DNA of 62,996 nt, filler included, from Olpidium bornovanus S191 (lineage: Eukaryota; Fungi; Olpidiomycota): assembly GCA_017911155.1 (NCBI GenBank). It is 30 parts of 30 records of this genome, joined end to end, with 100 filler letters (N's around TTAATTAATTAA, not from the genome) between each part and the next. Parts side by side here need not be neighbours in the genome. Positions count along the whole stretch, not along the records: positions 52,040 to 53,399 come from JAEFCI010009725.1; 29 more parts are not named here. One strand, written 5' to 3'. Under the pieces are notes generated by a model. The model was not told where the DNA came from. It was given only the letters and a program-made list of their open reading frames with translations, and ran no database searches. Position numbers and translations under genes: made by a program. This document shows positions 1-62,996 of the stretch, piece by piece. Numbering within the stretch: the first letter of the stretch is position 1; every line of letters starts with the position of its first letter.

Positions 1-3
1 CCC

Positions 4-45
<42 letters not shown>

Positions 46-1284
46 TCTGTGGAGCACTTTTTTTTTCAGGTTGGCGGGTTTTCGGGATTCACCGGATTGC
101 GGGATTCGATTTCCCCTGGATTCGCGGGATTCCCTTCTTTTCTTTGCTGGATTCGCGGCTGCATCATTGCCACCTAAGTGGTCGTGTTTGTGTAGCAATC
201 ATTTTTCAACACACGCAATCTGACTCGACCGCTCGGCGGTAAAAGACAAGTATCAAGCCCGCAGCAGCAGTCCTCCCCGCGGTGAATTAGTTGCAGAGCT
301 CGGAAAAAGTGCTAAAGTGTGCCGTCCTGTGAATTGATTGCGTTGGAGTATTCAGCAGCATTCTCTCTCCCTCTCTCTCTCCCTCGCTTTTTTTTTTTTT
401 TTTGTTTCCGGGATTCGGCATCAGGCATCCCTCCGACACAAATGCCCCTTCCTCCTCCCCCGCCCCCAGCCTCACGACCTCTTTCCGGTCCAACCCCGAA
501 GATTTTCTATCTCGGTTTGCGGTGCGTGCCGCCCAGACTCGACAGCTTTTGACGCGGGCACCAAAGGCATCCGGTCCACGGAACCTGCGGATAAATCAGG
601 ACGTTTCACGACCCTCAGGAGAAAATGGATGCCGCTTTCGCTTCCGCAGAACGGATCCTCGGGGCAGCCGCGGTTCGAAGTCAGCGCAGCATGTGGGACG
701 AACTTGCACGGGGCCGGCAAAAAATATTTTGGAAAAAGAAAAAGAAAGCTTTCCCGGACCGCATTCGACTGGAAAAAAAAAAAAAATAAAAAATAAAAAA
801 CAGAAAATTCCGTCCCCTCATGTGGGCCGTGTTATTTTTTCGCATGAAAAGGCTTCTCCACAGCAGCGTGCCCTTCCCTGGAAACGACAGTTCCGCTCTC
901 AAAGATTTCGCGGAAGAAGGCGACCGGCTCTCGTTCATTCTGGCCCTCTCGTCAGGACTCCTGTGGGGTGCAAAAAGATCGGAAGGTCTCGTTTCGTTTT
1001 GGTCCGCGCAGAACGTTTCTCCCGAAGGAAAAGCGGGCGGGAGGAGAGAAGTGGGTGGCGGGGAAGGTTTCCGTCCAGTCAGGAATTTGACTCCGACGCG
1101 GCACTGCTGGGAGAGGAGTGGAGGTTGGGCGGAGGGAGGGGCGGGGGGGTCGTGGTGAGAGTGCGGGGGTTCTCGCGCGGGTCCCGCTCTCTCTCGGTTT
1201 CCGCAGTCGCTTCCGACAGAAGGGAAGCCGGAAAAAAAAAAAGAACGACCGCGCAACGACGCGCCGCTCCCCTTCTCGTCGTAT

Positions 1285-2729
1285 ATGGAGGGAAACGGCG
1301 CCTCATCTTCGGCTGCGCGCCGCCCGCGGAAAAGGCAGGAGGGGATGGAGGAGGCCGTCGTCCGCGTCCGGCCGTCGTCCGTCGCCGGCTTCGCCACGTT
1401 CCGGTGCGAGAGGCGGCTCTGGAAAGAGCTGTGCGGACAAGGAGGAGGCCGGCCGACGGCCGCCGCCCGGCACGAGGCCGCCGCCCGCTGCGCCCGAGGG
1501 GTCAGGCACGAGGCCGCCGTTACGGCGGCTTTCGGCGGCAGGCTCCTAGACGCCGCCCGCCACGGCGTGAACGACCTGGGCCGGTGGACCGCGGCGCCCG
1601 CCGGGACGGTGATAGGGCATGCCAGGTTCCGGGTCCCGAACTCGTTTTACACCGCCGACATGCGCCGGGCCGGCGTCGAGGTGTCGACCTTCGTGCCGGA
1701 CTTCATCGAGGTCCGCCGGCCCGTCGCGGGTTTCGGCCCGGATTCGGGCCCGGGTTCGAGCGCGAAGGTGGCTTGGTTTGTGATCGACGCCAAGGCGTCG
1801 AGGGCCGTGCACCCGTCTCACCGGCTGCAGGTCGCGATTTACGCTCTGCTGCTCGAGAGCGTCCTGGACGAAGCGGGCGTAACGTGCGTCGCGGTGCACT
1901 CCAAGGGCGGCGTGTGGCTGCCCGGCGCGCCCGGTTTGGAAGAGTTCTGCTTGGGTTCGATAAAGCCTTCAGCCTTGCGCCTGCTGCGGCTGGACATACC
2001 GCGCTTAGTGTCAGGACCGCTGGAGGACGCCGAGTGGTTCGTTGGACCGAAGTGCGCTGGTTGCGAGAACTTGGATGAGTGCCGCCGAATTGCGCCCCGG
2101 CAGTCTGTGCTGTCGCTGGTTCCGCACATGAGCGACGCCGACCATCGGTGGATGCGGTCGCAACTGGACGATGTATCTCTCGCCGGCCGTCGTCCGCAGC
2201 TGGCGGACCTCGAGGACCTTATCGAACACCCCGCGAAACGCCCGGGCCGATCGCCGGGAGTGCATTGGCGCTCGCGGCGTCTGATGCAGTGCCGGCTCGT
2301 GAACGGGCGGGTCGAAGCGGCCGTCCTCGAATCGTACCGGCGACAGGAACCCGTCCACCTCGGCAGGCCGACGCTCGCGCTCCCGCGAAACGAGGGCTTC
2401 TCTCTGGTCCCGTGCCTGGCGGTCCACCCGGCGGACAATTCTCTGCTCTGTTGGAGTGTGCGGTTGGAGAATTCAGCCGGTGAGCCCGAGATTCCCCCGC
2501 GCAGCTACTGCAGACCGACAGAGCCGGGCGGCGGTGACGGCCCCGCCGTTTCGCTGACGGAGTCAGGTGACAGAGGGTTGAACGGCTTTGTCGAAAGCAT
2601 CCACAAGTGCATGAACCACGCCGAACGGAAGCGGGTTCCCTTGTGCGTTCTGCACTGGGACGACTCCGAGCGCCTTCTCCTGAGGGACTTCCTGCTCGGC
2701 GTCGTCCAGGGCGCGGGAAACGCAACCGG
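1285..2729 (+). CDS. Cas4/RecB/Dna2-like PD-(D/E)xK nuclease with predicted [4Fe-4S] cluster; N-terminal part, truncated at contig end
   Basis: Open, intronless frame. Motifs: RPSSV..F...C41; RG..HE; PD138-139; IDAK (D168/K170); QxxxY (LQVAIY); C257-x2-C260-x5-C266. A following LSLVP/LADL segment recalls TM0106-type RecB-family nucleases. Confidence 0.8.
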
Positions 2730-2829
2730 NNNNNNNNNNNNNNNNNNNNNNNNNNNNNNNNNNNNNNNNNNNNTTAATTAATTAANNNNNNNNNNNNNNN
2801 NNNNNNNNNNNNNNNNNNNNNNNNNNNNN
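2730..2829. other. Artificial 100-bp contig linker (N44-TTAATTAATTAA-N44), first of 29
   Basis: The same linker starts at 2730, 4822, 6983, 8956, 10409, 12187, 13589, 15045, 18987, 21334, 23771, 24919, 26545, 29022, 32120, 33576, 36372, 39954, 41329, 42692, 44329, 46575, 48310, 49758, 51940, 53400, 56868, 60261 and 61739. TTAATTAATTAA puts a stop codon in all six frames. Confidence 0.99.
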
Positions 2830-3444
2830 CATGCAGAGTGTGGGGGGAAAACACTGGGTTCTCAAAAAAATCCTCGACCCTGAAAGTTTCAAAAAAAAAA
2901 ATAGGGGGTCCGCGCGCGCGCATCGCAAAAAATCGCAAAAAAAAAAACCTCCGCGCGCAAAAAATCGCAAATAAAACAAAGATCCGCGCGCGCGTTTCGA
3001 AAAAATCGCCAAAAAAAAAACGCTTCGAGCGGCAAAAAAATCGCAAAAAAAAGGATCCGACGTTTTGCTTCTCCCCCCCGCTCCCCCTTTCTTCCTTCAG
3101 CGATAGAAAGCGCCGTTTTGGAGAGCCATTTTTCGCGTTCCATGTTACTTTGGTTCCCCGGTTTCGTTTTTCGGTGGACGTCTTTCGTTAAATCTCGCCG
3201 ACGTTATCCGGTCGCCCCCGACCGGGCGCCGTTCCCAGCGCGGCCCCGCGGTTATTTTTTTGCTGCGCAGCCGGTATCGTAGACGGGCGAGCCGAATATA
3301 TACATATGTGTGCAGCCCGGCCCGGCGCGGGCCGAAATCAACGAGAACGAGCGCTTCCGAACGCCGCTATGACGCGCCGGCGGCACGTTTCGACTCGGCC
3401 GGGACACACTTCCCCCACCCAACCTGCCGATCCCTTCCGCCGCT

Positions 3445-4462
3445 TCACGCGATGTTTGCCAGGTAGTCGCGGATTTCGGCCGGCTTCAGCTTGCGGAATT
3501 GCGGTATCGAGTCCTCTTCGAGGGGCGCCGCGGCGATCACGCCGGGTCCCCTCGTGTCGCTGATGATGCCGATCTCGATCGACGTCTCCGTCATCTGCCC
3601 CTCGAAGCCCTCCTTCAGCGTCAGTATCGCCGTGTGCACCGCGTCTTCGATCTCCATGTCGGGGCTGAACCTGAATCGAGTCCCGGAAACCGCCGCGAAG
3701 CGAGCCGCGCGTTAAAAAAAAAAAAAAAAAAAACGAGCGCCGCAGTCACGCTTTCCCGCACCGCGTCGCGCGTGCCGCCGAAAACGATTATCAACGCACC
3801 GCTTCTCCAGGAAAGTCTTCGCGTTGACCATGTTCTTCCCGATGGCCGACGCCTTCCACGCCCAGTAAGACCCGGACGGGTCGACTTGGTACAGGGCAGG
3901 GCCGTTATCGTCGTAGCCGGCGACGAGAAGAGAAACTCCGAACGGCCGGACGCCGCTGCGCGCGCGCCGGGCGAAACGTGGAAATTGCGCGAGCGAACGC
4001 GCGAGAGGAGAAAGGGAAAAAAGAAAAAAAAAAAAAACAGGGCTCGCGGTAAGCGGGATGTCGGCAAGGGGAAAGCCTCCGCGTCAGGGAATTCCCGGCT
4101 TTCGGTCACGCATAAATGCGCAAAATTGAACCGGGGGGGGGGGGTTGTTGGTCCCTTTCTTTTTCATTTCTTTGAGAGTAAGTGCTTGGCCGTCAGACCT
4201 ACGCACCCGCTCTGCGTGTATTCCTGCATCACGGCGGCGACCTCCTTGACGAGCTGGCCGACGGGGGGGGTCTCCATGTAGACCTGCTTGTAGGCCTGCA
4301 CCGCCTTCCGGGCCTTGTCAATGAGGACTCGGGCGTCCGGGCCCATCCCGGAGTACACCAGGCCGGCGTTCCTGGACACGGGCACGACCTTCTCGAGCGT
4401 GGACTCGTCGATCAGCGGGGAAGTCGTCTTCTTCTCGGTGACGATCACCACCCCGTTCGTCG
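3445..4462 (-). CDS. PRE8: 20S proteasome subunit alpha-2, 5'-truncated; exons 4207-4462, 3800-3955, 3445-3670
   Basis: [80 protein letters not shown] introns join in frame. Confidence 0.97.
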
Positions 4463-4740
4463 CTGGGGGGTGGCGGGTGGCGGGGACGCGGGGCGCAGGG
4501 CATGGCGGTGAGGCGCGAGGAGGAGCGTCAACGTGCAAACGCGCCCGCCCCGACCGACGGAGCCCAGCAAAAGTAAGAAGAAGTTTCCCAAACCGCTGCT
4601 GGGCAAACCGCCAAACCCGGGCGGCGCCTGCCCGGCGGACGGGGCTTTTCTTTTTTTTTTTTTTTTTTCTTTTTTTTTTTGAATCGTCATTCGGGCCTTT
4701 CTGGCGCCCTTCTTCCCCCCCCCCCCCCCGGCCCCCCCCG

Positions 4741-4821
<81 letters not shown>

Positions 4822-5183
4822 NNNNNNNNNNNNNNNNNNNNNNNNNNNNNNNNNNNNNNNNNNNNTTAATTAATTAANNNNNNNNNNNNNNNNNNNNNNN
4901 NNNNNNNNNNNNNNNNNNNNNGGGCAGCACCTGTAAAAAAAAAGTTTAAATAGATCCACGGAATTCCCTTCGGGGAAAAAGGATTCTAAGAGCGACATTT
5001 GGGGAGGAGGAGGGGGGAACCGAAGAGGGCGCGGGGGCCGCGCATTTGTTCCAGATCACCCACCGGCAAGCCCGGAACCTCCGCTACTAACACGCACGAC
5101 GCAGGCTCGCCGGATATCTGCTACGCAATCAACCCGCTTCACGGGCCGCCGTCGGATCCTGGGCCGGCGAGGACCGGCGGCGG

Positions 5184-6866
5184 TCACGCCGCCGCAGCGC
5201 TCTCGTTGTCTGCGGCGGTGCCGCTGAACTTCCCATGCAAACCTCTGTTCGCATTCGCTGCTGGGGCCTCCTCGGAAGTCCCGCCCGCACTTGACGAGGA
5301 CGACCAGCTGGATCTGCCGCCGCCGCCGCCGCCCGGCAAGAGTCGCAACTTGTTTCCCGCTTCCAGGTCACCCATCTCCTGCGCCGTCAAGAACCGGCCC
5401 CCTCGACCCCGCGGTCTTCTCATGGCGTGTTTGTGCCGGGATTCGTGATGGTAGGGCTGCGGAAGCGTTGGGGAAGGGGGTGTGGGAGCAAGAACCGAAG
5501 CAGGCGGATTGTCACACGGGAGTGGAGCAACTGCACGCGGAGGGCAACGTGTGTGGTCGGAAGCACGAAACGGAAAACGGCCCATATTCCAGGCAGCCTG
5601 GAGACTTTCGAGAAAAAGACGAGCCGACCAGCTGAGGCGCGGTCATGAAATCCGGGGCGACAAGGCCAAGATGCCCGCGAGACCTCGCGAACAAAGCCGG
5701 AAGGCCCGCGAGACCTCGCGACCAAGGCCCGGAGGCCCGCGGGACCTCGCGAACAAGGCCGGGAGGCCGGCGAGATCTCGTGAAAACAAGAATGACAACA
5801 CCGAAAGCGCGTGCGTCCGGCGCAATCGCCCTCCGCGGCAGCGTGCGAAGCGGAGGGCTCGCTCGCACGAACGTACGCACGAAACACACTCGCGCGCGCG
5901 CGCGCACACACACACGACCGCCGGTCGTCGGCCTGTCCGCGGGCCCCGTGCTCACCTTCCGGGACTTTTCCAGCTTGTTCAGCTCCTCGAGCTTCGCCCT
6001 CGCCGCCCTCCTCCTCAGAATCCGATGGTACTGTTTCGCGTTCACGTACAGCGGCTGCTCTTCAAGAACGAGCGTCGCCACGGCCGGCGCGTGCGTCGAC
6101 TGTACTTGGGACAAAGCCGCGGCCGCGGTAGCATCGTGCGCGACGGCGGCTGCGGTGACCTGGAAACGGACGCCGTACACGGCCGCAGGATTCACAACCG
6201 CCGCCTGTCCCAAGGAAGCGGCGGGGACGATCTGTTTCCCCGTTCCAGAGACAGTCAGCCAGTCAGCCCCTTTTGGTGCCGTGGGTAAGGCGAAGGGAGG
6301 GAGAAGGGTTCCTCTGCAAGCGGGGTCCGCTCGGTCCGTCGCCGCCCGTTCGACGCACCACTGTTCCGTACAACTGATGCGGATACGACACGAGCCCTCC
6401 TCGTGCGTATGCTTGTGTCAGGTCTGGCGGCTTGGGGGGGGGGGTGCCGGCCGCGGTCAGGAAACAAAGCCGTTGCGTCAGACGCGGCGGCGCGCCGAGA
6501 CGCGAGGCCCTCTCTCCTCGGACTCACCAGGTCCGCGGCGGCAGGCGAACAAGCGTGGGCGGCGGCGGCTTCCGCGGCGTGGGCGGCGGCGGCTTCCGCG
6601 GCGTGGGGGCAAGGCGACGTGCGGGGCGGGAGCTGGGATAGCCGGTTGCGGCTGCGGCTGCGGCTGTGGTGGTGGGGAGGGTGCGGGGGGCGGTTGCACC
6701 GGCTGCGGCCGTGGCCGAGGCCGCGGCCGTGGCTGTGGCGGGAGTGGTGGAGCAGGCTGCGGCGGCGGTCCGGGTTGTGGCTGAGGCGGCTGCGGCTGCG
6801 GCTGCGGCTGTGGCGGCGGCGATCCGCGCCGGTGATCGCGCTGCGCGGCGGGGAGGGGGAGTTCAT
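5184..6866 (-). CDS. HAP2: CCAAT-binding factor subunit HAP2/NF-YA, complete; exons 6528-6866, 5956-6231, 5184-5456 (295 aa)
   Basis: EEQPLYVNAKQYHRILRRRAARAKLE...K|PYHHESRHKHAMRRPRGRGGRFLT. Both introns are phase 0 with GTGAG donors. Confidence 0.96.
5674..5790. repeat. 31-bp minisatellite (about 3.8 copies) in HAP2 intron 2
   Basis: Units start at 5674, 5705, 5736 and 5767; consensus cccgcgagacctcgcgaacaaggccggragg. Confidence 0.9.
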
Positions 6867-7082
6867 GGCGAGATCAAAGCATTAGGACGAACGGTTACAG
6901 GAACCGCACCGCGCCTGCCCGAAGAGTTTTCGGCAGGTTCTGAACGTCGCGCGCCCACCTCCGGCAAAAGGTAAACCCGCGANNNNNNNNNNNNNNNNNN
7001 NNNNNNNNNNNNNNNNNNNNNNNNNNTTAATTAATTAANNNNNNNNNNNNNNNNNNNNNNNNNNNNNNNNNNNNNNNNNNNN

Positions 7083-7119
<37 letters not shown>

Positions 7120-7526
7120 CGGCCGCCGGGGGAGCCTTTCCGTCCTCCAGGGATCAATCTCTCACGCTCTCCGCCCTTCCGGAATAGAAGTCGGCAGGAA
7201 TAGACAGACAACGACGTCGCACGAAAAAAAAAAGCCCTGATCGCGAAAACCAAAGCTGCGCGTGATGGAAAACATCGGTCGGTACCTGGTTTGCCCCCGA
7301 CCCACCCGAATCACACAGGGGAGGGCGGGGGAAGGGTGGGGGGAGGGAGGGGGGAAAAGAGGAGGGTCACGTCTAGAGTGATGGCTTAAAGGCCAAGAAG
7401 GAAGGGGAAAAAATATCCTAATATACCCAAGAAAACCCGTGCTTCCCCCGTTGCGGAAAAGACAACCTCTCCGCTCCCCTCAGCCTCCACATTGCCATTC
7501 CGGGCGCGACAAGCACCCCGGCCGGG

Positions 7527-8753
7527 ATGCAGACTTTGACACCGCCGCCGAACACACCCTCGTCGTCCTTGTGCACGCCGGCGCCGCCTTCCGCTACCTC
7601 GAACAAACAGGTCCCCATCAGAGCGGGAGCGACGTCAAACCCAAAATCAGGTGCGAGCGGTTTTGGCGGCGGTTTTTTTTTTATTCTCTCTTTTGCTTTT
7701 TGCGTCCGGAGCCGAAAACAAAGACACTGTCGACTTCCGGTTTTTGAGGGCTTAAGGGGGGTTTTTTTCATTTATTTTTGCCCCCTTAATTCTCTTTCTT
7801 TTTCTCTTTTTTCCCCCACGTTGCCTTTTCTTTTTTCTTCTTTTTTTCTCTCTTTTTTTCTCTCTTTCTTGTTTTTCGTTTTTTTCTTTTACGTTATTTC
7901 CCCCCATTATTTGCGACCGAGAGAAGCGAAGGCGAAGATAGATTTCTCGAACCTCGATTTCCTGATCGCCGATCTCGTCGGAAATGAGTGCGACGCGGCG
8001 CGGCGGCGGCCGTCGGCGGCGTCGAGGGAGCCCGGTCCGCAATTCACTTCGCTGTCGCCGCGGCCGGCCACGTCGTCGCGACGGCCGGGTTTGCACGCGG
8101 ACCACGCTCTGGGAAGGGAGGCCAGCGCGCGCGGGGGCGGCGGGGAGGGCGCCGCCCGGCTTCATCATCCCGGCGGGGCCCCGGTGAGCGCCGGCGGCGC
8201 CGTCGGCCGGGAACACCACCCGCAGACGCCGGGCGGGCAGCTCCTCTCCGCGGGGACGGCGGCGATCGGCGGCGGCGACGACGCTCCGGGCCGGCCGCCG
8301 CCGCCGGAGCGTGAGGCAGAGGGGAAGGACGGGGAGAGGGAGGGGAAGAAGGAGGAGGCAGGGGCGGAAGAGGAAGCGGAAGCGGGCCGCCTGCGGGGCC
8401 CCGCGTTCGACCTCGACGGCGGGCCGGCTCCGGGGCCCCGGACGGCGCCGTCGGACGAGGGCGGCCTGCCGGCGATCGACGCGACGTTCCGGCTGCCGCG
8501 ACCTTCTCAGGCCCAACAGGCGGCGCCCCCGCGGCCCGACGTCCGGTGCCCAAATTGCGACCTGCCGGTGGCCGGCCTGTCCTTCACGGCCCTGAACCGG
8601 GTCTGGCACCCGGACTGCTTCGTGTGCCGCCACTGCGGCCGCCAGTTGGGATCCCTGACGTTCTTCGAGATGTCCGGCCACCCGTACTGCCTCGAGGACT
8701 ACCACCAGCTGTTCAGCCCCCGGTGCGGGCACTGCGGCGACGTGATCACGGAC
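7527..8753 (+). CDS. Paxillin-like LIM-domain protein, 3'-truncated; probable exons 7527-7650 and 7942-8753
   Basis: LIM1 CPNC...HPDCFVCRHC...YCLEDY, then the start of LIM2 (PRCGHC). LD-like motif NLDFLIADL. Donor GTGCGT at 8754. Confidence 0.88.
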
Positions 8754-9055
8754 GTGCGTGTGTTCGTGCGCGCGCGCGTTCTTTTCTGGTTTTTTTTTTT
8801 TTTTTTTTTTTCTTTTCCAGCACCCGCCCCAAGTTTCCGACGAAGTCTTTTCCGGCTCTGGCAGAGAAAATTAACAACAACAACAACAACAACAACAAAA
8901 AAACACGTCTTTTTAACCCCCCCCCCACAATCACCGCGTTTTCCCCCGCCCGCCCNNNNNNNNNNNNNNNNNNNNNNNNNNNNNNNNNNNNNNNNNNNNT
9001 TAATTAATTAANNNNNNNNNNNNNNNNNNNNNNNNNNNNNNNNNNNNNNNNNNNN

Positions 9056-9860
9056 CATGCTAACTGTCCACCCCGAATCCGAGCAACGCGTTCAGGACGT
9101 CCTGGGCACTATCGACCGGGCGGTCGAGTGGCCTATGGTGAAGGAAAAGCTACGTGCTGAGTTCAACCTTGAGGACGAGAACCGGATGACTGCTGTCCGA
9201 TTTCCGGAATGGATCTTGAGCGAAAAGACGGCGGATCTCTACGAGATTTTGCGGCTTTTTGAGAAGAAGTTTAACGAACTGGACCCTCGGAGTCCATATC
9301 TGGAGTCGCTGCCCAAAGATTGGAAAAACGTAATGTACGAACGAATGTGCTGGGATGGCAAGTTGACAGAGGACTGGCAGAAAGTGAGGGAGATCGCGAA
9401 GCGCGAGGGTGGAGCGGCAAGGGAAAAGGCTGCAGGAGCGCAATTTTTGCGAACCAACGTCAAGATAAAGACTCAACAGGCAGAAGGGCAGACCCCGCCG
9501 ATGAACGGGAACTCGATGAAGACATTGACTAAACAGATGAACCAGCTCCGGATATTTCAAGCACCGCTTGCAAAGAACCTCGAGTCGCTGCAAACCGGGC
9601 AGACGAGCGGCGGTCCCCGGATGGTGTACGCGGTGGCTGGAACGCCGCCACCACCCACTGGACCAAATTGCTTCAGGCGTGCCAGGAGCTGTGGCGATGC
9701 GGTGCCTCTGGGGTGACCAAGTTGGCCATTCGAAGCGTTTCAGCCGCGATTTAACGAATGCCATCCGACAGGGTCTGTTTATGACTACAGAGGGACGAAC
9801 AACGCGGCCGGATGGGATGGTGTTCATTCTGCCGGTGTCGGGTGACTCGCGACGACGCCC
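9056..9860 (+). mobile_element. Degenerate retroelement gag-like ORF with frameshifted zinc-knuckle remnant
   Basis: Helical gag-like ORF 9057-9716. A second frame reads RCLWGDQVGHSKRFSRDLTNAIRQG, a decayed CX2CX4HX4C. Confidence 0.6.
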
Positions 9861-10276
9861 TCGGGGGGGGGGGGGGGGGGCGGCGCCCGGGGGGGGGGGG
9901 GGGGGGGACGCACGTTGATTATCCCCCCCCCACAAAAAAAACAAAAATATAAACAAAGAGCGACCCGCTTTCGGCTGCCTTGCGGCCGCGACGCTTAAGA
10001 ACGGCGCCGGCGCGATCCTTGGGACGAGGCGGGGAGGGGAGTCGACGGAGGGTAGAGTGAAGAATAAGGGAGATGCGCTAACCCGTCCGTCGAAGGGCCC
10101 ATCGAAGGGACCAGCGGGGTACGTGCACCAGAGGTGTCGTGGGTTAGGCAGAGCAGGGGTTGAGAGTTTTTTGTCGGTCGCCGGAAGGAAGATAGGGGTG
10201 GCGCGCGGAAGGTGGCGCAGTGCCGGGTCTGCCCGAAAAAGTGGGGAGTGTGACGGCTGACCGGGGCGCTGCCACC

Positions 10277-10408
10277 CTTCCTTCCTTCCTTCCATCCATC
10301 CATCCATCCATCCATCCATCCTTCCTTCCATCCATCCATCCTTCCATCCTTCATCCTTCCTCCCTTCCTTCCTTCCTTTCATCCTTCCATCCTTCCTTCC
10401 ATCCTTCC
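10277..10408. repeat. (CATC/CTTC)n microsatellite running into the contig end
   Basis: Direct reading of the sequence. Confidence 0.95.
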
Positions 10409-10693
10409 NNNNNNNNNNNNNNNNNNNNNNNNNNNNNNNNNNNNNNNNNNNNTTAATTAATTAANNNNNNNNNNNNNNNNNNNNNNNNNNNNNNNNNNNN
10501 NNNNNNNNCATGACATCTGTAACGTGGATGAGACAAGCAATCAACAAGTGATCTCTGGGTGCCTGGGCACAAGTTTTCTGTCTCTCTGGCTCTCTCTTTT
10601 TCTCACTCCCCCTTCGCTCCCTCTCTTCTCTCTCACTTCCCGTACGTTTCAGAAAAAAAAAAAAAAACAAAAAGAAGAGGGAAAGCCCGCGCC

Positions 10694-12111
10694 ATGGACG
10701 GAAGGTACGAAGAGCCCGAAGACCAATCGAGGCGCATGTGCCAGCTGAGGCACTTCCCGCTCCCGGTTGCAGCAAGGTGCGCGCGCGCTAGAGTGAGATC
10801 ACCAAACCTTACCGCCGGGAAATCGGTGTCAAAGCTCGAAAATTCGCCCCTTGCGCAAATTTGGCGCTGGAGAGGAAAAATCAAGTCGGTCATGGCCGGT
10901 CTGAACCATCCGTCCTTGCAGGGAACGGCGGAACCGGATCTTCAGAGCAGCCCCGCAACCGGGAGGCGTCCACCTGCAGACTGTCTACAAGGCCGACTAC
11001 AGCAAAAACGCAGAGAAGTGGCTGTACGGGCTGCACAGCCGTTTTCGGGGGCGGTTGGCGGACGGGCGGGAGGTGGTGTGCGCGGTCCAGCCGAAGGTGA
11101 GGTGCTGGCCGACGAAGCTTCCGGCCGCCCGGCGGCCCGTGGTGAGCCGGGGTTCGGTGACGAGGGTGAGTACGCCCCCACTTCGGCGGCCCTTTGGCGT
11201 TGTCCGGTAGTAGCGCCCGCTAATTCGCCCAGTTCGGCGGGGGTGGTGGCCGGGAGTTCTCAAGACGACGCCCGCGGAGGGATCGTGCACGCTTGGCGCC
11301 CCGTTGCACCAGCCTGTTGCCGCAGAGGCTCAAGACGACGGCGACGAGGAATTGCGTCGTCTCATTGGCAGAGACTTCCAACCGACAGATCCGCCATGGC
11401 CCGGTATGCTCCGCTGCCAATGATCACTTTTGTCAGAACCATCGGGAACCAGCAGTTTTTTCGCCTTTCTTTGCGCATTTCCTTCTCCTCCGGCCCCCGT
11501 TTCGAGAAGCGCAAGACAGTGGGAGGGACCGGAGAGGGAACGGCGCTCCGCTAACTGCCGCCGGCCGACCAGCGCTCACGCAGAGCAAGCGCGCGTTTGA
11601 CCGGGACGCTGGCTGCGAGAAGGCCCCGAATCGTGCGCTGGAGGAGCAACCGAGGATACCGCGGTCCAGGGCGCCGGCCGTTTGCGACAAGTATGCAACG
11701 ACGTATGCGTCTAACTTCGATCCACCGTCCGCGTACGCTAGAGAACGGACCGCTGGCCGCTGGGACCACGAAAGGTACCACAAGGGAGAGCGGGAAACGA
11801 AGGGTCACGAGCACGGGTGGAACAAGTACAATATTCTCGGTGGGCCTCTCCTGCCGGGTCCTCTCGTTTTGCAATGCGAAACGAGCGCCGCGTTCCTTGC
11901 TCCCTCCTACGACGGGCTTACTCGGGTTGAGCACGTGGTCCACACAGAGCGGCCGGGCCCAACCAAGGATCCGGAGACGACCTACGCCGACCACTTTGCC
12001 CACACCCACCAGCTCGGCAAGACGATGTTCAGCCCGAGCAACCCGCCCGTCTGGAAGCGCAGGCACCATGCAATGTTCCCGCGGCCGTCGCGGGAGTTTT
12101 GGGGCCGTTGA
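10694..12111 (+). CDS. Spliced hypothetical protein; candidate axonemal microtubule-binding protein
   Basis: Frame-consistent introns at 11166-11232 (GTGAGT...GCTAAT...CAG) and 11404-11572 (GTATGC...GCTAAC...CAG). The last exon has TTYxxxF-type motifs (YATTYASNF, ETTYADHF). The first exon boundaries are uncertain. Confidence 0.5.
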
Positions 12112-12286
12112 GTTAGAAAATTTTCGCCTCTCGCGTGACGTCGGTCGCTGGCTGGACCGACGGTTTCGAGGGCTTTCATTTTGCACNNNNNNNNNNNNNN
12201 NNNNNNNNNNNNNNNNNNNNNNNNNNNNNNTTAATTAATTAANNNNNNNNNNNNNNNNNNNNNNNNNNNNNNNNNNNNNNNNNNNN

Positions 12287-35028: not shown

Positions 35029-35304
35029 CGCGGGGGTTTCCCCCCGAGGGGCCTTTGCCGGCCCGTAACGGAACGGGCGCGTCCTCTTCGCCGCGCACGT
35101 GCGCATCCGACGGGTCTGAGGGAATCGACCGGAGGCGACGGGGAAGGGAGGCGGGGAACGGGATGCTCCCCGCAGAGCCGCAGGCCCAGCTCGGTAATAC
35201 AAAAGACAGAAAAGAGTCTCTTAAACGGGCGCGCGAAACGCTTGGGTACGCCTTCTCCCTGCCTCTCGGTCATCACCATCTCTCCCCCTCTCCTCCGGTC
35301 GACC

Positions 35305-35388
35305 ATGCGGACGAAGGTCGGTAGAACCTACCCCACCTTCAACCCACCTCTCCTCCCTCCCTTTCCGGGCTTCCTGCTGGCGTGCCTA

Positions 35389-35436
<48 letters not shown>

Positions 35437-36371
35437 TTTTTCCCACCCGCGTCGGTGTTAATAAAAGAGAAAGAAAATCACGACTGTCCACCGCCCCTGC
35501 AGAACTACGCCCCGGAGTCTCGCGGCTCGCTGCAACCGATGCCGCCTCAGAGGTCCTCGGCGCAGGCAGGAAAGGTGGGGTGAGAGGTGGAAACGAGGCC
35601 GGAAGGAGATCGAGGTCCCCACCCCCGCCGCCGGGTTTTTTACCGGCGTGCCCGAAAGAGATCAGCCGGGCCGACCGCAAGGAAAAGCTGACGGGAGGAC
35701 ACGCCCCGGCTGATCTCACTCTCCCCCCTTCCCCCCCCACCGCACTTCACGCCTCGCGGGGCGGCGGACACCAAAAAAAAAATCACAGAACGTGATCTCC
35801 GTGGTCACCAGGGACAACATCCGCACGCTGAAGGCCCACACGGGCAGTGCCGCCAACGCCGCCAAAAGCGCGGCCGTCCTGATCAATCCGAAGGACCTCG
35901 AGCGCGTCCGGAACGCGGCCAAAGTGCTGACTCCTGATGACATCCAGGCGCAGGCCGTTCAGCTCGCCCGCGAGCGGGCGGCCGCCGCGGAGCAATCGCG
36001 AGCTCGTAAGGTTCGTCAGAAATTTGGCCGTCCTCGGCTTCTCGCTACCTTTTTCTCTTTCGCTCTCTCCCGCTCTCTGTCTCTGCCACTCTGTCGCAGA
36101 GGTGCCGCGCGCCTCTCCCCGATACACGCAAACAACCCGCTCCCAAACCCCACCCATTTTTCCCCAGACCGCGCTCTCCTCGAACTGATCGTGTGTGTGC
36201 GCGCGCGGGCACCCGCCGATTTTCCAGCTCAAAATGGAAGAGCTCGAGCTGAAGCGGACTGCCAACGCCAAGCTGTCGGAAGCAGAAATCGAAGCAAAGA
36301 ACCAGAACAATTGCCTTCTCGCCAAGGCGATGATGCAGATCGAAGAGGAAGAAGACGAGATCAAACACATG
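35305..36371 (+). CDS. CFAP45: Cilia- and flagella-associated protein 45 (CCDC19), 5' part; best-supported exons 35789-36010 and 36228-36371
   Basis: VISVVTRDNIRTL...LINPKDLERVRNAAKVLT...SRARK|LKMEELE..R....KLSEAEIEAK.....LLAKAMMQIEEEEDEIKHM resembles the CFAP45 N-terminus. The upstream mini-exons from ATG 35305 are inferred. Confidence 0.85.
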
Positions 36372-36471
36372 NNNNNNNNNNNNNNNNNNNNNNNNNNNNN
36401 NNNNNNNNNNNNNNNTTAATTAATTAANNNNNNNNNNNNNNNNNNNNNNNNNNNNNNNNNNNNNNNNNNNN

Positions 36472-38265
36472 CCATGTAGTCGCGGTACACTATCGAGTCG
36501 CCCTCGATCGTCGCGTTGATTACCGGCACCGCTTTAAGCGCGTGACACACCGCCTTGGTGAAGGCCGACATAAAGCCGAGCTTAACGCCGTGCTGCTTCA
36601 GGACAAGCTCCTTGTATGTCGAGCGAAGATCCATTAGGTTCCTGTGCGGCAGTCGTCGCGGCTTAGTATTCCTCACACGCTACGCAATTCTAGACCAAGC
36701 GCATCGCGCACTCACGTCATGTCGACTTCGTTGAAAGTCGTCAGCGACGCGGCAACGTTCTGACTCTCCTTAAGACGGCTGGCAATAGTTTTCCGCATGC
36801 GGGTCATCTTCACGCTCTGCTCCGAGCGGTAGTCAACCGGCATCGATTGGGCAAATCCCTGCGGGGCGGCCTGCTTTGGAGCAGCAGCTGTTTAAACGGA
36901 GAAAAAAACCCATCAGCGATGGTCTAGGAATAACATCTGATGGTGACCACCAAAACTGTAAGCACTCACGTGCGGCTGCCGTAGATTCGGGGGCTTTCTC
37001 GGCATTTTGCAAAACGTGCTCTTTCGGTGCCGGAAAATCCTCCTGCTTGGGCTCCGTTTTCTTCGCCTCCACCTTAGGCGCCGGCGCCGATGCTGCATAA
37101 CGCGGGGAAACGCGCAAACTACGAGCGTTTACGCTTCTGTCGCACAGAGGACTGGTCTTGCAGTGCGAAACATCCCGTCTCCGGAAACTCACCAGTCGCA
37201 TCGCCTGCCTCGCCCGCCTCCAGCTTGAAAAGATCTGCGCCGACAGTGACGAGGTCCTCCTCCTTCGCGTACACCTCTTTTATTATGCCAGAGAACGGGG
37301 CGTTTACCGCGACGTCGACTTTGTCAGTCTCAATCGAGACTACCTCCTCGTCCTGCTTGACGAACTCTCCCACGTCTGCAGCAGAGACGCCCCCGCGAGC
37401 AACCCGAGTTTAGTATGCACTACGCCACAAAAGCTCTTCAACAAATGGCCACGGCACAAGCGGCTTCTCGTAGGCTGCCTACCCACTTTTGTTCCACGCC
37501 TTCAACGTGCCTTCGGAGATTGATTCGGCCATTTGCGGGACCTTAACGACCTGCTCCTTCATCTCCGCTGAGAACGCCAACAAGCAAACTGTGTGAGGCA
37601 AAGTCGCCCAAACGGCGGGGCCTCTAAACGAGGTCGAGAGATGAACCACCAAAGAAGACCGCAGTTCCGACCAGGCCTACCATATCTACGGACTTGCTGT
37701 AATCGCGCGGTACGGCTGCAGATTACTGCGGTCGGCGTTCTTTTTGTCGGTGAGGCGTTTTTATTGGCAAAATCGGCCGGCAACAAACCCGTGAGCTGAC
37801 GCCACCATAAGGAAACACCGCGTTCGAGGGCGCAAGCAACACCGTTCGTAAGGGAAGAGGGGGAAGGGGGGGGTTCATCGCGCACTTTTCTCAGACTCTC
37901 CCCGGTTCTCAACCCATCCTCCATCCAACTGTTTGCAGCCCTCCTCGCCCCCGTAAAGGAACGCGACGCATCCCGAAAATCCTCTTCAGACGAACGGCGC
38001 GCGATAACGGCCAGATCGGAAAGCAGAGAAGCCCCCCTTTCTCACATCTCCCTCCCCCCCTTACATCCCCTCCCATAACTTACGCGGACGAGACCCAGAC
38101 GAACCTGGCGGATTCCGGGCGCGGCGACGGCGACGAGGCAAGGCGAGGGGCCGCAAACGGGGCAAGCAACTTTGACGACCGCAACACAGGCCCAGCCGCG
38201 GCCGACGACGGCCGGGCCGCCCGCACGGCGGCGGGCATCGCCACTCGGCGACTTACGCGCAGCAT
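36472..38265 (-). CDS. KGD2: Dihydrolipoamide succinyltransferase (OGDH E2), 3'-truncated, multi-exon
   Basis: Mitochondrial presequence; [15 protein letters not shown]; [15 protein letters not shown] (lipoyl Lys); [31 protein letters not shown]; [11 protein letters not shown]. Confidence 0.97.
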
Positions 38266-39860
38266 TGGCCGGGGGTTTTCTTTCCTTGTTTTTCTTCCCC
38301 CTTTCCCCGCCCGTCTTTGTTTTCAAGTCTCTGCTCTTTCTTTGTTTTTGTTTTCTTCTCAGGCTCCCTTTATTTTGGCACTGGAGGCGGGGGAAGATTG
38401 CCGCGGATGGCGGAGGGGCAGGGGAAAAGAAGGGGAGGGGAAAGGGCCGCCGGGGGAGTAGGCGTCAGCCAGACGGGGAAAGAGAACGGGAATTCGACCG
38501 GACGCGGGCCACGGACGCAGAGGCGCAGCAGAAAAACCGGCTACTTTTCTTTCCCTCTCCGTACGCACCCGTGCGTGGTGTTTTTCCTCGGGCGACGAGG
38601 CGCGGTTGCGGCGGAAGAGCGGATTGCTGAAGAGCGCGGGCGGGGATTCTTCTTCCGTGCGGGGTTGCGGGTGAAAACGGCGGGGGGAGGGGGCGTTTCG
38701 CCGTCGAAACGGGGAATTTTTCCTTCCAGGAGAGAAATAAGGGGGAAAATCTGGGGTCGTGGGCCGAGAACACGTGTGCGCACGTGACCAGGAACACCGC
38801 CTGCTTTTGGCGCCACTCCCAACCGAAGCACGTCACACGCCACGGCCCAGGCAAACCGCGCCTGCGAGGAACACAACGAGCTCGGCGCCCGGGGCCAACC
38901 GACGCTCGACAACAACACCCGAGGGCCGAAGCCCGGTGTCGGCGCCAATCAAAAGCGCACCCCGACGTAGTCGATGATCAGTTTCCGCAGTGGTAACGAG
39001 TCAGCAAGCAGATACGGGTGGAATTTAATGCAGTCCAATCGATGGCGAAAACTTCTTTCTCCCGTGTGGCGTACTTGAGTCTGGCACGAGTGAGCGCGCG
39101 GGAAGCGCAGATGATGACGCGGGTACGACGTCGGGCGCAGCTTGGTGGAGGACAGCACCAGTGCCCGGCGTCCATCAATCATATCGGTCTGCAACATACG
39201 CAAAAATGTCGCGAAACGTTGGGCAAGTGAAGAATGGGAGCCGGAGTGAGGCGGGACTTCAACGTCTCAAATGCGAAAAAACCTTTAGGGCGTCTTGATT
39301 TTTACGTCTGTGTCTTGGTGCCTTTGTCTTTGCCATATAAAGACGTATAAAAGACAGTTCAATTATATCCGGACGCAGTCCATGTATTCCTCTCAAAATA
39401 CGGACTGCGACACAACCAGCAGGGAATTTTGGAGCTTGCTGGCATTACCTTCATTTGCGCACCACCCGTGCCTGTCAAGTCCTCACCGGTTTCACGCGGG
39501 AGGTCAAGGCCGTATACAGTAGCATTGTGGCCAGTCCACTTGGTGTTACGTATTCTTTTTTCACGACGGAATGCTCCGCGGGATTGTCTCATTTTCGGCA
39601 AGCCCCAGGGACAGTTGGCAAACGCCGTGCCCTGAGATGGAATCGTCTGGCCCTCTTCTGCGAACTGTTTGTGGAGGTGACCCGGCGTGTCGGCAGACGC
39701 CGGGGTAGGAGACCGCACACCACTTGAAAGTCACAGTACCCGGTGACAAAGAGGGGCAATCTGTCTGCAGGACGCCCAGCCGAACGCGTTGCGCTGACAG
39801 GGACGGCGGGAACACCTGTGCAGCCGAGGAATATGCGTGTGCGTGCCCTGCGTCACTCCA

Positions 39861-39908
<48 letters not shown>

Positions 39909-40053
39909 CCCGGGGGGGAAAAAAAAAAAAAAAAAAAAAAAAAAGAAAGGCACNNNNNNNNNNNNNNNNNNNNNNNNNNNNNNNNNNNNNNNNNNNNTTA
40001 ATTAATTAANNNNNNNNNNNNNNNNNNNNNNNNNNNNNNNNNNNNNNNNNNNN

Positions 40054-41328
40054 CATGGTCGAAGCAGCCGACCAGGGGAGATACGCGGAAGCCTTCAAGG
40101 TCGTTTTTGAGGTGTTGGAGCTGATGAAACTCGTGAGTCACGTTCGGCTCCCGCCGCCCCTACTCCATTACCTGCGGTTTGCCGGATGCGGTATCAAACG
40201 TTGCTGCCCCGACGCGACGGCACCCTACGGATCGACGGCAGGATATTGCCAATTTCCAGCTCACGCACATCTTTCGCCCGCTGGCCGTCCAGAGCAGCAT
40301 ACAGTACGAGTGGGAGAATTTCAAGCTTCAGCTGGAGGCGGAGCTGACGACCCTGGACAGGACGGTCGCGTGGCTGAAGCTCGGGGCGCAACGGAACCCC
40401 GGAAAGCCGTTTGACGAAACGTTTTTTGAATGTACGCGCTCCCAGAGGCGGGGTGTCCCTCGTATCCCCCGTGGGCCCGTCGCGCGCCGCTTTTCGGCTG
40501 ACCCATCCCCCTTTTTTGGCCTGTTTTCAAGGCGTGGTCAACGCCGTGACAAAGTCCTACAGCGACACGGAACTCCCCGAGCCCGAAACGTTCCACATGG
40601 ACGGTAGCCGGCTGCACTCGTTCTACAACGACTACCAGGACATATCCGTCGTGGCGACGATCCTCCTGCTTTTCCGGCAGCTGGCGGGACCGCGGTGCGG
40701 CGCCGAGGCGGCGCTGGAGATGAAGTCGGGGCTGTGGGTGCTCCTCCTGGACCCGGACACGACGATGCCGCACATCTCGGCGCACCTCATCTCGGGCGCC
40801 GAGCGCGCGCGCGGCAAGGAGTTCTCCGCGGCCGAGCGGCGCGTCGCCGAGGGCCTCATCGACAAGACGCTCATCGCCGGGAGCAAGCTCCTCGAGATGA
40901 TCAAGGACAGGGTCGCGCAGGTGCTCACCGCGTATTTGGTCGTCGAGGGGAAGAAGAGGGCCGCTCCTCCCGCCGCGCCCGCTTCTCTTCCTCCTTCTCC
41001 TCCTCCTCCTCCGGAGCGGGGGGGAGCGACGAGTCCGAACTACTCCGGCGCAGACGAACCCGAGGCGCGCGGGATCCCCGATCCGGCGGCGCCCGGGCGG
41101 CGGCCGGCGTCGTCCTCGTCGCCGTTGCCGTTGCCGTCGCCGCTGCCGCCGCCGCCGTCCGCGCAGGAGCGCAGCAGTCGCAAGCCGGCCGGCAAACTCG
41201 ACGCCGCCATGCTCGTCCGGTTCGGCCTGGTAGACCTCGAGGAGAACCTCCGCGACCTCGCGGAGCGCGTGCTCGAGCTCGCCAACCACAACCGGTGCGT
41301 CTACCACCCGGCCTACCACGCCATCTGG
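40054..41328 (+). CDS. T-complex 11 (Sok1/TCP11) family protein, C-terminal part
   Basis: VFEVLELMKL|DIANFQL...RP...QYEWENF; PETFHMDGSRL; ELANHNRCVYHPAY. Confidence 0.85.
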
Positions 41329-43721
41329 NNNNNNNNNNNNNNNNNNNNNNNNNNNNNNNNNNNNNNNNNNNNTTAATTAATTAANNNNNNNNNNNNNNNN
41401 NNNNNNNNNNNNNNNNNNNNNNNNNNNNCATGAAAAGTTCGGTGGTGGCCGGGAGCTCGCGCTCAGGGAAAGAAACGATGTGCCTTATTATCCGCTCGTT
41501 TTTCACTAGATTCGTGACGTCAGGAGACTGAGCCACCGTGCCTTTAGACCCCCCCTCGCAGTTTTCGGTTGCTTTTCCCGAGTGAGCATACGCCCGTAAC
41601 GACCAAATTCGGCGGCATTATTTGATGGCTGTTCGGGATATGTCCAGAGCGCAAGCATAAAGGAGATGTTCCGCCTGGCGTTGCGCAACGGCGGAACGGG
41701 GCACGCCAAACCCTTTCGTTTTCAAGCGCAGGCAGGTTTTCCAGAACCCCCCCGCCTCTCATCAACCACGGTGCCCCCCCCCCCCACCCCCCCCCCCCCC
41801 CCCCCTTCCCCCCCCCGCCAACCCCGGGGCCCCCCCCCCCCAACCTCCCCCCTCGTCCTCCTTCCGCCACCTGTCGGAGAAAAGGGGGCCTTCGACATCA
41901 CTTCTCCTCTCCCTCCAAGCTCTGTGTCTTCCGGATATGGTTGAGTTGTGACGGGCAATCAGCTCACTCAGAATTCCTGTCAAGGAGAACCCGAAGAAGA
42001 GAACTGCCAACGCCAACCCCTCCTGCCCGCAAATTCGCGGAAGGAGAGTAACCAACCGCGGAAGATAGACCCAGCTCCGCAAACCGGCCAGAGTCGGCGG
42101 AAACTCAGAACGTGAAGATCGCACGTGCGAAACGCCCCGCCTTACTTATCAGATGCCAGGATGATTGCGCGCGGGGAAGAGCTCGGCGCGGACATCGCCT
42201 TCCGGCCAAATCGGACCGTCCTTGCTGTGAAGCCGGCCCGCGGCTGGCGCGGGAGGGGAGGGCTCACTCGGGAGTGATGTCGTCGGGCTGAAAACTGAGC
42301 CCGGTTGACCCCGGCCACAATTTGTTCATAGCCATCATCTCCATTAGCGCATATTCGATCTCAATTCCGCCACCACCACTTGGTGCCGACCGACCACCAC
42401 TTGGTGCCGACCGGCACATGCTCGCTTTTATTTCCAATGCCCTGTCGACTGCCGCATATTCGCTTACATCCCCAGCCAAAAAAAAAAATAGTACAAAGAA
42501 AGTGGCCGGCTGTGGTATCACGATTATAATATACGGAGAACGTAACCAAGAAACGTTCTTGTGCAGATGTCATGTCGGCGCCGCCAGCGGAAGCTGCCTC
42601 CGTTCTTCTCATTTTGGGTTGGACAGCTGGTCCATCTCAATTTTGATTCCGGCTGCATTGTGTCCGCGAGACACCCACTCCCTCTCGAGGCNNNNNNNNN
42701 NNNNNNNNNNNNNNNNNNNNNNNNNNNNNNNNNNNTTAATTAATTAANNNNNNNNNNNNNNNNNNNNNNNNNNNNNNNNNNNNNNNNNNNNCCCCGTTGT
42801 TTGAGCCGCAATTGTGTGTCATGCGCCGTGTGGGTAACCAATTCTGGGCGCGCGTCATTTAGCCACGGGCCGTGGTCGTCCGAACGTTCTCCACCAAATA
42901 AGAAGGGCGTTGGCGTGCCGACTGGCCGCATTCCGGTGCGCGACCGTAGATATGTCCCGCCATGTTTGGTGGGAGTACTGCCCGTTCTAAGTGCGTTGGG
43001 TCCCCAGGCCTGATCTGCCCCTCGTGTTTTAGAACAAACCGTCCGCGACTTTTAGATTTTGCGGTAGTTTTCAGAAGATACCACATCCGAGAAGGCCCTC
43101 AGGCGATTCCCGCCCTTGGCCAGGGGCTCTTCGCGTCTGGGGCTCGTGCAAGCCCGACAGGTGGCCACCCTTGGCATCGGGACGGAGGATGTGACCACTG
43201 ATGCTTTTGATAAACACCTTCTCGGCGAGCGGCCGCCGAAAAGACGAGGAGCTTTATGGGGACTGTGATCTCGGCGTCACGAGCGATGGCAGCGCCAGGT
43301 GCCTCTCATCGGGTGGAAAAAATGCAGAAGGTAATAGTGCCCTTAAAAACGCGCGCTGCTTCTCCGTAACACGACGCATCCACGGCCGGCCGTCTCCTCA
43401 GAAAAAAGCACAAGGCCCGGCTTTTTTTTTGGGGGGGGGGGGAAAGGGGGGGGGGTCTTTTCCCGAAGCGAAACGTGCCCAAAAAAGAGAGGTTCGGTGT
43501 GTGGTTTTAACTATGGCGTGTTTTTTCTTTTTTTTATTTTTTGTTTGCCACACGCGCGCACGCCCCCAATCCCCCCTCCGCCCGCGCGCGCGTTCGTTAC
43601 CATGGCAGCAGCCGCCCGCGTCCCCTCAAGTCGCCCGCCCCACGCCCGCCCGACTAAATTGGGCGGCCCGCAGCGCCCAATGAAATCTGGGGGCCCGCCC
43701 AACTAAAAGAATTCGCCCCAG

Positions 43722-44328
43722 ATGCAAATGTTCCCGACGGGCGCCTCGGGCACGCCGGGGACGGGGGATTTGTGGGAGACCGGGGAGGCCGCGCATGCGG
43801 ATGGAACTCCAGGCACAGAGCGCGACAAAACCCGCAGCCCGGCGACGATGGAACAGAAACCGGAACCGGAAAAGCCCGCCCAATCGCTCCATGTGGCGAC
43901 GAAAACGTGCGGCGAGGCCGGCAACGCCGCCAAAACCGCAGCCGCGGGCGGCAGAGGCGGCGGCGGGACCCCGGCGAAGCTGTACAAGATGCGGTTGTTC
44001 GTGCTGGCGCAGTTTTGCCTGGTGAGCAGATTCACCCTGGTGGGAGGAGTGGGACCGCGTGTTGAATTCCTTCGTTACTCTGGCGCGGAAGATAAACCGG
44101 ACCACATCCCTGCACCCCACACGCCGCCTTCGCCGGTGAAAACTATTCCCATTTTCCATTCCCTCACGCTTTTTCCTCTCCTCTTCGATCCCCGCCCCCC
44201 ACGCACACATGCTCCTGGCTCGGACAGCTTTCCTTCTCCTCGGCGTACCAGTGGATCACGTTCGCGCCGCAGGCCAGCCTGTTCGCCAGCTACTACGGTG
44301 TCGGCGGCGTCTGGATCGATTACCTGTC
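43722..44328 (+). CDS. MFS transporter, FLVCR/SLC49-like, 5' part; exons 43722-44021 and 44228 onward
   Basis: LYKMRLFVLAQFCL|LSFSSAYQWITFAPQASLFASYYGVGGVWIDYL matches the FLVCR TM1 pattern (RxxxL...QW...Y.V....IDWLS). Confidence 0.8.
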
Positions 44329-45049
44329 NNNNNNNNNNNNNNNNNNNNNNNNNNNNNNNNNNNNNNNNNNNNTTAATTAATTAANNNNNNNNNNNNNNNN
44401 NNNNNNNNNNNNNNNNNNNNNNNNNNNNAAAAAAAGAAGAAATAAAAAACAAAAAAAAAATCAAAAAATATCAGGCGCGCGCGCGTGCCGCCGGGCAGCA
44501 AATCCACAGCTCAGATCCGCGCAGACAAGCTCTGGATCTATGCCTCATGCGGACGACAAGGAGATCGAACGCCGCGGAAAAGGAGGAGGAGGAGAAGGAG
44601 GAGAAGGAGGAGGAGCGCACGCCGCCGGGGCCGTCGGAGGCTGCCCGGCGGCCTCGGCCGCCATGGACAAACCGAAAGCCGGAGCCGGCAGGCCGCTGCT
44701 CAACATGGATCTCCGCCCCAGGGCTCAGTCCGAACGGTCTGATTCCCTGTCTCCGATCAGCAGCGATGCCCCGCTTAGTTCAGCTTCGCCGGGGCCCAAG
44801 CGAGCTGCAAGCTCCGCCGCCCAGTCGGATGCGTCATTGGAGACCCCCAAGGCACGTTTGCTGTGTGGACCTCCTCCATTCCGTCCCTCCGCCACCACCC
44901 GCCCAGCCCCCCCGCCGCCACAAACTTGCAACCGGAGTAAAGAGGGAGCTGTCAAAACCCGAACGACGTAGTAGTCGTCTTTGGCCGACCGTGCTTCTGC
45001 TTCGCCCGTTTTCTCCCAAATGCAATTTTGCAGCCGATGTCGCTGGATT

Positions 45050-46574
45050 CAATCTCCAACCAAGCGAGCGGCGGGATCGGCGGTCCGGGCGCTTCGAGCG
45101 CGCTTATGACCAGCACCGAAGTAGGTGGGACCAACAGAGCGGCAGGCTCCCGACGCTTCGCCCGCTTGAAAAAGTAACTTGCGGGCCCGGGCTTTTCAAA
45201 ACCTCGGTCCAGCTGTTGCCGACGGCCGCGCCGGACTACGAGGACATGGCAAACGGCGATCTGGCCGGTGTGAGTGCTCTCGTCGTCGAGGGCCGTAATT
45301 CGATCGAGAGGGCCACAAAACTGAATCGCACCCTCGGGCAGGCGATCGAGCAGGATCCCGCGCAAGAGGTGGTGCGCACGCCTCCGGACGACACGGAAGT
45401 GGTCACGATGCGGAGGGAGCTGCGCACCGTGAGGACGGGCATCCCCGACGCGGCGGCCGCCGCGACGGCGTCGCTTCCCGGCTACATGCGCATCCTCTTT
45501 GACTTCTACAGCGCGGACTGGGCCGTCACGGAGAAACGGTACGAGCACTTCGCCGGTTACGCCGCCCGGCACAGCCCGTCCGTGGCGAACCTCGGGTCCG
45601 CCGCGTCCCCGGAAATCCGGCCGTTCCAGACGTTCGAGGTCGACGTCGTGCAGCAGCCGGCGATCGAGAGCACGGCGCCGGCGGTGGTCGAAGACGAGCC
45701 GGCCGACGAGGCCGAGGGTAGGCAGCCGTCGTCGCCCGCGCAATGGCCGCCCGCGGGCCCGCGCAGCGCCAGGAGCGCTCCATCTCCGTCAGAGAGGAGC
45801 GCAGCGAGAGGAGCCGAAAAAATGCTTTCCGTGTTCGCCACCCCGACTCCTGCCGGAGCCGGCGCCGCGCAACAACCGTCGGCCGCCGTCGGCCCGCCTT
45901 CGCCTTCCGGAGACGTCCTCGCTCAGAGCGAGGCCGAAGCGATCCACGCGTCGCTGCTCAACTACGTCGCCGGGGTGACCGAAAAGGAAGCCTTCGACGA
46001 ACGGGTCAGTTGGGTGCTTTGCAAGGGGAAAAACGCGAAAAAAGAAAAAAAAATAAAAAATAAAAAAGAAAAAGGTTGCGATGAGCGGGGGCGGACCGGC
46101 TCTTTCTTTTATCATTCGCTCTGAAATCGTCCAATCCCGTTTTCAAGCAACGCGGGCGATACGACCTGCTTCAAATTTTCAACGAGGTCGAACATGCCAG
46201 CCAACTCGCTTGCTCGCGCGTTCACGAGCGGCCGTTCAGAGAAAAAAGGTAACGTGGGCGGAAAAAAAAAAAACAAAAAAAAAATATCCGGTGTTCGCCG
46301 ACCCCCCCCCCCCCCCCCCCCCCCCCCTTCCCTTTTTTATTTTTCCTCCATCCGCCTTCCGAAAAATTCATTTCGGGAACGTCCGGGCTCCGCGTGGCCC
46401 AGCTCTCGTCGGTTGAAGATGCAGCTTCTGGAAGTTGCGCCGCGCACCGGGCTGACCGAGCCGTTCTACGTGACCGCCACGCTGTACAACGCGAGCATCA
46501 AGCAGCGGATCTCGGAATCGGTCCACTTCGACGTCAACCCCGAGGGAATCGCGTCGCTGATGACGATGCACATG
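45050..46574 (+). CDS. DOCK-C/D (zizimin-like) Rho-family GEF, N-terminal part
   Basis: PDYED; DPAQEVVRTPPDDTEV..MRRELRTV...P; FYSADWAVTEKRY; QTFEVD; EPFYVTATLYNA..KQRISESVHFDVN. The true start is uncertain. Confidence 0.82.
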
Positions 46575-47671
46575 NNNNNNNNNNNNNNNNNNNNNNNNNN
46601 NNNNNNNNNNNNNNNNNNTTAATTAATTAANNNNNNNNNNNNNNNNNNNNNNNNNNNNNNNNNNNNNNNNNNNNCAGCGGAGAGAGCGCCTTTTACAGTG
46701 TGCGGGGAGAGGGGTGGAAGAGCCGGGAGAGGGCGGGGAAGGGGACAGGGGGAAGAGAAGGGCGGGGGGATGGTGGCGGGGGAAGAGCGCGCGGGTGGGG
46801 GGGGAGGGGAGGGGCGAGGGAAGGGGCGGCGGTGCGCGCGCATCCCTTTTTCGTTTTTTTTTGTGGGGGGCGTGCTGCCAACACCGCCCCCATTGCTCTT
46901 TCTCTCGCTTACCCTCCTTCCTCACTCTGCCTTCCTGCGCCCCCCCCGGCCCTTACGCCCCGATGCGGACTGCGCGCGCGCGCGCGCGCTTCGACCCATC
47001 CGCCCTCTCTCGCCTGCGTCGCTTGCCTCCCGTTTTTTTCTTTTCTTTTTCCTTTTTCTTCTTTCACCCTCTTCTTCACTCGCAGAATCCCGCACGCGCT
47101 TCGATGGATTTGCCCCCCTTTAGCTGCGCAAGGAAAAAGGGGAAGAGGAGTGGGGAGCGGGGATTCCTTGGCGACCGGCTGCCAAAACCGCGGTCGGTTT
47201 TGATCGGTCCAGTCGACGGGTTAAAAGTCAAGTTTTTGCTGACGCGCGCGCGTCCCGAAAGACAAATCCAAAAAATTGTGTGTGCTATTCCAATGTTCCT
47301 CGCATTTATGAGACATTTACGCCAGTGCTCAGGCGGTATGCTGCAATACCTTCTCAATTTACCGTCCTCCACCTTTGTTTTTGAATCGAACATGTCGCGC
47401 GGCGCGCAAATGATATATAACTCCGCCGCAACTGCGGCAAGTTACATCAATTATCTTTGCGAATCTCCAGCGAGATTTCCCCCCACACACACCCCTCCAC
47501 ACACTCACAAACCCCAACCCAACGACGACTTCCAAGGGACTTCCCCGTTGGTTGTTTGAACCGTCCCAGAACTTCTCCAAGCCCGACTTTGTACGGCACC
47601 TGATGTTGCCGATTGCATTATTGCTACGAAGAGTAATTGACAAATGCTTGAGGGCCAAATATCGTCGTCAA

Positions 47672-47739
47672 AATCGCCGTCAGAATCGCCGTCAGAATCG
47701 CCGTCAGAATCGCCGTCAGAATCGCCGTCAGAATCGCCG
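47672..47739. repeat. 12-bp tandem repeat AATCGCCGTCAG, about 5.7 copies
   Basis: Direct reading of the sequence. Confidence 0.95.
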
Positions 47740-47899
47740 CTAAGGGGTGTATTGAAGGGAGGGGGGAATTTTCTTTTTATTTTTTTATATTCTTTTTTTT
47801 ATTTATCCTGCCTGGCCCCCACATAAAACAACGCTACTCCGCCGGAGAAGGAAAGAGCGAAACAAAACCGAGCACAGAGCGACGGCGAAAGCGGCCGAT

Positions 47900-48290
47900 G
47901 GCCGGCGCAACGCGTGCAAGCACTTATGCGTAAAGTAGAACTTTTGCGAAATGTGTTTCGTCCTGTCACCACTAATAGAGCCGACCTTCATTTGCACGAT
48001 GCATGCCGTGCTGTCCAAAAAGGGGCATGAAGTGGAGGTCCGCAACCATCGGCAACCCGCTTGCATTCTGGATGTGTCGCGCTAGGGACCGGAGCCACAC
48101 GGCTTCCTGACGCAAGGATTTCTGATTGGTTGGTTGACAGTCAGTGTCTACTTGGTCAGCTCCGACGAGATCGCAGTATCATTTCGCATTTAAGACATAG
48201 CCTGTCTGCGACTTAGCCTTATGACGGTCCGAAAGGTATCCCGCATCCACATATCAGATTGTCCCCTCAGGGCTGTTGGTTATACTCGCG
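47900..48290 (-). mobile_element. Ty1/copia RNase H remnant
   Basis: YVDAGYLSDRHKAKSQTGYV; DSTACIVQMKVGSISGDRTKHISQKFYFTH. Confidence 0.85.
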
Positions 48291-48409
48291 CATTTTGTCC
48301 TCGCGCATGNNNNNNNNNNNNNNNNNNNNNNNNNNNNNNNNNNNNNNNNNNNNTTAATTAATTAANNNNNNNNNNNNNNNNNNNNNNNNNNNNNNNNNNN
48401 NNNNNNNNN

Positions 48410-49145
48410 CATGAATATGCGCGTCGGGGCTGACAACGAACTGGGCCAGAAACTTTTTGATTGGTACGCCCGCTTGCTTGAAGTGGCCGGGAAGAACTTT
48501 GGTCTCTCCAGGGCTGACGTCGGTGCAGCCCACTTGAATGCTGTGCATAGTACCCGTTACCGTGTTCTCCTTCTTGTTGAAAACTACTTGGCAGTTGTCT
48601 ACCTGTTGATCACGAAGAGTTGGGGAGGGGCGGTTGGATACGGAGTAGACGGATCAACAGGAGACGACATCGGCCCGCATGCGTACCCAACGTTCTGCAA
48701 TGAGGAAAAGAAAGACGGAAAGGCACCCCACCTTTAAAACTGTGCAGGCGATATGCACGCCCCACTTATCATACAAGGTCACCATGCCGGCTTTGCGGGC
48801 AAGCAGCCCAGTCCGCTTTTTCGTGACGTCCCACGTCGGAACCTCTTCCGGTATGGTAACGTCGAGGCACTTGCGGGACCCGCGCTGGCCATAGTAATGT
48901 CCTTTGTACGGTTTGAAGATTGGGCGCGCGCTCATGCATTTCCAGGGCTGGTCGGGGCTGATCCATTGCTTCCGGCGGCGAGTGCTGGCCGGGCGGAACT
49001 GAGTCTGCGGGCCGGTCCGCACGACGACGCCCGACTGCCGCACGGCGAGGCGCGGCGTTGTCTGAACAGCGAAGGACGTTCTAGGCACGACGGCGCCGAG
49101 GCGCAACGACGCAAAGGGGGCCAACTTCACGGAGGAGGCGGACAT
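48410..49145 (-). CDS. MRPL3: Mitochondrial ribosomal protein uL3m, 5' part
   Basis: Presequence; RTGLLARKAGMVTLYDKWGVHIACTVLK (donor after 48732); IQVG...GHFKQAGVPIKKFLAQF.V.PDA. Confidence 0.92.
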
Positions 49146-49623
49146 GGTCAAACGGAAGGTTCGGAGGGTGGGCGAAAATCCCTCCACTGAGGCGCGATGC
49201 CGAAAAATAGAGATGTTCGACCTCCTGGAGTTTCTTCTTCTTCTCCGCAGACCCTGCCTGGCGGGGGCGTGCGCCTTCTACAGGCCTAGTTCCGGAAGAG
49301 AACGCCGGCGGCCTTGCTGGCAGAGCGGGACGCGTAGAAAGACGATGCGAAAGGGCGCGCGGACGTCCGCTGTCGCGTGGCCCGTTGGCGCCCGCGTCGA
49401 AGGCCCGGGAGGGCTCGCCGGGCACGGTGTTGGCAAGCGGAGAGAGGCCGAGGCGGTCGTCGTCTGTTGTCCCCTCCAAACCGGCGCCGGAAGGTCGAAT
49501 TTCTCCGAAAAGAAAAACGGAAAAAAAGAAGAAAAAAAAAATGCTTTGCGTCCTCGAAATAGCGAACCAGCCGCGCAGAGAGAGCGCGGCGGAAGTAGCA
49601 GCCGGGAGGAGGGGCGGAAAAAG

Positions 49624-49693
<70 letters not shown>

Positions 49694-49923
49694 CGCGCCC
49701 GCTGCTGCTGGTAGCAGAAAGCGACCGAATGGGCGGAAAATAACAAAAAAAATAAAANNNNNNNNNNNNNNNNNNNNNNNNNNNNNNNNNNNNNNNNNNN
49801 NTTAATTAATTAANNNNNNNNNNNNNNNNNNNNNNNNNNNNNNNNNNNNNNNNNNNNCATGACGTCACGTAATTGCGCAGCGGGTGCACCTGATGTGGCC
49901 GGTTATCAAGGTGCAATCTGACA

Positions 49924-50603
49924 TCACGTGATCATTATGACGGCCGCAGTTTGGCAGGAGAAGGGTTTGACTGCCCCGCCGTGACAGGTGGCAGAGAGAC
50001 CAGTTAGTTTGTTGACTGCTAGATCCAGGTTCTCTTCGCAGCTGAACTTGTCAATGAAGCTGGTTAGTGCTGCCGCACCGCCGGTTCTCACATGCGTTGG
50101 GATTGTCCCCGGCAACGTCCATGCCAAGAGGGTGTTTAGTTTCCCCTCGCATGGTGTTGCATGCCTGCTTTCTTGGTCGTTGTTGGGGAACCTTAACTCA
50201 GGTTGAGCTAGTTACGCAATTGTGGTGCAATGGTCTGCGAGTTTCCGTTGCAGCGCCTCGACTTGTTGCTTGAACGCATCGTTCTCGGCGTCTTTGAGTC
50301 GTCCTTCTTCTTGGCGTGCCCTCTCCTTTTAAAGGCGGACGGTGTCGACAATCCTCTGTGAACGGGCAGACGGTCTGGCCAGTTTTGACATGTGCGAGAC
50401 AGCAGAGAGTTCCGAGTCATGTGAGGTGGTTGGTGGCGCCGTGCCTCTGGGGGCCAGGTGCCGCCTTCCCTCCTTGCTCTGCGGGGGTTGCGAAGTCCTC
50501 TAGTGAGGCTCCTTCTCTATGCCCTTTCAAGGCCAGTCTCCAGCGGTTCACCTCCATGCTCTGCTATATTTTGACATTCAGCCTGTGGGTTGGGCTCATG
50601 ACC
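49924..50603 (-). mobile_element. Second copy of the LTR-gag family seen at 12287-13080, extending into a capsid-like region
   Basis: PBS-like GGTCATGAGCCC at 50592-50603. MEVN.W, TS.DS..SA.S..S.L..R...RS.RIVD.V and DAEN..(L/F)K.QVEALQR.LADH are shared with the first copy, followed by IPTHVRTGGAAALTSFIDKF. Confidence 0.75.
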
Positions 50604-50909
50604 CATTTGGATTCGGGGTTTGAGGAAGCGGCTCCATTCCTCTGTACTTTCTGCCCTGCTTTACAGGGAGGAAGGAATTCAGAGCGCGGGAAATGGGCGG
50701 GCGTGGTGCTTCCCGCTCAGCCCCCTCTTCTCGCCCTTTTCCGTCACCCGCACGCCCCTTCCCTCCTTCCCCCCCGCCCCCCCGCGCCCCCGCCCCCGCC
50801 CCGCCCCGCCCACCCTGCTCTTCCCGGCTCCATACGAGAAAACAGCTGATTCAGAAAGATCAGACGAAGAAAACACTTTAGGAACAACCAGGCGAGCCAT
50901 CCCGCGAAA

Positions 50910-51939
50910 ATGTCGTGCGGAACGCTGATCCCCGACGCCGAGGCGCTCAAAGCCGCGGCTCTGTGGAAGAAGATTTGCCAGCCCGAGCCGCTCAGTGAGT
51001 TTTTACGAATTGCTTCCCCACGCGCCGCGTCCGGGTTACGATGGGGAGCAACGCGTCTTTCCGCCGTCGCTTGCGTGGGGGGGGGGAGGGGAGGTGGGAA
51101 AGGATGGGCGGCTGTGACGTGAAATAAAAGCGACTAGCGCGCCTCGCGCAAGCGAAGGCGGTTGGCGGGTCGCGCAAAAGAAAAAGCGGGCAAAAAACTT
51201 TTCTTTTTTTCTGTGACGGCGGGGAAGGAAGCGCGCGTAACCTCCATCATCAGAGAAATTGGCGAGCGCGCTGCCTGTCTGATCGCCACCGTAAACTACC
51301 GTTCCCCATTATAAATGCGTGACGTGAATTCCCCGCACGACCGCGTACCTGCCGTCCGAACATTATATACTTTCGCGTCATCTCGTTCTGACTTCACTTG
51401 CCCCGCTCAGCCACCGAGGCAGTGCAGCAGTCGTTCGTTCGGCATATCTCAACGACCCTGGCTCGCACTGTGTACAATACCGACAAGCTGGCGGCCTACA
51501 CGGCCGCTGCTCATTCGTAAGTGGAAACTCTTTCGCCTTGCTACATAAAGAGCCTGCGGCCGTCTGTTGCTGACGTTGTCCGCCGGTCTACAGCGTCCGC
51601 GATCGGCTGATCAAAAATTGGAACGACACCCAGCATGTTAGTTTTACGTAAAATTTGAAGACCTGACGGTGTCCTTTGCACAGATGGCGCTAATACTCTG
51701 ATTTCGCCGCAGTTCCACTCGGACAAATACCCTAAACGCGTTTATTACCTTTCTCTCGAGTTCTTGCTCGGTCGCTCCCTGGACAATGCATTGCTGTCTA
51801 TGGAGGCCAAGAAGGTGTACGCTGGTATGGTTACATCCTTGCGGGACAATATAATATGTTTGTGTAAGAGCATTTTGAATGCCTATAAACCTCGAATATC
51901 GTACAGGCGGGTTGGACGAACTGGGCTTCCGGCTTGAGG
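50910..51939 (+). CDS. GPH1: Glycogen phosphorylase, 5' part, multi-exon
   Basis: QSFVRHISTTLART.YN.D..AAY.AAAHSVRDRLIKNWNDTQ; PKRVYYLSLEFLLGRSLDNALL; LDELGFRLE. Confidence 0.96.
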
Positions 51940-52289
51940 NNNNNNNNNNNNNNNNNNNNNNNNNNNNNNNNNNNNNNNNNNNNTTAATTAATTAANNNNN
52001 NNNNNNNNNNNNNNNNNNNNNNNNNNNNNNNNNNNNNNNGAGGGAGGGGGGAGGGCAAGGAAGGGAGGGGGAGAGGGAAGGGGGAGAGGGAAGGGGGAGG
52101 GGGGGGGGAGCCGCACGAATGCGCAGAAACGTCAGCGTTTTTTTTTTTTTTTTTTTTTTCCTTGAAAAGGCGCGCGCGGGAAACAAAAACAAAAACGTGA
52201 ACGCCCTTTTCCTTCTCTTCCCCCGTCGTTGTCCGAGAGGCAAACGCTCCTTCCGACCCTTCCTCGGTGGTGTGGGCGGCCGCTAAGCG

Positions 52290-53399
52290 ATGAGGACCCT
52301 CACTCTCGGCCTGCTGCTTACCGCCGGAACCCTGACCGTGCTCGGGGTCGGGTACGCCGTGCACTTCGACAGGAAACGGAGAAAGGACCCGACCTTCAGG
52401 AAGCAGCTCCGTGAGTTGCAGAGATGGGTGGCGGCCCCCATCACCTTCTATCCCCGGCGTGCGGCGGAGGTGGCGGGGCGCGTCTGCGAACGCCGTCGCG
52501 ATGTGCCTCCGTCGCTGCCCTGCTTGTTCCTTTTGGTTCGGCGCCTTGTTGCCAGTTGCTAATTTCTGCGGTCCGACCGACGTGCGGCGGTACGAAACCG
52601 CGCAGGGCTCGATAAAAAGAGGGCCGCGATGGCAAAGAAGGCTTCTGAAGCGCATGAAAAGGAGGCCGCCGCGGCCGCGGTTAGCAGCCTTCTCAAAGCC
52701 GCTGAGGCGGATCAGCTTCCCCACAGCATCGAGGACAGGGAGGCGTACTTTATGCAGCAAGTTGGCGAGGGCGAGGCTCTCGCTGCTCAGAGCGTCTCTT
52801 CGCCGGCAGCGCTTCAGCAGGCCGCCCTTTGCTTCTACCGCGCACTCAAGGTTTACCCGTCGCCGGTCGAGCTTGTAATGATTTACCAGAAGACTCTCCG
52901 GAAGGAATTGTTCGATCTGGTTATGGCGATATTTTCGGCAGAAATGAAGAAGAAGCAAGACGAGTATTACGAGTCCTTCCCGCCGCGCGACATGAATGTT
53001 TTCGCCAAAGAGTTTGAGGCTGGGGTTTCCGCTGACGGGACCAAGATTTTGCGCAAGGGACTTACGGCGGCTCGCGAACTGAAACCGGGAGAAGTTATCT
53101 ACACCGAGAAACCCGTTGTGTCCTGCCTGCAGCCCGCGCTGGAGGTGTGTGCGGGATGAAAATCTGGAGTTGCGCTGTTGGATCGCGTACTGGGTTGTCC
53201 TTATGGTTGGCCTGATTAATTCGCCTGTTCTCTCATCTAACGCTACCTTGTTCGAAAGGGCATATTCTGCTCTCATTGCATGAGACAATTGCCCGACGAC
53301 GCGTTCGAGATCATCGATGCCGCGGAAGTGGAACTGACCGCGAATAGCGGAGTGCTGGTTGGTAAATCCGAGCTGGCCGAACCCGAAGCCGACCAGTCC
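52290..53399 (+). CDS. TOM20: Tom20 (MAS20 domain) fused to a SET/MYND (SMYD-like) domain, 3'-truncated; exons 52290-52410, 52606-53144, 53259 onward
   Basis: TM plus GYAVHFDRKRRKDPTFRKQL; EAYFMQQVGEGEAL...AALCFYRALKVYPSPVELVMIYQKT; then, in the same exon, RKGLTAARELKPGEVIYTEKPVVS, and FCSHC in the next exon. Confidence 0.9.
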
Positions 53400-53501
53400 N
53401 NNNNNNNNNNNNNNNNNNNNNNNNNNNNNNNNNNNNNNNNNNNTTAATTAATTAANNNNNNNNNNNNNNNNNNNNNNNNNNNNNNNNNNNNNNNNNNNNA
53501 C

Positions 53502-53624
53502 ATGTACTTCAACTACCGCGGCGGCCAATACTGCGAAAGGCACGTCGCGGGGACCCAGCGGGGAAGAAACGCGGGAGTCGCGAGCGGGAATACCAAGTAC
53601 TCGGTCGTCGCCCTGGGAAGATGA
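53502..53624 (+). CDS. Probable C-terminal end of a LIM-domain protein
   Basis: YFNYRGGQYCERH matches the second half of a LIM finger, followed by a stop. The fragment is very short. Confidence 0.45.
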   Translation: MYFNYRGGQYCERHVAGTQRGRNAGVASGNTKYSVVALGR

Positions 53625-54689
53625 GCTGCCGGCAAACCTATCTTTATTCCCGGCGTCTTATTCTTTGACCTCTGGGTTTTCTTCCCATATTTTCCTTTTT
53701 GACTATTACTTTTCTGCCTTCTGCTGCAATATCCCGCATCTTTACTTTTTTGTCTGCCTCATTTGTTTTCGCCAATATTCGTCAATACGCTGCCTTCTCC
53801 ACGACCTTCAAGATTTAGCGCGTTCCCCCTCCCCCCTCCCCTCCCATCCCCTCCCCTTCTACCCCGACCCTCCCCCACGACCCGCCACTCCCGTTTCCCT
53901 CCTCTCCCATCCCGCCAGATTCCCTTACGAAAGCCCAGTTATGAAACATCATTGCCCTGCGACCAAATGAAAAATACCACACCTCTAGGCTTGATCATTA
54001 CCTATCTGAAAATTGTTACAACGATGATTGGTAACAACGAGGAAAAGTGCTAACCAAATAATGCCCATCTGTGCAACGGCGGTGTTGGTGATGGTGCGGG
54101 CACGGGGAAGGTGGGTGGGCAGGGGGTTCATTTTTGGCTGGGAAAAATGCTGGGGTCACCCGGCGTTTTTGGGATTTTGAGTATCTTGGTACTGGTCAGC
54201 TGCCTGATGGTCCCCTGCACCGGTAAACCTCGTGACTGGTGGACGTTCTCGAAAGACAGCACTCTCTTGTTTTTATTCTGCCATTCATTGGTCCCGCTTT
54301 CAGCGAGTATGTCATACTTGTGCTTTCTATCTGGCGCACTTGCTGATACTTAAACTTTAATTGATTGGGAGCTCTTGTTAGTCACTGTGGTGTCTGGATC
54401 CCCTTTAAGGGTTGGTTCTATTGTCCATACCTTTCTGCGGCTTTCGCTCTGCCTCCAAAAATACTCCAACTGCACTAAAACCCATCTTATTCTTTTCTCC
54501 TTTCACTCTTGTCGCACTCCACTTGTCTTTTCACGTTTCCAGGGCCCTCGCAAAGCCAAAAGACACAAAAAGAAAAACAATGAATTCAAAATTCACGTTT
54601 TCTAGCTTCTAACACATAGGAATGTTTTCATAGTCCATTGTTGAGACGCGGTCGTAATCCGGTTTCATGTGATCGGACGCACAGCTGAC

Positions 54690-55212
54690 TATGTAAATTG
54701 TGCACAGCTTACGTTCCACATCCCGGGCGTCGTAACGCATGTTGTAGCGAGGTTGCCAGTGACTGCCATCAGCGCGAACGTCGGTCGATGCATTCTGTTC
54801 ATATTAATCATTGCATTCGTTTCCGCTGCGGGCTGCCGACGATTCTGATTCTTATTGGACCTGCATTTTGCGGGCACCTACCTCCGAGATGGCCTTTTTT
54901 TTTTTTTTTTTTTTTGCAAATTTTGCAAATGGCGTCGCCAAAGACAAACAATTTGCTCTGTCTTGGTCTTGAAGCGTGTGCGGCCTTCGTATTCCCTTTC
55001 TGAGGGTTGTTGTTCCGTTGATCCGGCATCTTCTTCTGGCCGCTGAATTTGTCGTTTTTAATGTTGTCCTGCTCTTGATTTTTTTTTTCGTTTCGACCTT
55101 GTGAAGTTCGATTCGGCCGAAATACCTGTTTTCGGCCATAAGACGCTGGCGGATAAACGCACGACCAAATCCTGGGCTTTTGAATCAAAGTAGGTTCAGG
55201 GAAATGGGTCAA
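54690..55212 (-). mobile_element. Degenerate retroelement gag C-terminus (CCHC knuckle), possibly followed by a protease remnant
   Basis: ICKIC-K(n)-GHLGGRCP becomes CX2CX4HX4C if the A-run is shortened. It is preceded by an N/K/Q-rich linker. Confidence 0.55.
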
Positions 55213-55752
55213 TAATTATCTAAATTCCTGAGTAATCGCTTAATGTACGCCGTAATGAACGACAGGTCATCATCATCGGCGCCAGGTTTTTGTTGGAAAG
55301 TGTTAAAGAAATGCAGAGGATGCGCCGAGGCCCGGATTTACGAACGACGGCAGCGTTGACCACGAGGTCGCGTGATGCGCACGGCGAATGGTTCTGAACC
55401 GCTATTCCTGCCGTGTCTCGTTCAGTGTGTTTCCCGTGTTCCTCCTCGTAAGTCACAAGAATGACGGCGGAAAACATCATCCCTCTTCTTCGATCCCACG
55501 GCTCGAGTCCGCCGAGCGAAGTCGGCCTTTCGCTTTTGCTGATGTCATTCAGAATTTATGCCGTTTTCGCTGTTACTTTTTCGGGTTTACATCTGGCAGC
55601 CCATTTGAAATGTTTACTTCTTCTTCCGTCTTCCCCGCTTCCGGCCCGCCGCCTACCCCGCCCACACCCGCCGTGACGGAAAAGCGGCGAGGCCCGAAAC
55701 GCGCGCGTGCCGCCGGGGAAGCCGAAGGCGGGCAGTGACTGACGACGAGCAA

Positions 55753-56505
55753 ATGGCGGAGAAGGCCCTCCTTGACTTCCTGCGCAGCCTGCCGCAGTAT
55801 GGCGTCATACGGTTTACCTCGTTGCCGGGGAGGAGGAGGTTCTGGCACATCGATATGCCGGACGAGTGGCAGGAGGCAACCGGGAAAATCATGGAGATGC
55901 TGGAGGACATGCACCGCGAGAAACCGACGAGTCAGCTGACGGCAGCCGCCGACGCCGCAGACCGGAGTCGCTCGGAAGCAAGGCCGGGAGACGACCGAGG
56001 TTTGGGGGGGATTCCGCTTTTGGAGACTCCGGCCCCACCTGCCGTCCTGCCTACGGATAACTCTCCTCTGGCAGCAGGCGAGGCAGCCGTGAGAACAGCG
56101 GGTGCTCCTCGGTCCGAATCCGCTTTGGAGGCATGCACCAGCCCTTTCCCCTACGCTGTCCACCTCTGCGACAGCGTCGAGAAGTTGCGTAGTGAGCTCC
56201 GGCGGCGGAATATCCAGCACGGTCCAATGGGGTTTTACGGGCCCCTGAGCAACCTCCACGTCTCAATCGGAGGTCCCAAAATCGAGGGGCGGAGGGTCAA
56301 CCTCTTCGTCCAGCAGTTTTTCAGCCACCAGCACGGAAGAATAGGTTACCCTTCGTTGCAGTGCGATGACACCTACCACGCCCGCCGGTTCCTCGTTAGT
56401 GTTGCGACCGACAACAACAACGGGCGCGCAGGTGGCATCATAAAAAGGCCGACGACTCGATCGCTCCACGTCACGCTGGGGTACTATGGAACGAGGAAAC
56501 TGTAG
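55753..56505 (+). CDS. Intronless hypothetical protein with two 2H-phosphoesterase-like motifs
   Basis: ATG 55753 to TAG 56505 (250 aa). NLHVSIG (His codon at 56257) and SLHVTLG (His codon at 56467) are 70 codons apart. Confidence 0.65.
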   Translation: MAEKALLDFLRSLPQYGVIRFTSLPGRRRFWHIDMPDEWQEATGKIMEMLEDMHREKPTSQLTAAADAADRSRSEARPGDDRGLGGIPLLETPAPPAVLPTDNSPLAAGEAAVRTAGAPRSESALEACTSPFPYAVHLCDSVEKLRSELRRRNIQHGPMGFYGPLSNLHVSIGGPKIEGRRVNLFVQQFFSHQHGRIGYPSLQCDDTYHARRFLVSVATDNNNGRAGGIIKRPTTRSLHVTLGYYGTRKL

Positions 56506-56967
56506 GATGCGACGAACCGGGCGCTGCACAAGGGCGAGAATTGGGATACAGAGGCAGACGGGTCAGGCTGGAGCAAGGAAATGAACAGCGCTTGAGTGGA
56601 CTCGTGCTGCTGTGGATATCTGCCAACCGAACGCCCAAACAAATTCCTGATACACGGCCGCGAAGCAGCCGGTCATCGGAGCGCAAGTTGACGCCGATGT
56701 CGTCCAATGCCCGTGCCTTTGTTACGCTTTCATTCTGGTTTTTCCGGTTGAGAATGACGGCATCATCGCCGGCGTCATCCTCGAGTATTCCCACCAAGGC
56801 CTTTCTTGCAGTCACTCTGGCAAAAATTCGCCATTCCCTGTGGTAATTCGGAGGCGTATGGCGCATGNNNNNNNNNNNNNNNNNNNNNNNNNNNNNNNNN
56901 NNNNNNNNNNNTTAATTAATTAANNNNNNNNNNNNNNNNNNNNNNNNNNNNNNNNNNNNNNNNNNNN

Positions 56968-57897
56968 CCCGCCGCAATTGCAATTCGGTCTGTCGCATCA
57001 AACAACGTCGCAAACCTAATGACTCTATCACAATCTTGCACGTCTCGTGCTGCACCTCCTTTCCGAGCCGCTCCGCACGAACCGTTTCCAGAATTTGCTG
57101 AATGATCCTGTTGCCGTGCGACTGCTTCGTCTTTAGAACCACGTTTTGCTTCCATATCAGAAAAGCTAGCTGAAAACGCGTTTTGCGGGCGGCAGGTTAA
57201 ACGGGAATCTTTACAGCGAGCAAATGCGACATTGAACCGAGATCTGCAGCGGAACCACAGCAGCATTGCTGCCAACCTCCAAAACCACTCCTCACCGACT
57301 CAATGCTCTGCCTCCGGTACTTGCCGCGATCGGCTGGGGGAGCTCGCGTTTCGTCGGGGTACCCGGCTTCCCTCGCCCTCGTGAACTTGTTCAAGTAGGC
57401 ACAGAAGGAGTCGACGACCCGGCTGGCCACATAGTACTTCTCCCACTCGGCCGCATACGCCGCCACAACGTTTTCCCGGTCGAGAATCCCCTGGCGCACG
57501 GTATTTGTGAAGTCCACAAAGAAGTCGGCAATGCCCTGGAACAATTCTACGGTGTATCCATCCAAAATCAGACCGCTCTCCGACGACCGGCGGGCGTTGC
57601 ACATGTCATAAACGAGCCTGAAAGGCGGCCACACGGCAAACCGGGAAGGAAAGGTCACAAGAGGAGGCGACAGGTGAGGCTCCCAATGTTAGCTGCTGTG
57701 CGTCCTGGAGCAACGCCGTTGGACGGAGAAGGGAAAGGCCGGGGGAGAGGGAGGAAGGTGTTGCGCGCGGAAATCCTTAACTGGAATAGGTTCATCCCGG
57801 AGACTCTGTCCACGCCGGAGAAGGAGTAGATCTTCTTCACGTCGGCGATGAAAGCGGTGAAGCAGCAGTTGAAGTCGATCCTGCGCGGCGACGACAT
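56968..57897 (-). CDS. Cullin N-terminal region, CUL2-like; exons 57782-57897, 57296-57617 and the next exon
   Basis: MSSPRRIDF...Q|LVYDMCNA...YAAEWEKY..AS..VDSFCAYLNK...LAFLIWK...IL..VRAERLG...IVIESL; frame-consistent GT-AG introns. Confidence 0.8.
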
Positions 57898-58767
57898 GTC
57901 GAGGAAGCCTGCAGTTCTTGCCGGATATGTAAGCCGTCCTCTCCGCTCCTGACAGTTCCTGGCCGCCGGTCTCCGCCACGGCGGGAGTTGGGCCGCGGCC
58001 TAGTTCTCGTCGAATTTTACTGTCTCCGGCCCAGGGCGGACGGAGTGCGGGGAGCCAAGGTTCCGTCCTTTCCCAACGGGTGACACACGTGACCGCACGT
58101 GACGCAAGCTTCTCTCGACCGCCCGATGGAAAAAAGTTTTGAGGAACGTCGTCTTGTCACGGGAGGGGCTGACGCCCGCGGGAGCCGTTGCTCCGCGACC
58201 TGCTTCCGTTGGATGGCGTCACGGTGCCGTCATCCGCTTATTATCACAAACGGAACGGGCCGGCTGTTTACGCAGATGAAAGACGTGCATTAGGAGTGTC
58301 ATCGGACCCAAAAGATCTACGAGATCTGCGAAGGGATCCAGCGCAAACCGCAGCGCATGGTGTGCCGCAGCAGTAGCAACAACCGTCCCCCCGCACGCCG
58401 GGGCGCGTTGTACCGTCCTGTGGTTAGTAATTCGCAGTGTGCAGCGCGCGGTGTGCAGCCGGCCCTCGACCGGTTTTTTTTTTCCCTGGGATCCGCCGGC
58501 TGCCACGGAAACCGTGGTTTCGGGCGCCTCCACGTGAGAGCTCCGGGAGCCGCCACTGCGCTCCGGTGCCTTCTGCCGAGGCGGAATCCTCTCCCGAGTC
58601 CTTTTCGCAAGCCTCCAGCCGCGTTCGTCGGGCTCGGAGCCCAGCCGCACCGCACGCGCAGATCGACCCCCGGCGGATCCGCCGGGCCTCCGCCGTTGCA
58701 GCGCCGAAGCCTCACCCATAGCTCGCCGAAGTGGAGCCGCCGTGAAGGAAAGCAGGCTACAGCCCTC

Positions 58768-60260
58768 ATGGAAGAGGACTTCGCGTTCCTCTTCAGGAAC
58801 AATGCGCTTCCGGCGGTGTCCGATAAGGGCGTATACCGTGAACGCTCGCCGTATGGCTTGACGCAACTTGTGCCGCTGTTCCAGCGTCGGGCGGCAGCGA
58901 AGGTCTCCCCTTTGATCACACGATCGGACGCCGACCCGGGCTCAAAGCCGTCCTCGAGGCCGAGCTCCGCTTCGTGGGTGAACACGGAGGTTCCACCGAC
59001 GCCGTCATCGGCGGTGAGCGGGGACGGCAAGTCGAGCCCGACTGCGATGCTTGTTCGCCCTGCCAGTGCATTAACTCCAACCGGCACGCGGAGGAATCCG
59101 CACGCGACGGCGTACCCTACGGCGCCGTTGTCGCCATACCTTGTTGCCCAACGCCAACGGAGGAAACCCTCGTCGGTATCTCGGAGGGCTTCCTCGGCAG
59201 GGCCGCAGGGGTCGCCTGCTCAACCGTTCCAAACGGAGCCCGCCATTGTCGAGGACACACCGGGAGCTGTTCTGGGCGGCAATCGGGGGTCATCAGTGAA
59301 CAAAACAGAAGCAATTGAGTTCGCCGGCCGAAATCAACCCACCAAAGGAGAGCCGCTACACATAGTGAGCAACTTAGCCAGCCCGAGACCAAGCTCTCCA
59401 CTTCCCCAGGTCCCTGACGGTATGCTCCTGGTATAAGGCAGCGGACTGCGTGGCAGGACGGAATGCATGGTGAGAGGAAGTTCTGACCGCTATTCCTTGC
59501 CGGTCCGGCAGGACCGGGAAGGATAAAAGTATACGTCCGCGCTCGACCTTTGAGTTCAGACAACTTAGAGAACATGGAACCGCTCTCACTACGGTTCGCT
59601 GAGGACCCTAGGCAGGCAAGACAGAGCGCGAAAGTTTAGCTGTGGCCTGGTTTTGCTGGTAATAGTTGACTCCGCTCCCGAATTAGCTAATAGCCGTTGA
59701 CCAGCGACGGGAAGTGCAGTATGCGTTCGACCACGTCTTCCCGCCGGAAGCTGATAATAGACAGGTGTGCCAGCTTTTACATCAGAGTGTCAAGTTTTTC
59801 CCCAAGCCGATCACTAACGCCAACGGCTTAGGTGTTTACGAAAGTTGGAAAAGCGGTCATCACATCTTGCATGAACGGGTATAACGGCACACTGCTTGCC
59901 TACGGGCAAACCGGCTCCGGGAAGACGCACACGCTCGCGTCGGCGGACGGGCTCATACCGCGCATCATCAATCGTCTGCTCAGGAGGGTAGCAGCGGACA
60001 CGCGGCACGAGTATAAAGTGACGTTCAGCTTCATACAGATATACCAGGACAAGATCTACGATCTGCTCGTTCCCCAGGCGAAGCAGACTGTAGACCTCGT
60101 CCTCCGCGAGAACCCGCAGAAGGGCGTGTATGTCGAGAACATGTCAGAGTACGTCGTTAGAAGCCCAAAAGTATGTCGTGCGGGAGATTCTCGAATCCCT
60201 TGCGCACAGGAAGAAGCGGGGCTCCCCGCGGTTCTTATTATCCTGCGCCTCCTGCTCCAG
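58768..60260 (+). CDS. Kinesin with long low-complexity N-terminal extension, 3'-truncated
   Basis: YAFDHVF; GYNGTLLAYGQTGSGKTHTL (P-loop); SFIQIYQDKIYDLL; LRENPQKGVYVENMS. Linkage of the 58768-59418 exon to the motor exons is inferred. Confidence 0.9.
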
Positions 60261-60692
60261 NNNNNNNNNNNNNNNNNNNNNNNNNNNNNNNNNNNNNNNN
60301 NNNNTTAATTAATTAANNNNNNNNNNNNNNNNNNNNNNNNNNNNNNNNNNNNNNNNNNNNGCATGCTCTTTGCGTTTTTCAAATCCGCGAACTAAATGTT
60401 TCCGGAACAACAGGGAAAATGGGCGAAATCCACATTTGTGGGATTACAGATGTTATTTTTTGTAGCTTGTGTGGTTGATGAATTTGGGGGAAAAAACAAA
60501 CAAATTAATTCGACAATTGGCGCTACATATACGGTACCGCCTCAATTTTATACAAACAAAGTGTACAGGGCACACGATCGCTGGATGATCCCATTTACGA
60601 ATCCTCTAGGAGGAGGGACTGGGATCATCCCGGAGCGATGCGGAGCTCAGCCGCCGGTAACTCTCCGACGCGCGTTTCAAGCGGGCAGAAAG

Positions 60693-61738
60693 CTACGTCT
60701 GATGTCCGCTTTCGTCCAAGCTCGTTGCCCACGGATCTTTTCCGTCGTCCCGGTGGACGCCCCATCCGGACATTTCGTCCCAGGCGAACGCGCCAACGGC
60801 AGCCTCCGCCTTGCACAAGCGGCTGCTGTCGTCCCACAAAACGTACTTCTCAGCAGAATCCGGCGGCTCCCAGCCGGCCTCCCACTCTTCCTCGTCGTCT
60901 GCTTCGTGCGCGAGAGGAACTACCGACCGTCCCCACTCGTCGTCCTCGTCGGACGGCGGTGTCTCCTCCTCCGCTTCCATCACCTCCTCATCAGGGTCCG
61001 GTGGGATATGCGGCACGAAAGATTCCAGCTCCTCTCGCGGGTGGACGACTATCAGCACGGCGTCGAACTGCTTAGGTGTCAGGCGCTCCCCGGGCTCTGG
61101 CACGCGATAGCCACAGCTTCCCTGCTCCGGCGGGAGGACGAACGTAAACGAGTCCACTTCGTTCTCAAGGAGTTCCCGGAGTTTCTGGCGGCAGCGTGTT
61201 CGCTGACGGACTTGCAGTGAACACCACAGGCTTTCCAGCGTCGAAAGGTGAAGCTTGCGGCCCGAGGTGGCGAGCTCCAATATAAGCGGCGGGAGTTTCG
61301 CATAGTCGACCAAAGTCTCCGGCGTCAGCTCCGTGCAAGTGTACGGGACAAAGCTTTTTACGACGGATAGGGTCTCCGCCGGCGAGGCGTCCTGTGCGCT
61401 GTACCAGGGGAACTCGTACGACGCCGCCAGACGGTAGGGTTCAAATGGAAGACCCGGTCGCTCCAAAGGTTGAGGTATCAAGGTGTCCTCCAGGCGGTCG
61501 AAAACGCAAACCTGGGTGCAGTAGCCCGTCTCTGGGTCATACTCGCCTACGACCCCCACGCCGGTGAATCGGACGGCGTAACGGTACTGGTCGGCCACTC
61601 CTGTGCACCTGCGCAATTAATAAAAATTTAATGGATTATCACCTTGTTCCCAAAACAGGCGGACGGGAGTAACGTTTTAGGAATAAGCACCATTCTTCGA
61701 ACTGCGCTCGTGTCCATTCGAACCGGTGGTCGTCATGA
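60693..61738 (-). CDS. HEN1: Small-RNA 2'-O-methyltransferase HEN1, 3' part; exons 61691-61738 and 60693-61608
   Basis: HDDHRFEWTRAQFEEW|CTGVADQYRYAVRFTGVG...GYCTQVCVF, the HENMT1 signature H.FEWTR.EF..W...Y.V.FTGVG...CTQ. Confidence 0.93.
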
Positions 61739-61843
61739 NNNNNNNNNNNNNNNNNNNNNNNNNNNNNNNNNNNNNNNNNNNNTTAATTAATTAANNNNNN
61801 NNNNNNNNNNNNNNNNNNNNNNNNNNNNNNNNNNNNNNCATGA

Positions 61844-61990
61844 ACCGTAACAGTACCGTGTGGGCAAGAACGACTCAGTCCGGCCCGATGGCAGTCTCTT
61901 CCGGTGACCGTTAGGGGTCGGCTGACCGTAACAGTACCGTGTGGGCAAGAACGGTTCAGTCCGGCCTGATGGCAGTCTGTTCCGGTGAGC
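61844..61990. repeat. 81-bp-period direct repeat, two copies
   Basis: accgtaacagtaccgtgtgggcaagaacg..tcagtccggcc.gatggcagtct.ttccggtga at 61844 and 61925. Confidence 0.9.
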
Positions 61991-62021
61991 GCTGGGGTGC
62001 TAAGTTTTGTTGGGGTGTTTC

Positions 62022-62540
62022 CTATGTGGCGAACTGGGACTGTATGCCTTTGGCTCGAAGAACATTTTGGTAAAGGTCGGAGGGATACTCACCACCGTGG
62101 TCTGCACGGTGTAGACGCAGCCATTTACCTGTAATGGTTTTAAAAAGCACGAGAAAATTTTGGAACCGGGTTAACACCTCCGCGCTCTCCTTTGACGGGA
62201 TTGGAAAGGATTTGGCATAGTGACTATAATGTTTGTTGAAGCTAGCAACGTTTTGCCGAGCGGGAGCGGGCCGACCACGTCGGTTTGGACGAGCTGCATG
62301 AGGCCGTGGGGAGTGTCGCTCGGCAGATGGGGTTTGCAAGAGGGTGTTGCCAGCCGGCACGATGTCGGCGTCCAAATGGTCTCTCGAGCGAACGCGTCAA
62401 CAACGCGTGCCGTGTCGACGTCCTCTCGTTGTATAACCCTTTGCCTTCCCTCCCGTCGAGGTCGACTTGCGTAACTCCACTGCTTTCCCTCAGTTTGCAC
62501 AATTCCATTGATTTCCTTTGACTTGCGTAGCTCCATCGAT
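62022..62540 (-). mobile_element. Ty1/copia GAG-pre-integrase and integrase remnant, frameshifted
   Basis: LMQLVQTDVVGPLP; K.KESAEVLTRFQNF; RADHGGEY; KGIQSQFA. Confidence 0.85.
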
Positions 62541-62996
62541 TTTTCCGCTTGATCCCTTTTGTTTTGATTTTCCTCTCCCCTTTTTTTTCTTTTTCTTTTT
62601 TTTCTTGGCGCCTACGTAAAAATCCCCCGTCCAAAAAAAAACCCCCCGTTATCGAAATAAAAGGGAAACGGGGTCGAAGTCGAGATCACCGTCAGGCTGT
62701 CGGCGCGTCGAAGTCGAAGAGAGCTAAGTTTCGAGCTCCCACTGTGCCATCGGGCCAGGAGCGGGAGCGCCCGTCTGCACGACGACTCCACGATCGTTTT
62801 TTTCGCGTTTCTGTGGGAGCGTCCTGCCTCTTTTCGGTCTCGTTCGCCCTCTTCTTGTGAACCCCTCCCTGGAACGCGAGCCCCCGGCGGGCACGGGTCC
62901 GCTACCTGCCATCCTATCCTTTGTCTCATCGAATGCTGCGTAAACCCGCCCCCCTCGACATCGAGAGAGTCCCAAGGCGCCCGACCCCGACAACGG

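Follow-up and report, generated by a model that had tools for sequence, protein, structure and literature searches.

The 5′ part of a probable Bad-like nuclease-helicase gene on a contig of the fungus Olpidium bornovanus

The window that we analysed comprises 62,996 nucleotides, filler included, from Olpidium bornovanus S191. Its first 2,729 positions (here called the piece) come from contig JAEFCI010007155.1 and very probably contain, after promoter-proximal sequence, the first 481 codons of a gene for a Bad-like nuclease-helicase in a eukaryote, most likely a fungus. Bad is a DNA2-like helicase-nuclease from the bacterium Geobacillus stearothermophilus (Wilkinson et al. 2020, PMC7430649). 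The protein encoded by the open reading frame (the ORF protein) can with high confidence be placed in the Bad-like family, in which a single member, a bacterial one, has been characterised biochemically (PMC7430649). We are dealing here with a little-noticed eukaryotic branch of the Bad family, present in early-diverging fungi and amoebae, and not with a new kind of system.

Gene model and upstream region

The ORF reaches the contig edge without a stop codon, and its frame is still open at codon 481 (Table 1). That positions 1285-2729 are a real gene follows from the ORF itself and from GC content at third codon positions (GC3): the three codon positions have GC values of 0.70/0.53/0.82, and from approximately position 1200 onward frame-specific GC3 lies at about 0.8-0.9, with no frame bias in the 1.2 kb upstream. 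Moreover, aa 24-474 of the ORF protein are colinear with aa 43-482 of its closest relative (P0001), which bears out, for the part of the gene that is available, the original prediction that the gene is intronless. The piece represents approximately the first third of the probable nuclease-helicase gene; the contig breaks off at codon 481, so that no helicase part lies within it.

The region upstream of the ORF is presumably the promoter and 5′ leader. ORFs within it gave no Pfam match, tRNA and Rfam scans gave no match, and a scan for sigma-70-like promoters found none. Note that the upstream region contains a poly-T run (positions 7-42), a CT-rich tract (approximately 361-386) and A-runs (770-800).

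Table 1 Features of the piece. Conservation counts refer to an alignment of 41 rows (the ORF protein and 40 homologous segments).
Feature	Position	Strand	Basis or conservation
Upstream non-coding region	1..1284	.	No frame-specific GC3; lower GC, 0.46-0.62
ORF, 5′ part of probable Bad-like (putative Fe-S) nuclease-helicase gene	1285..2729	+	ATG at 1285, 481 codons
Cas4-like PD-(D/E)xK 'iron-staple' nuclease domain, aa 25-281	1357..2127	+	Fold match and BLASTP
C41 codon, N-terminal Cys of putative 4Fe-4S ligand set	1405..1407	+	C in 35/36 covering rows
E76 codon, nuclease motif I glutamate	1510..1512	+	E in 38/41; invariant in nuclease-only alignment
P138-D139, nuclease motif II	1696..1701	+	D139 invariant; P138 in 38/41
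D168-A-K170, nuclease motif III (D-x-K)	1786..1794	+	D168 and K170 invariant in 41
Q182-x-x-x-Y186 (Q182-V-A-I-Y186), RecB-family motif IV	1828..1842	+	Q and Y invariant in 41
C257-x2-C260-x5-C266, C-terminal Cys triad of putative iron staple	2053..2082	+	Invariant, also in nuclease-only alignment
Helical linker, aa 284-334 (LSLVPHMS...LADLEDLI)	2134..2286	+	Model helices 284-295, 306-314, 324-334
First half of DnaQ/RNase H-like fold, aa 368-481	2386..2727	+	Cut by contig edge

Conserved residues of the nuclease domain

C41, PD138-139, DAK168-170, the QxxxY motif, C257, C260 and C266 had been named in the original prediction as marks of a Cas4/RecB-like Fe-S nuclease; all lie where they had been placed, and all are conserved in the 41-row alignment. 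As judged from this alignment, the conservation of the motifs is far beyond chance. The remaining cysteines of the ORF protein (at 50, 69, 201 and 222) are not conserved among homologues. From the motifs and the pattern of cysteines we infer that the ORF protein would bind an Fe-S cluster and would have nuclease activity.

The same residues, and E76 as well, can be matched to those of the prokaryotic relative P0142 (BLASTP E 2e-19 over aa 25-293; phmmer E 2.7e-8 against the whole library), with C41 aligned on C17, C257/C260/C266 on C239/C242/C248, and D168 on D150. P0142 is 1245 aa long and has D150 within IIDIK and K815 within GPPGTGKT, a length and a numbering that match those of Bad, and NCBI lists both P0142 and its Geobacillus orthologues as 'bifunctional RecB family nuclease/DEAD/DEAH box helicase'. 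Our link to Bad (WP_053413574) rests on this agreement in length and residue numbering together with the Geobacillus orthologues, and not on the sequence of Bad itself. In Bad, the D150A change abolished the ssDNA endonuclease, K815A being the other mutated position (PMC7430649).

Relatives of the ORF protein

An exhaustive HMMER (phmmer) search identified 261 relatives of the ORF protein, the closest of which is P0001 (36% identity, E 1e-71, the best of the search). The full-length relatives are 1,200-1,500 aa long and end in a C-terminal SF1B helicase (AAA_11/AAA_12). Eukaryotic relatives with names are from chytrids, Mucoromycota, Mortierellomycota and one amoebozoan, and several of the fungal orthologues have been deposited under 'Tripartite DNA replication factor' or 'Dna2' labels. 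The prokaryotic relatives go by the same NCBI name as P0142 and, in a locus search with a prokaryote-only alignment, are widespread in Actinomycetota, Planctomycetota, Myxococcota and methanogens; Geobacillus was not among the loci that this search returned. On a family HMM the ORF protein scores 382 bits, within the family range of 200-520 bits. The protein had been described as uncharacterised in fungi. It does belong to a little-noticed eukaryotic branch, but orthologues had already been deposited for many early-diverging fungi, and Bad has been characterised (PMC7430649).

Several other searches returned little. The ORF protein stays below the cut-off of every Pfam and NCBIfam model, and a Pfam MST match (E 0.11) was dismissed as noise. 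Searches of PDB sequences with phmmer and, to E<=10, with two family profiles gave nothing relevant, Dna2 included, and weak KaiC matches (E ~0.1) were discarded because they are produced by low-complexity Ala/Arg-rich sequence. The 481-aa fragment gave no match in a word-index protein search, owing to the length window of that search, the relatives being of 1,200-1,500 aa. A conserved operon partner, sought in five prokaryotic loci, was not found. Assignment to a named defence system is not supported, PADLOC giving only generic helicase similarity (DpdJ, MkoA) on full-length relatives. A search of the literature on TM0106, on fungal Cas4-like or RNase H-like proteins, and on the NCBI family name found nothing relevant.

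The original prediction had raised a nuclease-helicase as a possibility, and AAA_11 and AAA_12 are indeed found in relatives, beyond the part of the gene that the piece holds. We nevertheless entertained the idea that the nuclease of the ORF (Cas4/Exo5-like, or TM0106-like with an RNase H-like domain) stands alone, free of any helicase, in a gene that ends soon after the contig edge. There is no helicase within the piece; some family matches, which may be fragments, are of only 500-700 aa (P0014, 509 aa; P0048, 527 aa, for example); one shape-matching Atlas cluster, of 605 aa, has no helicase family listed; and TM0106 proteins of 390-530 aa exist. However, AAA_11/AAA_12 are carried by all named full-length fungal relatives, and the contig of P0001 continues into abutting ORFs that carry AAA_11 and AAA_12 and are colinear with the full-length fungal proteins. 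Furthermore, many of the short matches come from short contigs, and where the piece ends the frame is still open and the DnaQ-like fold still incomplete. We consider it very unlikely that the gene encodes a nuclease of this kind, rather than a nuclease-helicase.

Predicted structure of the ORF protein

The AlphaFold model of the ORF protein (pLDDT 85.6, pTM 0.83) has three parts. When the first of these, aa 25-281, was compared with known structures by VIA-align, the top match was Cas4 (7mi4_A, Z 12.8, rmsd 3.8, 196 aligned), with lower values for AddB (Z 9.4), Exo5 (Z 9.2) and Dna2 (Z 9.0); with Foldseek the best match was again Cas4 (8d3l, E 3e-5), and Dna2 (5ean) was matched at E 1e-4. These findings agree with the prediction of a Cas4/RecB-like nuclease, whose putative Fe-S cluster is suggested by the cysteine pattern.

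The second part, a helical linker, is probably a helix-hairpin-helix-like DNA-binding element. It is conserved (family consensus S..P.LS......L.............EDL..LL) and in TM0106-type proteins the segment aligned with it reads 'LTLVAG...I.TL..LA'. The LSLVP/LADL segment and the continued ORF had been singled out in advance as telling features; the segment proves to be conserved in the family, and a DnaQ/RNase H-like fold follows it.

In the third part, aa 368-481, the elements of the model run strand-strand-strand-helix-strand-helix, and VIA-align gives Z 5-6.2 to ExoI, RNase T, 3'hExo and polymerase exo domains. Residues 290-481 of the ORF protein align with the start of the family central domain, only the first part of which is within the piece. 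A model of P0142:262-800 (pLDDT 91.1) contains a complete DnaQ-like fold (Z 11.8 to B-family polymerase exo-like domains) as well as a Sen1/SETX-like stalk and barrel (Z 8.5-8.7). Of note, the D-x-E of TM0106-type proteins is not kept in the Bad-like family; the ORF protein reads A-V-H-P there, and its H381 departs from the D/E that stands at this position in 34 of the 41 rows. The DnaQ-like domain is probably not a catalytic exonuclease. The central domain of Bad was reported to be without a recognisable fold, and to be absent from every eukaryotic DNA2 (PMC7430649); this 'unknown' domain can now be assigned as a DnaQ-like fold without the usual D-x-E plus an Upf1/Sen1-like stalk and barrel. 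For the ORF protein as a whole, an ESM Atlas shape search gave TM 0.73-0.75 over 412-431 residues with clusters that carry the bifunctional nuclease/helicase name given above, and its language-model neighbours are TM0106/PDDEXK_1/RNase_H_2 clusters.

A second alternative is that the ORF encodes a divergent orthologue of canonical Dna2, the replication/repair nuclease-helicase. The relatives share with Dna2 the order of iron-staple nuclease and then SF1B helicase, several fungal orthologues bear Dna2-type labels, and 5ean is matched by fold (Foldseek and VIA-align values above). However, there is no Dna2 Pfam domain in the ORF protein (E<=1) or in 9 relatives, the family profiles match no Dna2 sequence in the PDB even at E<=10, and the nuclease fold is closer to Cas4 than to Dna2 (Z 12.8 vs 9.0). 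Moreover, the family has bacterial and archaeal members, and its central DnaQ-like domain of ~500 aa is one that, according to the authors of the Bad study, eukaryotic DNA2 lacks (PMC7430649). We therefore regard a Dna2 orthologue as extremely improbable. At the level of sequence the ORF protein does not group with Dna2 or Exo5, and the original prediction withstands this check: it matches neither family, has no PDB sequence match, and falls in a separate family.

Phylogeny and origin

We built trees with FastTree on 109 rows and with IQ-TREE (LG+C20, quick, TM0106 outgroup) on 50 rows. A clade of all named fungi, the amoebozoan and the ORF protein was recovered with support of 99 (FastTree) and 97 (IQ-TREE), although the atypical amino-acid make-up of the ORF protein (GC-rich) may affect its placement. 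All eukaryotes with names fall in this eukaryote-bearing clade and none of the named prokaryotes does, and P0001 is the sister of the ORF protein. A bacterial origin had been put forward as a possibility. Because the ORF protein lies in a single eukaryote-bearing clade (support 97-99), a recent bacterial transfer is not what the trees indicate; on this sequence evidence, any prokaryotic origin would be old and shared throughout the eukaryotic clade rather than peculiar to this genome. Some members of the clade have eukaryotic neighbours (PX/Nexin, TIP49 and DNA ligase fragments).

A third alternative is that the contig is prokaryotic contamination and the gene an ordinary bacterial Bad-like or TM0106-like one. 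Coding GC is very high (0.70), there is no intron in 1.4 kb, and the family is widespread in the prokaryotic groups listed above. However, the ORF protein sits within a clade that has every named eukaryote and no named prokaryote, the gene of its sister P0001 is split by two frame changes on its contig, and members of the clade have the eukaryotic neighbours just described. Nor does the non-coding 1.28 kb upstream of the ORF, in which there are long poly-T/poly-A and CT tracts and no sigma-70-like promoter, resemble compact bacterial DNA. Contamination is thus very unlikely indeed as an account of the piece, which we continue to read as most likely fungal.

Proposed mechanism and significance

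By comparison with relatives, the missing 3′ part of the gene would encode the rest of the central domain, an Upf1/Sen1-like stalk and barrel, and an SF1B helicase (AAA_11/AAA_12), and the full protein would be of approximately 1,300-1,550 aa. An Fe-S cluster, Mg2+-dependent ssDNA endonuclease activity and 5'->3' translocase activity have been shown only for Bad (PMC7430649), so far the sole family member studied and a single bacterial enzyme. By homology with Bad, a 4Fe-4S cluster would staple the nuclease domain, and the enzyme may load onto the single strand of ss/ds junctions in the form of 5' overhangs or flaps; its motor would then move 5'->3' with a Mg2+-dependent ssDNA endonuclease ahead of it, so that the nuclease would cut the track along which the enzyme moves. 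The DnaQ-like domain would most likely have a structural or DNA-binding role and not that of a 3'-5' exonuclease. In the cell, the family may process DNA ends or flaps in repair, or may act against foreign or mobile DNA; a possible repair or anti-mobile-element role had been suggested in the original prediction.

Rather more tentatively, we propose that Bad-like nuclease-helicases could be an old eukaryotic lineage, distinct from DNA2 and hidden under DNA2-type or 'hypothetical' annotation, that has been kept in chytrids, zygomycete-grade fungi, the present organism and some amoebozoans. Such enzymes might combine an iron-staple nuclease placed ahead of a 5'->3' motor with an inactivated DnaQ-like domain that acts as a DNA-handling module. 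If links of the prokaryotic members to adenine methyltransferases reflect defence, then what the eukaryotic clade has inherited could be a prokaryote-type enzyme of nucleic-acid immunity or end-processing, in which case it would have been lost by Dikarya and animals.

As far as the piece extends, the gene is an intact copy with conserved catalytic residues in a eukaryote, and many members of the eukaryotic clade, which spans early-diverging fungi and an amoebozoan, are mislabelled as a DNA2 replication factor; the annotation of these Bad-like orthologues can be corrected. The clade also includes genetically tractable hosts (Mucor, Mortierella and Spizellomyces) in which to learn what Bad-like enzymes do.

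Comparison with known systems

The original prediction had likened the ORF protein to TM0106-type proteins rather than to Dna2. Remote homology to TM0106-type proteins extends over the whole piece in the order nuclease, helical linker, RNase H-like fold (hhalign 98.9%, E 1.7e-17, 386 columns), Atlas shape comparisons give TM 0.58-0.63, and there is no Dna2 match, all of which favours the prediction; membership of TIGR03491 (TM0106) itself does not follow, the ORF protein scoring 17.3 bits (E 0.0018) vs a cut-off of 97.45. Bacterial members of the Bad-like family are also below this cut-off (20-52 bits), and the Bad-like family HMM gives TM0106-type helicase proteins no more than 20-37 bits. 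The TM0106 family often comes with RNase_H_2 (PF13482) and an SF1 helicase; no match to RNase_H_2 was found in the ORF protein. TM0106-type proteins keep the D-x-E exonuclease motif, whereas the Bad-like family is without it.

Cas4 (7MI4, 8D3L, 4IC1) is the closest structural match of the nuclease domain and shares with it the four-Cys Fe-S arrangement and QxxxY. In contrast to Cas4, the ORF protein is part of a large multidomain protein and, in a eukaryote, has no CRISPR context; it scores 13 bits on PF01930 (cut-off 22.7) and 14 bits on TIGR00372 (cut-off 65), and PADLOC Cas4 models match it at E ~2e-3 to 9e-3. The nuclease domains of AddB/AdnAB and Exo5/MGME1 are of the same fold class (Z 9.1-10.3) but have no sequence-level similarity to the ORF protein. 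In AddAB the nuclease trails the motor, so the domain order differs, and Exo5 and MGME1 are single-domain mitochondrial enzymes, whereas the ORF protein, which gave no match to the Exo5 family, continues into further domains. Cas4, Exo5 and Dna2 cannot be aligned with the Bad-like family at the level of sequence, and the match is one of fold only. AddB and Exo5 are established carriers of the iron staple too (cited in PMC7430649).

With Dna2 (5EAN) the likeness lies in an iron-staple RecB-fold nuclease (Z 9.0) N-terminal to an SF1B motor, and Bad and Dna2 are alike in their biochemical behaviour (PMC7430649). Dna2, in which an OB/stalk region connects nuclease and helicase, differs in being without the central DnaQ-like domain that follows the nuclease in the Bad-like family, and the distribution of that family is patchy (early-diverging fungi, Amoebozoa and prokaryotes).

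Bad and its family are the closest known system. The ORF protein shares with them the four nuclease motifs, the 1+3 Cys pattern, a D168 that falls on the catalytic D150 of Bad, a conserved central domain after the nuclease and, in its relatives, a C-terminal SF1B helicase. The Bad paper covers bacterial and archaeal members only (PMC7430649), whereas the ORF protein lies in a separate eukaryote-bearing clade, at ~22% identity. The eukaryotic members are longer (1,300-1,550 aa), with N-terminal extensions in Mortierellomycota, and the ORF protein differs further in having H381 where most members have D/E.

A Bad-like gene start in Olpidium bornovanus

The protein encoded at the 3′ end of JAEFCI010007155.1 (the window protein) belongs to the known Bad-like nuclease-helicase family, named after Bad of Geobacillus stearothermophilus, and adds a eukaryotic member to it. 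The reading first proposed from the sequence was largely correct. Its ORF has a GC content of 0.70, 0.53 and 0.82 at codon positions 1, 2 and 3, a strong coding signature, and is a real gene start. The 1.28 kb 5′ of the ORF has a moderate GC content and includes long tracts of poly-T/poly-A and CT; frame-specific GC3 was absent, Pfam, tRNA and Rfam searches were negative, and no convincing gene was found in it. Two of these tracts, one CT-rich and one A-rich, look like typical eukaryotic intergenic low complexity, in contrast with the 70% GC coding part. Note that the four copies of GGGATTC within positions 1-420 (0.5 expected) were a count reached in 0 of 200 shuffles; looser GGATTC/GGATTG copies are interspersed among them, and the copies could be a promoter-region repeat or mere low-complexity sequence. 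The poorly modelled N-terminus of the protein holds a basic patch that could be a candidate nuclear localisation signal.

Features of the gene, its upstream region and the predicted protein
Feature	Position (nt)	Position (aa)	Strand	Detail
Poly-T run	7-42			~36 nt, at contig start
GGGATTC copies	84, 101, 126, 410		+	four copies
CT-rich tract	361-400			ctctctccctctctctctccctc, then T13
A-rich runs	770-800			aaaaaaaaaaaaataaaaaataaaaaa; ~500 bp upstream of ATG
ORF	1285-2729	1-481	+	ORF scan; 481 codons from ATG 1285, open at contig end 2729
Basic patch	1315-1338	11-18		ARRPRKRQ
Nuclease domain		25-281		predicted structure
Three helices		284-334		conserved S..P.LS...EDL..LL motif
First half of central DnaQ-like fold		368-481		strand-strand-strand-helix-strand-helix

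An intact nuclease domain

The residues from which the original prediction read a Cas4/RecB-like Fe-S nuclease (C41, P138-D139, D168-A-K170, Q182xxxY186, C257, C260 and C266) are all present at exactly these positions. When the window protein was aligned with 40 homologous N-terminal segments (41 rows), D139, D168, K170, Q182, Y186, C257, C260 and C266 were invariant, and C41 (35 of the 36 rows covering it) and E76 (38 of 41) nearly so; the remaining Cys residues showed no conservation. This conservation across the aligned rows, and the finding of 261 relatives by HMMER, confirm that the motif set exceeds chance.

The AlphaFold2 model built on this alignment was confident (pLDDT 85.6, pTM 0.83). 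Consistent with the proposed Cas4-like fold, the best structural match of the nuclease domain was Cas4 (7mi4_A, Z 12.8, rmsd 3.8, 196 aligned; Foldseek 8d3l, E 3e-5), followed at Z 9-10 by MGME1, AddB, RecE, Exo5, AdnAB and Dna2. The modelled topology is that of an iron staple: the N-terminal Cys lies at the first helix of the domain, the other three at its last helix.

A degenerate DnaQ-like central domain

The proposed likeness to nuclease/RNase H-like proteins also held, in that aa 368-481 matched DEDD/RNase H-like exonucleases (ExoI, RNase T, 3′hExo and polymerase exo domains) at Z 5-6, a low score because the contig edge cuts the domain. Residues 262-800 of P0142, a homologue from Anoxybacillus flavithermus, were modelled with 48 homologues (49 sequences; pLDDT 91.1). 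Residues 75-320 of this model adopt a DnaQ-like 3′-5′ exonuclease fold whose best matches, at Z 11.8, are the exonuclease-like domains of Pol alpha/B-family polymerases (4b08_A, 179 aligned), with dozens of DEDD exonucleases at Z 8-11; residues ~200-490 match the Sen1/SETX stalk and barrel (Z 8.5-8.7; Foldseek E 5e-4). Because no acidic residue is conserved in the first half of the DnaQ-like fold across the 49 sequences, we read it as a putatively non-catalytic, DNA-handling module. The central domain of Bad was reported without a detectable fold (PMC7430649); the models predict that this "unknown" domain of the Bad-like family is a degenerate DnaQ-like fold.

Relatives and an unreported eukaryotic clade

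A length-restricted word search with the window protein found no match. With HMMER, run exhaustively over 1.84 billion representatives, 261 relatives reached E<=1e-3, of which 82 passed E<=1e-10; P0001 ranked first (E 1e-71, 36% identity over aa 24-474). Full-length relatives are 1,200-1,500 aa with a C-terminal SF1B helicase (AAA_11 and AAA_12), as had been anticipated. The P0001 gene lies on a 6-kb ENA contig (L001, ERZ26165376, labelled 2x), where it is called as three ORFs that abut one another, each in its own frame (1245-3341, 3343-4290 and 4271-5902); they carry nuclease, AAA_11 and AAA_12 and are together colinear with fungal full-length proteins. The two frame changes stem either from a pair of very short introns or from erroneous indels in a low-coverage assembly.

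Eukaryotic relatives come from chytrids (Spizellomyces punctatus SPPG_00910, Polychytrium, Fimicolochytrium, Rhizophlyctis), Mucoromycota (Mucor, Benjaminiella, Zychaea, Bifiguratus, Jimgerdemannia), Mortierellomycota (>30 proteins) and the amoebozoan Planoprotostelium. Most of the Mortierellomycota proteins (>25 among P0154-P0188) carry the deposited name "Tripartite DNA replication factor", which is how yeast Dna2 is described, and some family proteins bear the JGI label "DNA replication ATP-dependent helicase Dna2"; these labels appear to have been carried over from the helicase part during annotation rather than to reflect true orthology with Dna2. Prokaryotic members (Actinomycetota, Planctomycetota, Myxococcota, SAR324, Competibacteraceae, Bacillota and methanogenic archaea) are named "bifunctional RecB family nuclease/DEAD/DEAH box helicase" by NCBI. 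To clusters of that name, an ESM Atlas shape search aligned the model of the window protein over 412-431 residues (TM 0.73-0.75). Some prokaryotic members are long (1,950-2,100 aa). P0101 and P0087 have an N-terminal extension, with the Bad-like module from residue ~700-760, and P0101 holds UvrD-helicase and PDDEXK_1 Pfam domains; in a 2,096-aa ORF (L045 8001-14288) the match lies at the ORF start, and the extra length is therefore C-terminal.

FastTree on 109 N-terminal regions split the family in two, a 40-row clade holding every named eukaryote and the window protein (support 99) and a 69-row clade holding every named prokaryote (support 99). IQ-TREE (LG+C20, 50 rows, TM0106-type outgroup) recovered the eukaryote-bearing clade (24 rows, SH-aLRT 97), surrounded by prokaryotic lineages without resolved order, and made the window protein and P0001 sisters (support 99); all of these are quick or FastTree supports and, given long branches and the biased composition of the window protein, are to be read with caution. 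The pair adjoins the Mortierellomycota and Mucoromycota group, not the chytrid and amoebozoan group. Two clade members have eukaryotic gene neighbours (PX/Nexin, TIP49 and DNA ligase fragments). This eukaryotic clade of the Bad-like family is so far unreported, and its proteins are often mis-annotated as DNA2. As to the suggested bacterial origin, the position of the window protein inside this clade (support 97-99) speaks against recent transfer into the Olpidium genome; a prokaryotic origin is possible from the trees, and would be old and common to the whole clade. (Within L051 6901-14338, P0243, a long-branch row of this clade, lies beside a protein combining AAA_12 with a UCH ubiquitin-hydrolase domain and beside an SMC_N protein; the contig may come from a eukaryote, a giant virus or a prokaryote.)

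Gene context in prokaryotes

A Type III-like methyltransferase adjoins bad in Geobacillus (PMC7430649). This neighbour is echoed by P0277, a 1810-aa Bad-like protein fused to N6_Mtase and HsdM_N domains, and, at L051 16251-19862, by another family member's context, with an Eco57I/N6_Mtase gene two genes downstream. In Methanolobus bombayensis (L034 6490-13712), a fragment of a UvrD-type helicase and a Schlafen AlbA_2 protein flank the Bad-like gene, a context resembling a defence island. These contexts hint at a defence link in prokaryotes. Counting against such a link, PADLOC returned generic helicase similarity only, and no conserved partner gene was found in the five prokaryotic loci compared. 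Planctomycetota loci have unrelated, housekeeping-type neighbours.

Comparison with known systems

Likeness to Dna2, Exo5 and Cas4 is at fold level only: family libraries gave no significant match to these families, and searches of PDB sequences with family profiles stayed empty up to E<=10, in agreement with the view that the protein is not a canonical Dna2 or Exo5. Curated libraries gave sub-threshold matches only (TIGR03491 TM0106, E 0.0018; Cas4 models, E 0.002-0.1). TM0106-type nuclease/RNase_H_2/helicase proteins are homologous across the whole piece of the window protein (profile-profile 98.9%, E 1.7e-17, 386 columns), so that the likeness originally proposed is right at the superfamily level. 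These proteins score only 20-37 bits on the Bad-like family HMM, against 200-520 for Bad-like members. In the same alignment, Bad-like proteins do not conserve the TM0106-type D-x-E exonuclease motif; the family reads (D/E)-P at that site (H381-P382 in the window protein).

Bad itself, an Fe-S protein of 1245 aa, works as an ssDNA endonuclease and a 5′→3′ SF1B translocase/helicase; D150A (nuclease motif III) or K815A (Walker A) inactivates it (Wilkinson et al. 2020, PMC7430649). P0142 is also 1245 aa, with D150 in IIDIK, K815 in GPPGTGKT and Geobacillus orthologues at 62-63% identity; from the same length and residue numbering we infer that it is probably the Bad equivalent. (Membership of the window protein in the Bad-like family is independent of this identity.) The window protein matches P0142 by BLASTP (E 2e-19), with D168 on D150 and C41/C257/C260/C266 on C17/C239/C242/C248. 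The window protein itself shows that its signature of catalytic and Cys residues is intact, along with its folds and family membership; by homology with Bad, a 4Fe-4S cluster would staple the nuclease domain, which would act as a Mg2+-dependent ssDNA endonuclease at 5′ overhangs or flaps, with a 5′→3′ motor behind it.

Follow-up and report, generated by a model that had tools for sequence, protein, structure and literature searches.

Tom20 fused in frame to a SMYD-like SET/MYND module in Olpidium bornovanus, a probable member of an old fungal family

The locus described here raises the question of whether the Tom20 import receptor of Olpidium bornovanus continues, within one gene, into a SET/MYND module of the SMYD type and, if so, how such a protein would act at the mitochondrial surface. 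The window, that is, the whole stretch of DNA that was analysed, comprises 62,996 nucleotides; the locus occupies a 1360-bp contig (positions 52,040 to 53,399, JAEFCI010009725.1) of a metagenome-assembled genome from non-axenic material, for which the species name is a label (PMC7865070). The contig contains three plus-strand exons (52290-52410, 52606-53144 and 53259 to beyond 53399) and covers the 5' part of the gene, about 266 codons. The features are listed below.

52177-52289, plus strand: 5' untranslated region; the X1 and X3 contigs start at 52177, and the ATG is at 52290
52290-52410, plus strand: coding part of exon 1, Tom20 N-terminal signal-anchor helix and basic patch (Pfam MAS20 1-29)
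52411-52605, plus strand: intron 1, 195 nt, GT..AG, phase 1 (joint 52410->52606 in the X1 and X3 contigs)
52606-52925, plus strand: first part of exon 2, stalk helix and MAS20 receptor core with the invariant ALKVYP...IYQKT motif (Pfam, PDB, model)
52926-52994, plus strand: exon 2 linker, the last Tom20 helix prolonged, with the conserved KKQxxYYxxFPP, without stop and without intron (alignments, model)
52995-53144, plus strand: last part of exon 2, predicted SET-N strands of a split SET domain (collinear alignment, predicted strands)
53145-53258, plus strand: intron 2, 114 nt, GT..AG, phase 0 (joint in the X1 and X3 contigs, cut +2)
53259-53399, plus strand: exon 3, cut by the contig end, first MYND CxxC knuckle followed by an acidic insertion (translation, Podila match)

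The exon layout of the preliminary description, in which an anchor, a MAS20 core and a SET-N segment are followed by a next exon that opens with a MYND-like CSHC, is retained, with the end of exon 2 corrected to 53144. Exon 2 (52606-53144) is a single open frame that runs from the Tom20 core through the linker into SET-N; since no stop codon and no intron interrupts the passage from Tom20 to SET, the fusion is hard-wired in Olpidium. The deposited protein model P0001 is wrong: its exon 1 is in the wrong frame and its end is an in-frame stop within intron 2. An antisense ORF of 434 codons (51984-53288, minus strand) was also considered and rejected as a chance frame in GC-rich DNA; no Pfam family matches it, and the GT..AG introns place the gene on the plus strand.

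The Tom20 half is readily recognizable in the individual exons, which were searched one by one. Exon 1, a hydrophobic run followed by a D-R-K-R-R-K basic cluster, matches Pfam MAS20 positions 1-29 (E 9.3e-9) and is 50-68% identical to the N-termini of fused orthologues by BLASTP. Exon 2 residues 3-106 match MAS20 positions 33-131 of 132 (E 6.5e-24; 84.9 bits against the PF02064 cut-off of 27 bits), and the same exon matches Chaetomium Tom20 (PDB 9i7s_K) at E 2.8e-17. Tom20 proteins of model organisms (about 145-250 aa) end soon after the core, whereas in the Olpidium ORF the core is followed by the linker, SET-N and the start of a MYND finger. From the conservation of the core, we infer residence in the TOM complex and presequence binding.

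The sequence downstream of the core is assigned to SET because of its collinear homology to full-length proteins and the structure prediction. In the linker motif KKQxxYYxxFPP, F and P are invariant and Y is nearly invariant (alignments A1, A2 and A4), and the segment that follows is collinear with SET-N of full-length MAS20+SET proteins. Exon 3 opens at 53259 with G-I-F-C-S-H-C-M-R-Q-L, identical in 8 of 12 positions to residues 220-231 of the Podila orthologue, its first MYND zinc knuckle; a long acidic insertion comes after this first CxxC, and Spiromyces (P0017) has a comparably long insertion between the first CxxC and the remaining MYND. Thus, of the SMYD order SET-N then MYND, the Olpidium contig contains an aligned SET-N with predicted strands and only the first MYND CxxC. 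A Pfam search of the fragment called neither SET nor MYND, because only the first ~50 residues of the split SET lie on the contig. The 3' half (SET-I, SET-C, post-SET) was not recovered: a word search with exon 2 led to nothing beyond the 258-aa partial model already deposited, searches with profiles of the full-length and the SET-only alignments found no Olpidium protein covering it, and a metagenome scan for it found only two basidiomycete-like loci, at 56% identity. When the tail was compared with ESM Atlas features, all leads stayed below threshold (0.85); one bears the name 'SET domain-containing protein', but we do not count these leads as evidence.

The preliminary description had asked for the fusion transcript to be confirmed, and the confirmation comes from two contigs of 1820 and 1796 nt (runs X1 and X3, from two studies, presumed to be RNA) that span all three exons and continue beyond SET-N. 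Both introns are exactly removed in these contigs, the exon 1 donor between 52410 and 52411 is in use, the junction matches the metagenome-assembled genome with one synonymous difference, and the contigs reach 906 and 882 nt past 53399. The lengths of these spliced contigs fit a product of 500-570 residues, rather than the roughly 180 of a Tom20. The Olpidium Tom20-SET/MYND fusion is therefore transcribed as one spliced RNA, with the source runs presumed to be RNA. Raw RNA-seq runs with the same species label (X21, X24) yielded zero reads and have no bearing on expression. In a Glomeraceae orthologue, an mRNA of 1630 nt (L007) ends in poly(A) and encodes 482 aa in one unbroken ORF.

Structure prediction covered Olpidium exon 2 and one full-length orthologue. 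The AlphaFold model of Olpidium exon 2 (pLDDT 93.7) has helices at residues 2-33, 41-60, 66-82, 86-96 and 99-123, the last of which spans the linker, and strands at 131-140 and 146-154. The preliminary description required a SET fold from structure prediction; one was obtained for the full-length Podila orthologue (pLDDT 93.3, pTM 0.84), whose Foldseek matches include SMYD3/2/1 (E about 1e-14) as well as Tom20 9i7s_K (E 3e-7). In VIA comparisons, the SMYD match is to the catalytic lobe, with model residues 162-487 set against SMYD2 residues 5-278 (Z 22.7 over 263 aligned residues), and 134 of 135 residues are superposed on Tom20 of the TOM holo-complex (9i7s_K) with Z 16.6. The Podila residues equivalent to Olpidium SET-N superpose on SMYD2 from residue 5. 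The C-terminal TPR-like domain of SMYD proteins, which caps the substrate cleft, is absent from the orthologues: the Podila model stops at the equivalent of SMYD2-278, and in alignment A1 nothing follows post-SET in the orthologues except, in some, an acidic tail of low complexity.

The Olpidium segment aligns end to end, at about 45-49% identity, with more than 90 full-length MAS20 + MYND + SET proteins, which, together with the spliced contigs and the lack of a stop at the junction, upholds the in-frame fusion on the plus strand. In about 50 representatives of 450-870 aa, query residues 2-179 are matched in one stretch (Jimgerdemannia: 49% identity over 170 residues, E 6e-51), and in 93 fetched proteins (430-760 aa), the Tom20 core is followed by the YYxxFPP linker within 70 residues. 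Domain searches of ten relatives found MAS20 plus SET in all ten and zf-MYND in five. The SET part exists, in nearly every case, only together with Tom20: nearly all matches of a SET-part search better than 1e-60 carry MAS20, save a few Logan ORF pieces, and the next best match is at 1e-27. The fusion is found in nearly every non-ascomycete fungal phylum and is catalogued in databases, with the full set of domains in no fewer than eight fungal lineages and with holders among chytrids, Blastocladiomycota, Zoopagomycota, Kickxellomycotina, Mucoromycota, Glomeromycota, Mortierellomycota and Agaricomycetes; there is no fused member from Ascomycota among the more than 90 full-length relatives. The long MAS20+SET entries of basidiomycetes mentioned in the preliminary description do exist (Auricularia, Botryobasidium, Lentinula, Coprinopsis, Rhizoctonia, Tulasnella and Suillus), but the distribution is far wider than that description implied. 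A quick tree recovers phylum-level clades, with Olpidium as a lone deep branch, in agreement with the expectation of vertical descent. Judging from these sequence relationships, the Olpidium gene is an apparent orthologue in an old fungal Tom20-SMYD family.

The architecture itself is not new, so the earlier suggestion of an undescribed system does not hold. A 2022 survey in J Fungi devotes one sentence to 'Group 25' SET genes with MAS20 upstream of SET that are absent from Ascomycota (PMC9692433). The architecture and the absence from Ascomycota are as in the fused family, of which the Olpidium gene is a further member; the survey does not tie MAS20 to Tom20 or mitochondria and includes no Olpidium, structure, motif census or isoform analysis (PMC9692433). 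We found no functional work on the MAS20-SET fusion in the literature.

Taken together, we consider it probable that this is an Olpidium Tom20 fused to a SMYD-type split SET/MYND module that would most likely act on non-histone clients at the import site; of the architecture and topology we are more confident still, to the point of little doubt. The N-terminal helix would anchor the fusion in the outer membrane with the rest in the cytosol, as in every Tom20, and because of this anchor the SMYD module would face the cytosol. A rigid helix would hold it at the mouth of the TOM channel, beside the groove that binds presequences, where it could act on incoming precursors or on the Hsp70/Hsp90/NAC-type factors that deliver them, via SAM-dependent lysine methylation and/or MYND docking of proline-rich (PxLxP-type) motifs. 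That the substrates are import-related is a tentative proposal, held at somewhat less than even confidence. Doubtful, and more speculative still, is a broader scenario, in which the ancestral fungal Tom20 was a receptor joined rigidly to an active SMYD methyltransferase and MYND docking site at the TOM mouth, marking or recruiting precursors or their escorts (Hsp70/Hsp90, NAC), a module that was lost in Ascomycota, and in which Agaricomycetes tune the ratio of plain to fused protein by keeping or removing an intron that encodes the Tom20 tail.

On whether the module is an enzyme, the motifs of the orthologues point in both directions. HSCxPN, the SET-C Tyr/Phe and the post-SET CxCxxC are intact in most lineages, namely, chytrids, most Blastocladiomycota, Zoopagales, Kickxellales, Basidiobolus, Glomeromycota and Mortierellomycota. 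In Mucorales, Harpellales, Paraphysoderma and Bifiguratus, HSCxPN and the post-SET motifs are degenerate or lost, so that some lineages can do without activity; in the fused family, the canonical NHSC usually has another residue in place of its Asn. The strongest rival reading takes the Olpidium protein to be a Tom20 with a catalytically dead SMYD-like scaffold, in which the MYND finger and the SET fold serve as a docking surface only. Mucorales and Harpellales, which have retained the fusion and often MYND without HSCxPN and the post-SET zinc site, provide a precedent, and the general lack of conservation of the NHSC Asn as well as the long acidic insertion after the first MYND CxxC in Olpidium fit the same reading. 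Against it, the three motifs are kept in most deep lineages, Spiromyces with its similar MYND insertion has NHSCEPN and post-SET, and Olpidium SET-N is as well conserved as in the intact clades. We regard the dead scaffold as an unlikely but serious alternative, and lean slightly towards an intact catalytic site in the Olpidium copy, the SET-C half of which lies beyond the contig.

Far less probable is that the main product is a short Tom20, with the fusion arising to a minor extent by read-through or as an alternative isoform, a situation that Agaricomycetes seem to show. Auricularia, Mycena, Steccherinum and a soil metagenome contig all carry the canonical acidic Tom20 tail, with its stop, in the 'intron' that separates the core from the linker exon; the GTAAGT donor of this intron is read as Val-Ser. 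An Auricularia-like RNA contig, in which the neighbouring introns are spliced and the tail intron is retained, encodes a 221-aa Tom20, and Steccherinum is annotated as two genes 287 nt apart. The Agaricomycete locus thus appears to encode both the short Tom20 and the fusion via alternative splicing, and this layout, with its tail-bearing intron, is the reason why genomes are annotated with one gene, two genes or a truncated one. In Mucorales, short Tom20 proteins are encoded by separate paralogues (P0250, P0089). In Olpidium, however, a single exon spans the junction, uninterrupted by a stop or an intron, and the only Olpidium RNA contigs seen (from runs presumed to be RNA) represent the fused, fully spliced form.

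Slightly less probable again is the idea that the anchor merely stores a chromatin or cytosolic methyltransferase, the SMYD part of which would be freed by proteolysis in response to some signal and act elsewhere, for example, on histones. Some members carry the automatic UniProt name 'Histone-lysine N-methyltransferase SET5', yeast Set5 acts on histones, and the release of membrane-tethered regulators by cleavage is an established principle. In the models, however, the linker prolongs the last Tom20 helix as a conserved, rigid helix rather than forming a flexible, cleavable spacer, and a pTM of 0.84 over the whole chain suggests that both modules function as a unit. Finally, an artefact, either an assembly chimera or a gene-model error joining unrelated neighbours, might be suspected from a 1360-bp contig of a metagenome-style assembly with an incorrect deposited model (exon 1 frame, end in intron 2), but is hardly credible given that the junction is a continuous ORF in one exon, is repeated with one synonymous difference in contigs from two other studies, and recurs collinearly in more than 90 orthologues from many phyla.

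To our knowledge, the mechanistic knowledge of fungal Tom20 comes entirely from Saccharomyces, Neurospora and Chaetomium, that is, from one phylum without the fusion. Were the SMYD module active, import in most fungi would be coupled at the outer membrane to lysine methylation or MYND recruitment, a layer of import regulation that, if real, is not known from any current model. The family is large and includes tractable hosts, such as Mortierella, Coprinopsis, Basidiobolus and Blastocladiella, and the Agaricomycete locus offers what appears to be a compact case of alternative splicing with dual coding. For Olpidium itself, the gain is smaller: the family acquires a hard-wired member from a lineage that is pivotal for phylogeny, and an incorrect gene model on deposit is put right.

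Besides 'Group 25', the protein can be compared with three known systems. With Tom20 of Chaetomium thermophilum, other fungi and animals, it has in common the signal anchor, the basic patch, the stalk helix and the receptor core with ALKVYP...IYQKT; the ascomycete and animal proteins reach a stop 20-60 residues past the core, after a short, mostly acidic tail, whereas the last helix of the fusion enters a SMYD module of more than 300 residues. With human SMYD2, SMYD3 and SMYD1, the fused orthologues share the order SET-N, MYND, SET-I, SET-C, post-SET, with sequence matches at SET-N/MYND and SET-C/post-SET down to E 3e-12; unlike the human proteins, the fused family lacks the C-terminal TPR-like domain, usually has the NHSC Asn replaced and is predicted to be tethered to the membrane via Tom20. 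The third comparison, with yeast Ctm1, a cytosolic SET-domain enzyme that trimethylates apocytochrome c prior to import, is one of analogy, with no homology claimed: as is proposed for the fusion, Ctm1 works through a SET domain, outside mitochondria, on a protein that is bound for them, but it belongs to the Rubisco-LSMT-like SET group and is soluble, with neither a MYND finger nor a fusion to an import receptor.

The fusion of Tom20 (MAS20) with a SMYD-type SET/MYND module, which the preliminary description had claimed for Olpidium, is genuine: it is supported by in-frame collinear homologues, by spliced contigs from the runs X1 and X3 and by the predicted structure of an orthologue, and is confirmed as expressed and ancient. 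The gene lies on one complete contig of 1360 bp (window 52040-53399) from an assembly of non-axenic zoospore material (PMC7865070), with the following parts, the exons being taken from reading the sequence:

52290-52410, plus strand: coding part of exon 1
52411-52605, plus strand: intron 1, GT..AG, skipped in the X1 and X3 contigs
52606-53144, plus strand: exon 2
53145-53258, plus strand: intron 2, GT..AG at cut +2, skipped in the X1 and X3 contigs
53259 to the contig end (53399), plus strand: exon 3

One contig each from X1 (1820 nt) and X3 (1796 nt, another study) aligns to this piece; both start at 52177, lack exactly 52411-52605 and 53145-53258, and extend 906 and 882 nt, respectively, past 53399. 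The precise removal of the introns implies a spliced origin, although X1 and X3 are only guessed to be RNA runs. At about 1.8 kb, and with its ATG at position 114, the RNA has the length expected for a protein of 500-570 residues rather than for a Tom20 of ~180 residues. Because no intron lies at the junction, the Olpidium fusion is constitutive, barring polyadenylation within exon 2. The contigs of both runs differ from the MAG by a synonymous G>T at 53024 (GGG to GGT, Gly), which suggests a strain difference. Two raw RNA-seq runs labelled as the same species gave 0 reads in total and have no bearing on expression.

Compared with the spliced contigs, which give the corrected gene structure, the model (52229-53159) of the deposited protein P0001 ([quoted passage not shown]) is wrong: it translates exon 1 in a different frame and, for that reason, is without the membrane anchor, its acceptor differs from the one used in the RNA contigs, and it stops inside intron 2. 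An antisense ORF of 434 codons (51984-53288, minus strand) that spans the whole gene has no Pfam match and is dismissed as a product of chance in GC-rich sequence. The contig is of low complexity at its 5' end (52040-52170), where a G/A-rich run of GGGAGG-type repeats (about 52040-52110) precedes a stretch of ~30 T (52139-52160); the RNA contigs start (52177) just 3' of the T run, and reads seem to be cut at 52040-52171. This stretch may be a promoter-proximal homopolymer or a plain assembly break.

The Olpidium exons were searched and folded one at a time. The Pfam MAS20 profile aligns with exon 1 over its positions 1-29 (E 9.3e-9) and with residues 3-106 of exon 2 over 33-131 of its 132 positions (E 6.5e-24; 84.9 bits, the cut-off being 27), with the invariant core motif F..ALKVYP.P.EL..IYQKT intact in the alignments; among solved structures, exon 2 best matches the Tom20 chain (9i7s_K, E 2.8e-17) in the Chaetomium thermophilum TOM holo-complex. 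Pfam calls no domain on exon 2 residues 107-179 or on exon 3, as expected given that just the first ~50 residues of the split SET domain are on the piece. An exhaustive search of representatives returned 404 relatives, the best ~50 of which (450-870 aa) give a single collinear match of query residues 2-179 to their residues ~40-220; 10 of the 10 relatives scanned carry MAS20 and SET, and five of these zf-MYND as well. Across the junction, exon 2 is 49% identical to a Jimgerdemannia protein over 170 residues (E 6e-51). The family alignment A1 runs from the anchor and MAS20 core through a conserved KKQxxYYxxFPPxxMNV linker to SET-N and MYND, followed by a helical SET-I, SET-C with HSCxPN and post-SET CxCxxC. 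Exon 3 opens with 12 residues that match the Podila protein at its first MYND knuckle, right after which Olpidium has an acidic insertion; Spiromyces has a comparable insertion of ~90 residues at the same place, with the remaining MYND, NHSCEPN and post-SET all present.

A SET fold, the lack of which was to count against the fusion, is indeed predicted, in its full version for the Podila orthologue P0009. The AlphaFold model, built from 53 aligned sequences (mean pLDDT 93.3, pTM 0.84), retrieves SMYD3, SMYD2 and SMYD1 in Foldseek at E ~1e-14 and Tom20 9i7s_K at E 3e-7. With VIA-align, its residues 162-487 superimpose on SMYD2 5-278 (Z 22.7, rmsd 3.7 Å, 263 residues aligned) and residues 18-153 on Tom20 22-155 (Z 16.6); unlike SMYD proteins, the model is without the C-terminal TPR-like domain. 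In Olpidium exon 2 folded alone on alignment A4 (pLDDT 93.7), the last Tom20 helix (99-123) continues unbroken across the linker and is followed by strands 131-140 and 146-154 at the SET-N start.

Homologue searches trace the fusion from chytrids to Agaricomycetes. It is present in Chytridiomycota (Entophlyctis, Phlyctochytrium), Blastocladiomycota (Allomyces, Blastocladiella, Catenaria, Sorochytrium, Paraphysoderma), Zoopagales (Piptocephalis), Kickxellomycotina (Coemansia, Spiromyces, Mycoemilia, Dimargaris, Tieghemiomyces, Ramicandelaber, Smittium, Zancudomyces, Furculomyces), Basidiobolus, many genera of Mortierellomycota (two paralogues being common), Mucorales and Glomeromycota, and other Mucoromycota (Umbelopsis, Endogonales, Bifiguratus, Calcarisporiella). 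The basidiomycete entries mentioned in the preliminary description exist in Agaricomycetes (Auricularia, Botryobasidium, Rhizoctonia, Tulasnella, Lentinula, Coprinopsis, Suillus). The database searches found the fusion in no Ascomycota, and matches in Pucciniomycotina, Ustilaginomycotina, Malassezia and Wallemia were all short. With the SET part alone as query, nearly all matches better than 1e-60 carry MAS20, the exceptions being a small number of Logan ORF pieces, and the match that comes next is at 1e-27; this SMYD subfamily therefore occurs only with Tom20. In a quick tree of the exon-2 region, the phylum-level clades are recovered and Olpidium is a lone branch, which fits old vertical inheritance with later losses. 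P0203, a UniRef entry labelled Anthurium amnicola, is 89% identical to the Glomeraceae transcript protein P0204 and 79-82% to Funneliformis proteins, and almost certainly comes from an arbuscular-mycorrhizal fungus that contaminated a plant transcriptome. Two members of the family's database clusters, P0157 (Dimargaris cristalligena, named Elongator subunit elp2; 1892 aa) and P0169 (Podila verticillata; 951 aa, with PF02902), are much longer than the others and have unrelated domains, probably because neighbouring genes were merged into their gene models.

Other lineages appear to have alternative isoforms. In Auricularia L004 (~3100-3700), the “intron” removed by the fused model, between the core end ...LTTLD and the micro-exon VKNRGE, followed by DYYESFPP, contains the classical, conserved acidic Tom20 tail and its stop. 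A related Auricularia RNA contig, L005 (329-1842), has two upstream introns and a small downstream one spliced out and retains the junction intron, thus encoding a Tom20 of 221 aa, the SET frame lying downstream. Steccherinum L006 (4540-5200), annotated as two genes with 287 nt between them, has a consensus GTAAGT donor exactly at ...MD|VS... and an in-frame micro-exon plus GYYDMFP; Mycena L001 (6388-7103) and the soil metagenome contigs L002 (1742-2400) and L003 share the intron-tail layout. Agaricomycete donors (GTAAGT/GTGAGT) are translated as Val-Ser at the tail start; the “DVS” with which the Tom20 tails of Agaricomycetes begin is thus the translated 5' splice site. Because the stop-bearing tail lies inside the fusion intron, annotations differ: a locus may appear as one fused gene, as two genes or as a truncated hybrid (P0004 in Mycena, for example). 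Short “Tom20” models of Gigaspora and Mortierella come from reading through an intron at this junction; in one Glomeraceae fungus the fused mRNA is real, given that its contig L007 (1630 nt) is poly(A)-ended with an uninterrupted 482-aa fusion ORF. Upstream of the Tom20 locus, both Auricularia and Steccherinum have a gene for an AAA-ATPase in head-to-head orientation (L004, 432-2371, minus strand; L006, 1572-3699, minus strand), a conserved local synteny.

The motif census covers orthologues, the Olpidium piece ending (53399) before SET-C. HSCxPN, the SET-C Tyr (Phe in some) and CxCxxC are intact in Mortierellomycota, Glomeromycota, Endogonales, Calcarisporiella, Zoopagales, Kickxellales, Dimargaris, Basidiobolus, most Blastocladiomycota, one chytrid and Agaricomycetes; catalytic and post-SET motifs are degenerate or lost in Mucorales, Harpellales, Paraphysoderma and Bifiguratus. 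In Mucorales, genuine short Tom20 proteins (P0250, P0089) exist as paralogues, 53-62% identical to the fused ones. Of the motifs singled out at the outset, NHSC and the catalytic Tyr, HSCxPN and Tyr/Phe mostly stand among orthologues; the canonical Asn of NHSC is mostly replaced family-wide.

A single polypeptide joins the anchor, receptor core, rigid helical linker and SMYD catalytic lobe, with cofactor and zinc motifs kept in most orthologues. Tom20 has its N-terminus in the membrane and the remainder in the cytosol; SMYD proteins act on non-histone substrates, Hsp90 being a substrate of SMYD2, and MYND fingers bind PxLxP motifs, e.g., in skNAC. By the topology of Tom20, the SMYD module would be cytosolic, beside the presequence groove, where, judging from SMYD biology, it might methylate and/or dock import clients or the escorts of these. 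Some clades have lost the catalytic motifs and kept MYND, which suggests that docking is at least part of its role.

A full-text literature search, with subscription journals outside it, found no functional, structural or import-related work on the fusion, in agreement with the preliminary description. The one relevant paper on MAS20 together with SET (PMC9692433) already catalogues the family, so the architecture itself is not undescribed; the Olpidium gene, the copy of which lacks its 3' end here, is a new member of this catalogued, functionally unexplored family.
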